Positions 1-64,000 are shown, counted from the first letter of the stretch. The stretch: DNA of 64,000 nt from Cognaticolwellia sp. (GCA_049614565.1 JBMZDW010000001.1:97249-161248), one strand, 5' to 3'. Translations and numbers: made by a program. Notes: generated from the sequence alone by a model not told the origin.

Positions 1-46
1 TACGAAGCACAATAACGCTATTAAGCTCTCTGCATTTGCAGATATG

Positions 47-74
47 AAAAGGGACAAAACAATGTCCCTTTTTT
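47..74. terminator. Bidirectional intrinsic terminator downstream of lysC
   Basis: AAAAGGGACA-aaacaa-TGTCCCTTTT(TT) hairpin with A/T tracts on both sides. Confidence 0.7.
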
Positions 75-121
75 ATTGGCTACTTTTTACAGGTCAAGCG
101 TTGTAAATCTAAACGGTAGAT

Positions 122-1495
122 CTATTCGGTAAACAAGGTATCGTGTAAACGTTCAACCACTTGGTTGGCATCGTCTTCTGGCACGAGAAAACACAAATTA
201 TGATCGCTAGCACCGTGGCAAATCATACGAATATTAAAGTCATTAACCTTGTCAAAAATATTGCTTCCTACGCCTTTCGTGCCATGAATTTTATTGCCGA
301 TCACCGCAATTAAACTTAAACCATGCTCGACGGTGACTTCACAAAGCTGCTCTAATTCTTCAACCACAGCTTTGGTTAGTAAGGCTTGTGTTGAGCCATG
401 TGGGTTATCAAAAGTAAGCGCGACACTGATCTCACTGGTAGTAATTAAATCGACACTTAATTGATGCTTGGCCAGCACAGTAAACACCTTTGCTAGAAAG
501 CCACTGGCGTGTAACATTTGTGGGCTTTTTACCGTCACTAAAGTTTGTTCTCGGCGTAAAGCGATTGAGCGATAGGTTGGATTTGAATTAACTTGTCGTT
601 GTATGCGTGTACCGCCGGCTTTTGGCTCTTTGCTTGAGCCAACAAATACCGGAATATCTTGGCGCATGGCAGGAATAAGCGTAGCAGGATGCAAAATTTT
701 TGCACCAAAAGTTGCCATTTCAGCCGCTTCACCAAAACTAATTTCATTAATTGAGCGTGCTTGCTCGGTAATGCGCGGATCGGTAGTGAAAATGCCCACC
801 ACATCAGTCCAAATATTCAAATTATCCGCGCCAATCGCTTCTGCTAACAAGGCTGCACTGTAATCAGAGCCGCCGCGGCCTAGCGTGGTGGTATTGTCCT
901 GTAGGTCACTACCAATAAAGCCTTGCGTGACAACAACTTTTTCATTTATCAAAGGCAAAAGTTCAGCCTTCGCATGTGTGGCTAACGCCTCAATATTAAC
1001 TTGCGCTTTACCGTACAAAGCATCAGTTTTCATCACTTGGCGAACATCAAAATAATGGCCATTAACGCCGATAGTTTGCAAAAGGTAGGTAAATATTCGC
1101 GAGCTAAACTGCTCGCCAAAACTCAAAATTTTATCGCTATTTTGCAAACTAAAATGAGCTGCTTGTCGCTTGGCGCATACTTTTAACGCGGTTAAAAGCG
1201 CATTAATTTCTTGATCAAGTGACGGATTTGCTAAACGTTGAGTGATAGAAAACTGAATACGGGCAATGTCGGCGATCAAACCACTGCGTTCTTTATCGGC
1301 GACATTTTCTTGGCTTAAGCGCACTAAGTTATTGGTAACACCCGCGCTAGCAGATACCACGACAACGCGATTTTCACTGTGATTCTTAATAATTTCAGCA
1401 CAGCGCAACATGGCGTGATAATCGGCGACACTGGTGCCACCAAACTTAGCGACCGTAATATTTTTAGCAGCCATACGCTCATTTACAACCGACAT
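122..1495 (-). CDS. lysC: Lysine-sensitive aspartokinase III
   Basis: VAKFGGTSV, LGRGGSDYSAA and IWTDVVG motifs, two C-terminal ACT domains, upstream lysine riboswitch; the start may be the second Met (MAAKN). Confidence 0.95.
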   Translation of the reverse strand: MSVVNERMAAKNITVAKFGGTSVADYHAMLRCAEIIKNHSENRVVVVSASAGVTNNLVRLSQENVADKERSGLIADIARIQFSITQRLANPSLDQEINALLTALKVCAKRQAAHFSLQNSDKILSFGEQFSSRIFTYLLQTIGVNGHYFDVRQVMKTDALYGKAQVNIEALATHAKAELLPLINEKVVVTQGFIGSDLQDNTTTLGRGGSDYSAALLAEAIGADNLNIWTDVVGIFTTDPRITEQARSINEISFGEAAEMATFGAKILHPATLIPAMRQDIPVFVGSSKEPKAGGTRIQRQVNSNPTYRSIALRREQTLVTVKSPQMLHASGFLAKVFTVLAKHQLSVDLITTSEISVALTFDNPHGSTQALLTKAVVEELEQLCEVTVEHGLSLIAVIGNKIHGTKGVGSNIFDKVNDFNIRMICHGASDHNLCFLVPEDDANQVVERLHDTLFTE

Positions 1496-1777
1496 GTATG
1501 TTCTCCAAAGAAAATATTAACTGAAATATTGGTGATAGCATTCTTGAGATTATTACTGATATTAGAATGAGTAATAGTAGGCATAACAGCATTAATATAT
1601 AAACTTAGGGGAATAATATCGTAGTTTAACATAAAAAGTCTTCCTAAAAGCCTGTGCTTTTATAGCAAATCGCACGATATGCCGCGAAATTATCAGGCTA
1701 GTAAATAACAGGAAGAGCATGACTGAGCATAGAGTGAATAAGCTAAGACAAGATTATTCAGGCGGTACACTTCAGCC

Positions 1778-1955
1778 AGAAGCTCTCCACCTTTTGCTAA
1801 AATTTTACGCTTTAGCGGTGACAGTCCTAAGGATTCAGCCTTAGTGACCGAATGCGATATGCCCCACTATCAACATTCTCGGCAATTTTCCCCCTGAGTA
1901 ACAGTCAAAGGATGGGATCCTCGTGTTACCTACCTGGCAATTGCACCTCTTCTGA
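1778..1955 (-). promoter_or_regulatory. Lysine (L-box) riboswitch
   Basis: Minus strand reads AGAGGTGC..AGGTAG..GGGGAAAATTGCCGAG..GGCTGAATCC..GGACTGTCA..GGAGAGCTTCT, matching the conserved L-box segments, upstream of lysC. Confidence 0.9.
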
Positions 1956-2221
1956 TACAAAAATTATCAACTTACTGATGCTTTTATCCATGACGTATAA
2001 AGTGGAGTAAAAAATCTAATTTTAGTGGCGTTATTAAACCCCAAAGCAAGGTTGATATCAACCGCCTTTTAAAGCCTAAATAACATTTAAAAACCGCAAA
2101 ATCCAGAACACTTAGCTTACGGTTTATTTTTACTGTAAAGTCTTTAATGCTTTTTTACATAAATAGTATGATTTTATATTTAACATCACATAAGTAAACT
2201 ACAGGGTTATCAGGCAAAAGT

Positions 2222-3361
2222 ATGGCGTTATCAACACTTGAAAAACAAACATATATCAAAGATCGTTCCGCACATGATCTGTATTTAAGAGCGCGTATTG
2301 GGCCAGTTTTTTATATTTTAGGTATTCTTGTCACTGCATTAAACAACCAAATGTACCAAAATTTTTTGCCTCACGTTATTGCGATGTTAGTTACTTTTAC
2401 GGTCATCGCTTTGATACGTTTTTCGCAAGAAATGCCGCCCAAAAATCAACAGTCTTTGATAGTTTGGCGTCGGCAAACGTTAGCAATAACCTATTTATCT
2501 TGTTGGGCATGGGGCTTGTGTTTATCGTGGATGTTTCTACACCCCGAGTTAGATAACGCCCTGCAAACCATGCTAGTATGCACATTTGCTTATAGCACAG
2601 CTACCGCACATCAATTTTGTATTGAGCGTATACATGGTAAATTGGCAAGCATTATATTTTTTCTACCGGCGTTATTTACTATCCTTGCCTTTCGTCCCGA
2701 CAAAGTAACGCTCGTTTACGTTATCTCAATTTACAGTATATATTTAGTACTAACAGGGGTTCGAGGTAACAGAGAATATGTTTCGGCGTTGAATACGGAA
2801 ATTGGCCTGTTGGAGGCTCAGCAAAACCTAAAAGATTTATCACTTACCGATGAATTAACCAGCTTAGCGAATCGTCGACATTACCGAACATTTTTGGAGC
2901 AAGCTTTTTCCGCCGCTAAAAATAAAGAGCATAGCTTATTTGTCATTTTGTTAGATTTAGATTTTTTCAAAAAAATAAACGATAACTATGGGCACTTAGT
3001 GGGTGACATTTGCTTGCAAAAAACCGCTGAAATTCTGACTAAACATTTTAAACGCGATGAAGATCTTGTCGCTCGCATCGGTGGTGAAGAGTTTGCTGTC
3101 ATTATTACAGACACCTCCTTTGATCATGCTTTAGCATTAACAGAAGCAGCACACGCCCAGATTGCCAGTACACAAATATCAAGCGGTGATATAACCATAC
3201 GTTTTACCGCTAGCTTTGGCATATCGCAATATACTGAGGCATTAGATCATCAGCCAAATGACATGGTTAAACGAGCCGATGAGCTATTATTTTCCGCAAA
3301 AAATAGCGGCCGAAATAGAATTAAATATTTAGCTCAAAAGAACGAAAAAAGAACGGGATAA
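2222..3361 (+). CDS. Membrane-anchored diguanylate cyclase (GGDEF)
   Basis: N-terminal TM helices, DELTSLANRR, DLDFFKKIND, RDED I-site followed by ARIGGEEF. Confidence 0.92.
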   Translation: MALSTLEKQTYIKDRSAHDLYLRARIGPVFYILGILVTALNNQMYQNFLPHVIAMLVTFTVIALIRFSQEMPPKNQQSLIVWRRQTLAITYLSCWAWGLCLSWMFLHPELDNALQTMLVCTFAYSTATAHQFCIERIHGKLASIIFFLPALFTILAFRPDKVTLVYVISIYSIYLVLTGVRGNREYVSALNTEIGLLEAQQNLKDLSLTDELTSLANRRHYRTFLEQAFSAAKNKEHSLFVILLDLDFFKKINDNYGHLVGDICLQKTAEILTKHFKRDEDLVARIGGEEFAVIITDTSFDHALALTEAAHAQIASTQISSGDITIRFTASFGISQYTEALDHQPNDMVKRADELLFSAKNSGRNRIKYLAQKNEKRTG

Positions 3362-3365
3362 TAAA

Positions 3366-4118
3366 ATGGATTTATTTTTATTAAAAAAATTTATTGGCAT
3401 CATGTTAATGCCTCTAAACATAGTGTTAATGCTCATGTTTATCGCCATTTTATTTTACCGGATAAAGCCTAAGCTCAGTTATTCGGCATTGATTTCGGCG
3501 AGCGTTTTATTATTTCTTAGCACCTTTTCGCCGTTTTCAGATACCATCATTGCACCGTTAGAAGATAATTACCCGGCTTTCACGCGCAGCAGCCAGCCTG
3601 TCGATTATATTATTGTTTTAGGCTGTGCTCACACTACCGATCATAGTTTACCGGCAACCAGCCATCTCAAATATTGTTCGCTAGCACGGTTAGTTGAGGC
3701 GGTTCGTATATATCGACTGCACCCAGAAGCGCAAATAATCACCTCTGGGTATGCCGACAGCAATGAAATTTCAAATGCCGAAACGGTAAAAAAAGCGGCG
3801 GTATCCTTAGGTGTACCGGCGGAAAAAATATTAACCGAAAATTTCCCGAAAGACACCGAAGAAGAAGCAGAGCTTATCGCGCCACGCGTACTCAATAAGC
3901 GTGTGGTATTGGTAAGTAATAGAAATCATTTACCTCGTGCCATGGCCTATTTTTCTCAAAATGGCATTGATGCTATACCCGCCCCAGCTGGCCCACGGGT
4001 AAATCAACAAGTGCATAACGCTTGGGACTATTACCTCCCCCATGCCAGTAATCTACAACAAACTAGCATGGCCTGGTACGAAACGCTGGGCCGAATCGTA
4101 CAATGGCTAAAAAGTTAG
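3366..4118 (+). CDS. elyC: ElyC/YdcF (DUF218) family envelope biogenesis protein
   Basis: Two N-terminal TM segments, IIVLG, RLVEAVRIY, DTEEEA, HLPRAM motifs. Confidence 0.8.
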   Translation: MDLFLLKKFIGIMLMPLNIVLMLMFIAILFYRIKPKLSYSALISASVLLFLSTFSPFSDTIIAPLEDNYPAFTRSSQPVDYIIVLGCAHTTDHSLPATSHLKYCSLARLVEAVRIYRLHPEAQIITSGYADSNEISNAETVKKAAVSLGVPAEKILTENFPKDTEEEAELIAPRVLNKRVVLVSNRNHLPRAMAYFSQNGIDAIPAPAGPRVNQQVHNAWDYYLPHASNLQQTSMAWYETLGRIVQWLKS

Positions 4119-4145
4119 TCATTTTATTCAATGGCTGAATAGCAC

Positions 4146-4904
4146 TTATGCCGGATTATCGATATCAATAAACTTAGCAGTTACCTCTAAGTGCTGATTA
4201 AAGTGTGCCGCTAACGCTTTAGCGCCGTAGCGCTCGGTGGCATGATGGCCCGCACAGTAAAAATGAATATCCATTTCACGAGCAATATGAGTAGTTTGCT
4301 CAGAAACTTCACCACTGATAAACGCGTCTATGCCCTGCTCTGCCGCTAATTCAATATAACCTTGACCACCACCACTACACCAAGCCACCGTTTTAATGGT
4401 TTTATTCGAAGGAGCAGCTATATGTAAACAATTACGGTTTAGTTGCTCACTGATGCGTTGTTCCAGTGCTTGCGCTGAAAGTGGTGTATCAAACTCCCCG
4501 CGTACTGCGACACTTAAGGCATTGCCAATTTCCAACGGTGCAACATTATTGATAGAAAATAATTGGGCTAACTGGGCGTTGTTACCGAGTGTCGGGTGAA
4601 TATCTAGCGGTAAATGATATGCAAATAGGCTAATGTCATTTTCAAGTAAGGCTTTAATACGTTTATGTTTCATTCCGCGAATCACATAACTTTCATTTTT
4701 CCAAAAAAAGCCATGGTGCACCACTAAGGCATCGGCTTTTTCCTCGATCGCTTGTTCAATTAGCGCTTGCGTTGCTGTCACACCGGTAATCACTTTGCTA
4801 ATGTTTTCTCGCCCTTGAATTTGTAAGCCATTGGGGCAAAAGTCTTTGATCTGTTCTGGCTGGAGTAAAGCGTTTAAATAGTTTTCAAATTCAGAGCGTT
4901 GCAT
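4146..4904 (-). CDS. Nif3-like dinuclear metal center protein (YbgI family)
   Basis: DFCPNGLQ, VHHG, YHLPLD, GHHATE motifs. Confidence 0.92.
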   Translation of the reverse strand: MQRSEFENYLNALLQPEQIKDFCPNGLQIQGRENISKVITGVTATQALIEQAIEEKADALVVHHGFFWKNESYVIRGMKHKRIKALLENDISLFAYHLPLDIHPTLGNNAQLAQLFSINNVAPLEIGNALSVAVRGEFDTPLSAQALEQRISEQLNRNCLHIAAPSNKTIKTVAWCSGGGQGYIELAAEQGIDAFISGEVSEQTTHIAREMDIHFYCAGHHATERYGAKALAAHFNQHLEVTAKFIDIDNPA

Positions 4905-4983
4905 AATAATTTTTGACCTTAAATATCGGGTTATATTTGAATAATTATAAATCGCCCAGTAATAACTATGGGCAATTAATGTA

Positions 4984-5727
4984 TTAATTTTTTCTTGATG
5001 AGTTCATCGTTGGCACTTTTACCGGTTCAAAACCCGGCCTTAATTGCCATTTTGCTTTAATGGGTGTTAGTGGTAATAGCCGCTTTTTCGCGACAATAAC
5101 ATACACCGAGCCAAAACTTGGGAAATAACGTGCGGCAATTTTACGCCATTGCTGACTGATCACACCTTGGGTAATTTTTCGAGACAGAGATGAATGTAAA
5201 AATCGCTGATCGAGTTGAATTTCATAGCCCATCAAATGCAGCCAATCTTTCACCCGCATCGGTGAAAACAGCCTTTCATTCCAAGGCATTTGCTTACGAC
5301 GATAGGGAATAAATTTATTTAAACCGACAAAACTAAAGGGATTAAAGCCTGTGATCACTAAATAACCGTTGGGTATTAATACGCGGTTAGCCTCACGCAC
5401 CACGTGATGGGGATCTAAGGCAAATTCTAAAGCGTGAGCCAATACACAAACGTCGACACTGTGCTCCAATAAAGGTAAGTCATCAATGTCGGCAATCACA
5501 TCAGCGGTTTCACCCTGTTGCGATAAGCTTAACTGATGCTTTATCGGGCTATGGTCACTATCAATTTCAGCACTTAGTGCACCAATTTTCATCAGATGAT
5601 AACCAAAAAATTTCGGCCACCACGAAGCTAAGGTTTGATTAATATTGGCAAGAATAAGCTCACCATTGGGTAAGTGCTGCCAAGACTTTGGCTGATCAGG
5701 GTGCCTAAACGAAAGTGCGGGCTTCAT
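4984..5727 (-). CDS. Class I SAM-dependent methyltransferase (YafS-like)
   Basis: FGYHLMKIG, HALEF, GFNP motifs; divergent from gloB as in yafS-gloB-mltD synteny. Confidence 0.85.
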   Translation of the reverse strand: MKPALSFRHPDQPKSWQHLPNGELILANINQTLASWWPKFFGYHLMKIGALSAEIDSDHSPIKHQLSLSQQGETADVIADIDDLPLLEHSVDVCVLAHALEFALDPHHVVREANRVLIPNGYLVITGFNPFSFVGLNKFIPYRRKQMPWNERLFSPMRVKDWLHLMGYEIQLDQRFLHSSLSRKITQGVISQQWRKIAARYFPSFGSVYVIVAKKRLLPLTPIKAKWQLRPGFEPVKVPTMNSSRKN

Positions 5728-5797
5728 ATATTCTTCAATATGTTAAAGTGGTAAAAAGTCAGTATAATCGTAACCTCAGTATACTCAGGAGCCACAC

Positions 5798-6607
5798 ATG
5801 CTGCAAAGTCAAACTAACACCAATATGCAAGTTTCCATGATAAAAGCGTTTTCGGATAATTATATCTGGGCAATTTCCTCTGATAGCAGCAACCATATGG
5901 CCTTGGTAGATCCCGGTGACGCAAACGTTTGTATTGCGTTTATTGAGCAACAAAAACTGCAGTTATCTAGCATTTTGATCACCCATCACCATCCCGATCA
6001 TGTTGGCGGCATTAAACAACTGAGTGACTATTGCAAAAATAAACAATGGCCATTAACCGTTTATGGCCCTGAAAATGAAAACATTCCCCTTTGCGATGTG
6101 CGTTTGAACGATAGTCATAGCGTAACCTTGGCTGATTTAAACCTAACATTTGAGGTGTTAGATATTCCAGGCCATACCCGTGGTCATATTGCTTATCTAT
6201 CACAAGACAATCTATTTTGTGGTGACACGCTATTTTCAGGCGGCTGCGGACGATTGTTTGAAGGTACGCCAAGGCAAATGTTAACCTCGTTAGAAAAGCT
6301 TAGCGCCTTGCCTGAACGTACCCACGTATATTGCGCACATGAGTATACCCAAGCTAATTTAAATTTTGCGCTAAGTGTCGAACCTAGCAATAGCGAAGTT
6401 GTGCATTATTATAATCAAGTGCTAAATATTCGCGAACAAGGCATGGCAACCATTCCAACATCTATTATGCGGGAAAAGAAAATCAACCCGTTTTTACGTT
6501 GCCACTTGCCGAGTTTAATGACCAGTGCCAGTGAATTTAGTGGTGATGAGATCAGCGAAAAACTAGCTGCCTTTACCGTTATTCGTGGCTGGAAGGACAA
6601 TTTCTAA
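5798..6607 (+). CDS. gloB: Hydroxyacylglutathione hydrolase (glyoxalase II)
   Basis: THHHPDH, PGHTRGH, GDTLFSGGCGR, CAHEYT, EKKINPFLR; the true start may be the internal Met (MQVSMI). Confidence 0.95.
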   Translation: MLQSQTNTNMQVSMIKAFSDNYIWAISSDSSNHMALVDPGDANVCIAFIEQQKLQLSSILITHHHPDHVGGIKQLSDYCKNKQWPLTVYGPENENIPLCDVRLNDSHSVTLADLNLTFEVLDIPGHTRGHIAYLSQDNLFCGDTLFSGGCGRLFEGTPRQMLTSLEKLSALPERTHVYCAHEYTQANLNFALSVEPSNSEVVHYYNQVLNIREQGMATIPTSIMREKKINPFLRCHLPSLMTSASEFSGDEISEKLAAFTVIRGWKDNF

Positions 6608-6686
6608 CCGGCTTTTATCGCGCAATTGTTGAATAAAATAGCTAAATAAGTGACACTAGCGCCAATTAAAATTATCTAGACATTGC

Positions 6687-8339
6687 ATGAAGTATATAAC
6701 GCTATCTTGCGCAGCCGTTCTCTTATTGTCCGGTTGCCAATCACTATTAAGTAAAAATGAATCGAAAGATTTTGAAATTAACGCAGAAAATCAAGCACTT
6801 ACTGCGATAGCCTCGGCAACAGAGATCAACCAAGTTTTGGTGTTAGATGAAGCCGTTAATGTTATTCATCCCGTGGCAGATGGTAATGTTGACTTAGGTA
6901 ATAATGCCCAAGATGGCAATGTAAACAACGATGTTTGGCAAAGAATTCGCAGCCAACTTACCTTTTCAATCCCCGAAAACCCACGCTTGGTTAGCCAACG
7001 TAATTGGTTTGTTAAGCATCCAAGTTACCTAAACCGTGTCGCAAAGCGCGCAGAGCCTTTTTTACATTATATTGTTGAAGAGTTAGAGGCGAATAATATT
7101 CCGCTCGAAATTGCACTACTACCAATCGTAGAAAGTGCGTTTGACCCGTTCGCCTATTCTCACGGCCGTGCATCAGGCATGTGGCAATTTGTACCGGGCA
7201 CGGGTAAACGTTTTGGTATGAAACAAAACTGGTGGTATGACGGCAGACGCGATGTTGTCGCCTCAACCCAAGGCGCAATTAAATACCTACAATATTTACA
7301 TAAATTTTTCGATGGCGATTGGATGCTTGCCCTTGCCGCCTATAACTCAGGCGAAGGACGCGTGCGTCGTGCGGTTAGAAGTAATAAAAAGAAAAACCGC
7401 CCAACCGACTTTTGGTCTTTAGACTTGCCAAAAGAAACCCGCGCTTATGTCCCTAAGTTATTAGCCTTGGCTGACATCGTAAAGCGTAGCGATGAACTTA
7501 ACATTAAGTTACATCCCATTGACAACAACTCAGTATTGAGCCGCGTTGATATTGGCTCGCAACTTGATTTAGCTAAAGCGGCTCAACTCGCACAACTATC
7601 GCTCACTGAGTTGCAACGCCTTAACCCTGGTTTTAATCGTTGGGCAACCGATCCTGACGGGCCGCATTATTTATTGCTGCCTAAACATAAGGTTGCTGAC
7701 TTTCAACAAGGTTTAGCTAAACTAGCAAAAAAAGATCGCCTTGCGTGGCAACGCTATAAAATTAAAAATGGTGATAGCTTAGGAAAGATTGCCAAAAAAT
7801 TTAACACCGAAATCGCCTTAATTAAGCAAGTCAACAAAGTAAAAGGCAACCATATTCGCGCCGGTAAATTTTTATTAATACCTGTTGCTACCGCATCATT
7901 AGATAGTTACTTGTTATCACAAGATCAACGCTTAGCAAAAACACAAAATAAAGTGCTAGCAGGTGAAAAACGCATTCATATTGTTAAATCTGGCGACACG
8001 TTATGGGATTTAAGTCGTAAGTTTCGCGTGTCAACGCGCAGTATTGCCAAGTGGAATGGTATGGCACCACGAGATACCATTAAGCCCGGGCAAAAACTGG
8101 TTATTTGGCAAAAAGCTAGCAATAACAAGGTTGCAAAAAACACCTTATCACCCAGTGAACAAGCGATAATGCGCAATATCAATTATCGAGTTCGCAAAGG
8201 TGATTCGTTCGCCCGTATCGCCGATAAGTTTAATGTTACTATCAACGACATTGAACGCTGGAACCGACTGAAGCGTGAAAAATATCTACAACCTGGTCAA
8301 ATGTTAAAACTATCGGTAGATGTTACCAACAATATCTAG
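6687..8339 (+). CDS. mltD: Membrane-bound lytic murein transglycosylase D with LysM repeats
   Basis: Lipobox LLSGC, VESAF catalytic motif, GMWQF, AAYNSGEG, three clear LysM repeats. Confidence 0.93.
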   Translation: MKYITLSCAAVLLLSGCQSLLSKNESKDFEINAENQALTAIASATEINQVLVLDEAVNVIHPVADGNVDLGNNAQDGNVNNDVWQRIRSQLTFSIPENPRLVSQRNWFVKHPSYLNRVAKRAEPFLHYIVEELEANNIPLEIALLPIVESAFDPFAYSHGRASGMWQFVPGTGKRFGMKQNWWYDGRRDVVASTQGAIKYLQYLHKFFDGDWMLALAAYNSGEGRVRRAVRSNKKKNRPTDFWSLDLPKETRAYVPKLLALADIVKRSDELNIKLHPIDNNSVLSRVDIGSQLDLAKAAQLAQLSLTELQRLNPGFNRWATDPDGPHYLLLPKHKVADFQQGLAKLAKKDRLAWQRYKIKNGDSLGKIAKKFNTEIALIKQVNKVKGNHIRAGKFLLIPVATASLDSYLLSQDQRLAKTQNKVLAGEKRIHIVKSGDTLWDLSRKFRVSTRSIAKWNGMAPRDTIKPGQKLVIWQKASNNKVAKNTLSPSEQAIMRNINYRVRKGDSFARIADKFNVTINDIERWNRLKREKYLQPGQMLKLSVDVTNNI

Positions 8340-8353
8340 CTGATAACGGATAT

Positions 8354-8381
8354 AAAAAAAGCGCTGAACAGCGCTTTTTTT
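8354..8381. terminator. Bidirectional intrinsic terminator
   Basis: A7-GCGCTG-aa-CAGCGC-T7 between convergent genes. Confidence 0.8.
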
Positions 8382-8430
8382 GTCTTCAATTTTTGCTAAA
8401 CGTTAAGCTCAGCGCTTGCCAAAACGCGTA

Positions 8431-9636
8431 CTAAAGCCCGGCAACACCTTGGGTAATAATATTTTTGGTTTGATTAACAATATCCACCAAGGCTTGTTGA
8501 TCAAAGGCTTTAATGCGCGGCGTATGTATATGCCCTACCGCTAACGTTAAATCATATTTATTACGCAACAAAATGCTACGATATGATATTTCATTTGAAA
8601 GATAACCACCGCCCGAACCATTCACTGACGTTTGTTGGCCAAGCTCCGCTAAAGATAGTGCATTAAAGGTGCCGCCTGAAAAGGTCGACACTTGACGGTT
8701 ATCGTTGACAATATATTTTCCTTTACCTTTTTTCATTGCCGATACCGGTAAACTAAATTCAACAAATTCAGGCCCCTGCAACATGGCATTGTTAAGCCTA
8801 GGGATCAACGGCTTAGTTTTTGAGGCGCCAGTTAAAATATTCAAATTATCTGGCGCTTTAGCACTGCGTCGTAAAGCGGGATAACGCTCTAAATCAAAAT
8901 TTGCTCTGCCCATACTAACGGTTAACACCATATCAACGGCTTTACGTTTAATATAAGGGGCGAGTAATTCTTCTATCATGCCCTGATCAAAATCACGAAA
9001 ACGTACTGGCACTATCAGCACTTCAATTTCTGCCGTTTCGCCTTCAATACTGACCACTATGTCATCTAAAGAAAGCGCAGTAACGCCAGACGGGTTACTT
9101 TGATCAATATTGCGGTCAAGGAAAAACGGGTCAAAACCGGTCAATAAAATTTTCTTATCGGCCTTTTTGTCAAACTTTACATCCGACTTCCCGCGCGATA
9201 ATAACTCAAATGTCCAAAGTAATTTTTCTTGCTGGTGCGAATACAATTTGCCAAACGCGGTTGCAGAGCGCAACGCTTTCGTCATTTGTAATCGTGACCA
9301 ATATAAAGGCCTATCGTCATAATCGTTCAATAAACGAAATGATTGTTTTGCATCTTTCCATATGCCTTCGCCATGACGAATAACCAGCTGCGTTAACATA
9401 GTATAACTTGTCGCTTTCGCTAATTGGCTAGTAAACTCTTCTACTCTAGCGCTAAACCTGAGCGCGGCATCTGGCATAGCTTTAATCGCTTGCTCAATAC
9501 GAGCTTCTTCAATCGTTACTTTTGTTGGCGTAAGCCCTTGCGCATAACTTAAGCCACTTAGCCCAAGCGATAAAGCGACGGCTAAGGCATTTAACTTTCT
9601 TATTTTAAACATTGAACACTCTTTTGGCGTATACAA
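8431..9636 (-). CDS. Secreted pyroglutamyl-peptidase I (C15)-like protein
   Basis: Signal peptide, KILLTGFDPF, SMG..FDLER, GGGYLSNE, GHIHTP; Ser at the usual catalytic Cys position. Confidence 0.7.
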   Translation of the reverse strand: MYTPKECSMFKIRKLNALAVALSLGLSGLSYAQGLTPTKVTIEEARIEQAIKAMPDAALRFSARVEEFTSQLAKATSYTMLTQLVIRHGEGIWKDAKQSFRLLNDYDDRPLYWSRLQMTKALRSATAFGKLYSHQQEKLLWTFELLSRGKSDVKFDKKADKKILLTGFDPFFLDRNIDQSNPSGVTALSLDDIVVSIEGETAEIEVLIVPVRFRDFDQGMIEELLAPYIKRKAVDMVLTVSMGRANFDLERYPALRRSAKAPDNLNILTGASKTKPLIPRLNNAMLQGPEFVEFSLPVSAMKKGKGKYIVNDNRQVSTFSGGTFNALSLAELGQQTSVNGSGGGYLSNEISYRSILLRNKYDLTLAVGHIHTPRIKAFDQQALVDIVNQTKNIITQGVAGL

Positions 9637-9888
9637 TTCAGATTATGAATTTTTTGCTACTGATCAGTACGTGCATAGTAATGTATTCACTTTTTTAACA
9701 CTAGCGATAATTATGTGAATAGGCATGACTAATGATTTTATTGAACAACAAATGAGATGGGAACATTTATTCAATCTTCACAAATGCCAAAAAGCCGACC
9801 TTATTTAGTCGTGAATTTACCTTAGTGAACTACCCTCCGACGCCGCTTCGCGTCGATCAATGGGCTTCTGCAATCTAGTTATTCACGA

Positions 9889-11118
9889 CTAGGCCACATC
9901 TTTTTTCTCAGATCCCACACCAAACTTCGATTGCTCAAAGACTTTCGTTTTAAAATTAGGTAATTTCTGCTGAGATTTGGGCAATGCCCTAGCAACTATC
10001 CCAGTCGCTATTAGATCTTTTTCACCTGTATTTGCCACTGATTTAGCTGCTGATAGATCTCTGCACTGCACTGCTCTACAACTTTCACAGGTGAATTCTC
10101 GCACACGTAAATCGAATTTATGTTCGTGCTGACACTCGTGACAAATGCCTGACGATTTCACAAATCGACCTATTTCATGGTACACAGCACCATTCAATTC
10201 CGCCTTATATTTGGTCAGATTTGTGATCATACCCATCACATTATCATTAACCATTTGGCCGTTAAATTGCTGCATACCTTTCACGTTTAAATCCTCAAAC
10301 ACTATAATATCACTGGTCTTGGCTATCGAGCATGATCCTTCGTGAGCGAACGCTAAGCGTTCGCAAGAGATCTTTCCGTGAAGTTTATTTAAGCGTGCTT
10401 TGGTTTTTTGCCAGCGATTTGAACCTTTCTTTCGACGACTCAGCTGGACTTGAATTTGTTTTAATTTGACCGATGACTTTTTAAAGGCTTTTGGGGTTTT
10501 TACGTACCAACCGTTTGAGCCTACAACCGTGTGTTGACTGTTGATATTATAACCCACAAGCGTTGATAGCACTTGTTTTTCGCTCTTGCATTCGACCTCT
10601 TGAGTCAATGAGATATACCATTTTCCGTTGCGCATTTTCACTGTAGCAGTCTTGATTTTGCTGGCTAATTTACGATGCAATACAATCGGCACCTTACCGA
10701 TTTTAGGGATGCTAATTGCACCATTTTTAATGCGAATACAGTTGGAATTATTGACGCATCTAAAGCTATCATCGTGAAGCTTTTTCTGCTTGAAACTCAC
10801 CTTAAATGTCGGAAACTTTTGCAACCGACCTTTAGTGAATGAATTTTTTAGTGCTGTTTCAAGATCGCGAGCCACTTGTTTCGAGCCCGCTGAATCGAAA
10901 GCTTTGAGCCATGAGAATTCGTCGAACTTCTTCAAATCTCGTATCAATCTGCCCATTTCATTGTAAAAAAAGAATGATTTATCGTACCGATATCGACGCA
11001 TATTTTCAGATAACAACAAGTTCCACACGCCACGGGCGTATGAGCCAAACTCTACTAGTTTGATTTCCTGTTCTGTCGTCGGCTTTAGGCGAAAGTTGTA
11101 TCTGACCGTCTTTTTCAT
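9889..11118 (-). CDS. tnpB: TnpB RNA-guided endonuclease-family protein, RuvC-I Asp replaced by Asn
   Basis: N-terminal YNFRLKPT helix-turn-helix, FPTFK, VGYNIN (RuvC-I), IVFEDL (RuvC-II), CHEC/CESC zinc finger, RDLSAA (RuvC-III). Confidence 0.92.
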   Translation of the reverse strand: MKKTVRYNFRLKPTTEQEIKLVEFGSYARGVWNLLLSENMRRYRYDKSFFFYNEMGRLIRDLKKFDEFSWLKAFDSAGSKQVARDLETALKNSFTKGRLQKFPTFKVSFKQKKLHDDSFRCVNNSNCIRIKNGAISIPKIGKVPIVLHRKLASKIKTATVKMRNGKWYISLTQEVECKSEKQVLSTLVGYNINSQHTVVGSNGWYVKTPKAFKKSSVKLKQIQVQLSRRKKGSNRWQKTKARLNKLHGKISCERLAFAHEGSCSIAKTSDIIVFEDLNVKGMQQFNGQMVNDNVMGMITNLTKYKAELNGAVYHEIGRFVKSSGICHECQHEHKFDLRVREFTCESCRAVQCRDLSAAKSVANTGEKDLIATGIVARALPKSQQKLPNFKTKVFEQSKFGVGSEKKDVA

Positions 11119-11155
11119 GTACTGTATAGAGTGCTGTATAAGCAGAGAGTGTCAA

Positions 11156-11555
11156 GTGGAATATAAATCAAACTAAATCACATTGTAAATATCTAATTGC
11201 CCTGCATTTAATTCTTGTGGTGAAATATCGAAAACAATTACTGCAAGGTGAAGTGGGTGATTTTGTAAAGAATAAGATTATAGAAATTGCATCACACTCA
11301 AAGTTTGATGTGGAGGAAATTGAAGTAGACAAAGATCATATTCATGTTTTGCTAACGATATCGCCAACTATTTGTACAGCCAGCTACGTTCGCAGAATTA
11401 AGCAGTCTACCACTCAAAGTCTATGGGGAAAGTTTGGTTGGCTTAAGAAGCAATTTTGGCTTGAAAAAACATTTTGGTCTGACGGATACTTTGTCTGTTC
11501 AGTCGGTAATGCCTCTGCTGAAACAGTTCGAAAATACATCCAAGAACAAGGTTAG
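11156..11555 (+). pseudogene. tnpA: IS200-type Y1 transposase, apparent 5' frameshift
   Basis: HUH motif DHIHVL, FWSDGYF, catalytic Y in KYIQEQG. Homology extends upstream of the called GTG at 11217 (HCKYLIALHLILVVKYRK); the likely start GTG at 11156 (MEYKS) is out of frame by one base. Confidence 0.75.
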
Positions 11556-12023
11556 CTTATCGATTCATCCCACCGACGCCTCTCCGCGTCGATCAGTGGG
11601 TTTTCTCGATAGCTTCGATCAATAGCTTTGATCTCAATATCAAAACACTCAATTAACAGTATCAACTGTTTTAGCTGATCAATTAAGCACTCGTTCAGTA
11701 ATAAATTGGATACGATGATTGCTTTGTCGTGCTTCAATATTTCAGCTTCTTTTATGTTAGTTATACCTGACCTGATCAAGTAAATTCAGTCACCACACCT
11801 TTGCGTCGTTGTTGTTGTAGCTATTTTAGCTATTCTTGGTACCTAAACTTGCTATGCTATTCGCATAACATCTCTTAATAGGTGAAAAAATTAACTGTGC
11901 ATACTACACTAACGGATAGTATTGATATCCAAACGGTATTGGGTGCGATACGGGAAAATCTCGTCCAAAATAGCACCTAGGTTTGCAAGAAAAAACAAAT
12001 AACAACATTTTTATAGCTGAACT

Positions 12024-12680
12024 ATGATGAAGAATGAAGATACTTTTTCTGTTTATGGGATTGAAGAGGAACATGCTCCTATAATTGAGTTAAATGCTGC
12101 TACTCATGAAGAAATAACTGCACTCGTAGAGTATTGCTCATTTGCCTCATATAAGGCTGCGATTCAAACAAACTGGCTTGCGGCTTTGCAGGAGGAAGCA
12201 CGAACACTTTTTTCAAATGCTGTATATGCTGAACAACAAGAACAACTAGCGTATAGCGCTCACGTAACAGGTCTCGGACCTGTCGCAGACCGTTTTCTGA
12301 GACATAAAAGTGTTAGTAACTTATTAACAACCTACTTTGGCGCGACTTTTGAGCTATCAGAAGAGATTAGTTGTCTTACCTTCTACAGCACTTCCGACCA
12401 TTTGGGACCACACTTGGATAAACCAGCCGAACGATGTTCTGTAACAATCATTATATATATTTTCGCAGAAAGCCCAGACCCTGCTGCGACGGATACTGGT
12501 CTTTTATTAAATGTCTACGGTGGCAATCATTCGTCCATAAGCTCTCAGAAACTACAGATCCCTAGTATCCCTGGGACAATTGTCTTGGGCCGAGGTTCAG
12601 AAGTATGGCATGAAAGGCCTCGCCTTAAACAAGGTGAGCGTGTAACAGCAATCACTGGGTGCTTTCATGCGCTATCCTAG
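12024..12680 (+). CDS. 2-oxoglutarate/Fe(II)-dependent oxygenase
   Basis: HxD (PHLD), distal His (WHERP) and C-terminal Arg (ERVTA) with double-stranded beta-helix-like spacing. Confidence 0.75.
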   Translation: MMKNEDTFSVYGIEEEHAPIIELNAATHEEITALVEYCSFASYKAAIQTNWLAALQEEARTLFSNAVYAEQQEQLAYSAHVTGLGPVADRFLRHKSVSNLLTTYFGATFELSEEISCLTFYSTSDHLGPHLDKPAERCSVTIIIYIFAESPDPAATDTGLLLNVYGGNHSSISSQKLQIPSIPGTIVLGRGSEVWHERPRLKQGERVTAITGCFHALS

Positions 12681-12695
12681 AAACGTGGGGCTCAT

Positions 12696-13469
12696 ATGAA
12701 TAAAACAAAATCCGGACTAGATATTTCTGCATTAAGTGATTTAGAAACGGATAAGTTTGGCTTTTATCTTAGAGAAACAATAGCAGGATCACAGATAAAT
12801 ATTAATCATCTTATGGTCGTTAACAGTCTTCCAAAATCTGGGTCAGTATGGTTTATGGCAATGCTCCGTCATTTATTTGACCTTAGCGACGATAAAAATC
12901 CTCAATTGGTTCACGTGAGCAACATAAACGAATTAGTTTCATCGAAACCGGTTTTTGGCGTTGTCGTGCTGGTTCGAGATCTTCGGGATGTAGTCTTGTC
13001 TTGGTTTAATGAAACCCTACGCAATGATATACGGGCGGGTTTTACTAATCCACGCTACCCAACCGTCGAGGCCTTTTATTTTGAACATCTTATCGGCTTT
13101 TTAAACAGTGAAGATCGTTTTGAAAATGGACAGCTTACGAATTGGCTAGACTTCATCACATCGCGCGGATTTCCGCTTATTAGATATGAAGATATGTGTG
13201 ACAACCCGGAACTCGCTTTGAGAAAGATCATGACATTTTGGAAAATTGACATCAGTGATGATGACATTGCTAGAACAGCTAATGAATTAACGTTTGAAAA
13301 TATGGGCAAAGTTACTGCCAACATGGATGGATTTATTCAAAACATTGTGGCGACCGGTCATTTACACAAGGGGCAAGTAGGTCGTTGGAAACGTGAATTA
13401 CCTCCGCGAGTATCTGAAGATATTTCTAAGCGTTTCGGTGAATTTCAAGCAAGGCTTGGTTATTCATAA
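12696..13469 (+). CDS. PAPS-dependent sulfotransferase
   Basis: 5'-PSB loop SLPKSGSVW, 3'-PB motif RDLRDVVLSW, RYEDM, C-terminal KGQVGRWK. Confidence 0.9.
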   Translation: MNKTKSGLDISALSDLETDKFGFYLRETIAGSQININHLMVVNSLPKSGSVWFMAMLRHLFDLSDDKNPQLVHVSNINELVSSKPVFGVVVLVRDLRDVVLSWFNETLRNDIRAGFTNPRYPTVEAFYFEHLIGFLNSEDRFENGQLTNWLDFITSRGFPLIRYEDMCDNPELALRKIMTFWKIDISDDDIARTANELTFENMGKVTANMDGFIQNIVATGHLHKGQVGRWKRELPPRVSEDISKRFGEFQARLGYS

Positions 13470-13708
13470 TCTATTCTATTGCTAAATTTGCACTAGACAT
13501 TAAATTTGAAAATCGATCTTGTTATTTTTCAATTCGGCAACAGCAACCTCTTATTTAGCGCAGTAAAAGATTGAAACAGCTCATGTGGCTCTTACTCGTT
13601 GACGGGTGTGATTCCGTGGAAAGAGATGGATGAATGGACTAATATTTCGTACTTAACCGTGTAAAAAAAACTAAAAAGTACTTTCATTTGACGATAGGAC
13701 AATAAAAT

Positions 13709-14188
13709 ATGATTTCTGGTTTTTCGCACATTGGGGTTTCGACGCACAATATGCAAGCAACGTTACATTTTTATTGTGACGTATTAGGTTGTCGATTGAA
13801 AGCTGATGAGCTAGTCAAAATCGAAGGCGGAGGAACTATTAGACAAGCTAGTATTGACATAGGAAGAGAGCAGTACTTAGTATTTATGGATGCAAAGGAT
13901 GTTGAGTCTATTCCTGAAAATTACGACACAAGTATCAACCAGCCTTTAGGTTTACCCACTGGGATGTATCATTACTCTTTTAATGTCGAATCTTTAGAAA
14001 TTTTAGAACGTTTAATGAACCGACTTGAGGAATTTGATGTTGATGTATCAGAAATCATAAATCTGGATTATATTAAGTCAATTTTCTTTCAGGATCCAAA
14101 TGGATTACAGTTTGAAGCATCGGTTAAAATAAGGGATTTTGTCTCATCGGATATTGGGCGCATTACAGAGGCTGGTGTCGCCAGTTGA
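13709..14188 (+). CDS. VOC/glyoxalase superfamily protein
   Basis: FSHIGV, FYCDVLG, HYSFNV, SIFFQDPNGLQFE motifs. Confidence 0.88.
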   Translation: MISGFSHIGVSTHNMQATLHFYCDVLGCRLKADELVKIEGGGTIRQASIDIGREQYLVFMDAKDVESIPENYDTSINQPLGLPTGMYHYSFNVESLEILERLMNRLEEFDVDVSEIINLDYIKSIFFQDPNGLQFEASVKIRDFVSSDIGRITEAGVAS

Positions 14189-14631
14189 ATATATTTATCA
14201 GGATATTGAAATATATGGGCTGGCCAATTTCCACAGTGGTCCCCTTCTGTCAGAATAGGTGCCGCGTCTGTAAATCAGATAAATAAAGAGGTGATAGTAA
14301 GTGCTCATCGATGAAATTTTTTCCTATGGTGTATATGAAAGCGGTAGTTCAAAAATGGCTCAATAGCACTTTATTGCTGAGTAAGTTTACAAAAGAGTTG
14401 AATCGTAAAGTGGCAGTGTTATCAGAAACCATCGCGTTGCTGGTGCTCAGAAAAAATTAAATGCTTACTGGCGCCCTAATCAGGTCTGGAGTTGGAATGA
14501 GAAAAACAGCCGTAGAATTGCCCCCTAGAAGGGTAAGAAGTTTGCTTAATTTATTCGATTAAAACGCCATCTGTCTTTACAAACGCCGAAACAAAGGCAC
14601 GTAAAAATTTAATAAGATAAAGTAGGATATT

Positions 14632-15624
14632 TTGAACGCGAATGTACACAAATTATCATTGAGTAGAAGTGTCTTTGAGAAATTCAATCAGACAAATACA
14701 GGCCAAAGTAAGTCAGAAGTTCAAAACCAATTGCAAATCTTTGCGAGAAGTACAAAGATTGAAATTGACGGAGAAACAGGACGATTATTACTCTGTGGTT
14801 CTGACTTAACACATCACCAAGCAGACCCATGCTTAATTGAAAATAAAGATACTTTGCCTTTTCCAATAGACAAAGAAAATTACGCTGAATGTCATTTGTC
14901 ATTGCCAAACTATGATTTCTGTATGGAAGATAGTTGGTCAGGATTCTTTGTTGCCAAACAAATGCGCAAATATAGTGACGATGAATCAATAGTCTTCATA
15001 CATTTGGATGATCATACTGACATGATGTCGACTTTACTTTTAACGAAAGAAGATGAACTCATTGATTCACGTAACGATGCTATATTCAACCCAAGAGACA
15101 CCGAAGATTGGATAAATGCCATAGAGGGCGGTGCTGTAGGGATTGGTAGTTTTGTGACAGCTTTGTATTACTTAAAGCAATCGTTTCATGTCTTGCACCT
15201 AAACCACGCGTACGAAAGTCCAAACCAACTATTTGTAAAACCAAAGACAATAACGCATCCATTACTACCGCTTGCGAATTTTGCAACAATTGAAAAAGGC
15301 ACCCAATTTTCACCTAACCAACTTGGCACTTATAGCGCAGCCAAAACGGCCTCCGGTTTGTTTAAAAACATCCCACCTGGGCGGGTGATTGTGCACATAG
15401 ATCTTGATTATTTTATTAATGATTACAATGGAAACATTGGGGCTATCCCCGAGGGAACCATAGAGTCACGTCGTGAAAATGCGCTCTTATTGATTGCAGA
15501 TTTCTTTGATAGTTTAAAAAGGAAAGAGATTGATGTTGACCGCTTTATCATCGCATCGTCGCCAGGCTTTTGTTCCTCCATACATTGGCGATGGTTGCTC
15601 AATCAAATTGAGCAGAGACTTTAA
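14632..15624 (+). CDS. Arginase-fold protein (UPF0489 / peptide-arginase-like)
   Basis: Ureohydrolase metal-binding motifs IHLDDHTDM (DxHxD) and HIDLDYF (DxD), C-terminal SSPGF. Confidence 0.72.
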   Translation: MNANVHKLSLSRSVFEKFNQTNTGQSKSEVQNQLQIFARSTKIEIDGETGRLLLCGSDLTHHQADPCLIENKDTLPFPIDKENYAECHLSLPNYDFCMEDSWSGFFVAKQMRKYSDDESIVFIHLDDHTDMMSTLLLTKEDELIDSRNDAIFNPRDTEDWINAIEGGAVGIGSFVTALYYLKQSFHVLHLNHAYESPNQLFVKPKTITHPLLPLANFATIEKGTQFSPNQLGTYSAAKTASGLFKNIPPGRVIVHIDLDYFINDYNGNIGAIPEGTIESRRENALLLIADFFDSLKRKEIDVDRFIIASSPGFCSSIHWRWLLNQIEQRL

Positions 15625-16819
15625 CTTGCGATGATCCCTTTTCTAGACAATCACTAAATTCGTCGATCACCGCGTCAGTCAAAGTCTTAACATGAATAAC
15701 ACACTCTGTTGTTTCTATTTTATTCTGAGATAGTTGCAGAAGCTCAAACCCTCCTGGACAGACCGAATAATAATCACATTCAGAAGCGCAATTTTTGTGA
15801 CATTCACTAAATTCACTCATAATTTTTGCTAACTTTGCAGAACTCAACATTTCCGCCAAAGTTTTTGTTTGAATATTACCCAACCCTAAACCTTGGCCAT
15901 CACCATAACGATGTATTTCTGTGCCAATATCTAGCCCTGCGTAAAATGTTGTAATATTTCCTTTTGCATCCATGTTAAGTGACTTCAGAGGCGCACTGCT
16001 TTCTTTCAAGAAATCAGTGTCGTTTGTAGGGTCTTCATATGCGGCTAATCGTTGTAAAGTTTGAGTAAAATTTCTAATCGGTAAATATTTACCCGCAGAC
16101 TCATTCTCAGTCCAAAAGCTAAACATCTTTCTATAAAAAGAATAATATAATTGACGGTCTTCTGCGCTGTAGTTAAGTTCTTCTGCGGTATTTATTGGAC
16201 TCGCCAATATATTAAAATGAAAATCTGTAACCACTTTACGTTGGCGTAAGAAATAATCGAAGAAATTTTTTGGATTTGTCATCGTTTTCTTATTGACTAC
16301 TGCAATCAAATTATAAGGAATCCCTCTAGCCTCAAGTGCATACATTCCATTCCGCGTTCGCTCATATGTACCACGCCCTTTCCAGTCGACTCTAAACGCG
16401 TCGTGCACATTTAAAGGTCCGTCGCAACTCACACCTAAATTTATAATATGCGAATACTTCTCAAAAAAATCACACCATTTATCATTAATTAATGTCGCAT
16501 TAGTCTGGAAATCAAATTTTAAAGATAGATGGGGAGCCTTTCGTTTGCAAAACTCCAAGATTCCTTCTACGGCCTCAACATAATAAGTGGTTGGAAGGAC
16601 GAGTGGCTCTCCTGAATGCCAAATTATTACTAATTCATGACCTAATAATTGCTCATTAATCAATTGTTCTAGTAACTGATAAACCAATTCAAGCGGCATT
16701 TTTGTCTTGGTGCGCCTACTTTCCTCACTCAAATCACAATAAGTACAATTAAGATTGCAGAATGGTGTGCCTTGTAAAATCAATTGTTCGACAGATTGTA
16801 AGCCAGAGAATGAATGCAT
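15599..16819 (-). CDS. Radical SAM/SPASM peptide maturase, GrrM/OscB (cyclophane-forming)-like
   Basis: LQGTPFCNLNCTYC (CxxxCxxC), IWHSGEPL, QTNATL, GVSCDGP..HD..R, GNITTF, C-terminal CHKNCASECDYYSVCPGG auxiliary-cluster cysteines. Confidence 0.85.
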   Translation of the reverse strand: MHSFSGLQSVEQLILQGTPFCNLNCTYCDLSEESRRTKTKMPLELVYQLLEQLINEQLLGHELVIIWHSGEPLVLPTTYYVEAVEGILEFCKRKAPHLSLKFDFQTNATLINDKWCDFFEKYSHIINLGVSCDGPLNVHDAFRVDWKGRGTYERTRNGMYALEARGIPYNLIAVVNKKTMTNPKNFFDYFLRQRKVVTDFHFNILASPINTAEELNYSAEDRQLYYSFYRKMFSFWTENESAGKYLPIRNFTQTLQRLAAYEDPTNDTDFLKESSAPLKSLNMDAKGNITTFYAGLDIGTEIHRYGDGQGLGLGNIQTKTLAEMLSSAKLAKIMSEFSECHKNCASECDYYSVCPGGFELLQLSQNKIETTECVIHVKTLTDAVIDEFSDCLEKGSSQVKVSAQFD

Positions 16820-16847
16820 AATTTGATATTTTCAGTGGATTGGGAAC

Positions 16848-16883
16848 AAAAAAAGGCTGGTCAACGAAAAAACTTAACAGCCT
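16848..16883 (-). terminator. Stem-loop with U-tract between precursor and maturase (attenuator-like)
   Basis: Minus strand AGGCTG-TTAAGTTTTTTCGTTGAC-CAGCCT followed by T6. Confidence 0.6.
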
Positions 16884-16907
16884 CTTTATTGTTACTATGG
16901 GTACTGC

Positions 16908-17045
16908 TTAGCGACGCATCGCCGGGCCCCAGCTTGTTTGCACATCACCAGTCTTAATTGATAGTTTAGCTACACCGCTTTTCTTTTTGCGTAATTCAGC
17001 AGAAATTTTCTTAAGACGTGCATTGAGATTATTATTGGCTTTCAT
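16908..17045 (-). CDS. Putative RiPP precursor peptide, 45 aa (MKANNNLNARLKKISAELRKKKSGVAKLSIKTGDVQTSWGPAMRR)
   Basis: Translated by hand: ATG at 17045, TAA at 16908-16910, AAGGA RBS upstream, 88 nt upstream of and co-oriented with the rSAM gene; single Trp near the C-terminus. Confidence 0.8.
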   Translation of the reverse strand: MKANNNLNARLKKISAELRKKKSGVAKLSIKTGDVQTSWGPAMRR

Positions 17046-17339
17046 TTGATTTTCCTTTCAAGTTAACAACGTTTTTCATTACACGAGAAACTAAAGTTGA
17101 TTAAAACTCACTCAATTTAATAATAGATACAAATTTAATAACTGCAACACAATTGATAGAAATATATTCCATTATTCTTCAGACACATCTATCAGGCATC
17201 TTTGTAATTTGTTAACCAAATATTCAGATCTAATTTTTTGATAAGTGGCACTTGATTCTTATTAATGATAATAATTAGCATAGAACTAATATTCAAAACT
17301 ATAAGTCCTTAATTGATATTTACCCAACTGGAGTCAAGA

Positions 17340-18755
17340 ATGTTTTTTGATGCACTAGACGAGTCTACGCCCATGGAGCACACAGTAGAAATTGCAATAG
17401 TAGGTTCTGGCCCAGTTGGTATAACGCTGGCTAAGAAACTTTCCAAGCGATTTAATGTTCTCGTAATTGAAGCTGGCGAACTTAAAAATAGTCTAATAGC
17501 TAGAGAAAGTTTATATGGCACCATTAGTGGTATTCCTTATCCTATTGCGGATGTTCGAGCAAGAATGTTTGGCGGTAGCTCATCCTTATGGGCTGGTTAC
17601 TGTGCACAGTTCGAAAATGAAGATTTCGAACTGTGTCCATGGATACCTAACAGTGGTTGGCCTATTTGCGCCGACGAAATATTAAATTATTATCCCGAAG
17701 CCGCAAGCATCTTGCATGTGGAAGATGCTTGTTTTACGCCAACAAAATTGAAATATGGCAATTTAGTACATCCAACACCTGAGTTTTCTGAAATATTTCA
17801 ACCATCTGTTTGGAGATTCGGAGAGAAGAAAGCGGATTTTGCAGCAGAAAACCTAACAACTTTAACAAAAAATCGAGACCTTAATGTTTTGTTAAATGCT
17901 TGCGTAACTAATATTCATCTTACTGCAGCGCAGAACAGCTCAGTTGAATACCTAGACATCAAAACAATAAAGGGCCGTGTAGGTAAAGTCAGGGCCAAAC
18001 TCTTTATATTGGCAACAGGCGGAATTGAAACTCCGAGATTACTGCTGAACTCAAGACAGCAGAATAAACATGGGGTCGCCAACAAGAGCCAAAAGGTTGG
18101 AAAATTTTTTATGGAACACCCACATGTCACCATTGAGGGAATTAAAATTAATGGTATCGCGCAATTAGACGAGTGGACTAATGTGTGTCGGACAGATAAA
18201 GGTCAGAACTTTACTCGATGTCTCGGAATAACGTTTAACGAACGAAAACGAACCAAAATTTTAAATGCTAGAGCACACTTTTTTTATTCACCTGAAATGT
18301 CGGCTGATGAGCCTCCAAGAGTCGGTTTGTTTTTTGAACAAGCCCCAAACCCTAATAGCCAAATATCGTTGACAGAAAAAAAAGACAGATTAGACGTACC
18401 GTTGGTTGATCTTAATTGGAATTTGACAGATTTAGATCGACATTCCTTTGAAGTCACCGCAAAGAAAGTAGCACATGAACTGATACGCATAAAACTAGCA
18501 ACTCAAACAGGTAATATTGGTATATCAAATGAAATTTTGTACTCCAATCATCAGCTTGGTACCACCCGCATGTCAAAAGAAGCTAATGATGGGATTGTTG
18601 ATTCTAGTTGTAAAGCTCACGACCTTGAAAACCTTTATATTATAGGAGGAAGCGTATTTCCAACCGTTAGTTGGGCCAATCCTACCTTAACTGTGCTAGC
18701 TTTAACACTAAGACTCGCGGATCACATTAATAAAATTCAAATCTCAAATTCGTAA
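17340..18755 (+). CDS. GMC-family FAD-dependent oxidoreductase
   Basis: GSGPVG dinucleotide-binding motif, FGGSSSLWAG, LATGGIETPRLLL, GKFFMEH, HQLGTTRM, NPTLT. ATG at 17340 with GGAG RBS is preferred over TTG at 17313. Confidence 0.88.
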   Translation: MFFDALDESTPMEHTVEIAIVGSGPVGITLAKKLSKRFNVLVIEAGELKNSLIARESLYGTISGIPYPIADVRARMFGGSSSLWAGYCAQFENEDFELCPWIPNSGWPICADEILNYYPEAASILHVEDACFTPTKLKYGNLVHPTPEFSEIFQPSVWRFGEKKADFAAENLTTLTKNRDLNVLLNACVTNIHLTAAQNSSVEYLDIKTIKGRVGKVRAKLFILATGGIETPRLLLNSRQQNKHGVANKSQKVGKFFMEHPHVTIEGIKINGIAQLDEWTNVCRTDKGQNFTRCLGITFNERKRTKILNARAHFFYSPEMSADEPPRVGLFFEQAPNPNSQISLTEKKDRLDVPLVDLNWNLTDLDRHSFEVTAKKVAHELIRIKLATQTGNIGISNEILYSNHQLGTTRMSKEANDGIVDSSCKAHDLENLYIIGGSVFPTVSWANPTLTVLALTLRLADHINKIQISNS

Positions 18756-19456
18756 TAAATCAGGTTAATACTAATCTTTCTACGATGGTGTTATTGCCAA
18801 TCACTCCAGTGGCTGCAGGCTAAAATCAGTCGAAATTATTGGCCTCATTATCAGAGTGATGAGTTTTGGATGCTACTTAACATTAGCCTGCACCTTCACC
18901 CCAGTATTTATTACTCATTGATTATTCACTGTTGTAAGAAACGGTGGGAGTCAATGTACAAAAACCAACCCATTTTGAGAATTTCTATTGCAGACATTTC
19001 ATCTAGGTAATCCTTGGTTACTCTCTGTGGTTAAAGCAAATATTATTTACTGGCAATGTTGAATGTTAATGATTGTTTATGTGGTGTAATTAGGCGACCA
19101 ACTTAATATAATTATCTAAAAAGTCTTTAGGCACAAAGTGAACGTCAAATAATGGAAGTATCACGACAGCTAGAGCTTGAAGCGGACATTTGAATTAACG
19201 AGTTGCTAACTTCTGCTTAGCGCACAAAGTGAATATTAAGGTTATTTTTATTTGGATTTCTTGTTGAGATAACCTCATTAATAATGACCATTAATTACCA
19301 CAACAAAGCTCTCTTTATTCTGTGCTGAAAATTTAGAGAGAAAAAGACTATTGATTTTTCATCAAATACTGTCACAGTGCTAATACGCTGAGTCCGCATA
19401 CTCGGTGTAACAATCAAACAATTTGTCTTTTTTAAATATAAAGGGGTAGCACTTCA

Positions 19457-21121
19457 ATGTGTTCGATATTTTGTATATTAGATATTAAAACCGGTGCTGA
19501 TGCACTGCGTCCAAAAGCGTTAGAATATTCTCGTTTACTTCGCCATCGCGGCCCAGACTGGTCAGGTATTTTTGCCAATGACCAAGCCATATTAGTGCAT
19601 GAACGTTTAGCGATTGTTGATACTGAACATGGTGCTCAACCACTATACAGTAGCGACAAAACCTTAGTGCTGGCGGTAAATGGCGAAATTTATAATCATA
19701 AATCACTGGCCAGCCAATACACGCCGGATTACGACTTTCAAACCGCCTCTGACTGTGAAGTTATTTTGCCTTTATATGAGAAATTCGGCACTGACTTTGT
19801 CGATAAGCTGCAAGGTATGTTCGCGTTTTGTTTGTACAATGAGCGCGACAATAGTTATCTTATTGCCCGTGATCACATGGGTATTATTCCGCTTTACACG
19901 GGTTATGATGTTGACGGTAACTTTTATGTTGCCTCAGAAATGAAAGCATTAATGCCCATATGTAAAACGGTGCAAGAATTTCCTCCAGGGCATATTTTAG
20001 ATAGCCGTGTTGGTAAGCTTGAGCGCTATTATCAGCGCAACTGGCAAAAATATTCCGCCATAAAAGATAACAACACCAGTAAAGAAAAATTACGCGAGGC
20101 ATTAGAAGAGTCCGTAAAACGTCATTTGATGACCGATGTACCCTACGGCGTGTTGCTTTCTGGCGGTTTAGACTCGTCACTTATTTCGGCCATTACGCAA
20201 AAGTTTGCCGCCCGTAGAGTTGAAGAAAACGACTTATCTGAAGCTTGGTGGCCTAAGGTGCACTCTTTCGCCTGTGGTTTAGCTGGCTCACCAGATTTAG
20301 TTGCCGCGCAAACAGTGGCCGACAGCATAGGCACCATTCACCACAGCGTGGTATTTACCGAGCAAGAAGGCATAGACGCCTTAAAAGAAGTAATTTATCA
20401 CTTAGAAACCTATGATGTAACTACCATTCGCGCCTCAACACCTATGTATTTAATGGCGCGAAAAATTAAGGCCATGGGTATTAAAATGGTACTTTCTGGT
20501 GAAGGTGCTGACGAAATATTTGGCGGTTATTTATATTTTCATAAAGCGCCGAACGCAGAAGAATTTCATGATGAATTATTACGCAAGTTAGACAAACTGC
20601 ATATGTTTGACTGCCTACGCGCAAATAAGTCAATGTCGGCATGGGGCATTGAGGCTCGTGTGCCCTTTTTAGATAAAGGTTTTATGGATGTTGCCATGCG
20701 GATTAATCCGGCAGATAAAATGTGTGGTAATGGCAAAATGGAAAAAGCTATTTTGCGCGCTTCGTTCGAAGGTTACCTACCTAAAGAAATATTATGGCGT
20801 CAAAAAGAGCAATTTTCTGATGGTGTTGGTTATTCGTGGATAGATGGTCTAAAACAACATGTTGAAGCTAAGGTAAGCGACCAACAATTAGCCAGCGCAG
20901 CTTTTAAATTTCCGGTAAATACCCCAGAAACCAAAGAAGCCTACTATTACCGCTGTGTGTTTGAGGAACACTTTCCACTGGCCTCTGCCGCCGAATGTGT
21001 ACCGGGCGGAAAATCCGTTGCTTGTAGTACACCACAAGCGTTAGCGTGGGATGAAAGCTTTAGCCAAATGGCCGATCCATCTGGCCGTGCGGTGCAAAGT
21101 GTTCATAATGATAGCTATTAA
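19457..21121 (+). CDS. asnB: Asparagine synthetase B (glutamine-hydrolysing)
   Basis: N-terminal MCSIF (Ntn Cys), RHRGPDW, NGEIYNH, LLSGGLDSS, SGEGADE. Confidence 0.97.
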   Translation: MCSIFCILDIKTGADALRPKALEYSRLLRHRGPDWSGIFANDQAILVHERLAIVDTEHGAQPLYSSDKTLVLAVNGEIYNHKSLASQYTPDYDFQTASDCEVILPLYEKFGTDFVDKLQGMFAFCLYNERDNSYLIARDHMGIIPLYTGYDVDGNFYVASEMKALMPICKTVQEFPPGHILDSRVGKLERYYQRNWQKYSAIKDNNTSKEKLREALEESVKRHLMTDVPYGVLLSGGLDSSLISAITQKFAARRVEENDLSEAWWPKVHSFACGLAGSPDLVAAQTVADSIGTIHHSVVFTEQEGIDALKEVIYHLETYDVTTIRASTPMYLMARKIKAMGIKMVLSGEGADEIFGGYLYFHKAPNAEEFHDELLRKLDKLHMFDCLRANKSMSAWGIEARVPFLDKGFMDVAMRINPADKMCGNGKMEKAILRASFEGYLPKEILWRQKEQFSDGVGYSWIDGLKQHVEAKVSDQQLASAAFKFPVNTPETKEAYYYRCVFEEHFPLASAAECVPGGKSVACSTPQALAWDESFSQMADPSGRAVQSVHNDSY

Positions 21122-21294
21122 TCGCCACTAAATTAGACATTTTATAGGCTCAGAAACAAAGCCGACAATTACCTGTTGAATTAATGCTTTATTTTAATTG
21201 GGATAATATGTCGGTTTTTTTGTACAAAATTTTCTAAATATTATAAAGTGACAGCCATTATACTTTGTCTATCCATTGTTAGTAGGACACTCTT

Positions 21295-22032
21295 TTGTCA
21301 AATCGTGTAGAACCAGAAATTCCAACTATTACCCTCGACCGAGATCAAACTCGTAAACACTCTGCTAAAGCGAAAACAGCAGAGAGTTCATTATCGACGA
21401 CTGAAAGAAAGTCATCGCCTATGCTACGTGCTTTGTTATTTTTAATGCCTTACGCTGCACTTGCTGGTGCAGGCTGGTATTTTTATCAACAACAAGAGTT
21501 GGCTAATAACGCTTTGGAAAATAGTGTTGAGCGCATTCAACAACTCGAAAACCAACTCTCAGCCACAGGCGAAGAGATGGGAGAATCGACCATAGCGCTA
21601 AAGGTTAAATTGGAAGCGATCAGTGAAAAAACTGAATTACTGTTATCTGAAATGGATAAGCTTTGGGCGTCGGCTTGGCGAAAAAACCAAAGTGAAATTA
21701 AAGCCCTAAATTCACAAAGTAAAAAGCTTGTAGCACAGCAAAGTAAAAACACGGCGGCGACAACTGACTTGAGCGATAAAGTTACGGCGACAGAATTCGC
21801 TATTGACGCCGTTGCCGAGCAAATAGTGGCCGTCAACAGCTTAAAAGATGAAGTGAAACAATTAACTTCGCTGCTCAACACCTTAAATGCCGATGCAAAA
21901 AGCACTAAAGAGCAGCAGATGATCACCGCCACTAGCATCAATGAGTTTGATACTAATTTGCAACTCATGCTTGAGCGTATTGAACGTATTGAAGCAAGGT
22001 TTATCAAATCGACCTTGTCGGGGCAGCCGTAG
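21295..22032 (+). CDS. Membrane-anchored coiled-coil hypothetical protein
   Basis: Single TM segment near residues 45-65 followed by long heptad-rich helices. Confidence 0.7.
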   Translation: MSNRVEPEIPTITLDRDQTRKHSAKAKTAESSLSTTERKSSPMLRALLFLMPYAALAGAGWYFYQQQELANNALENSVERIQQLENQLSATGEEMGESTIALKVKLEAISEKTELLLSEMDKLWASAWRKNQSEIKALNSQSKKLVAQQSKNTAATTDLSDKVTATEFAIDAVAEQIVAVNSLKDEVKQLTSLLNTLNADAKSTKEQQMITATSINEFDTNLQLMLERIERIEARFIKSTLSGQP

Positions 22033-22100
22033 TAATACACACCACTGTGCACAGTGTTTACGCTAGTTTTAGCTTACGTTTTAGGTTACGTTTTAGGTGT

Positions 22101-22130
22101 GCTTCTTACAGAGAGTACTCTGTAAGAAGC
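22101..22130. terminator. Perfect 13-bp hairpin (terminator-like), preceded by a TTACGTTTTAGG tandem repeat
   Basis: GCTTCTTACAGAG-AGTA-CTCTGTAAGAAGC; no clear U-tract. Confidence 0.5.
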
Positions 22131-22135
22131 TGTCA

Positions 22136-22201
22136 TTTATAAAAATTAGTAAAGATTATGGCGTACGGGTTACGGAAACGTCTCCATAATATGTTGTTAT
22201 A
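22136..22201 (+). repeat. attC-like site 1
   Basis: ATTATGG/CCATAAT inverted pair, R'-like GTTATAT at 22195-22201. Confidence 0.55.
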
Positions 22202-22217
22202 TACCTAAGGAATAAAT

Positions 22218-22532
22218 ATGGATATTGAAGTTTTCCGACCGAAACAATTTAATGATATGGCAAGAGATTATAAATTGTTTGCCGATGGTGAAGAGGTTGC
22301 TGTAATCAAACGAGGGGTTAGTCAAGTTATTTCATTGCCAAATGATACTAATGTACTTCAAGCCAAGATCGATTGGTGCTCTTCTGCGGAGTTTAATGTA
22401 AGCGAATTAAGTTCAAATCAAATCACTGTTAAAAACTCTTTTGCTGGCAATTTATTTAAAGCATTATTTTTGCCTTTGTATTACATTTCGTTTGGTAAAA
22501 ATAAATATCTAACAATCGAAAATGGTATATAA
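22218..22532 (+). CDS. Hypothetical protein (cassette 1)
   Basis: AAGGA RBS; stop codon overlaps ATATAAC. Confidence 0.7.
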   Translation: MDIEVFRPKQFNDMARDYKLFADGEEVAVIKRGVSQVISLPNDTNVLQAKIDWCSSAEFNVSELSSNQITVKNSFAGNLFKALFLPLYYISFGKNKYLTIENGI

Positions 22533-22543
22533 CAAGGAGATTT

Positions 22544-22918
22544 TTGGTGTTAGATTGGGTCAAAAAGACTATGTCAAAAGGCATTTGGCACTCGTTGGCT
22601 GTAATAATTGTTGTGCTTGTTGCAGGACCAGAGATAATGATGAGTATGGAGCTCATGGCTGTGGTTGAGTTGCTTGGAGCGTCAACATTCGTTTTTATGT
22701 ATATTTCAGGTTTAAAATTATTTTTTGCTAAAGCTTCGGTTAAATACAAAAAATTTGAGCATTATTCGGTTTTCTTTATACCTTCGTTAAGCGCCTTAAA
22801 ACAAATGCCGTCTTTGGCTTTTCATGCGATACCTGAGCGTACATTTATTATTGCATTTTTTAGTTTTCTTCTAGCTTGTATGTCATGTTTTTACGTAAAC
22901 TTGCTTACTGGTGCATAG
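22544..22918 (+). CDS. Hypothetical membrane protein (cassette 2)
   Basis: AAGGAG RBS, hydrophobic segments. Confidence 0.65.
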   Translation: MVLDWVKKTMSKGIWHSLAVIIVVLVAGPEIMMSMELMAVVELLGASTFVFMYISGLKLFFAKASVKYKKFEHYSVFFIPSLSALKQMPSLAFHAIPERTFIIAFFSFLLACMSCFYVNLLTGA

Positions 22919-22985
22919 TATAGTTAACAGTTTGCTTCGCTTCACATTTTAACAAATTAATAAAAGCTTCATAGTGAGGCTATAT
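22919..22985 (+). repeat. Degenerate attC-like site
   Basis: Shares ACATTTTAACAAA with the next spacer; ends GCTATAT. Confidence 0.5.
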
Positions 22986-23001
22986 TCACAAGGAGATTTC
23001 A

Positions 23002-23235
23002 GTGGAAGAGTTAGCCGAAGGAGCAATTAAAACTATTCTCAGGTTTATCCGCTTTATCCTTATAGAGGCTATTTGTGAGTTTCTTATCTATTGGGTTGGT
23101 CGTTTATTTTTATTAGCAGTCACCTTAGGGCGTTACCCGAGTGGCAAGCAAGTTGAAGAGCATGAAGGTCGTATTATTTGTACAGGGATTGTGGTTATCA
23201 TTTTATGTATTGTTCTAATCAGCCTATATGTGTAA
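23002..23235 (+). CDS. Small two-TM hypothetical protein (cassette 3)
   Basis: AAGGAG RBS, GTG start, two hydrophobic segments. Confidence 0.65.
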   Translation: MEELAEGAIKTILRFIRFILIEAICEFLIYWVGRLFLLAVTLGRYPSGKQVEEHEGRIICTGIVVIILCIVLISLYV

Positions 23236-23333
23236 ATTGTCGTATCCTTCATCAACTAGGACAAAAACAGTTGCTTGCTTTTCCTCCCTTAACATTTTAA
23301 CAAACTATATTTTGTTCTTTATCAGGATTATAT
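23229..23333 (+). repeat. Degenerate attC-like site
   Basis: TCAACTAGGACAAAAACAGTTGCTT...AACATTTTAACAAACTAT...GGATTATAT. Confidence 0.55.
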
Positions 23334-23358
23334 GCCTTAGCCAAAGGAGCTTACGATA

Positions 23359-23793
23359 TTGAAAAACTTTAGCATTAGTAAAGAAATAACGATAAATGCA
23401 AAACCTGAGGTAGTATTTGATGCGCTAACAACGTCAGACGAAATAATTAAATATTATCCTTTAAATAACGTTATTTCTACGTGGAAACTTGGTGAGCCAG
23501 TGCATTATAAAGGAGAGGTAAATGGCGATACATTTACCGATTATGGCGTTATTACCGAACTGAGGCGCCCGACAGTTTATGCTTATCGCTACTGGAGTGA
23601 CAACCACGGAACAGAAAATACCTTAAGCAATAACTTAAACATTAAGTACACAATGCTATTTATTGATGGGGTAACGCAATTAACGTTAATTCAAAATAAT
23701 ATAAAGTCAGAAGAAATGTTTAATGTCATGGATAATGTTGTTTGGGATATGTTACTCTCAAGCCTTAAAAAACACATTGAATCAGGTATATAA
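23359..23793 (+). CDS. SRPBCC/AHSA1-like domain protein (cassette 4)
   Basis: ITINAKPEVVFDALT N-terminus and W-x3-L-x2-LK-x2-IE C-terminal helix. Confidence 0.8.
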   Translation: MKNFSISKEITINAKPEVVFDALTTSDEIIKYYPLNNVISTWKLGEPVHYKGEVNGDTFTDYGVITELRRPTVYAYRYWSDNHGTENTLSNNLNIKYTMLFIDGVTQLTLIQNNIKSEEMFNVMDNVVWDMLLSSLKKHIESGI

Positions 23794-23879
23794 GTAATTC
23801 AACAAGGGTTAAACTACGGGATTTTTAACTTCGCTCAGTTTGGCCGACAATTTTTAGCCTATTGATATAGGCGTTATAC
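23788..23879 (+). repeat. attC-like site (best preserved)
   Basis: ATATAAG...TTGGCCGACAATTTTTAGCC...GGCGTTATAC. Confidence 0.62.
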
Positions 23880-23897
23880 AACCCCATAGGTAAGATT

Positions 23898-24122
23898 ATG
23901 AATAAAGGATTATTAACATTACTAGCTATTATGATATCTGGTTGTACAAGCTCAGAGGTTGCTTACTATCTCACTCACCCAACGGATAGCTCAAACGATC
24001 CTAGTACTGCGGCTGTTTATGCTGCTGCCGCCATCGTTTTAGGTGAAATTAAAGGGGAATGTAACCATGGGCACCCAGAAGATCAAATTAAGTGCAAAAA
24101 AGCTAAAAACAGTAGTAAATAG
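23898..24122 (+). CDS. Small lipoprotein (cassette 5)
   Basis: Lipobox ISGC after a short signal peptide. Confidence 0.7.
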   Translation: MNKGLLTLLAIMISGCTSSEVAYYLTHPTDSSNDPSTAAVYAAAAIVLGEIKGECNHGHPEDQIKCKKAKNSSK

Positions 24123-24181
24123 CGGCTTTTATAAGCCATTAAGCAGGGATTAACTAAACAGCCGAACATCGCAGAAATAAC

Positions 24182-24210
24182 AAAAAGGTCATCCAGTGGA
24201 TGACCTTTTT
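24182..24210. terminator. Bidirectional intrinsic terminator
   Basis: AAAAAGGTCATC-CAGTG-GATGACCTTTTT. Confidence 0.8.
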
Positions 24211-24294
24211 CAACTATTGACAGTTGCTAAGTAGCGCGGCTATTTAGCTTTTTTTTTTAATTTTACTGTCTAGCTCTAATGAATAGCAACAAGC

Positions 24295-25308
24295 CTACTT
24301 CAGTGTTTTAACTATGTCTCTAATAAGCTCAGGTCCTTGATAAATAAAGCCGGTATAAACTTGTACTAGCGTTGCCCCTGCCGCTATTTTTTCTGCCGCA
24401 TCTGCGCCCGAGGCAATACCGCCAACGCCAATAATCGGCAATTTATCATCAAGCGCTTTTGCCAACAATTGAATAACTTTGGTGCTTTGTTCTTTTACCG
24501 GTGCGCCACTTAAACCGCCCTGCTCATTGCCAAACGGTAAATGCGCTACTTTGTCGCGTGCTAAAGTGGTATTGGTGGCAATAACGCCGTCAATGTTATT
24601 AGCAATTAAACATTGCGCGATTGAGTCAACTTCTTCTGTTGTTAAGTCTGGCGCAATTTTTACTGCCACGGGCACGTACTTACCGTATTGGTCAGCTAAG
24701 GCAGTTTGTTCGGCTTTTAACGCTGATAATAATTCATTTAAGGCATCGCCATATTGCAAAGAACGTAAGCCTGGAGTGTTAGGTGAAGAAATATTAACCG
24801 TAATGTAGCTGGCATGATCATAAACTTTACGCATACAATGAATATAATCATCTTTGGCGTTTTCATCTGGCGTGTCTTTATTTTTACCAATATTAATGCC
24901 CAAAACGCCACGGTATTTCGCTTTTATCACTTGCTCAACAAGGTAATCAACACCTTTGTTATTAAAGCCCATACGGTTAATAATGGCGTTGGCTTCAGGT
25001 AATCTAAAAATGCGCGGTTTGTCGTTGCCCGGCTGTGGTCGTGGTGTAATAGTACCAACTTCAACAAAACCAAAGCCTAAGGCTTCAAAGGCTTTAATAC
25101 ATTCACCATTTTTATCAAGACCTGCCGCGAGGCCAACAGGATTAGGAAATTTTATCCCCATCACTTCTACCGGCTTATTCGGTACTGTTTGCTTATAAAG
25201 CATATTAAGTGGCGTATCGCCGGTTGCTTTAAAACCTTTAATCGTTAAATCGTGAATTGCTTCTGGATCGCATTTAAACAACAGGTTACGAATAACTGAG
25301 TAAAACAT
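24295..25308 (-). CDS. pyrD: Dihydroorotate dehydrogenase (quinone)
   Basis: [35 protein letters not shown]. Confidence 0.97.
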
Positions 25309-25388
25309 AATACCTCTTTAATAAAATTTAATGATTTTTCCGCCCCAGTAAGTAATATGCTCTTACTGTGCAAATAGACTTTGATGAT

Positions 25389-25417
25389 AAAAAAATCCCC
25401 GCTCTGGGCGGGGATCT
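25389..25417 (-). terminator. Terminator after the NAD-GDH gene
   Basis: Minus strand ATCCCCGC-ccaga-GCGGGGAT followed by a T-run. Confidence 0.75.
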
Positions 25418-25423
25418 TAACAC

Positions 25424-28400
25424 TTATTTCACTGGGTCACAGTGTAAACTTAACAACATCAGCTCTCGCAATGCCACCGAGAACTTGGCAAACTCGTGGG
25501 TTTGACCAATTCTAAAGTCAGCAAGAATATGTTGCCAGCGTTCAAGCGGTTGCGAACTTTCTTCAAACCACTTTGCTAACATAGCGTCGACATCACTAGA
25601 GCCTTTATTACCACGTAAAATAACTTCGGTTAATGAACGTTGTTGCCAATCAAGCTCTTCTCTAAATGACGCTCTGGCTAGAGCTTGCCAATGGTTTGAA
25701 ACAGGTTGCGATGTAATTTGATCTAGGAACCAGTGTAACTCTAATTTTGCCCCCAACTTAAAGTAAAGATCAGCGGCTAACTCAATAGTACAATCATCTG
25801 TTTTCGAAATTTCCGCTAAATCCATCACTGAAAATAAAGTACTCAGTAATGAAATTCTAAGTGCTAATGACTCAGGCGCACCGGCTTTAATTAAATCGCT
25901 TTCAACACGTTTAATTTGTGCGGCTTCTTCTTCAACCATATAACTGGTGATATTGCTTGAAAGTTGAGCAAATCGCGCATGATAGAACTCAATCGACTGA
26001 GCAATGTTTAACGCTTTATTACGGTGACGTAGGAACCAACGCGTAGCGCGACGTACCGTTCTACGTAGCTGGAATAGCATTTCAGTTTGAATTGACGTTG
26101 AAATTTTATTATCTAAAGCACTAATTTGTTTTGAAATGTCTGACAATTCAAATACCGCGCTCGACATTGCATAGCAGTTTGCTATTTCTGATGTCGTTGC
26201 GCCGGTTTCTTCTCGCATACGATTAACAAAATTAAAGCCCATATCATTGCCGATATTATTGGCCAATTTCGTGGCAATAATTTCTGCTCGCAGTGGGTGA
26301 TCTTGCATTTCTGCGCTGTAATTATCTTGTAACTGCTGCGGAAATGCTTCAATCAATAAACTTTGATGATAGTCATTGTCAGTAATTTCAGCACAAACCA
26401 ACTCTTCTTTTAACACCATTTTACTGTAGGCAAGTAATACCGACAGCTCTGGGCGTGTAAGCCCTTTACCTAAGGCTAAGCGCTCAGCAATTTCTTCATC
26501 ACTTGGAATAAATTCAAGCCCTCGGTCTAACTTACCTGAACGTTCTAACTCATGAATAAACCTTGCTTGCTCTTTCAACTGGCTACCACCACGCAATTCG
26601 GTAATAGACAGTGAGTGAGTTTGACGATAACAGTCTTCAATAACAATATCGCCGACTTCATCGGTCATATCGTAAAGAATTTTATTACGCTGCTTAACGG
26701 TTAAATCACCGCTGCGAACCAAGCCGTTTAACAAAATTTTGATATTAACTTCGTTATCTGAGCAATCAACACCACCGGCATTGTCAACGGCGTCGGTATT
26801 AATGCGGCCACCATTAGCAGCGAACTCGATACGTCCAAGTTGTGTTAAGCCTAAGTTACCCCCTTCGCCAACAACTTTTGCCCGTAACTCGCCACCATTA
26901 ATGCGCAAGGCATCGTTGGCACGGTCGCCGACTTCTAAGTGTGACTCTTTAGCGCCTTTAACATAAGTGCCGATACCGCCGTTCCATAACAAATCGACCT
27001 TCATTTTCAGCAAGGCTTGGATCAAGTCATTTGGCGCCATGCTTTGTTTTTGCGTGCCGATCATTTTTTTAATTTGTGGCGTTAACTTAATGGCTTTGGC
27101 ATGACGACTAAAAATAGCGCCACCTTCCGAGATTAGCTCTTTATTGTAATCTTCCCACGTGCAGCCGGGTAAATTAAACAAGCGCTCGCGCTCAGGGTAT
27201 GAGGTAGCAGCATCTGGCGTTGGGTCAATAAAAATATGCATATGGTTAAAGGCGGCTTGTAAGCGAATATGCTTAGATAGCAACATACCATTACCAAAAA
27301 CATCCCCCGCCATATCGCCAATAGCAATACAGGTAAAATCAGTAGATTGACAATCAATATCCATTTCACGGAAATGACGTTTTACCGACTCCCAAGCGCC
27401 TTTTGCGGTAATACCCATAGCTTTATGGTCATAACCAACACTACCACCTGAGGCAAACGCGTCACCCATCCAGAAGTTATATTCTTCAGAAATGGCATTG
27501 GCAACATCAGAAAATGTTGCGGTACCTTTATCGGCGGCCACTACGAGGTATGAGTCATCTTCATCATGACGTACCACGTTTTCTGGCGGCACAATTTCAC
27601 CTGCAACAATGTTGTCGGTAATATCTAACAAACCGCGAATAAAGGTGCGGTAACATTCCTTACCTGCTTCAAAAATTTCATTGCGATTACCATTAGGCAA
27701 TTGTTTACAAACAAAGCCCCCTTTTGCACCTACGGGCACAATTACGGTATTTTTCACTTGTTGTGCTTTTACTAAGCCTAAAACTTCGGTGCGGAAATCT
27801 TCACGACGGTCAGACCAACGTAAACCACCACGAGCGACTTTACCGCCGCGTAAATGCACACCCTCTACCTGTGGTGAGTAGACAAAAATTTCATACTTAG
27901 GCAATGGCAAAGGTACGTCGGTAATTTGCTCTGGCAAAATTTTAAATGAAATATAAGACTTTTCACCGGTTTCAGGGTGCGGCTGAAAGTAGTTGGTACG
28001 AATAGTGGCGTTGATCATTTCAACAAAGCGACGAATAATACGATCGTCATCTAAGTTCGCCACTTTATCTAACGAGGCTTCTAAGCTAGCCAAGGTTTTT
28101 TCAATGGCTTTTTCATTTAGCTTTTTCGCCGGCGAGAAGCGTAAATTAAATAATTTAATTAATAACTCGGCAATACTTGGGTAACGGGCAAAGGTATCTT
28201 CAATATAGTTTTGACTAAAAGTACCGCCGATTTGGCGTTCATACTTAGCATATGCACGAATAATAGAAACTTCACGCCCACCAAGCTCAGCACCTAAAAT
28301 TAAACGGTTAAAGCCGTCATCTTCTAATTGCCCTGACCATACTTTAGCAAAAGCGTCTTGGAATAAACTTTGAACCGCTTCCAAATTAAACTTGCCAGTA

Positions 28401-30268
28401 CCGGTTAACAGCATTGAAAAGTCTAAAATCCAGTACACTTCACCGCTTGCAGTTCTCACTGCGTAAGGACTTTCGCCGATAACACGTAAACCAAAGTTTT
28501 CCAGCATCGGCAGTACGTCAGATAAATGTAGCGGCTCGCCGGAATGAAACAGCTTTAATTTTACAAAGCGGCTATTGCCCTCTTCTTCTTGTGGTTGATA
28601 AAACAACATTTCGAGTTGATTATCTGCCGACAGCGCTTCAAATTTTTCAATATCAACAATCGCGGTACCAGGCAATACTTCGTCTTTATACGCTTGTGGA
28701 AAGCTGGTGTATTTACGGCTTAGGGCTTTACCTTTTGCTTCACCTTTATGGGAGTTTAACGAGGCCGCTAAATTATCATCCCAACTGCGAGCGGCATGAT
28801 TTAAATTCTTTTCGATTTCTTTCACATTAATGTCTGCTTTGGTCGAATTAACTCTAACGATATAGTGGGTACGCGCTTGTGCTGATTCAGAAAAGTAAGT
28901 GGTAAACTCGACTTCCTCTGTACTGCCAAGGGCTTCTTGTAATAGTTTTTGCGTGTTAATGCGCAATGCGGTGTTATAACGTTCACGCGGTACATACACC
29001 ATGCACGAATAAAAGCGGTCAAAGGCATCACGGCGCATAAACAAACCGGAATAATCACGCTCTTGCATTTGAAAAATACCCATAACATTTTGCAAAAGCT
29101 CAGCCGGTGAACTTTGTAAAATTTCATCTCTTGGGTAGGTTTCAAGAATATTAATTAGCGCTTTATAGGCATGGCTGCCTTTGGCAAAACCAGAGTCGTT
29201 ACACACCCCCATAACTTTAGATTTGATCAAAGGTAAATCTAAGGCACTATTGGTATAATACGCTGAGCCGAATAAGCCAACAAAGCGCTCTTCGCCAACG
29301 ACATTACCTTTAGCATCAAAGCGTTTAACGCCAATATAATCAAGACGTGCAGGACGATGTACGCGTGATTTAGCATTGGTTTTTGTTAAGATCAGTAGGT
29401 TATCACCTAAGGCAATTTCTCGTGCTGATTCAGTTAGGCTCGACATCAAGCGTTCTTTAGTGCCGTCATACTGATTCATTAAGCCTAAACTTGACTTAAG
29501 ATTGGCTGACAGGGAAATATCACCTTTGACGGTTTTAACGTCATATGAGCGATAGCCTAATAGGGTAAAGTTATCGGCAAGCACCCACTCTAAAAAGTTA
29601 ACACTGTCACTGTGCTCTGCTTTTGAACACGGTAAACCTTTCGCCTTTTTAACGTCATTAATCACGCTACGTAAGCGTGCTTGCATCGGTTGCCAGTCAT
29701 TCACGGTGACGGCGATATCACTCACCACAGAGTGAAGCTCTTTTGCGATATTTTCCAATACGCCGGCGTCATTTTGGCGGTCAATTTCAACAAAAACTAC
29801 CGTTTCAACCGAGGTTGCTTTAAACGACTGGTCAACTGACGAACCAAGTTGAGTAATGTTTTTTTTCTTGTCACGAATAATTTTGATCGGTGAGTTCAAC
29901 ATTAAGTGTGGCGTAAGGTTTAATCGACTTAAGGCAATACGCACCGAATCAATTAAAAATGGCATATCGCGGACAATAATTTCGATAATGGTATGGCTTG
30001 ATTTCCAGCCATTTTTTGACACCTGTGGATTAAACACTTTAATCACAGGCTTATTGTCTTGATGATCGTTTAACGTATTCCAAAGACTCAGCGTCGCACC
30101 ATACATGTCACTGTCATTTCTATGCTCTAAATCTAAGGTTGAAATATTGTTATAAAGCAACTCAGCAAATTGATTAACTAAGGGAGCCGTTGCTGCTGGA
30201 ACTTTTTGTTGTATTAACTGTGCTACGTTCGAAAGTATCACTGAAGGTAAACCGTCTACTAACGCCAT
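25424..30268 (-). CDS. gdhB: Large NAD-specific glutamate dehydrogenase
   Basis: 1614 aa; RGGLRWSDR, KNTVIVPVGAKGGF, VVAADKGTATFSD, GDMAGDVFGNG. Confidence 0.95.
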   Translation of the reverse strand: MALVDGLPSVILSNVAQLIQQKVPAATAPLVNQFAELLYNNISTLDLEHRNDSDMYGATLSLWNTLNDHQDNKPVIKVFNPQVSKNGWKSSHTIIEIIVRDMPFLIDSVRIALSRLNLTPHLMLNSPIKIIRDKKKNITQLGSSVDQSFKATSVETVVFVEIDRQNDAGVLENIAKELHSVVSDIAVTVNDWQPMQARLRSVINDVKKAKGLPCSKAEHSDSVNFLEWVLADNFTLLGYRSYDVKTVKGDISLSANLKSSLGLMNQYDGTKERLMSSLTESAREIALGDNLLILTKTNAKSRVHRPARLDYIGVKRFDAKGNVVGEERFVGLFGSAYYTNSALDLPLIKSKVMGVCNDSGFAKGSHAYKALINILETYPRDEILQSSPAELLQNVMGIFQMQERDYSGLFMRRDAFDRFYSCMVYVPRERYNTALRINTQKLLQEALGSTEEVEFTTYFSESAQARTHYIVRVNSTKADINVKEIEKNLNHAARSWDDNLAASLNSHKGEAKGKALSRKYTSFPQAYKDEVLPGTAIVDIEKFEALSADNQLEMLFYQPQEEEGNSRFVKLKLFHSGEPLHLSDVLPMLENFGLRVIGESPYAVRTASGEVYWILDFSMLLTGTGKFNLEAVQSLFQDAFAKVWSGQLEDDGFNRLILGAELGGREVSIIRAYAKYERQIGGTFSQNYIEDTFARYPSIAELLIKLFNLRFSPAKKLNEKAIEKTLASLEASLDKVANLDDDRIIRRFVEMINATIRTNYFQPHPETGEKSYISFKILPEQITDVPLPLPKYEIFVYSPQVEGVHLRGGKVARGGLRWSDRREDFRTEVLGLVKAQQVKNTVIVPVGAKGGFVCKQLPNGNRNEIFEAGKECYRTFIRGLLDITDNIVAGEIVPPENVVRHDEDDSYLVVAADKGTATFSDVANAISEEYNFWMGDAFASGGSVGYDHKAMGITAKGAWESVKRHFREMDIDCQSTDFTCIAIGDMAGDVFGNGMLLSKHIRLQAAFNHMHIFIDPTPDAATSYPERERLFNLPGCTWEDYNKELISEGGAIFSRHAKAIKLTPQIKKMIGTQKQSMAPNDLIQALLKMKVDLLWNGGIGTYVKGAKESHLEVGDRANDALRINGGELRAKVVGEGGNLGLTQLGRIEFAANGGRINTDAVDNAGGVDCSDNEVNIKILLNGLVRSGDLTVKQRNKILYDMTDEVGDIVIEDCYRQTHSLSITELRGGSQLKEQARFIHELERSGKLDRGLEFIPSDEEIAERLALGKGLTRPELSVLLAYSKMVLKEELVCAEITDNDYHQSLLIEAFPQQLQDNYSAEMQDHPLRAEIIATKLANNIGNDMGFNFVNRMREETGATTSEIANCYAMSSAVFELSDISKQISALDNKISTSIQTEMLFQLRRTVRRATRWFLRHRNKALNIAQSIEFYHARFAQLSSNITSYMVEEEAAQIKRVESDLIKAGAPESLALRISLLSTLFSVMDLAEISKTDDCTIELAADLYFKLGAKLELHWFLDQITSQPVSNHWQALARASFREELDWQQRSLTEVILRGNKGSSDVDAMLAKWFEESSQPLERWQHILADFRIGQTHEFAKFSVALRELMLLSLHCDPVK

Positions 30269-30527
30269 GCCTTTTTCCTTTTTGGATAAAACGCTTGAAA
30301 TAATTGCTATCTTTTTAGTCTTTTAATGAGGATAGACTACAGGGGCGATTTTATTAATAAACTTAAGCGATTGCGAGCAATATTTTAGATATATTACTTT
30401 AAAAACTGTGCTTTATATCACCAGCGCTGTTTCAATTAATTGTTTATTCATTAGTTATAAATAGAAAATGACCTTTCGGTCATTTTCTTGTTTATTTATG
30501 CAGTATTATTTTTAATAACCTAATGTT

Positions 30528-32873
30528 TTATTTTCGCTGTGGCCATAGGAAAGCAGCTATAGCTGGTAATACCAGTACCGCCGCAATCATATTCACTAAA
30601 AACATAAAGGTTAATAATATGCCCATATCTACTTGGAATTTCAAATCAGAGAAGAACCATGTTGATACACCAATAGCTAAGGTAACTCCGGTAATAAGTA
30701 CCGCACTACCACGCTCTTTTAAGGCTTCAAAATAAGCATTTTGTACCGTTGCACCTTCGCGCAGTTTCACGGTCATAGTAGAGAGGATATAAATACCATA
30801 ATCAACACCAATACCGACACCTAACGCGATAACCGGCAAGGTTGATACGGTTAAGCCAATATTCAGCTCAGTCATCAGCCATTGCGCTAACGTTGACACC
30901 ACATAAAGTGGCACAACAACAGAAATAGTGGCTCTTAAACTTCTAAAGCTTAATAAACATAAAATGATCACTGCACCGTAAACGTATAACATCATTGGGG
31001 TTTGCGCCGCTTCTACCGCTTCATTGGTCGCTGCCATTACGCCAACGGGGCCAGAAGCAAGCTTAAACGACAAACTGTCATTACCTAACTCTGTAGCAGC
31101 ACGTTTTGTCGCATCAACCACACGATTAATCGTTTCGGCTTTGTGATCTTCTAAAAACAAAATCACCGGCATAACACTACAGTCACTATTGAGTAAACCG
31201 CTTGATGATGGTACTCGGGCAATAGACTGTACTAAGGTTTGTTGGTTGCGTGATAACACGCGCCATTTCGGATTACCTTCGTTATAACCTGAGTTTACGA
31301 TTTTCGCGATTGAGGCAAGGCTTACCGCAGATTGCACCCCTTCAATGTTTTCCATGCGCCATTGAAATCTATCAATAGTCTCCATGTGTTCATAGTAGGT
31401 ACAGGCGTCAGCCGTGGTTTCAATAATCACTGACATATAGTCAACACTAATGGCGTATTTGTCGGTAATTAAAAACGTATCTTGGTTATAGCGTGACGTT
31501 TCATGTAATGACGGCGCACCTGCGTGTAACTCGCCTATTTTCATGTTCTGCGCTTCTTTGTAACCAACAGCAAACAATACTGCCGTAGCAATAAGAATAA
31601 CGATAGCAAATTTACGTGTAGCAAAAGCTGACATGTAGTGCCATACGGTCTTGTCTTCTGCTTTAGCATTATTTTTAAGGTATTGTTCTTCTTCTCGGGT
31701 GACATGCGCAGGCTTGTTTTTAGCAATATGAAGATAAGAGACTAATAAAGGTAGCAACACCAAGTTAGTCAAAATAATCATCGCCACACCTAATGATGCC
31801 GTAATCGCTAGTTCGCGAATAATACCGATATCAATTGACAACAAGGTCATAAAACCCACGGTATCTGACAACAAGGCAATACCACCTGGTACTAATAAAA
31901 TACGGAAACTCAGTTGTGCCGCTTCTTTACTGGTTTTACCATTATTAACCATTTTGGAAATGGAGTTAATCATTTGTACGCCATGACTGACACCAATGGC
32001 AAAGACTAAAAATGGCACCAATATCGACATAGGATCTAAGCCAAAGCCAAGTGTTGACAGCATACCTAACTGCCATACCACAGCAATTAAAGAACAGGTA
32101 ATGGGTAAAATAGTTAAGGAAATTGAGCGACAGAACCAGAATACCATTAAAGTGGTAATAGCAATGGCGATAGCAAAAAACGTTACAACGCCTTTAGCAC
32201 CTTGCGCTACATCGCCCACCATTTTGGTAAAACCAATAATATGGACTGAGATATTGTCTTTTTCGAACTTACCACGAATTTCATTTTCTAATTGTTCAGC
32301 CAGTACGATACTGTCAAGTTTTTCACCGGTATTGGGATCGATTTCCATTAGTGAGGTTTTTACCATAGAACAGCTATAATCATCAGCCACTATGCTACCC
32401 ACGATACCTGCTTTTTCGATGTTTCCTTTTACTATCGCTAAACCTGCAGCATCGGGTTGAAAGTTTGCTGGAATAACTGGGCCACCGGCAAAACCGTCTT
32501 CTACAATTTCCACAAAGCGCGTACTTGGTGAAAATAAAGATTTTACTTGAATGCGATCAACGCCCGGAATAAAAAACAATTGATCATGCACACCTTTTAA
32601 GGTGGTGAAAAATTCAGGGTTAAATATATCGCCGCTGCTATCACAAACTGAAATAAGCACGTTATTAGCGCCGCCAAAATTCGCCCTATGCTTGAGATAG
32701 GTTTTCATATAACTATGATTAAGCGGAATATGTTTGGTAAAGGCCGAGTCGAGCTTAATTTGTGTTGCTTGAAACAGCAAAAAAATGCTGGTCAGCATAA
32801 AAAAGATTAAAACGAGCAAACGACGACGAAAAAGTGCTGCTTCTACAGCATTAATAATAGAATTAAATTTCAT
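30528..32873 (-). CDS. MMPL/RND-superfamily transporter
   Basis: Two repeats of TM bundles with periplasmic loops, GIGVDYGI motif. Confidence 0.88.
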   Translation of the reverse strand: MKFNSIINAVEAALFRRRLLVLIFFMLTSIFLLFQATQIKLDSAFTKHIPLNHSYMKTYLKHRANFGGANNVLISVCDSSGDIFNPEFFTTLKGVHDQLFFIPGVDRIQVKSLFSPSTRFVEIVEDGFAGGPVIPANFQPDAAGLAIVKGNIEKAGIVGSIVADDYSCSMVKTSLMEIDPNTGEKLDSIVLAEQLENEIRGKFEKDNISVHIIGFTKMVGDVAQGAKGVVTFFAIAIAITTLMVFWFCRSISLTILPITCSLIAVVWQLGMLSTLGFGLDPMSILVPFLVFAIGVSHGVQMINSISKMVNNGKTSKEAAQLSFRILLVPGGIALLSDTVGFMTLLSIDIGIIRELAITASLGVAMIILTNLVLLPLLVSYLHIAKNKPAHVTREEEQYLKNNAKAEDKTVWHYMSAFATRKFAIVILIATAVLFAVGYKEAQNMKIGELHAGAPSLHETSRYNQDTFLITDKYAISVDYMSVIIETTADACTYYEHMETIDRFQWRMENIEGVQSAVSLASIAKIVNSGYNEGNPKWRVLSRNQQTLVQSIARVPSSSGLLNSDCSVMPVILFLEDHKAETINRVVDATKRAATELGNDSLSFKLASGPVGVMAATNEAVEAAQTPMMLYVYGAVIILCLLSFRSLRATISVVVPLYVVSTLAQWLMTELNIGLTVSTLPVIALGVGIGVDYGIYILSTMTVKLREGATVQNAYFEALKERGSAVLITGVTLAIGVSTWFFSDLKFQVDMGILLTFMFLVNMIAAVLVLPAIAAFLWPQRK

Positions 32874-32878
32874 GAGAG

Positions 32879-33880
32879 TTACTTCGTTACGTTAATGGTT
32901 TTGATGCCAACATCAGAGACGGCAATAATTTTATTTTTGTACCAAACACCAGCAACCAGTGCCTTACCATCTTTTTGCGGGTTATTAGTGAAAGTTAGAC
33001 CGTCATCACGGCTTTCTAACAGGACTCCGTTATTACCGAGTATAAATACCCGTTGGTCGTCGCTTAGTACTACGGCATTTAATAGTGCGGTAACTTGGCT
33101 ATCAACGGCTTGCCATGGCGTATCAATTTTTAACTGCCGAAATATATGACCACGTAAACCCACAGCCAATAAACTGCCTGCTTGTGTGCGGCTAACGTCG
33201 TAAAATGAGCCGGTGTATATTTCATCTAGCTTCTGCCAATTGGTACCAAAATCATTACTTTTCGCAAGTAAGCCAATTTCACCACCTAAGTATAATGTTC
33301 TACCATCGGCAAACACGCGATTAAAATGCGGTAAAATACTACTTTGCTCATCTAAATAAGCTTCTTCATCTTGCAGCTTTAGCTCTGCTAAGTATTCTTG
33401 ATCTTCTGGATAAAGGAATTCGTTATGGTATTCAATGCTCCAGTGTTTGCCACCGTCATTCGTACGATAAAACAAACCATAGGCGCCAACGGCAACACCA
33501 TTGTTTTCGTCATCGAAAAGTACGTCTAATAACGGTTTCTCTACTTGCGGTAAGTATTGCTGTACCTGCCAGGTCACACCACCATCTTTTGAGTTGAGAA
33601 TAGTAGCATCATGGCCCACTGCCCATCCGTTCACAGGGTCAACAAAGTAAACCGCGGTTAATGTTACTTGCACCGGCACTTGTGCCTGCTGCCAGTTTTC
33701 ACCGTCAGTTGAATATAAAATATGACCACGCTCACCAACCGCCACTAATTTAGATTGATCGATTTCAATAATATCGAGCAATAGCGATTCACTCGCTAAT
33801 GGAGCTAGTCTAGAGTCTAATGGTTGCGCGTTGACCATAGTGATAGTAAAAAAACTGAGTAAAATAACGAGAAGACGCAT
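32879..33880 (-). CDS. YCF48-related beta-propeller (BNR repeat) protein
   Basis: Repeated S/T-x-DGG-x-x-W Asp-box motifs, AVGERG, signal peptide. Confidence 0.85.
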   Translation of the reverse strand: MRLLVILLSFFTITMVNAQPLDSRLAPLASESLLLDIIEIDQSKLVAVGERGHILYSTDGENWQQAQVPVQVTLTAVYFVDPVNGWAVGHDATILNSKDGGVTWQVQQYLPQVEKPLLDVLFDDENNGVAVGAYGLFYRTNDGGKHWSIEYHNEFLYPEDQEYLAELKLQDEEAYLDEQSSILPHFNRVFADGRTLYLGGEIGLLAKSNDFGTNWQKLDEIYTGSFYDVSRTQAGSLLAVGLRGHIFRQLKIDTPWQAVDSQVTALLNAVVLSDDQRVFILGNNGVLLESRDDGLTFTNNPQKDGKALVAGVWYKNKIIAVSDVGIKTINVTK

Positions 33881-34108
33881 AATTAACTATATTAGCTCCA
33901 TTTATTTGCACTTAAGAGGCACCATGCCCCAAATTTAGTAATATATACCATGAGTGGAATACAAGCTAACACTCACAATACGGTAAATATTTTGCCAGTT
34001 CGCTTAAACGGGTATAAAAAGCCGAGCAAAAAAATTCAATAAACACTTTATATATACCCCCATACAAAAACGGCTAGCACTTGCCAGCCGTTTGTTCAAA
34101 GCTTGTCT

Positions 34109-35497
34109 TTATCTTCGACCTTCGCGGCGTAACGCTGAAGAGGTAAAGTTAACATCTTTCAAGTTTGCAGAGAAGTCATACATTTTCGCTTCATTATCTA
34201 AGCCCATAGCAATGTAGCGACGAGACTGTAAGTCATGAAACACTTCTAGCGTTGACCACTGGGTTGGTACTTCATAGTAGTTAATACCATGAGCAACACC
34301 TACGCGATATAGCTCGTCACGGTTATCATAAATATCCGTCACTGCTACTTGCCAGCTATCTTCGTCAATATAGAACACTCGCTTCTTATAAGTATGACGC
34401 GTGTCAGACTTTAAGTTCGCTTCCACAACCCAAACACGGTGCTTTTCGTAACGCACTAGATCAGGGTTAATATGGCCTGGTTGCAAGATTTCATCGTACT
34501 TTACGTTGTCGCTATGTAAACGATAGTCGTTATAAGGGATCAACAATTCCTGCTTACCTTTAAGAGTCCAGGTATAGCGGTTTGGCGCACCGTTGAACAT
34601 ATCGAAATCATCGGTTGTTCTTAGGCCGTCAGACGCTGTACCTGGGGCATCATAAGCAACATTTGGCGCACGACGGACACGGCGTTGACCGGTATTGTAG
34701 GTCCAAGCTTGGCGAGGTGTTTTAACTTGGTCCATGGTTTCATGGACTAATAATGCTGTACCTGCTAAACGCGCTGGTTCAGTGACTTTTTGTTTAAATT
34801 TAAACAAAATATTGGTGCTTTCTAGCTCTTCACTTTTAACACCTTCAACACCGTATGGGATCAGTAACTGATCGTCAAAACCCATATAAGTGTAATCACC
34901 TGAAGCTGTAGGTGCCGCTTGGCCACCTTCACGGGTAATTTTTTCGCCACGATAACGCAAAATATGGTTCCAAATTGCTTCTAAACCATCTTTTGGCATT
35001 GGAAAAGGAATACCGATTGCCGCTTGTACAATACCATTACCTTCTTGAACCAATTCAGACTTAGTTGCATTTTCCAATGTCGCTTTATAAACATAATCAG
35101 GATACGACGCAGAACGGCGTGACTGATAAACACTCATTTTATAAGTATCAGGGTAAGTTTCAAATAGCTTAACTTGTCCCGGTGTTAATAGCGCTTTATA
35201 TTCCTCAAGGTTTTTCGAGGTAATGGTATAAAGTGCTTTGTCATCCGCAAACGGGTCAATATGGTGATCGCCAACGGTGTAACCCGCTGGTGCTGAGGTA
35301 ATACCGCCCGTCCACTCAGGGATAGAGCCGTCAGCGTTAGCAGCACGTACCGCACCAAATGGGGTTAACTCTTTTTCTAATTTAGCCGCGTCTTCAGTGC
35401 TAATTTTTGCTGTAGCCGCACTTGATGCTAATGCTACCGTCACCGCCACAGATACAAGCGTTGCTTTTTTAAAGGTATTTTTAAAAATATTTCTCAT
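34109..35497 (-). CDS. DUF1329 family periplasmic (LolA-like) protein
   Basis: LTPFGAVRAAN.DGSIPEW, GQRRVRRAP, DDFDMFNG motifs. Confidence 0.85.
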   Translation of the reverse strand: MRNIFKNTFKKATLVSVAVTVALASSAATAKISTEDAAKLEKELTPFGAVRAANADGSIPEWTGGITSAPAGYTVGDHHIDPFADDKALYTITSKNLEEYKALLTPGQVKLFETYPDTYKMSVYQSRRSASYPDYVYKATLENATKSELVQEGNGIVQAAIGIPFPMPKDGLEAIWNHILRYRGEKITREGGQAAPTASGDYTYMGFDDQLLIPYGVEGVKSEELESTNILFKFKQKVTEPARLAGTALLVHETMDQVKTPRQAWTYNTGQRRVRRAPNVAYDAPGTASDGLRTTDDFDMFNGAPNRYTWTLKGKQELLIPYNDYRLHSDNVKYDEILQPGHINPDLVRYEKHRVWVVEANLKSDTRHTYKKRVFYIDEDSWQVAVTDIYDNRDELYRVGVAHGINYYEVPTQWSTLEVFHDLQSRRYIAMGLDNEAKMYDFSANLKDVNFTSSALRREGRR

Positions 35498-35519
35498 GAC
35501 AACAATCCTTAAACTTGTC

Positions 35520-37565
35520 TTAAATAGAGTATTTAATGTTAAAAGACACGTAATCGCGATCTTCCATTTGATTAGTCGTGCCTACACCATCAAAAAAGCT
35601 GTTGTAGTTCAAATCAGCCGACCAACGACTTTGATAATCAAAGCTTAAGCCTAATGACATTGATTTTCTATCTTCAACAAACAAGAATAGAGGATCTGGT
35701 GTAATACCATTGACATCATGTGAAAAAACAATTTTAGGTGAGACGTTAACGCCAGCAAAAACGTTGCTATAATCCAACTTAGCAACAAAACGGTAGCCCC
35801 AAGCAAATGAACTTGGGAAAGGATTGGTTTCAACACCGTCTTGCAACGCTATTTCTAAACCTTCTTTACCGGCAACACCACCATTTCGAGCCGTACCTGG
35901 ACCATTAAGACGTAAAACGTCTTCGTCTGGCATATCAAGAATATCAATACCACCTACTTCAAGTAATGTCGTAAACTGGTTAGCCCATAATGTAGGACCC
36001 CATAAGTGGGTCAAGGTCATCTGTGCTTGTACAGTATCTGACAAGATATAACCATTAGCACGTTCGCCACCTTGGAAAACGGGCATTTGAGAAACACCTT
36101 CCAAATCAGTACGACCTAAATCATTGGCTAACTGCTGAGGCATGGCAGCAAATAACAATTCCACATCATCAATTTGCAATGGTTCATCTTGACGGAAGGT
36201 CATTTCACCAGCAACAGAGGTAGTACCTACTGCAGTATTAAAGCTTAACGCGTATAGTTTAATGTCTTCAATGTAATCAAGTTCAACGCGTGAAAATGCT
36301 TGTAAATCAGTGTAGTTATCATAAGTAATTGCTGTTGTTGCCAACATACCCACATCATGTCCTAAAGCTTCAGCGCTAAAGTCAGCTGTGATACCAGAAA
36401 ATACTGGACGACGACTATGATAATTCATGTGATAAAGGCTAATTTCAGTGTCATTCAGCTCAGGTAAGTACCAAGACAAGCGTAAACCATATTGGCCGCC
36501 ATTATCCGGCTTATTGACCGCGTCTTTTTCACGTAAAGTAAGCTTAGTTGGAAAACCACCAACATATGCACTTGCGGCATCAGCCATGGCAACGTTACCG
36601 TTTAATATTTGACCACGTAGTGCATTTAAATTATTGATTAATGAATCAAGATCCATATCTGGGTTACTAGCAAAATTTAACTGTACATTGTTAAATTGGC
36701 CACCGTCACCGGCAAAATCGTTAGTCGAAAAATAACTACCTGGTGCTGGCAAAATCGTTTTTTCCCAACTGTATTGGTAAAACATTTCAACGTTAAAGTT
36801 TTCTGTAACGCCGAGCGATCCCCAAACCGCACCAAAAGGAATAAAGGCTTCTTTCAATTCAGAACCTGGTGCTTTTAAACGTGCAATATCAACCGGGTTA
36901 AGTTCACTAATACCGTGAGAAATCAAGGTACTTTCACCCCAACTGATCACCTGCTGACCAATACGAACAGAGAACGGCATTTCACCTAAATCAAAATCGC
37001 CATAAACGAAGGCATCTAATAAGCGAACATCACGACATAATTGGTCGCGTGCTTCCTCATCACGACATGGATCACTTTCAACGCCAGAGGCTGGGTTTTT
37101 CCAATCTCTGTCACTGTCCATCATTTCAAAGTCATAAAAGTACATACCACGAGCAAAAAAACCTAAGTTTTCATAGCGTATGTCAAGTTCATGCGAGCCT
37201 TTAATCAGATCAGAAAAACTTTCCTTCGGATCATAGTTTAAATTACCGTTATCACCATTCGTTGAATAACTACCGGCGCCATCCCATACGGTAGCGGCAT
37301 CTGGGTTAACATTTAAAATTGGATGATATTGGTTAAAATTAAAACCGTTGTTAGGGTTGTTAGATTTACCAACATTTTTATCCCAATTTCGGTTTTCTAC
37401 GCGCCAACTTGTTCCTGCTGAAAACGTTGAATCAAAGCTGATATCAAAATTTCCTAGCTGAAAGTTAGCGGCCTGCACATTAGCACCAGCTAATGTCATC
37501 ATAGCGGCGGCAATACTAAGAGCCAATGGCTTCTTGTAAAAACCGTTACGAAGGTTTTGTTTCAT
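35520..37565 (-). CDS. DUF1302 family outer-membrane protein
   Basis: Signal peptide, DDGNLNY-like motif, GQQVISWGES, C-terminal DRDYVSFNIKYSI. Confidence 0.85.
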   Translation of the reverse strand: MKQNLRNGFYKKPLALSIAAAMMTLAGANVQAANFQLGNFDISFDSTFSAGTSWRVENRNWDKNVGKSNNPNNGFNFNQYHPILNVNPDAATVWDGAGSYSTNGDNGNLNYDPKESFSDLIKGSHELDIRYENLGFFARGMYFYDFEMMDSDRDWKNPASGVESDPCRDEEARDQLCRDVRLLDAFVYGDFDLGEMPFSVRIGQQVISWGESTLISHGISELNPVDIARLKAPGSELKEAFIPFGAVWGSLGVTENFNVEMFYQYSWEKTILPAPGSYFSTNDFAGDGGQFNNVQLNFASNPDMDLDSLINNLNALRGQILNGNVAMADAASAYVGGFPTKLTLREKDAVNKPDNGGQYGLRLSWYLPELNDTEISLYHMNYHSRRPVFSGITADFSAEALGHDVGMLATTAITYDNYTDLQAFSRVELDYIEDIKLYALSFNTAVGTTSVAGEMTFRQDEPLQIDDVELLFAAMPQQLANDLGRTDLEGVSQMPVFQGGERANGYILSDTVQAQMTLTHLWGPTLWANQFTTLLEVGGIDILDMPDEDVLRLNGPGTARNGGVAGKEGLEIALQDGVETNPFPSSFAWGYRFVAKLDYSNVFAGVNVSPKIVFSHDVNGITPDPLFLFVEDRKSMSLGLSFDYQSRWSADLNYNSFFDGVGTTNQMEDRDYVSFNIKYSI

Positions 37566-37871
37566 TTCTTATCTCCCCAGATGCGATACTGCATTTTATT
37601 TTTATAAGCCCATAACATGGTATGAAACAATAATTACATCATTTTAGCCATGTGGCAAGTGCTAAAACTTCAGTTAAAGCCCTTTATATTAAAGACTTGA
37701 CTCCAATCCTTTGATGACAGCAAAAGGTCGTTTAAAACACCTGTTTAAAACGGCCTTTGCAAATACTCTATGATTGGTAGATAGTGAATAGAAATAGCAG
37801 CCCTATTCCTACAACAACCAAGTAGATTAGTCTTTTCATGGTCAGACCACTGTTTAAAGCAAAAGCTCTAA

Positions 37872-38087
37872 TTACGACACCCGACTCAGGGATAAAAACT
37901 TATTGTTTTGTGTTTCTAAACAAAAGTGCCCTTTTATACCCACTGCCGTTAAATAACGACGTAAATGCATTGCTGGAAATTCAAGCGTTACCCCGCGAAC
38001 TGTGGTCACAACTATGGTACTCGCTCGTCCTTGGTAATAAGGTAAATAGTCCTCAGTGCTTAAATTCAAGTTGAAATAATATTTCAC
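37872..38087 (-). CDS. DUF2835-like small protein
   Basis: YYQGRAS..V...G..LEFPAMHLR pattern; downstream of pepN. Confidence 0.7.
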   Translation of the reverse strand: MKYYFNLNLSTEDYLPYYQGRASTIVVTTVRGVTLEFPAMHLRRYLTAVGIKGHFCLETQNNKFLSLSRVS

Positions 38088-38096
38088 CTTTTGTCC

Positions 38097-40652
38097 TTAT
38101 TGACCTAACGCCGCATCAAGTTTTTCTTGTAAATCTTTGGCAAGATTAGCCTGCGAGGCAAAAGCTTCGAGCTTAGTTTTTATCATTTTCTGGCGTTTTT
38201 TATCGAGCGATTTAAACTGTATTAACGGTGTTATTAACCGCGAAGCCACTTGTGGATTAATAGTATTAAGTTGTTGTACTTGCTCAAGCAAAAACTGATA
38301 ACCACGGCCGCTAGCACAATGAAAATAACGTGGATTATTATTGCTAAAAGCGCCAATCAATGCTCGTGCCCGATTTGGGTTTTTCAAGCTAAACAGAGGA
38401 TGTGCAATCAGTTGCGTTAAATTATCGTAAATATTTTCATTGCTTACGCTCGCCTGTATTGAAAACCACTTATCCATAACCAGTGGTGTTTCAGTCCACT
38501 TTTGCTCAAAGTTCGTCATCATTTTATCAAAGTCATGATGCTGATACTGCGCCGCACAATTTAGTGAGGCTAAGGTATCCGTCATATTATTGCTAGCTTG
38601 ATACTGCTGACTAAGAAGTTCTTGTTGTTCGCTTAAAGTCGTTAAATAAGATAAGCAAATATTCTTTAATGCCCGTTTACCTATGGCTATACCATCGTTG
38701 GCATAATCGGCCTGCATATTTTGCTGATATTGCTGTAAAAATAGCGGCGCTAATGTTTGCGCGAGCATGCGCTTAACGCTATCAATGGCATCGAGTAATG
38801 TGATAGGGTCAACTTCTTCAATACTGTCGGCTAATTCATTAAAGCTAGGTAAGGTTAATTGCTCTGCTTTAAAAGCCGCGGACGTGTCACCTGTTAATAC
38901 GCTACTAAAGGCTTGATAAATGTTTTCTGGCAGCGACAATGTCGGCTCTTGCATCACACGCTTTATATAGGTTGTTAGTAATTTTTGCCCAGCGTCCCAA
39001 CGACAAAACTCATCATTGGCACGGGTCATAATAAGCTCTAGGTCTTGATCTGATTGTAGAAACTGGGCTTTAACTGGTGCTGTAAAGCCAGTTAATAACG
39101 CTAATACCGGTTTTTCACTGTAGCCTTTGAAGGTCCAGCTTTGTTTTTGCTGGCTTAACTGCAATAACTGTGACTGGTTTTGCGAATTCGCTGGCGAAAT
39201 TAACTCAATGCCAACCGGAATATGCAATGCCGGATTTTTGCCATTGGTTTGTGTAATGGTTAATTGGTATTCACCTGTCAGGTCATCAAAATGTTCACTA
39301 ATTTGTAGTTGTGGTGTGCCCGCTTGTTCGTACCAACGTTTGAACTGGCTTAAATCAATACTCGACGCATCGGCCATGGCATTGATAAAATCATCACAGG
39401 TAACTGCCATACCATCAAAACGTTTAAAATATAAATCTAAACCTTGCCGAAACTTATCGACACCAAGCAAGGTGTGGATCATACGAATAACTTCCGCGCC
39501 CTTTTCATAGACGGTTAAGGTATAAAAGTTATTCATTTCGACCACTTGCTCTGGACGAATTGGATGCGCCATGGGCCCGGCATCTTCAGCAAATTGCTGT
39601 GAGCGTAATACCCGAACATTTTGAATACGGGTTACCGGCGCTGAATGCATATCGGCGCTAAATTGTTGATCCCTAAATACCGTTAAGCCTTCTTTTAGGC
39701 TCAGTTGAAACCAATCTCGACAGGTAACTCGGTTGCCAGTCCAGTTATGAAAATATTCATGGGCAATAACGGCTTCCACATTAAAGTAGTCAACATCGGT
39801 CGCACTGGTTTCATCGGCTAAAACAAATTTACTGTTAAAAACATTTAAACCTTTGTTTTCCATGGCCCCCATATTGAAAAAATCTACCGCCACTATCATG
39901 TAAATATCGAGATCATATTCAAGGCCAAAAGTTTTTTCATCCCACGCCATTGAATGCTTTAAGGACGCCATAGCATGGTGTGCTTTGTCAATATTGCCCT
40001 TATCAACAAAAATCTCTAAAGCAACGTCGCGGCCCGAACTCGTGCAATATTTGTCGGTTAAGACATCAAAATCACCCGCCACTAAAGCGAATAAATAACT
40101 CGGTTTTGGAAAGGGATCATGCCATTGCACAAAGTGCTGACCACCAGCTAAGTCGCCGGCGGCAATTTTATTGCCGTTGGATAACAAATACGGAAATTGG
40201 CTTTTATCGGCAATAACTTTCGTGGTGAAAGTTGCCATAACATCTGGACGGTCAAGATAATAACTTATCCGGCGAAAGCCCTCGGCTTCACACTGTGTAC
40301 AATACGCGTCACCTGATTTAAACAAGCCTTCAAGGGCGGTATTTTCCAGTGGATTAATTTCAGTGACTATTTCAAGCTCAAAATTCTTATCAGCAATATC
40401 GAGTGTTAAACTGGTATCGCTTACTTGATAACGATCACTTGCTAATGGTTTATTATCGAGCAATACCGAAATTAGCGTTAAATGTTCACCATCTAATACT
40501 AACGAGTCATTATTATCGCCGTTGCGTGATATACACATGTGGTTGGTGACGCGCGTTTTAAGTTCGTCAAGTTCAAAAGTTAGTTCAGCACTGGAAATAG
40601 CAAAACTTGCTGGCTTATAGTCAGCGAGATAACGCGGGGTAAAATCACTCAT
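38097..40652 (-). CDS. pepN: Aminopeptidase N
   Basis: TQCEAEGFR, GAMENKG, HEYFH zinc motif, YEKGAE. Confidence 0.97.
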   Translation of the reverse strand: MSDFTPRYLADYKPASFAISSAELTFELDELKTRVTNHMCISRNGDNNDSLVLDGEHLTLISVLLDNKPLASDRYQVSDTSLTLDIADKNFELEIVTEINPLENTALEGLFKSGDAYCTQCEAEGFRRISYYLDRPDVMATFTTKVIADKSQFPYLLSNGNKIAAGDLAGGQHFVQWHDPFPKPSYLFALVAGDFDVLTDKYCTSSGRDVALEIFVDKGNIDKAHHAMASLKHSMAWDEKTFGLEYDLDIYMIVAVDFFNMGAMENKGLNVFNSKFVLADETSATDVDYFNVEAVIAHEYFHNWTGNRVTCRDWFQLSLKEGLTVFRDQQFSADMHSAPVTRIQNVRVLRSQQFAEDAGPMAHPIRPEQVVEMNNFYTLTVYEKGAEVIRMIHTLLGVDKFRQGLDLYFKRFDGMAVTCDDFINAMADASSIDLSQFKRWYEQAGTPQLQISEHFDDLTGEYQLTITQTNGKNPALHIPVGIELISPANSQNQSQLLQLSQQKQSWTFKGYSEKPVLALLTGFTAPVKAQFLQSDQDLELIMTRANDEFCRWDAGQKLLTTYIKRVMQEPTLSLPENIYQAFSSVLTGDTSAAFKAEQLTLPSFNELADSIEEVDPITLLDAIDSVKRMLAQTLAPLFLQQYQQNMQADYANDGIAIGKRALKNICLSYLTTLSEQQELLSQQYQASNNMTDTLASLNCAAQYQHHDFDKMMTNFEQKWTETPLVMDKWFSIQASVSNENIYDNLTQLIAHPLFSLKNPNRARALIGAFSNNNPRYFHCASGRGYQFLLEQVQQLNTINPQVASRLITPLIQFKSLDKKRQKMIKTKLEAFASQANLAKDLQEKLDAALGQ

Positions 40653-40750
40653 GCGAGTCCTTATTGCATCATTTTTAGAGAATTAATGCCTAAAATAGAC
40701 ATTAAAAAGCCCGTGGTAACAGGCTTTAATAAAGTTTTTGAATTAAATAT

Positions 40751-42208
40751 TTAGCTCGCAGTGGCTAATTTTTTTATCTTAAAGCCCAAATAAGCATAGG
40801 TAACCGCCAAAATCGGGTTAATTAAGTTAAAAAAGCAATAAAATATGTAATCGTAAGAGGTGAGTGCCAAGGCGCCGAACATAAAGGCGCCACAGGTATT
40901 CCATGGAATTAACGGCGAAGTGATGGTACCTGAATCTTCTAACGTTCGACTCAATACGACGGGGTCTAGCCCTCTTTTTTCATACTCTTCTTTATACATT
41001 CTGCCTGGCATCACAATGGCCATATACTGATCAGCTGTGATCAAGTTAGTACCTATACAGGTAGCTACGGTACTGGCGATCAAGCTACCGGTTGATTTTG
41101 CGGTCGCTAAAATCGTCTCAACGAATTTTTTCAACATACCTAAATGTTCTAAAATCGCGCCAAAGCTTAATGCGGTAACCACAAGCCATATGGTGTTTAA
41201 CATACCCGACATACCGCCACGGCTTAACAGTTGGTCAATTTCACTATTACCGGTTTCTACCACAACACCATCAAAAAAGGCCGTCCATACCACCATAATA
41301 GTGGCTCTTGTTGACTCTATGCCCTCTTGCGCCATGGTTGAAATCAATTCTTGTTGAAAAATTAATGCCCAAATAGCGCCGATGATTGCGCCAATAGCAA
41401 CCGCAGGAAATGCTGGCATTTTTTTATAGGCTAATAGCAATAAAATAAATAATGGAATTAAGTTTAACGCCGAAATGTTATAGGTGTTTTCCAAGGTATT
41501 GGTGAGCGATATAATACTGTCGGTATTGCCCATATCAGTAGAAGAATGATCAAAGCCAATTAATAAAAATAACACCAATGCAATGCTAATTGACGGTATA
41601 GTGGTCCATAACATATAACGAATATGGGCAAATAGCTCACTACCCGCTACGGCTGGCGCTAAATTGGTAGTTTCAGAAAGCGGTGAAAGTTTATCACCAA
41701 AATAAGCGCCAGATATCACTGCGCCAGCGGTAACCGACGTCGATAGTTCAAAACCACCGGCAATACCAATAAAGGCAACACCAACCGTTGCAGCGGTAGT
41801 CCAAGAGCTACCTATGCTCATGGCAACAATGCCACACACTAAACACGTTGCCGCATAAAACCAACTTGGGTCAATAATTTTTAAACCATAATAGACCATG
41901 GTCGGCACCGTGCCTGATAACAACCAAGTACCAATTAATGAACCAACCGCTAAGAGTATTAACACCGCACCCAACGAAATTGAGATGCCATGAATAATAG
42001 CCTTTTCCATTGATTGCCAGGTATAACCATTTTTTATCCCGATCACGGCCGCAACCCCGGTTGCCAACAACAAGGCGATTTGATTGGGCCCTGATGACGA
42101 ACTGTCACCAAAAAAGGTGACGGCAGCAACTAATAAACAAATAAGAACAAAAATGGGAATTAACGCGTCAAGCATGGAGGGTTGTCGTAAAGATTGAGGA
42201 TCAGACAT
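40751..42208 (-). CDS. nhaC: Na+/H+ antiporter NhaC family
   Basis: GSSWTT, GAYFGDKLSPLSETTN, LSRTLEDSGT, LIPWN. Confidence 0.92.
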   Translation of the reverse strand: MSDPQSLRQPSMLDALIPIFVLICLLVAAVTFFGDSSSSGPNQIALLLATGVAAVIGIKNGYTWQSMEKAIIHGISISLGAVLILLAVGSLIGTWLLSGTVPTMVYYGLKIIDPSWFYAATCLVCGIVAMSIGSSWTTAATVGVAFIGIAGGFELSTSVTAGAVISGAYFGDKLSPLSETTNLAPAVAGSELFAHIRYMLWTTIPSISIALVLFLLIGFDHSSTDMGNTDSIISLTNTLENTYNISALNLIPLFILLLLAYKKMPAFPAVAIGAIIGAIWALIFQQELISTMAQEGIESTRATIMVVWTAFFDGVVVETGNSEIDQLLSRGGMSGMLNTIWLVVTALSFGAILEHLGMLKKFVETILATAKSTGSLIASTVATCIGTNLITADQYMAIVMPGRMYKEEYEKRGLDPVVLSRTLEDSGTITSPLIPWNTCGAFMFGALALTSYDYIFYCFFNLINPILAVTYAYLGFKIKKLATAS

Positions 42209-42333
42209 AGATAAATTTATACCTTAGATTTTAGTTATTATGGTGGTTAAATTATTTTGTTAGCAGAGTGTGCAAGTTTTTTTGCTACTTGTCTACTGGC
42301 TTGCTTATCTCAAATAGAGAAAATACAGGCATT

Positions 42334-42357
42334 AAAAAACCACCCTCAGGTGGTTTT
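42334..42357 (-). terminator. Terminator after prc
   Basis: AAAACCACC-ctca-GGTGGTTTT with adjacent A-run. Confidence 0.7.
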
Positions 42358-42376
42358 CATTAACCTTTAAACGAAA

Positions 42377-44413
42377 CTACTTTTTAGCGACTTTACCTAA
42401 CGACACTAAGTCGAAGGTAATTTTTGCCGTTTCATCTAAAAATGGGTCTAACTCAGCTAACTCTTCTGGCAAGTCATCTAAACTGCTTACTATTTCTTTA
42501 CCCATAGCAACTAATCTTTCATTAGCACGGGTTAATTGTTTCGCTTTGCGAGTTGCGGTTTTTTCTTTACGTTTGGCAAAGTTTAACGATACCGTTTTAT
42601 CATCTTTTTCTGCTTTATATTCTGCTATATCGGCCAGTAGATAATTAAACTCTTGATTTTGCGTAATACGCGCTTGGTGTAAAGAGCTTAAGTACGTGAC
42701 GTCTTGACTCATATCGTTAAGCTTGTTGTAACGCGCTTTTGGTATTTGATCCCACGGTAAGGCGTTTTCTTCTTTGCTTTCACCCCAGTCAGCAGGATCT
42801 ATCGCTGACGGATAAGCAATATCAGGTAATACACCGCGATGTTGTGTGCTACCACCATTAATACGGTAAAACTTGGCAATGGTATATTGAATGCTACCAA
42901 ATGGATTTTCGTACAGGTCATACACTCGCCCTAACCCGCGATGTTGTTGTACTGTGCCTTTACCAAAAGTATGTTCACCAACAATCACGCCACGACCATA
43001 ATCTTGGATGGCGGCTGAAAAAATTTCTGATGCCGAAGCACTATAACGATCAACCATCACAGTTAACGGCCCTTCATAAAAACTAATACCGTCTTTATCA
43101 CGATTAACTTGTATACGGTTTGCCCCATCTCGCACTTGTACGACTGGGCCTTTATCAATAAATAAGCCGGTTAATAACGTTGCTTCAGTTAACGAGCCAC
43201 CGCCATTACCGCGTAAATCAACAATAATACCGGAAACATTTTGTTCTTTAAGTTTGGCAATTTCACGTTTTACATCACGTGATAAGTGATTGTAAAAACT
43301 CGGAATGGTGATAACACCGAGTTTTTTCGCATTTTCATCGTCAGTTTTTTCAAGATAAACATCTGATTTTGCTGCTCGGTCTTCAAGTTTAATGGTGTCT
43401 CTAACAATCGAAACTACTTTAATGCTACTATCATCTTCCGCCTCTGCACCCAAAACTTGCAATCGAACTTTACTACCTTTAGGGCCTTTGATCAGCTCTA
43501 CAACATCGTCTAAACGCCAGCCAATTACATCGACAAACTCTTTATCTGCTTGTGAAACACCGACAATACGATCTTTAGGTTTTAATTCATTAGATTTATC
43601 AGCCGGACCACCTGAAACCACACTTTGAATAACAGTGTAATCTTCTTCAGCACGTAATACCGCGCCAATACCCTCCAATGACAAATTCATTTCCATTTGA
43701 AAACGTTCGGCATTTCGCGGTGATAAGTAAGAGGTGTGCGGTTCAACAACGCGGGCAAAGCTGTTCATCACCAACTGAAAAACATCTTCGCTTTCACTTT
43801 GCTTTAAACGTTTAATAGCATAACGATAGCGCTTGCCTAGTACTTCTCGCACTTTTGGCCATTCTTTACCAGCCAAGGTTAAATTAAGCGCATCATATTT
43901 AACTTTTTTATGCCATAAGGCGTTGAGTTCATCAACCGAAACCGGTCTTTTCGCCTCTTCACGATCAAAATTATAAGACTCATCTAAGTCAAAATTAAAT
44001 GGTTTGTCTTTGCTCAGTAGGCTTAAAGCATATTGGTAACGCTCTAATCGACGCTGTAAATTCAGATTATAGATTTGATAAGCAATATCGAGTTTGCCAC
44101 GTGAAATCACAGTATCAAACTCATCACGGTATTGCTCAAAACCAGCAACGTCAGAGGCTAAAAATACGTTACGGGCATAATCTAATTGCTTAATGTAACG
44201 ATCAAAAATTTGCTCTGATAGCAGGTCATCAATTTTTATCTGTTTAAAGTGTGCGCGCGTAAACTGCGCGGTGATCCGCTTTGACGACTTGGCATGTTGG
44301 CTTTCGGGCACTAATATCGGAAGATCTTTGATCTCTTCTTCAGTTTCAGCCAGTACAGAAATACTGGCCAGTGATAATGATACTGCAACAGCTAGGCGAC
44401 AAAATTTATGCAT
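42377..44413 (-). CDS. prc: Carboxy-terminal processing (tail-specific) protease
   Basis: EPHTSY, GIGA PDZ domain, DLRGNGGG, SASASEI, FGKGTVQ. Confidence 0.96.
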   Translation of the reverse strand: MHKFCRLAVAVSLSLASISVLAETEEEIKDLPILVPESQHAKSSKRITAQFTRAHFKQIKIDDLLSEQIFDRYIKQLDYARNVFLASDVAGFEQYRDEFDTVISRGKLDIAYQIYNLNLQRRLERYQYALSLLSKDKPFNFDLDESYNFDREEAKRPVSVDELNALWHKKVKYDALNLTLAGKEWPKVREVLGKRYRYAIKRLKQSESEDVFQLVMNSFARVVEPHTSYLSPRNAERFQMEMNLSLEGIGAVLRAEEDYTVIQSVVSGGPADKSNELKPKDRIVGVSQADKEFVDVIGWRLDDVVELIKGPKGSKVRLQVLGAEAEDDSSIKVVSIVRDTIKLEDRAAKSDVYLEKTDDENAKKLGVITIPSFYNHLSRDVKREIAKLKEQNVSGIIVDLRGNGGGSLTEATLLTGLFIDKGPVVQVRDGANRIQVNRDKDGISFYEGPLTVMVDRYSASASEIFSAAIQDYGRGVIVGEHTFGKGTVQQHRGLGRVYDLYENPFGSIQYTIAKFYRINGGSTQHRGVLPDIAYPSAIDPADWGESKEENALPWDQIPKARYNKLNDMSQDVTYLSSLHQARITQNQEFNYLLADIAEYKAEKDDKTVSLNFAKRKEKTATRKAKQLTRANERLVAMGKEIVSSLDDLPEELAELDPFLDETAKITFDLVSLGKVAKK

Positions 44414-44427
44414 GCACGTACTCCAAA

Positions 44428-45186
44428 TTATTCTGTAAAAATATTTTTAACTTGTGTTTTAACAACCATACCTGAGTTTAGTTGAACGCTAACATCTTTA
44501 CCGGAAACTTCTGTGATAACAGCATCCATTGACGATTGCCCTAACTGCACTTTGATTTGCTTGCCAACAATAACACTACTAGTTTCAACAGGTTTAAGTT
44601 TAACCGCAGCTTTTGGCGCTGCACGTTTACTAGATTTAACAGCGTTGAATTTTTCTTTACGACTACTAGCAGTAGAGTCCTTCTTAACAGACTTAGTTCC
44701 GTTATTGTTATTCCCTTTATAAGATTTTTTCGCCGTTTTGTCTTTACTGTTTTTGTTACCAAATTTTTCTTGGCTTTCTTTTAAGGTTTTAGCGGCATAT
44801 TCTGCTTGCTCTTGATCGATTTCTGCTGAGTCATTGCCGTCAATATCAACGCGGAAGCTGCCAACTTTAATAACCTTCAAGTAGCGCCAGCTGCTGGTAT
44901 AATGTCTAAGCGCTTGACGCAAACGGGTTTTACTGACCGTTTCATCACCGGCTAGCTTTTCAGCTAAATCTTGGAAGATACCAATTTTCAGTGGCTTCGC
45001 TTGACCTTCAAGAGAGAAACACGCCGGAAATTTTTCTGCCAAGTAGGCGATAATTTCTTTAGTGCTAATACGCTTGGTTGCAACATTAGCTTCAGTTTCA
45101 ACACTTGATGTCTCTTCAACGTTTGCCGTTGTGTCAACTGCTGCGTCTGCTACCACTTTTATTTCACTTTCTGTTTTGTTTTCCAT
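44428..45186 (-). CDS. proQ: RNA chaperone ProQ
   Basis: PLKIGIFQDL, LRQALRHYTSSWRYL FinO domain, C-terminal Tudor-like domain; ~35-aa acidic N-terminal extension. Confidence 0.95.
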   Translation of the reverse strand: MENKTESEIKVVADAAVDTTANVEETSSVETEANVATKRISTKEIIAYLAEKFPACFSLEGQAKPLKIGIFQDLAEKLAGDETVSKTRLRQALRHYTSSWRYLKVIKVGSFRVDIDGNDSAEIDQEQAEYAAKTLKESQEKFGNKNSKDKTAKKSYKGNNNNGTKSVKKDSTASSRKEKFNAVKSSKRAAPKAAVKLKPVETSSVIVGKQIKVQLGQSSMDAVITEVSGKDVSVQLNSGMVVKTQVKNIFTE

Positions 45187-45207
45187 AAATACAACTTTTA
45201 AAAATTT

Positions 45208-45495
45208 TTAATTTTGCTCTGCGAGATATTGTTCACGATTTTCCAACAAGTGTCGGCACCAATCATAAATATCTTCACTTTCAATTTCGGCTAAGGCGTC
45301 TTGCCCTATCCACGTATCCCACACCAAAGACAACAATTGTTCTAATACCTCGGGTGCAATATCTTCTTCTGCTAAGTCATAAACGGTATGATAAATTTCG
45401 TTAATACGTTCAGCGACTTTTTCTTCCTGACCATCCCAGTCACCGACAACGGCTTCTGATACTAAATAGTCATGAATAACAATAAATTCTTTCAT
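45208..45495 (-). CDS. Small highly acidic hypothetical protein
   Basis: 95-aa ORF overlapping the upstream stop codon (TAATG). Confidence 0.75.
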   Translation of the reverse strand: MKEFIVIHDYLVSEAVVGDWDGQEEKVAERINEIYHTVYDLAEEDIAPEVLEQLLSLVWDTWIGQDALAEIESEDIYDWCRHLLENREQYLAEQN

Positions 45496-45971
45496 TAGTT
45501 TACCACGCCATGCTTGATCATGACATTTTCAAATAAGGTTATTATTTTTTCTAGGCCGTTTTGGTCATCGCTATCAAAACGATCAAATGCTCTGCTGTCG
45601 ATATCAAGAACCGCAATCACCTTATTGTTTAACGTTACCGGTAAAACAATTTCGGCATTGGTTGTTGCATCACACGCAATATGGCCATCAAAGCCATGCA
45701 CATCGGCTATGCGTTGCACTTTATTGTCACTTACCGCTGTACCACAAACACCACGACCAACAGGAATGCGAATACACGCCACTTTACCTTGAAATGGACC
45801 TAATACAAGCTCGTTGTTCACCACGCGGTAAAACCCGACCCAGTTTACCTCAGTCAATTGTTCAAACAACAAAGCACTAACATTTGCCATATTGGCAATT
45901 ACATCGGCTTCGTCACTGATCAAGGCTTCAACTTGTGTATATAAATCTTGGTAAAAGGTGTTTTTAGTCAT
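45495..45971 (-). CDS. msrC: GAF-domain protein, free Met-(R)-sulfoxide reductase
   Basis: NWVGFY, LGPFQGKVAC, GRGVCG, HIACD, LDIDS; synteny with proQ-prc. Confidence 0.88.
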   Translation of the reverse strand: MTKNTFYQDLYTQVEALISDEADVIANMANVSALLFEQLTEVNWVGFYRVVNNELVLGPFQGKVACIRIPVGRGVCGTAVSDNKVQRIADVHGFDGHIACDATTNAEIVLPVTLNNKVIAVLDIDSRAFDRFDSDDQNGLEKIITLFENVMIKHGVVN

Positions 45972-46065
45972 TAATACTAGTACCTAAAATAAAAACGCAT
46001 AACATACCCTGATAGCGCGTGAAATTAAAGCGCTATTGGCAGCAATTGGCAATTATCTGTCGAAT

Positions 46066-46827
46066 TTATTGCCCATTCATGACAAATATCAAATTCACTT
46101 GTGCATTTATCATTTTTTCAGCCGAAAACTGCGTATTGCTCAGCGGGTTAAATTGCTGAGGGCTAATTTCTTGTACTGCGATTATTTTACCAAGCGACGC
46201 CCCGGTCATTGCTAGCATTTTTTCTGCTTTATCTTTGCCATCTTTAATAGCGTTTTTCAACGCCTGCTGATAAGCCCTTTGATAATTTGCTTTCGACACC
46301 GTCATAGGGAGAACTTCAGATACACCAATTTTGACTAACTGATCGATAAACGCTTGGTAGTGTGATAGCTGCGATATATCAACATCCATACTAGCACTTA
46401 CCGCAATTTTAGGACCGAATCGTCGAGCAATTGCCGTTGATTGTTGGCTATTTATTTTGGCTATTTTCTTATTCGGTAAGCGTGTTAAAAACTCAACTTC
46501 AGCACTATTATCATTGAGCTTGGGATATATCACTTGCAGTGATGGTTTATAGGCTTCAACCAGCGTTACGCTACCAACATTTTTTTCAATAAAGCTACGC
46601 AATAACATCGCTTTATGCTCAACGAGTTGCTGTGTTTTTTCTGCACTAACACCACGCTCAGAAATGGTTACGCGTAACGAGTAATCACTAGTAGAAACAT
46701 AGCTTTCACCAAACCCCGTCACTTGGATACTGTTCGGTAACACGGGTACTACAAGCTCAGCACTTTCAGCCGTTATGCAAAGGCTTAAAGACAGTAAAAC
46801 TAGAAATTTTAATGGCGTATTTAACAT
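46066..46827 (-). CDS. SIMPL (DUF541) domain protein
   Basis: Signal peptide, IQVTGFGE, ALKNAIKDGKDKAE..A...G.LG pattern. Confidence 0.75.
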   Translation of the reverse strand: MLNTPLKFLVLLSLSLCITAESAELVVPVLPNSIQVTGFGESYVSTSDYSLRVTISERGVSAEKTQQLVEHKAMLLRSFIEKNVGSVTLVEAYKPSLQVIYPKLNDNSAEVEFLTRLPNKKIAKINSQQSTAIARRFGPKIAVSASMDVDISQLSHYQAFIDQLVKIGVSEVLPMTVSKANYQRAYQQALKNAIKDGKDKAEKMLAMTGASLGKIIAVQEISPQQFNPLSNTQFSAEKMINAQVNLIFVMNGQ

Positions 46828-47031
46828 GATATTTTCCTTGTTAGCTTGATCGTATTGGTCTTGCTATTCCTTCAGACAATACTAGCTTGCTAACTGGTTA
46901 AAATAAACCAAAGCAATCATAAAAAACATGGTATATATAAACAAAGAACGCCGTCATAAACAGACAGCGTTTTGCAATAACGAAATACCCTAAACTTAGG
47001 CATTAGGGTTTAATAAACAAAGCCGGTATTT

Positions 47032-48225
47032 TTAGAATGAATCAGCCGGTATACGTACCCAACCTTCCATTAATACCCGCGCGCTACGACTCATAATAGC
47101 TTTATTGACTGTCCACTTATCGTCTATGTTTGATGCTTGCGCCCCCACTTTTAATGTGCCTGACGGATGACCAAATACCACAGACTCGCGTTCGCCACTA
47201 CCCGCAGCTAAATTAACTAGAGTACCCGGTATCGCCGCTGCTGTGCCAATAGCCACTGCGGCTGTGCCCATCATGGCATGATGTAGTTTTCCCATCGACA
47301 GCGCCCGAACATGTAAATCAATTTCACTGGCGGTAACGGCTTTATCACTTGAGGTAACATAGTCTTTAGCTGGGCTAACAAAAGCAACTTTCGGGGTATG
47401 CTGACGAGCAGCCGCTTGTGAAATATCACTAATTAGGCCCATTTTAACCGCGCCATAAGCGCGAATAGTTTCAAAACGTGTTAGTGCGGCATCGTCATTA
47501 TTGATAGCATCTTGTAACTCAATACCGCTATAGCCAATTTCCTCTGCATTTAAGAAAATAGTCGGGATACCTGCGGTGATCATGGTCGCGTTAAAGGTAC
47601 CAATACCGGGTACTTCAAGCTCATCAACTACGTTTCCTGTTGGGAACATTGCTTCGCTTGGATCAACCGGTGCGATAAATTCAACTGGCACTTCAGCGGC
47701 AGGAAACGTCACGCCATCAAGTTCAAAATCACCGGTTTCTTGCACTTGTCCATCAGTAATAGGCACACGCGCAATAATGGTTTTGGCGATATTTTTTTGC
47801 CAAATACGAACAACACAGACACCATTTTCAGGAATACGCGTACTATCAACTAAGCCTGACATAATAGCGAATGAGCCAACGGCTGCGGTTAAATTACCGC
47901 AATTGCCACTCCAATCGACAAACGCTTTATCGATAGCCACTTGACCAAATAGGTAGTCTACATCGTGATCAGCAAGCTCACTTTTAGCCAGAATCACGGT
48001 TTTACTGGTACTTGAGGTGGCACCGCCCATACCATCGGTTTGCTTGCCATAAGGATCTGGACTGCCAATAACACGCAATAGCATGTTATCGCGCGCTTCA
48101 CCCGCCACCTGACAGCGCGCTGGCAAGTCAGTTAAGTTAAAAAACACCCCTTTCGAGGTACCACCACGCATATAAGTTGCGGGAATTTTTACTTGGGGTA
48201 AATGTATTTGAGGAACGTGAGACAT
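47032..48225 (-). CDS. prpF: 2-methylaconitate cis-trans isomerase
   Basis: MRGGTSKG, GGATSSTSK, GNCGN, LHHAMMGT. Confidence 0.96.
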   Translation of the reverse strand: MSHVPQIHLPQVKIPATYMRGGTSKGVFFNLTDLPARCQVAGEARDNMLLRVIGSPDPYGKQTDGMGGATSSTSKTVILAKSELADHDVDYLFGQVAIDKAFVDWSGNCGNLTAAVGSFAIMSGLVDSTRIPENGVCVVRIWQKNIAKTIIARVPITDGQVQETGDFELDGVTFPAAEVPVEFIAPVDPSEAMFPTGNVVDELEVPGIGTFNATMITAGIPTIFLNAEEIGYSGIELQDAINNDDAALTRFETIRAYGAVKMGLISDISQAAARQHTPKVAFVSPAKDYVTSSDKAVTASEIDLHVRALSMGKLHHAMMGTAAVAIGTAAAIPGTLVNLAAGSGERESVVFGHPSGTLKVGAQASNIDDKWTVNKAIMSRSARVLMEGWVRIPADSF

Positions 48226-48254
48226 GACGATCGCCTTTTTTATTTATACTTTAT

Positions 48255-48286
48255 AAAAAAGCAGTAAATAAAAACTATTTACTGCT
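48255..48286 (-). terminator. Intrinsic terminator-like hairpin between acnD and prpF
   Basis: AGCAGTAAATA/TATTTACTGCT stem with a T-run on the minus strand. Confidence 0.65.
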
Positions 48287-48297
48287 AATAAATTAAA

Positions 48298-48395
48298 TAA
48301 CCTGAGTTTGATGAATAAACGAATTATTTTTATATAAGAGCAAGGCGGTAGCGCGGAATGTGTGCCTACACATGAGCACTACCAACGCAGCTATT
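48298..48395. repeat. Structured REP/MITE-like element
   Basis: GGTAG..ATGTGT-GCCT-ACACAT..CTACC nested hairpin; starts TAACCTGAGTT; only one copy seen in window. Confidence 0.35.
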
Positions 48396-48410
48396 ATCAA
48401 AAATAAACGT

Positions 48411-51068
48411 TTAGGCATTAGACTCCAAGAAGTCTTTGGCGAATTTCTGTAGTACCCCGCCTGCCGCGTAAACAGTCACTTCTTCCGCGGTATCTAAACG
48501 ACACTTCACTGGAATGCTGACAACTTCACCGGCCTTGCCTTCAACACCACGACGTGTCATGACAACCGTCATAGCACCACCTGGGGCAATACCTTCAACA
48601 CCGCCACCTTCAACATCAAAGGTTTCCGTGCCATCAATGGCGTAAGTGTGGCGGGTATCACCGTTAACAAATTCTAGCGGCAGTACCCCCATACCCACGA
48701 GATTGGTACGGTGAATACGTTCAAAGCCTTCAGAAACAATGACTTCAACACCGGCTAAACGTACACCTTTTGCAGCCCAGTCGCGTGAAGAGCCTTGGCC
48801 ATAATCAGCGCCGGCAATGATGATTAACGGCTGTTTGCGCTGCATATACGTTTCAATGGCTTCCCACATCCGTGATTCAATACCTTCTGGCTCAATGCGT
48901 GCTAGGGATCCTTGCTTAACTTCCCCTATGTCATCTCGACACATTTCGTTAAATAATTTGGGGTTAGCAAAGGTAGCACGCTGCGCGGTTAAGTGATCGC
49001 CACGATGCGTTGCATAAGAATTAAAATCAGCTTCTGGCAAGCCCATTTTATGCAAATACGCGCCAGCGGCGCTGTTCAATTGAATCGCATTAGAGGGGGA
49101 TAAATGGTCGGTAGTAATGTTATCGCCAAGCACCGCTAATGGCACCATACCTTTTAGGGTACGAACGCCAGCTAAGGCCCCTTCCCCTTCTTTGTTCCAG
49201 TACGGCGGCCTACGAATATAAGTACTGGTCAGATCCCAATCATATAACGGACTTTCTGCTGGCTCGAACGCCCCTAAATCAAACATTGGCGTGTAGATTT
49301 TCTTAAATTGCTCTGGTTTAACGCTAGCGGCAACAATGGCATCTATTTCTTCATCACTTGGCCAAATATCTTTTAGCCTAATATCGTTACCGTGTTGATC
49401 TTGACCTAAAACATCTTGTTCAATATCAAAGCGCATGGTACCGGCAATGGCATACGCAACCACTAACGGCGGCGAGGCTAAAAATGCTTGTTTGGCAAAC
49501 GGATGAATACGACCATCAAAGTTACGGTTGCCTGATAAAACGGCGGTTGAGTATAAATCGCGCTCAATCAATTCTTGCTCAATTTTTGGATCAAGTGCGC
49601 CACTCATGCCATTACAAGTGGTACAGGCGTAACCGACGATGCCAAATCCTAATTTTTCTAGTTCAGGCAACAATCCTGCCTCTTCTAAATATAGCTTTGC
49701 CACTTTAGAGCCGGGGGCAAATGAGGTTTTCACCCAAGGCTTACGTACTAGGCCTAACTCGTTAGCCCGTTTGGCAACAAGCCCTGCCGCCACAACGTTA
49801 CGCGGATTAGAAGTATTGGTACAACTGGTAATCGCCGCAATAATTACTGCGCCATCAGGCATTTTTCCATCCGCTTCTTGGGCTTTACACGCGGCTAAGT
49901 CTTTGGCGATATTTTTTGATGTTAACTCGGTTGTGGCTAAACGCCGATGTGGGTTTGAAGGCCCTGCCATATTACGACCAACACTTGATAAATCAAAGGT
50001 TAGTACGCGCTGATATTGGGCACTGTCAAGATCGTCAGCCCATAAACCTGTATGCTTGGCATAAGTTTCAACTAACGCCACTTGCTCTGGCTCACGACCT
50101 GTCATCTTCAAGTAATCAATGGTTTGTTCATCGATGTAGAACATACCCGCCGAAGCGCCATACTCTGGCGTCATATTTGAGATTGTTGCACGATCGCCTA
50201 TGGTTAAGCTTTTCGTGCCTTCGCCGAAGAATTCTAAATAGCTGGACACCACTTTCTGGGCACGTAAAAATTCAGTAATGGCCAAGACCATATCGGTGGC
50301 GGTTATACCCGGTTGACGTTGACCGGTTAACTTAACGCCAATAATGTTAGGTAGGCGCATCATAGAGGGGCGTCCTAGCATGACAGTTTCAGCTTCGAGG
50401 CCGCCAACACCTATGGCGATAACCCCTAAGGCATCAATATGCGGTGTATGGCTGTCGGTACCGACACAAGTATCAGGGAAAGCAACGCCATCGCGAGCTT
50501 GAATAACCGGCGACATTTTCTCTAAATTGATTTGGTGCATAATGCCGTTACCGGCCGGAATAACATCAACATTTTTAAAAGCGGTTTTGGTCCATTCAAT
50601 AAAATGGAAACGATGCTGGTTACGTCTATCTTCAATGGCGCGGTTTTTATTAAAGGCATCGCTGTCAAAGCCCGGCGCTTCTACTGCTAATGAATGATCA
50701 ACAATCAGTTGCGTTGGTACTACGGGGTTTACCTTCGCAGGATCGCCCCCTTGTTCGGCAATGGCGTCACGCAAACCCGCTAAATCCACTAACGCGGTTT
50801 GTCCTAAAATATCGTGACAAACCACACGCGCCGGATACCAAGGAAAGTCTAAATCTTGCTTACCTTCAATAATTTGCTTTAATGAGTCTGTTAAAGTTTC
50901 AGGATCACAGCGACGTACCAATTGTTCTGCTAAAACACGTGAGGTGTAAGGCAGTTTTGCATAAGCTCCAGGGCTGATATCTTCAATGGCTGAGCGGGTA
51001 TCAAAATAATCAATATTTACGCCGTTGACTTTATAGCCAGGCAAAGGTTTACGGTAATTGTAATTCAT
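48411..51068 (-). CDS. acnD: Fe/S-dependent 2-methylisocitrate dehydratase
   Basis: Aconitase motifs (DSHT, ITSCTN, CTTCNG, GSSRDWAAKG) located between prpC and prpF. Confidence 0.96.
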   Translation of the reverse strand: MNYNYRKPLPGYKVNGVNIDYFDTRSAIEDISPGAYAKLPYTSRVLAEQLVRRCDPETLTDSLKQIIEGKQDLDFPWYPARVVCHDILGQTALVDLAGLRDAIAEQGGDPAKVNPVVPTQLIVDHSLAVEAPGFDSDAFNKNRAIEDRRNQHRFHFIEWTKTAFKNVDVIPAGNGIMHQINLEKMSPVIQARDGVAFPDTCVGTDSHTPHIDALGVIAIGVGGLEAETVMLGRPSMMRLPNIIGVKLTGQRQPGITATDMVLAITEFLRAQKVVSSYLEFFGEGTKSLTIGDRATISNMTPEYGASAGMFYIDEQTIDYLKMTGREPEQVALVETYAKHTGLWADDLDSAQYQRVLTFDLSSVGRNMAGPSNPHRRLATTELTSKNIAKDLAACKAQEADGKMPDGAVIIAAITSCTNTSNPRNVVAAGLVAKRANELGLVRKPWVKTSFAPGSKVAKLYLEEAGLLPELEKLGFGIVGYACTTCNGMSGALDPKIEQELIERDLYSTAVLSGNRNFDGRIHPFAKQAFLASPPLVVAYAIAGTMRFDIEQDVLGQDQHGNDIRLKDIWPSDEEIDAIVAASVKPEQFKKIYTPMFDLGAFEPAESPLYDWDLTSTYIRRPPYWNKEGEGALAGVRTLKGMVPLAVLGDNITTDHLSPSNAIQLNSAAGAYLHKMGLPEADFNSYATHRGDHLTAQRATFANPKLFNEMCRDDIGEVKQGSLARIEPEGIESRMWEAIETYMQRKQPLIIIAGADYGQGSSRDWAAKGVRLAGVEVIVSEGFERIHRTNLVGMGVLPLEFVNGDTRHTYAIDGTETFDVEGGGVEGIAPGGAMTVVMTRRGVEGKAGEVVSIPVKCRLDTAEEVTVYAAGGVLQKFAKDFLESNA

Positions 51069-51221
51069 AATTTTTCCAAATAACGAGTCAAATACTGACT
51101 TGAATTTATAAGCAACAAACTAGACGTAGAAATTGACCACTAGTTCAAGGCTGAAAACTGAGCATATAAGTATATGTGATGATTTTCTAACCATGAAATA
51201 GCGGCCAATAACAAGTCTTAC

Positions 51222-52346
51222 CTACCTTTGTTCGATAGGTGTCACTTTACGGGGCTCTGCACCGGTATAGTCCGCTGAAGGACGAATAATACGGTTATTC
51301 GCGCGTTGCTCCATAACATGTGCTGCCCAACCGGTTAAACGTGAACAAACAAAGATTGGCGTAAACAGTTTGGTTGGAATGCCCATATAGTTATAGGTTG
51401 AAGCATGGAAGAAATCAGCATTACAAAATAACTTTTTCGTGTCCCACATAAACTCTTCACAGGCGACAGAAATATCATAAAGTGAGGTATCACCGTTTTC
51501 AGCAGCTAATTTTTCCGACCAGGCTTTGATAATATCATTGCGTGGATCAGAGGTGCGGTAAATGGCATGGCCAAAGCCCATGATTTTTTCTTTACGCGCC
51601 AACATACCGGCCATTTGTTCTTTCGCGTCGCTTGGTGAGCTGAATTTTTCAATCATATCCATTGCCGCTTCATTAGCGCCGCCATGCAGTGGCCCACGTA
51701 AAGTACCAATAGCCCCTGTTACACAAGAAAACATATCAGACAACGTTGAAGCACAAACCCGTGCAGAGAAGGTAGAGGCATTAAATTCATGCTCGGCATA
51801 TAAAATTAATGATACATCCATCACACGTTCATGCTGCGCTGATGGACTTTCGCCATTAAGTAAGCGTAAAAAGTGTCCGCCTAATGACGCTTCATCTGAG
51901 GTACAGTCAATTTCGACACCGTCATGAGAATATTTATACCAGTAACACATAATGGCGGGGAATGCGGCTAACAAACGATTTGCCGCTTGTTGTTGCTCAG
52001 AAAAGTCATGTTCAGGTTCAATATTGCCTAAAAATGAACAACCGGTGCGCATCACATCCATTGGATGGGTTTCTTTTGGAATAAGCTTAAGCACGGCTTT
52101 TAACGCTTGCGGTAAGTCGCGCATGGCAAATAATTCTGCTTTATAGCTCGCTAGCGCTTCGGCATTGGGTAACTCCCCATTGAAAAGCAAATAAGCCACT
52201 TCTTCAAAGGTGGCGTTGTCGGCTAAATCAGCAATATCGTAACCGCAATAAGTTAAGCCTGAGCCTGATTTTCCAACCGTACATAAAGCCGTTTCGCCCG
52301 CACTTTGACCACGTAAACCTGCGCCTGATAATTTTTTATCTGTCAT
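51222..52346 (-). CDS. prpC: 2-methylcitrate synthase
   Basis: GLRGQSAG, HEFNAST, GPLHGGANE, GFGHAIY, NADFF. Confidence 0.96.
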   Translation of the reverse strand: MTDKKLSGAGLRGQSAGETALCTVGKSGSGLTYCGYDIADLADNATFEEVAYLLFNGELPNAEALASYKAELFAMRDLPQALKAVLKLIPKETHPMDVMRTGCSFLGNIEPEHDFSEQQQAANRLLAAFPAIMCYWYKYSHDGVEIDCTSDEASLGGHFLRLLNGESPSAQHERVMDVSLILYAEHEFNASTFSARVCASTLSDMFSCVTGAIGTLRGPLHGGANEAAMDMIEKFSSPSDAKEQMAGMLARKEKIMGFGHAIYRTSDPRNDIIKAWSEKLAAENGDTSLYDISVACEEFMWDTKKLFCNADFFHASTYNYMGIPTKLFTPIFVCSRLTGWAAHVMEQRANNRIIRPSADYTGAEPRKVTPIEQR

Positions 52347-52445
52347 CGTTATTTCCTCTTGTGCGTTAACCGTTAATCATTAGCGGCTAACGCTTAAAAT
52401 TGAATTTTTACCTTAGTACTTATCTACATTAGCTCTATGGGTTAA

Positions 52446-53336
52446 TTATTTATTTTTGCCTTCAGAAAACAATCCATCAAGCTTTTGTTCGTAATCGTGG
52501 TAACCCAAGTAGTCATACAAATCCATACGGGTTTGCATATTATCGATTTCAGCTTTTTGGTCACCGTCAGCCAGTAAGGTTTTGTAAACCGACTCCGCCG
52601 CTTTATTCATGGCGCGAAACGCTGACAATGGGTAAAGCACCATGGCGCAGCCCCACGCACCTAATTGCTCTTTATTCCATAATTCGGTTTGACCAAATTC
52701 GGTAATATTGGCTAGCACAGGTACATCAAGCGCTTCAGTAAAAGCACGATAATGTTCTTCGGTTTTTACCGCTTCGGCAAAAATACCATCAGCGCCGGCG
52801 GCAACATAAGCTTTTGCACGCTCTAGCGCCGCTGCAATGCCTTCTTGGGCAAAGGCATCAGTACGGGCCATAATGAAAAAGTCTTTATCGCTGCGCGCAT
52901 CAACGGCCGCTTTTATACGATCAACCATTTCATCAGTTGAAACAATTTCTTTATTCGGACGGTGACCACAACGCTTTTGCGCTACTTGATCTTCTATATG
53001 CACCGCGGCTGCACCGGCTTTTTCCATATCTCGAATGGTTTTGGCAATATTAAATGCGCCGCCCCAACCTGTGTCTATATCCACCAACAATGGCAAGCTC
53101 GACGCGCTAGTAATGCGTTGCACATCAACAATCACATCATTAAGTGATGTCATGCCTAAATCTGGTAAGCCGTATGAGGCATTAGCGACACCGCCACCAG
53201 AGAGATAAATAGCCTGATGGCCAAGTTGCTCTGCCATCATGGCGCAATAGGCATTAATTGTGCCTACCACTTGTAGCGGTTTATTGTTTGCTAAAGCTTG
53301 GCGAAATTTTGCGCCAGGTGATAATTGCGTAGACAT
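52446..53336 (-). CDS. prpB: 2-methylisocitrate lyase
   Basis: DIDTGWG, KRCGHRP, YPLSAFR. Confidence 0.97.
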
Positions 53337-53395
53337 GTTTTTGTCCTTTTATAGTCAGGTATAAAGTGTAATTGAATAAAATTATAGAATTGCAG

Positions 53396-54076
53396 CTATT
53401 GCTGCTGAGTAATTTTGTTTTCGATATTTTTACGCGATGCGGCAATATGGCGTCGCATCAGCATTTCCGCTAATTCACCGTCGCGATCGGCAATCGCCTC
53501 AATAATGCGAGAATGTTCGTCAAAAGCTTTCGTGGCGCGTGGGCTATTCATACCAAATTGACAACGGTACAAACGCACAAGGTGATAAAGTTGACCACAT
53601 AATATATTGATTAATTGCTGATTATGACTGCCCAAGATGACTTTATAATGAAAGTCTAAATCACCCTCTTCTTGATAATATGAAACGCCATCGCGCAAGC
53701 CTTTAGCACTGGCATGCTTATTGAGCATGACCTTCATCTCGCTAATTTCTTCATCGCTCATATTGTTCGCGGCTTGGCGACACGCCATCCCCTCAAGAGC
53801 TTCGCGCACCACGTAAATCTCTAATAATCCGGCAATCGAGCATTCAACCACGCGTGAGCCAACATTGGCTTTACGCTCGATTAAATGACACTTTTCCAAA
53901 CGGTTTAACGCTTCACGTAAGGTAGAACGGCTAATTTGATAGTTTTTCGCCAGTTCAGGCTCACTAATTTTGCTGCCGGCTTTGATGGTGCCACTGACAA
54001 TAGCTTGTAGCATTTGCTCGAATACTTTATCGGCGGTGGTTACCGCAGCTTGGGAAGTTGGGTTATCTAAAGCCAT
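53396..54076 (-). CDS. prpR: GntR/FCD-family regulator of the prp cluster
   Basis: GntR HTH (ISEPELA..YQISRSTLREAL) plus FCD domain. ATG at 54076 is preferred over TTG at 54094. Confidence 0.85.
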   Translation of the reverse strand: MALDNPTSQAAVTTADKVFEQMLQAIVSGTIKAGSKISEPELAKNYQISRSTLREALNRLEKCHLIERKANVGSRVVECSIAGLLEIYVVREALEGMACRQAANNMSDEEISEMKVMLNKHASAKGLRDGVSYYQEEGDLDFHYKVILGSHNQQLINILCGQLYHLVRLYRCQFGMNSPRATKAFDEHSRIIEAIADRDGELAEMLMRRHIAASRKNIENKITQQQ

Positions 54077-54077
54077 T

Positions 54078-54340
54078 ATTGTCGACAGATTCAAAAATGA
54101 TGTGCTAATAATAGCGCTATATGGCTATTAGTCAATATCAAAAACAATATATTGTCGACATATGGCCGTAAATTCCGACTAGACTTTAGTCGTATCATCA
54201 AGGCAAAACATTAAACAACCAGACAAAATCACATATTAAATAATTGTTTTTTAAGAAGATAAACAGTTAAAAGCGTGAAAATTGCTGACGATAGTTTGTT
54301 TTGATAATGTCAACAGCAAAGTCAAATAACTGTCGACAAT
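54078..54340. promoter_or_regulatory. Three palindromic TGTCGACA operator sites (PrpR-type)
   Basis: ATTGTCGACA at 54078-54087 and 54151-54160, ACTGTCGACAAT at 54329-54340, plus a TGTCAACA variant near 54308. Confidence 0.75.
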
Positions 54341-54348
54341 TTAAGATT

Positions 54349-55578
54349 TTAACCAAAAAACCAGTAACAAACGCCAATGGCAGCGGTAATGCCAGCAAAA
54401 TCGGCAATCAAGCCACACGCCAAGGCATGACGACTATAACGAATGCCGACTGAGCCAAAATAAACCGCTAATACGTAAAAGGTGGTTTCAGTTGAGCCCT
54501 GCACAATAGAGGCTAAGCGACCGGCAAACGAGTCGGCGCCATGCGTATTCATGGTTTCTATCATCATAGCACGGGCACCTGAGCCGCTTAACGGGTTCAT
54601 TAAGGCCGTTGGCATGGCATCAACAAATCGAGTATCACCGTTAAAAAGCAGCACCAATTGGCGTATGCCATCCACCAAAATATCGAGCGCGCCACTGGCT
54701 CTAAAAACACCAATCGCGCACAACATGGCTAACAAGTAGGGAATAATTTTAATACTGGTATCAAAACCTTGCTTAGCACCTTCGATAAAGCTGTCGTAAA
54801 CATTCACTTGCCGCTTTAAAGCGAAAAATATAAAGCTGATCAAGGTAGTAAAGATCAGTAAATTTCCCATTAAAGACGACTGTTGCGCTAATAAATCGGC
54901 ACTTAAGGTGGTGAAATAAGCCGCTAAGCCACCAACAAGCGCAATACCTGTGGCCAAATACAGTAAAATCACTTGTTGATAGAGTTTAATTTTTTGTACA
55001 AAGGCCACCGCCAACAAACCCGCCAGTGTTGAGGCAAATGTCGCCAATAAAATCGGCACAAAAACATCGGTCGGATTGGCCGCCCCTTGTTGGGCGCGAT
55101 AAACAAATACTGTTACCGGGAACAGTGTTACCGATGAGGTATTTAGCACGAGAAACAATATTTGTGCATTACTGGCGGTATTTCTTTGCGGGTTAAGCTC
55201 TTGCAAGTCTTGCATGGCTTTTAACCCTAGCGGCGTTGCAGCATTATCTAAACCTAAGAAATTTGCTGACAGGTTCATGGTCATTGAACCTATGGCCGGA
55301 TGCCCTTTCGGGACGCCAGGCATCAGACGAACAAATAGCGGCGAAATAAGCTGGGCGAGTTTATCAATAATGCCAGCATGCTCGGCGATTTTCATCATGC
55401 CTAACCAAAAACTTAACACCCCGATCAGGCCAATAGCAATTTCCACCGTCACTTTTGACATGGTAAAAATCGCATTAACGATCTCTTCGAAAATTAAAAT
55501 TTGATCGAACGCCAACCATTGCACGAGGGAAGAAATAAAGGCAACAAAGAAAAACCCGCTCCAGATACGATTTAACAA
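54349..55578 (-). CDS. SpmA/SpmB-fusion (nucleoside recognition gate domain) membrane protein
   Basis: ANFLGLDNAATPLG, NTSSVT, PLSGSGAR, QGSTETTFYV. Confidence 0.88.
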   Translation of the reverse strand: MLNRIWSGFFFVAFISSLVQWLAFDQILIFEEIVNAIFTMSKVTVEIAIGLIGVLSFWLGMMKIAEHAGIIDKLAQLISPLFVRLMPGVPKGHPAIGSMTMNLSANFLGLDNAATPLGLKAMQDLQELNPQRNTASNAQILFLVLNTSSVTLFPVTVFVYRAQQGAANPTDVFVPILLATFASTLAGLLAVAFVQKIKLYQQVILLYLATGIALVGGLAAYFTTLSADLLAQQSSLMGNLLIFTTLISFIFFALKRQVNVYDSFIEGAKQGFDTSIKIIPYLLAMLCAIGVFRASGALDILVDGIRQLVLLFNGDTRFVDAMPTALMNPLSGSGARAMMIETMNTHGADSFAGRLASIVQGSTETTFYVLAVYFGSVGIRYSRHALACGLIADFAGITAAIGVCYWFFG

Positions 55579-55821
55579 ATTTCAACTCTTCTGTTTAATT
55601 AATAACACCTATGGATAATAGCAATTATCATGACACACAAATGCTATATAACCTAACGAGACAGGCTGAAATCCTCAGGTAAACGGCGATAATTTTACGT
55701 CAAATAAACATTATTTTGCCCAATAATCTCAAACAAAACACATAGATTATCTTGTTATAATTCAATAAAGTAAGCTTAGAAAAATTATTTTTGCATTTAT
55801 AAAAGCTTACACTACACTTAG

Positions 55822-55988
55822 TTCTACAGGCAATTTACCTATCTGTCGCTCGCGCTCTCTTAACCGAGAGTACTTTGTTTAGATATTTTGCTTATTTTTA
55901 GCTAAATTTGACATTTCTTTAGCGCAGGCTCTCCTCCTTTCGAGCCACCCCCTGAGCCCAAAACTTATTATAGTTTTGGGCTTTTTTT
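55822..55988 (+). ncRNA. Candidate small regulatory RNA
   Basis: Own promoter-like TTGCAT-16-TACACT (55791-55818), internal hairpins, strong terminator AGCCCAAAAC/GTTTTGGGCT-T6, no ATG-initiated ORF, antisense to both neighbours. Confidence 0.55.
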
Positions 55989-56074
55989 ATGCAGTTACTT
56001 TATTAAATAAAATGTTTTGGGATGACAGGGTGAAAAGTGTCGCTCGGTTGTTATACGACGTCTGTTAGCTAATA

Positions 56075-56869
56075 TTAGCCCGTTTGCGTTTGCGGAAACA
56101 AACGGTGAAAATTATCTGTTGATTGGCGGGCAATTTCCGCCACTGAAGTGCCGCGAATACTGGCAAGGTGTTTGGCAACTTCAACCACATATGCCGGTTG
56201 ATTTTGTTTACCTCGGTGCGGCACAGGCGCTAAATAAGGCGCATCAGTTTCAATTAAGAATCGGTCAGCGGGCACTTTTTTTGCAACTTCTCTCAGCGCG
56301 CTAGCATTTTTGAAGGTGACTATGCCTGAAAATGAGATGTAAAAACCTAATGCTATTGCTTGCTCTGCCATTTCCCAACTTTCGGTAAAGCAATGCAAGA
56401 TACCGCCAACATTTCCGGCTTGCTCTGCGCGTAAAATGTCAAGCGTATCTTCTTGGGCATCACGGGTGTGAATGATCAAAGGTTTGTTCAATTGGTTGGC
56501 AACACGAACATGTTTTCGAAATGAATCTAACTGTACCTGCTTAGTTTCAGGCGCATAGAAATAATCTAAGCCCGTTTCCCCAATAGCGATAACTCGAGGA
56601 TCTGTTGCCAGAGAGTTTAATTGCTCTGGATCAATTTCATCATCTTGATTGAGCGGATGCGCGCCACAGGTTAACCATACGTGATCGTATTTAGCGGTTT
56701 TTTCGGCCATTGCCGGGAATTCTTCTAAGGTAACGCTAACACACAGCAAGGTATTTACCTGTTCAGCGCGTGCAGCATTAATGACATTATCTAAGTTATT
56801 GTCAAAGTCTTCGAGTTTAAGGCGATCTAAATGACAATGGGAATCTATAAACACTGGGGTTCTCCGCAC
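56075..56869 (-). CDS. TatD-family (YcfH) hydrolase
   Basis: DSHCHL, GETGLD, HTRDA, HCF, ETDAPY; the true start may be the internal GTG (VFIDS). Confidence 0.92.
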   Translation of the reverse strand: MRRTPVFIDSHCHLDRLKLEDFDNNLDNVINAARAEQVNTLLCVSVTLEEFPAMAEKTAKYDHVWLTCGAHPLNQDDEIDPEQLNSLATDPRVIAIGETGLDYFYAPETKQVQLDSFRKHVRVANQLNKPLIIHTRDAQEDTLDILRAEQAGNVGGILHCFTESWEMAEQAIALGFYISFSGIVTFKNASALREVAKKVPADRFLIETDAPYLAPVPHRGKQNQPAYVVEVAKHLASIRGTSVAEIARQSTDNFHRLFPQTQTG

Positions 56870-56915
56870 GAATGTGCATAAAATTAACTTGGGGCTTTAC
56901 AATACGAGCAGCACG

Positions 56916-57242
56916 TTACATTGATAAAGTTGGCTCAGATGAATTAATAAAACGTCCAATCGCTTTATCTATTTGATGACGTATATTATCAGGATCTTCG
57001 CTAAAACTCACTCCGATACCGGCCGGTGTGCCATTTTGCGCGCCAACAGGGGTGATCCACGACACGTTACCTTTAACTTCCGAGGTGGTAAGTGAGTCAG
57101 GCAAGGTAATAATAAGGTTTACATCCGCTGCTAACTCAAACGGCATAGTGGTGCGGATAAATAAACCACCGCTTTTCATAAACGGCATATAGGCCTGATA
57201 TAAGTCACGATCAGAAAAAAACTCAAGTACAATATTTTCCAT
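56916..57242 (-). CDS. pilZ: Type IV pilus PilZ protein
   Basis: LYQAYMPFMKSGGLFIRT, VSWITP, GIGV; holB-pilZ-tatD synteny. Confidence 0.9.
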   Translation of the reverse strand: MENIVLEFFSDRDLYQAYMPFMKSGGLFIRTTMPFELAADVNLIITLPDSLTTSEVKGNVSWITPVGAQNGTPAGIGVSFSEDPDNIRHQIDKAIGRFINSSEPTLSM

Positions 57243-57251
57243 TTTATCCCC

Positions 57252-58232
57252 TTATTTTTCGTGCTTTTTTATTATTACGCAACGAATATCAGCCAGTAGT
57301 TGTTCACTCAAAAATTGTCGATTAACTTGCACGAGCGTTTTTAGCTTAAGATTTGCCTTTTGCACGAAATTATATATCTGCCATAGTTGCTGTTTACTAG
57401 TGGCGATGGCTTGCGCGTCTTGCGACTGCGTACTTTGCCAGCTCCATTGTTGGCGCATCAAGTCGGTAAGTACTTTTTCTAACCAACGAAAGCCATCACT
57501 ATGGTCAACCAATGTGCTTAATATCTCACTGCGATGTTGCCCATGACTAAGATATAGTTCGACCATATCACGAAACGATTTAAATGCAATGGCCGCGCTT
57601 TGATCTGTTAACTCGTTAATATGACTAAGGTTAATAAAGGCATCACCGCCGTGCTGATGATATTCTGCCAAAAGTTTTTCACCCACAGGCGGACGAATTC
57701 CAATGGTTTGACAACGACTGACAATCGTCGGCAGCAAGAGATCAGCATTATCGGTAGTTAAGATAATAAAACTATTCGATGTCGGCTCTTCTAAGGTTTT
57801 TAACAACGCGTTAGCAGCGCCTATGGTCATAGTGTCAGCATCATTGATCAGTGCGGTTTTTAGCTTGCCAATATGGGCGGTTTTTTCGAAAAACTGGCTG
57901 AGCTTTCTGATCAAATCGACACCAAGGGTATTTTTTTCACTAACAATGCTCAAGTGGTCTGGGTAGTTTGCCCCAGCAAATAACTGACAGGTTTTACACT
58001 GCCCACACGGCTGCAATATCGTTTGCTCGGTGGTTGGTTTTGTTGAGCTTATATCGGCGATTAACGCTTGATTATTTGTTCGATGTTGGCACAGCAATAC
58101 GCTCACTAGCCAATGGGCTATTTCGTCGTGTCCCGCATGCGCCACGCCAGAAAATAACAAGGCATGTGGCAGCTTATTATCACAAATCTGCCGCGATAAT
58201 TGTCTTTGTGTCGCTAACAACCAAGATTTCAT
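57252..58232 (-). CDS. holB: DNA polymerase III delta-prime subunit
   Basis: HALLF, CGQCKTC, ANALLKTLEEP, TIVSRCQ. Confidence 0.93.
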   Translation of the reverse strand: MKSWLLATQRQLSRQICDNKLPHALLFSGVAHAGHDEIAHWLVSVLLCQHRTNNQALIADISSTKPTTEQTILQPCGQCKTCQLFAGANYPDHLSIVSEKNTLGVDLIRKLSQFFEKTAHIGKLKTALINDADTMTIGAANALLKTLEEPTSNSFIILTTDNADLLLPTIVSRCQTIGIRPPVGEKLLAEYHQHGGDAFINLSHINELTDQSAAIAFKSFRDMVELYLSHGQHRSEILSTLVDHSDGFRWLEKVLTDLMRQQWSWQSTQSQDAQAIATSKQQLWQIYNFVQKANLKLKTLVQVNRQFLSEQLLADIRCVIIKKHEK

Positions 58233-58235
58233 CTG

Positions 58236-58871
58236 CTAACCTTGTTGGCGATTAATAAATGCATCAACCGCATCACTAACCGCAGCATGTACCGCCGACA
58301 TATTTTGGCTGGCATCAATAATATCAGTGCTGTCAGAGGCAGTGGCCAATTCGAGGTACTTATTTCGTACCCGTTGAAAAAATTCAATTTTTTCTAATTC
58401 AATGCGATCTAACTCACCTCGCGCTTGCGCACGTGCTAAACCAAGCTCTGGCGCTATATCTAAATACAGCGTTAAATCAGGGCTAAAGCCTTTTAGAGTC
58501 ACATCAGCAACCGCATTCATAATGCTATCATCAAATTCACGCCCACCTCCTTGATAAGCACGAGAGGACAAATCATGGCGGTCGCCAATAACCCATGTGC
58601 CTTCTGCTAGTGCTGGCAAAATTCGGTTGGCCAGCAATTGGCTACGACTTGCATACATCAATAGCAACTCTGTTTCTTGAGTCAGCACTTCGTCATGACT
58701 GGCAGATTTAACAATATCACGCAATGCTTCAGCTAACGGCGTACCACCAGGCTCGCGTGTTTTGATAAAAGCAATACCGTGTTTATTTAGCACAGTTTCA
58801 ATAACACTAATTGCTGACGACTTACCGGCACCTTCTATGCCTTCAACAACAATAAATTTACCTTTGTTCAT
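58236..58871 (-). CDS. tmk: Thymidylate kinase
   Basis: [29 protein letters not shown]. Confidence 0.97.
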
Positions 58872-58905
58872 AACTCTATTTCCAAAATTTCTTATTACTT
58901 TCTGA

Positions 58906-60006
58906 CTACTTTTGTCTTTGTAGATATTGCTTTACCGCTCGATTATGATCGGCAAGGTTAGTAGAAAACACGTGTTCTCCATGGCCATTGCTGACAAAGT
59001 ACAAGTAGTCAGTCTTTGCCGGTGAAAAAGCCGCGTCTAAGGCATTTTTTCCTGGCATGGCAATGGGGGTTGGTGGCAAGGCTTTGATCAACCGAGTATT
59101 GTATGGGGTTTTACCACGTAAATGCCTAAAGGTTATATCACCGTAGTAATCTTCTCCTAAACCATAAATTACCGTTGGGTCGGTTTGAAGGCGCATTTTT
59201 TTGTCAATACGATTAATAAAAACCGAGGCTATAATTTTATGTTCAGCGTATCTACCACTTTCCTTTTCGATGATAGACGCCATGGTTAACGCCTCATGCT
59301 TGGTTTTATACGGTAGGGTTTTATCTCGCGCTTGCCACCGGATATCAAGTTCATACAACATTTTTTTATGGGCTCTGCGAAGAATATCAATATCAGAATC
59401 CCCCAATGAAAACGCATAAGTATCCGGGTAAAAATAGCCTTCAGGGTTAGTATTATCAACCATAAATTCTTTCGCAATCTTGCTTAATACTTGCATTTTT
59501 TCGTTGTTATCAACATAGGAGACCGCATACTTATTTAATTGATCTTTGGCGGCAATGCTCGGTAATTCATGCTTGATATATTGCGTATTAGCCAGCAATT
59601 CAAACCATTGCTTGATTGATGTTCCTTCGATAAAAGTAATAGAAAACTGATGCTCTTTACCTGAAACGACTAAATTGAGTAAATCGATAACGCGCATATG
59701 CGCAGATACTTGATAGGTGCCCGACTTTATTTTGCTCTGCGCTGGATTAAACTTAACGTAGCTACGTAACCAAAACCGATTATCCAGCCAAGCACTATTA
59801 ACTAACTGTTTTGAAAAGCCATGAAATGATGTGCCGGGCTTAATGGTGAGAAACTGAGATTCTTCAAGCATTAATGGCTGCTCAACCTTCATTTGTGCGG
59901 TGATCATAACGCCGACAACGGCAGCGATTGCTAATAACAAACACAGCATGAACATCACAAATATTCGTCGAAACCATAGTGGTAAACTTGGCAGGTATTT
60001 CTTCAT
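58906..60006 (-). CDS. mltG: Endolytic transglycosylase
   Basis: [35 protein letters not shown]. Confidence 0.95.
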
Positions 60007-60015
60007 GTTTATATT

Positions 60016-60810
60016 TTAAATTCCGCTGCGTACACGCACGTTTTCAACTAAGGAAGTATCCAAGCGCTGACCATTAAAAGTTTTCACCGGCACTATACCT
60101 AAAATAGCGTTACTAATAAACATGGCGTTTATATTCTCTACGTCGCTTAACCGATAACAGCGTGGTTGAATATCATTATGGTGCAGAAGTATTTTTTCCC
60201 GCATTAAACCGGCAACACCTGCAGTGGTTAAGCATGGCGTATGCCACTGTCCTGCTTTGTACCAAAACACATTGGCGCTGCAACATTCAATAATGCTGCC
60301 ATTAATATCAGTAACGAGTAAATCGTCTTCTGGCCGCTTATCTAATTCCGCTCTTAACAGCACTTGTTCTAAACGATTGAGGTGCTTTAAACCCGCAAGC
60401 ATGGGATTGATACCGAGTTTTTGCTCACTAATACCGACAGTAATACCCTGCTTTTGCCATTGTGGGTAGAGCGTTGGATAATCATGTAGCGAAATAATAA
60501 CCTTAGGCTGATCTGCGCCGAGACGAGAATAACCGCGACCACCGCTGCCACTACTGATAATAACTTTTACAATACCTAGGGCAATGTCGGCACTAATTTT
60601 ACGCATACTGGCTTCGAGCGCATTCATGTCAACATGAGGTAAACCTAATTGCTGACTTTGCTGTGCTAAGCGATTGAGGTGTGGCGTTAACATCTCCACT
60701 TCACCATCAATCACTAAAGCTGTGGTAAAACAGCCATCGCCATAAGCTAAGCCGCGATCATCTGCCGCAATCTTATCTGATGCTTGCCCATCTATAAAAG
60801 TTAATGCCAT
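60016..60810 (-). CDS. pabC: Aminodeoxychorismate lyase
   Basis: DRGLAYGDGCFTT, GLKHLNRLEQVL, GVAGLMR. Confidence 0.95.
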   Translation of the reverse strand: MALTFIDGQASDKIAADDRGLAYGDGCFTTALVIDGEVEMLTPHLNRLAQQSQQLGLPHVDMNALEASMRKISADIALGIVKVIISSGSGGRGYSRLGADQPKVIISLHDYPTLYPQWQKQGITVGISEQKLGINPMLAGLKHLNRLEQVLLRAELDKRPEDDLLVTDINGSIIECCSANVFWYKAGQWHTPCLTTAGVAGLMREKILLHHNDIQPRCYRLSDVENINAMFISNAILGIVPVKTFNGQRLDTSLVENVRVRSGI

Positions 60811-60938
60811 AAAAAAGCCTGAATGCTTAACGTAATACTCTAGTATTAGTCAGTATTCAGGCTTAAGCGTTTGAATTCAAGCGCTATTAACCTTATTGGT
60901 TAGTTAATTGCGTGAGTAGGGTTATTCAGGGCGATTGT

Positions 60939-62171
60939 TCACACTTTTTTAAAGATTAATGAGCCATTGGTACCGCCAAAACCAAACGAGTTACACAAAA
61001 CATGATCTAACTTTACATCGCGCGCCGTATGAGCAATGTAGTCGAGATCACAACCTTCACCCGGATTATCTAAATTAATTGTTGGTGGTACAACATTATT
61101 AATTAAGGCCTGAATACTAAATATCGCTTCCACTGCCCCTGCGGCCCCCAATAAATGCCCGGTCATAGATTTAGTTGAACCGACCATTAGCTGTGACGAA
61201 AAATTACCAAATACTGATTTTACCGCATTGGTTTCAGCAATATCACCTGCTGGCGTTGAGGTGCCATGGGCGTTAATATAACCAATTTTTTCGATATCAA
61301 CCTTAGCGTCATTAATGGCATTTTGCATCGCCAGTGCTGCACCCGCACCGTCCGCAGGTGGTGAGGTCATATGATGGGCATCGCCACTCATACCAAAGCC
61401 GACTAATTCAGCATAAATTTTTGCGCCACGTGCTTTAGCGTGTTCGTATTCTTCTAGCACCATGACACCCGCGCCATCACCTAAAACAAAACCATCACGG
61501 TCTTTGTCCCAAGGGCGAGAAGCTTGCTCAGGTGCGTCGTTACGGGTAGATAACGCGCGCGCGGCGCCAAAGCCGCCCATACCTAAAGGTGTTGACGCTT
61601 TTTCTGCGCCACCGGCCACCATAGCATCGGCATCACCGTAGGCAATCATACGCGCGGCATGACCAATATTGTGTACGCCACTGGTACAAGCGGTAACAAT
61701 TGAAATATTGGGCCCTTTCAATCCAAACATAATGGAAAGATGACCGGCAATCATATTGATAATGGTTGATGGCGCAAAAAATGGTGATAACTTGCGCGGA
61801 CCACCTTTGAGCAATTTTATATGGTTATCTTCGATAAGACCTAAACCACCAATACCCGAGCCAACCGCAACACCGATACGTTGTGCGTTTGCTTCGGTAA
61901 TTTCGATACCGGCGTCTTTAATGGCTTGCACACCGGCGGCAACGCCATACTGTATAAATAAGTCCATTTTTTTGGCATCTTTTCGAGCCATATAATCTTG
62001 GGCATCAAACTCTTTTACTAAGCCGGCAAAACGAGCTGGATACTGTGACGTATCAAAATGGCTAATATTAGAAATACCACTTTTGCCAACAACAAGATTT
62101 TGCCAGGTTGATTCAGGGCTGTTGCCTAAAGGGCTAAGCATGCCAAGACCGGTAACTACAACGCGTCTCAT
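60939..62171 (-). CDS. fabF: Beta-ketoacyl-ACP synthase II
   Basis: [29 protein letters not shown]. Confidence 0.97.
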
Positions 62172-62336
62172 ACGATGTACTGCCTCCGATAGAGTAGAAT
62201 AATTTTGCGGGAATATGTCAGGTTATTTAATGGTGATGTGATACTGAGCATTAAATATTTGTCGAGCGTTAAAAACAATTCAGGCGGTAATTAAACCGCC
62301 TGAAATCTATGACACTCGATTACTTATAACGAGTTA

Positions 62337-62570
62337 TTACTGGTTGGCAGTAACGTAATCGATGGCCGCTTGAACTGTGGTGATTTTCTCAGCTTCTTCA
62401 TCTGGAATTTCAGTATCAAATTCTTCTTCTAACGCCATTACTAGTTCAACAGTGTCTAAAGAGTCAGCACCTAAGTCATCAACAAATGAAGCTTCAACTT
62501 TTGCTTCTTCTTCGCTTACACCAAGTTGCTCAATAGTAATTTTTTTAACGCGTTCTTCGATAGTACTCAT
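62337..62570 (-). CDS. acpP: Acyl carrier protein
   Basis: [12 protein letters not shown]. Confidence 0.98.
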
Positions 62571-62735
62571 TTTTTTTCCTTTACTAGAAAATACAATTTG
62601 TTCAAAATTGCTTGTAGTTTATTCGTCAAATGGCAACCTTGCAAGCTTCTAATTTCAATTTCTCGCTGGTCTAACCTGTTGACAGTATATAATTTATTCG
62701 AATTTAACAATAAACCGCCGAAAAGCGACTGCTTA

Positions 62736-63470
62736 TTAAACCATGTACATGCCGCCATTTACATGCAAGGTTTCACCGGTAATATAGGCGGCGGAATCTG
62801 ACGCCAAAAACGCCACTGCATTAGCGATTTCTTCCGGCTTACCTAAGCGATTTGCCGGCACTTGTGCAAAAATGCCTTCCTTTTGTTCGTCGGTCAAATT
62901 TTGAGTCATATCGGTATCAATAAAGCCCGGCGCAACTGTGTTCACCGTAATACCACGAGAGGCCACTTCACGGGCTAATGATTTAGTAAAACCAATAAGC
63001 CCCGCTTTTGCTGTCGCATAGTTAACCTGCCCAGCATTACCCATAGTGCCAACCACTGAGCCGATATTAATAATACGACCGTCACGCTTTTTCATCATAG
63101 CACGTAATACAGCTTTACTAATTTTAAAGACAGAAGAAAGGTTAGTATCAATAATATCGTCCCATTCTTCATTTTTCATCCGCATCATTAAGTTATCGCG
63201 GGTGATACCGGCGTTGTTAACCAGTACATCAACTGCGCCGTGTTGCTCTTTGATCAAAGCAAACATAGCACTGATTGAATCGTCATCAGTAACATTTAAT
63301 ACAAGACCTTGGCCCGCACCTAAATACTCACTGATATTATCAGCACCGTGCTGCGATGTGGCTGTGCCAATCACAATACCACCTAGCGACTTTAACTGAG
63401 TCGCTATCGCTTTGCCTATACCGCGACTTGCGCCGGTGACTAAAATAACTTTACCTTCTAATGAAAACAT
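62736..63470 (-). CDS. fabG: 3-oxoacyl-ACP reductase
   Basis: TGASRGIG, NNAGITRD, NYATAK. Confidence 0.97.
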   Translation of the reverse strand: MFSLEGKVILVTGASRGIGKAIATQLKSLGGIVIGTATSQHGADNISEYLGAGQGLVLNVTDDDSISAMFALIKEQHGAVDVLVNNAGITRDNLMMRMKNEEWDDIIDTNLSSVFKISKAVLRAMMKKRDGRIINIGSVVGTMGNAGQVNYATAKAGLIGFTKSLAREVASRGITVNTVAPGFIDTDMTQNLTDEQKEGIFAQVPANRLGKPEEIANAVAFLASDSAAYITGETLHVNGGMYMV

Positions 63471-63475
63471 ATAAT

Positions 63476-64000
63476 TTACTCTACTGGTGTAAGTGCTTTG
63501 CTTAATGACGCACTGTTGTTAACAGATTGACAACTAATGGTTTTATCGATGCGTTTTAACAAACCTTGTAATACTTTACCTGGTCCGGCTTCTATCACCT
63601 GTTCAATACCGTGCTGCGCAAGATATTGCACAGTTTCAGTCCAGCGTACTGGACTATATAATTGTTTTACCAAGGCCGCCTTAATAGCATCAGCGGAGTT
63701 TTCTATCGAAACATCAACATTATTCACCACCGGAATTGTCGGCGTGTTAAAGGTAATATGCTTAAACTCTTCCGCTAGCTTGTCTGCGGCATCACTCATT
63801 AAAGCGCAATGTGACGGTACACTTACCGGTAACGGTAATACCCGTTTTGCTCCAGCGTCTTTACATAGCGCGCCTGCACGTTCAACCGCCGCTTTATGAC
63901 CAGCAATTACTACTTGGCCTGGGGAATTAAAATTGACCGCAGAGACCACCTCATTATTAGCGGCTTGCGCACAAGCATCAATAATAAGCTGATCATTAAG
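63476..64000 (-). CDS. fabD: Malonyl CoA-ACP transacylase (3' part; runs off window end)
   Basis: NFNSPGQVVIAG, VSVPSHC, QLYSPVRW, GPGKVL; frame open to position 64000. Confidence 0.95.
   Translation of the reverse strand, partial: LNDQLIIDACAQAANNEVVSAVNFNSPGQVVIAGHKAAVERAGALCKDAGAKRVLPLPVSVPSHCALMSDAADKLAEEFKHITFNTPTIPVVNNVDVSIENSADAIKAALVKQLYSPVRWTETVQYLAQHGIEQVIEAGPGKVLQGLLKRIDKTISCQSVNNSASLSKALTPVE

Follow-up and report, generated by a model that had tools for sequence, protein, structure and literature searches.

A 45-residue peptide with an SWGPAMRR tail as the probable substrate of an adjacent radical SAM enzyme in Cognaticolwellia sp.

Described systems and the layout of the locus

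The closest described counterparts of the locus reported here are the GrrA/OscA-GrrM/OscB triceptide systems, in which a small precursor is encoded directly upstream of an anSME-like radical SAM (rSAM) enzyme that ends in a short SPASM-type region and lacks a separate RRE domain. Our locus shares this gene order and enzyme architecture, places its aromatic residue in the same aromatic-X-X context and, in some members of the family, has a helical leader in which a comparable [D/E]R[L/I]xx[I/V]-like element can be read by eye. Unlike GrrA/OscA, whose cores are Gly-rich or repeat aromatic-X-X motifs (usually X-Asn), the peptide has a single WG[P/S] core at its extreme C-terminus and no repeats, and the third position of the putative ring is Pro or Ser rather than the Asn, Lys or Arg of triceptides; we know of no triceptide ring reported with Pro in third place. 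Classic triceptide clusters also lack the constant complement of five tailoring genes that accompanies the peptide.

Two other groups of systems offer parallels. As for darobactin/DarE, dynobactin/DynA, WprB and streptide, the core is short and contains a Trp on which a lone rSAM enzyme would be expected to build the cross-link, but the core sequence differs and the DynA and DarE models match the enzyme (E values of 4e-41 and 1.4e-26) with much lower scores than the GrrM/OscB model. Moreover, the SWGPAMRR cluster carries heavy enzymatic tailoring, of which we know no example in darobactin-type clusters. As in mycofactocin (MftA/MftC/MftG) and PQQ (PqqA/PqqE) biosynthesis, the functional part of a very small precursor is its invariant C-terminal end, and an rSAM/SPASM enzyme and a GMC oxidoreductase accompany it; in contrast to these systems, which combine a cognate rSAM family with an RRE chaperone and a dedicated peptidase, the conserved genes include neither an MftB/PqqD-type chaperone nor an MftE-type peptidase. 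Finally, a neighboring gene product resembles the landornamide-type peptide arginases (OspR, FlmR, OhkR; PF12640), whose characterized members act on other precursor types (PMC12703449). In the literature searched, we found no report of a peptide arginase paired with a cyclophane-type rSAM enzyme.

The locus lies in a 64,000-nt stretch of Cognaticolwellia sp. DNA, hereafter the window, and its features are listed in Table 1. We estimate at about 88% the probability that the 45-aa peptide is a genuine precursor and the substrate of the adjacent rSAM enzyme. Its invariant SWGPAMRR tail is almost certainly modified by this enzyme and by the fixed set of tailoring enzymes, through chemistry that is predicted from sequence. 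The SWGPAMRR peptides apparently constitute an undescribed family of ribosomal peptide natural products: the precursor family and the tailoring set are new, and belong to an already known kind, the cyclophane-type rSAM RiPPs. Neither the SWG[P/S]AMR core nor the gene combination was found in the literature searched; since the key triceptide survey lies outside that literature, the enzyme clade may correspond to an unnamed cluster in published similarity networks.

Table 1. Features of the SWGPAMRR locus, with positions counted from the first letter of the window
Feature	Position	Strand	Remarks
TnpB	9889-11118		adjoins the cluster
2OG/Fe(II) oxygenase, 218 aa	12024..12680	plus	prolyl-4-hydroxylase-like fold; H130, D132, H196 invariant
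PAPS-type sulfotransferase, 257 aa	12696..13469	plus	Pfam Sulfotransfer_1, E 2.1e-19; PDB relatives are cytosolic sulfotransferases
VOC/glyoxalase-fold protein, 159 aa	13709..14188	plus	in 13/19 loci
Peptide-arginase relative, 330 aa	14632..15624	plus	convergent with the rSAM gene, 3' overlap of 26 nt
Radical SAM maturase, 406 aa	15599..16819	minus	CxxxCxxC at C21/C25/C28; short SPASM-like C-terminus with C344, C348, C354, C373
Stem-loop followed by U7	16848..16887	minus	-18.9 kcal/mol, z -2.35 (folding); between peptide stop and rSAM start
Precursor peptide gene	16908..17045	minus	ATG start, TAA stop, 45 aa: MKANNNLNARLKKISAELRKKKSGVAKLSIKTGDVQTSWGPAMRR
Core TSWGPAMRR, residues 37-45	16911-16937	minus	
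Leader, about residues 1-36	16938-17045	minus	
Short blocks conserved between the window and L016	17046-17250	minus	GTGTTGCAG, TTAATTTGTAT, ATTGAG and the last 22 nt; rest drifted
Shine-Dalgarno AAGGA	17053..17057	minus	7 nt 5' of the precursor ATG
GMC-family flavin oxidoreductase, 480 aa	17313..18755	plus	divergent from the precursor gene

The precursor gene and its family

An earlier note, made from the sequence of the window, had proposed a minus-strand ORF with an AAGGA ribosome-binding site, a Trp39 that is its only aromatic residue and a position directly upstream of the rSAM gene. The sequence bears out each of these points, with a spacer of 88 nt between the ORF and the rSAM gene downstream on the same strand. 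The description of the ORF as unannotated holds at most for the ORF track then used, as a public protein collection already includes the identical 45-aa sequence as a called gene, and records from Paracoccus, Oricola, Burkholderiales and Tsuneonella contain homologs under the label "hypothetical protein". The AT-rich DNA of the window (∼38% GC) contains dozens of ORFs of 30 to 60 aa, so that the size of this one does not set it apart from chance.

Comparison with related loci provides the stronger evidence. Loci anchored on the rSAM enzyme were collected from four Logan metagenome contigs (82% identity), one 3.3-Mb assembly (66%) and further genomes (42 to 56%), namely those of Marinobacter, Novosphingobium, an Acidobacteriaceae MAG, Oricola, a Burkholderiales MAG, two Paracoccus and a Rhodobacterales MAG. 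A small ORF ending in [S/A]WG[P/S][A/M]MR[R/V]-stop precedes the enzyme gene in 11/11 of these loci, and the C-terminal Trp motif is conserved; the lack of such an ORF would, by the earlier note, have refuted its reading. Conversely, an rSAM gene follows immediately in all eight loci anchored on the peptide. The pair is thus kept in 19/19 loci, and a small gene that stays next to its maturase across taxa is a general mark of RiPP precursors.

A homology search with the single peptide matched only the peptide itself, and we searched 5.8 billion proteins with a profile built from 12 locus-derived peptides, which yielded 69 distinct proteins of 41 to 73 aa. Together with four peptides read from the loci, they make a set of 73 in which the tail positions are occupied by S (64) or A (8), W (72), G (73), P (62) or S (11), A (72), M (73) and R (73), followed by a last residue that is R in 61-62 peptides, V in 10, or else K or I. 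From Gamma-, Alpha- and Betaproteobacteria to Acidobacteria, the C-terminal heptapeptide W-G-[P/S]-[A/M]-M-R-x stays practically unchanged, and the leaders are far more variable. One peptide (P0205) has Gly where the others have Trp. No NCBIfam or Pfam model matched the window peptide (E 0.01), and GrrA/OscA and other models of these collections gave no relevant match among 12 family peptides, even at an E value of 10.

The combination of a variable leader and a conserved core, another general mark of RiPP precursors, is accompanied here by purifying selection. Between the window precursor and that of its closest relative, L016, whose rSAM enzyme is 82% identical, dN/dS is 0.09 with a saturated dS of 1.77, and the core codons vary at synonymous third positions between loci. 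The comparative conservation, the synonymous variation and the low dN/dS therefore indicate a gene that is tied to the rSAM gene, is under strong purifying selection and, by this comparison of sequences, is most probably translated. The alternative that the small ORF is no substrate, being either a chance ORF or a cis-regulatory leader peptide whose hairpin acts as a translation-coupled attenuator of the rSAM operon, draws on the hairpin with a U-run 3' of the ORF and on the abundance of ORFs of similar size. However, a C-terminal heptapeptide that is identical in different phyla, with synonymous turnover of its codons and such a dN/dS, is not what an attenuator would show, and tandem precursor copies and a peptide with two cores are typical of RiPP precursors. 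We consider this alternative extremely improbable, and both of its versions are effectively excluded by the conservation data. The duplications are found in Oricola, where two tandem precursor genes (L024:3581-3930) encode the cores AWGPAMRV and AWGPAMRR, and in a metagenomic precursor (P0158) with two cores within one 73-aa peptide. A second copy of the core was not found in the window's own genome, where it is present once.

A purine-rich stretch of the GGAG/AGGA/GAGG type lies within ∼12 nt 5' of the ATG in nearly all 12 aligned loci, and the 22 nt preceding the ATG are identical between the window and L016, the remaining upstream region having drifted. The short blocks conserved further upstream (Table 1) may be promoter or operator elements; a consensus promoter scan did not flag them. 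The locus was found in a single DNA metagenome (seawater) in a search of sequencing runs, and in no RNA run. On the other side of the gene, the stem-loop that precedes the rSAM gene recurs at the same position, with unrelated sequence, in most related loci, and a stem-loop 3' of the precursor gene is a common arrangement in RiPP loci. A simple terminator scan did not flag the window's stem-loop. It is likely a partial terminator or transcript stabilizer that sets the precursor:enzyme ratio, and would keep the precursor mRNA in excess over that of the enzyme.

The earlier note compared the leader with the E-x-RL-x-R-I/L-x3-LRER motif of GrrA/OscA precursors. In the form RLxxIxxxLR, this motif is rare among the peptides of the family: the pattern RL..[IL]...LR occurs in 2/73 of them, those of the window and of its nearest relative, and the relaxed pattern R[LIV]..[LIVA] in 34/73. 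What the leaders have in common is an amphipathic helix followed by G-x-L: a hydrophobic residue at positions 7 (70/73) and 11 (73/73), an Ala-rich helix, then Gly (69/73), any residue and Leu (60/73), with G-x-L-x-x-[Y/H] in 58/73. By eye, [D/E]R[L/I]xx[I/V]R-like elements can be read in some members (NERINTVR and ADRIETVR in Oricola), and similar ones in the four classic precursors that we read (IERLSSIR, DERIRAL, SDRVEKVR). This reading by eye is consistent with a related leader recognition.

The family is scattered and rare. Its 73 distinct precursors, and the related enzymes, which form at least 120 clusters, come from metagenomes of seawater and other sources as well as from the genomes of several isolates and MAGs. 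The rSAM clade was present in 0/21 congeneric genomes and in 0/400 random genomes sampled across the phylum. This distribution bears on the proposal that the peptide is sacrificed as the scaffold of a small molecule or redox cofactor, made in the manner of mycofactocin or PQQ by rSAM cross-linking, GMC oxidation and excision. Like those of MftA and PqqA, the core occupies the very end of the peptide and does not change from phylum to phylum, in contrast to the drifting leaders; the last residue varies as if dispensable, the second-best NCBIfam match of the GMC enzyme is the mycofactocin dehydrogenase MftG, no dedicated protease is conserved among the co-occurring gene families, and no transporter lies in the window. 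Mycofactocin and PQQ are, however, unlike the present family in its patchy distribution on mobile elements. The clusters sit in mobile contexts, with TnpB in the window and integrase, T4SS or IS21 functions elsewhere, and this patchiness and mobility are better suited to a specialized metabolite than to a cofactor. Furthermore, no dependent dehydrogenases are linked to the clusters, the SbmA/BacA transporters, pentapeptide-repeat and VOC proteins of the family look like export and self-protection functions, and the clade relatives P0010, P0041 and P0115 score only 37.9 to 46.3 bits with the MftC model against a cut-off of 265. We therefore rate the scaffold proposal as improbable and retain the precursor of a modified peptide. 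The mobile contexts are consistent with horizontal spread of the cluster. In L020, an inserted IS21-type element (3080-5407) separates the GMC gene from the precursor, and other loci (L045:12626-14519; L047:5066-7195; L048:1-4503) contain either an integrase with RelE/HTH or a T4SS coupling protein with a relaxase.

The radical SAM clade and the predicted cross-link

The window enzyme has the features by which cyclophane-forming enzymes are recognized, a CxxxCxxC motif and a short SPASM-type set of cysteines. GrrM/OscB (TIGR04261) ranks first among the NCBIfam models, with 247.1 bits against a cut-off of 310, followed by AmcB (197 bits), so that the best models are those of cyclophane formers, and then by anSME, DynA, YhhB and DarE; the sequence relatives in the PDB are anSME and the triceptide synthase ChlB (9gm3, E 6e-18). 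The score is below every curated family cut-off, and the chemistry of the enzyme is for this reason an extrapolation. The shortfall is shared by the whole clade: enzymes of the SWGPAMRR clade reach 242 to 277 bits with TIGR04261, whereas those beside classic repeat precursors reach 360 to 555. In a maximum-likelihood tree, the enzymes associated with SWG[P/S]AMR peptides are monophyletic (100/100) and sister to classic GrrM/OscB. One monophyletic rSAM clade is always found directly downstream of SWG[P/S]AMR peptides, and these enzymes, immediately beyond the limits of the curated GrrM/OscB family, have a precursor type dedicated to them. Repeat cores (NFPNFPNFSNWRNR, FDNSFDNSF, WENWENWEN) occur only beside true GrrM/OscB enzymes, and the absence of a multi-motif core, which the earlier note had pointed out, is real: the family has a single C-terminal core around the only Trp. 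The "single ring" product put forward on that basis remains a prediction from sequence.

Eight cysteines (C21, C25, C28, C116, C344, C348, C354 and C373) are common to the new clade and to the classic enzymes. A ninth, Cys132 in the motif GVSCDGP, is specific to the SWGPAMRR clade, in which it is invariant, the classic GrrM/OscB enzymes having Leu or Met in its place; it may be an active-site thiol. We propose that the enzyme would dock on the amphipathic leader helix, abstract a hydrogen from a side chain of the core and form one C-C cross-link with the Trp39 indole. Bonding to the C-beta of residue 41 would be the most economical choice and would give a three-residue W-G-P/S cyclophane. By analogy with the known enzymes, and granted that the peptide is a precursor, we offer this ring as a tentative guess, with perhaps one chance in three.

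A different reaction on the same substrate has to be weighed against this ring. The enzyme could link Trp39 to Met43 or Arg44, build an ether or thioether bridge, or epimerize a residue with Cys132 as hydrogen donor, and G40, M43 and R44, whose invariance a simple W-x-x ring does not require, would suit a longer-range cross-link equally well. The clade-specific thiol and the score below the GrrM/OscB cut-off point the same way. Long links have precedents in WprB, which joins Trp-C5 to Arg-C-gamma, and in the Lys-Trp link of the streptide type. Trp-Arg cross-links made by rSAM enzymes are on record (PMC11851443). On the other hand, the nearest characterized relatives all make three-residue rings from an aromatic residue to a C-beta (PMC11499958), and position 41 is only ever Pro or Ser, each with a C-beta hydrogen. 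Taken jointly, these other reactions are a serious possibility that we place somewhat below even odds.

Tailoring genes and the switch at residue 41

The locus is made up of seven gene families that recur across phyla, in shuffled order and orientation. Besides the VOC protein (Table 1), the 19 loci contain the arginase-like gene in 16 cases, the GMC oxidoreductase in 15, the 2OG oxygenase in 11-12 and the sulfotransferase in 8. Sequence searches against the PDB gave no useful match for the arginase-like and 2OG-like proteins, and fold searches resolved both. The model of the 2OG oxygenase is of moderate confidence (pLDDT 69.7) and its fold matches P. putida P4H (4j25, E 4.9e-9) and PHD2. The GMC oxidoreductase and the VOC protein would contribute an oxidation or self-protection, and the VOC protein could be either an immunity protein or a tailoring enzyme.

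The AlphaFold2 model of the 330-aa protein (pLDDT 93.2) has the peptide arginase OspR as its sole PDB fold match below 1e-3 (8brp, E 2.5e-9, TM 0.51-0.55). Peptide arginases of PF12640 are defined by the motifs DxHxD, LDIDLDYF and EEH(N/H)EAF (PMC12703449). Equivalents of the first two are present, as D126-x-H128-x-D130 and H255-I-D257-L-D259-Y-F, corresponding to the DxHxD and (L/H)IDLDYF motifs of the landornamide-type enzymes, and five canonical metal ligands are kept; H124, D126, H128, D130, H255, D257 and D259 do not vary among 84 sequences. The protein nevertheless differs from peptide arginases in its ∼14% identity to them, in the replacement of the EEH-motif His by Ser (E99-D100-S101-W102), in two extra invariant histidines, H124 and H255, and in a PF12640 (UPF0489) score of 11.1 bits against a threshold of 27, the best family member reaching an E value of 0.0079. 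Because the EEH His is absent and the Pfam threshold is missed, its arginase activity is uncertain. From its modeled fold, the protein is best regarded as a diverged offshoot of the peptide-arginase fold. The precursor has an invariant Arg, as in peptide-arginase systems, and an arginase-like activity on Arg44 is plausible: the enzyme would convert this residue to ornithine or carry out a related hydrolysis.

The remaining accessory genes follow the identity of residue 41. Twelve loci, among them L016, L022, L024-L028 and L045-L048, have a Pro core, as does the window, and seven (L020, L021, L023, L041-L044) have a Ser core. The 2OG oxygenase is found in 11/12 Pro-core loci, with an edge fragment in the twelfth, and the sulfotransferase in 8/12; both are absent from the seven Ser-core loci. 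Conversely, a protein of ∼410 aa occurs in 6/7 Ser-core loci, and a pentapeptide-repeat protein, a DSP-phosphatase-like protein and an FkbM methyltransferase in 4/7 each, all four being absent from the 12 Pro-core loci. The ∼410-aa protein (L020:8898-10124, with homologs in L021 and L041-L044) has invariant CARGGL and VDTGVFGSI motifs, and no Pfam, NCBIfam or PDB sequence relative was found for it.

On the rSAM tree, the Pro/Ser label requires three to four changes, at least two of which are forced by well-supported branches, and the window and its closest relative, both of the Pro type, are nested within a Ser clade. The co-switching of the accessory genes is for these reasons not one inherited event, and it indicates residue 41 as the site that the accessory enzymes would serve. 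In Pro-type clusters, including that of the window, the 2OG oxygenase would hydroxylate Pro41 and the sulfotransferase would then presumably esterify a hydroxyl. A fused ATP-sulfurylase/APS-kinase, a source of PAPS, stands beside one Pro-type cluster (L046:4180-5955), which fits sulfation; it is absent from the window. The sulfotransferase is nevertheless missing from Ser-core loci although the Ser core already offers a hydroxyl, which argues against a simple logic of sulfating any hydroxyl at position 41 and is left unexplained by the reading of hydroxylation followed by sulfation.

The leader would presumably be removed by an unlinked protease, and the product would be exported by SbmA/BacA-type ABC transporters in the loci that encode one. 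Such transporters flank five clusters (L024, L025, L041:2574-4307, L046:6469-8247 and L048:6903-8693). A fuller proposal joins these elements into a new RiPP class with a programmable position 41. Its Trp link, as yet undescribed, would run to the C-beta of Pro or Ser or over a longer range to Met43 or Arg44, an arginase without one canonical His ligand would make ornithine of the invariant Arg, and position 41 would carry a hydroxyproline O-sulfate in Pro-type clusters and another decoration, made by the ∼410-aa enzyme, in Ser-type ones. We regard it as unlikely that all of these parts hold together; if they did, sulfated hydroxyproline would be a modification without precedent among ribosomal peptides of bacteria.

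The expected chemistry unites a radical Trp cross-link, arginine hydrolysis, prolyl hydroxylation and sulfation, which to our knowledge have not been described together. The Pro/Ser switch with its swapped accessory genes is an experiment set up by nature on the site of action of each enzyme, and the invariant heptapeptide is a ready-made minimal substrate for enzymology. An anonymous ORF of 45 codons thereby comes to define a family of biosynthetic clusters that are compact and occur widely but in scattered places, a lead for genome mining whose product is predicted.
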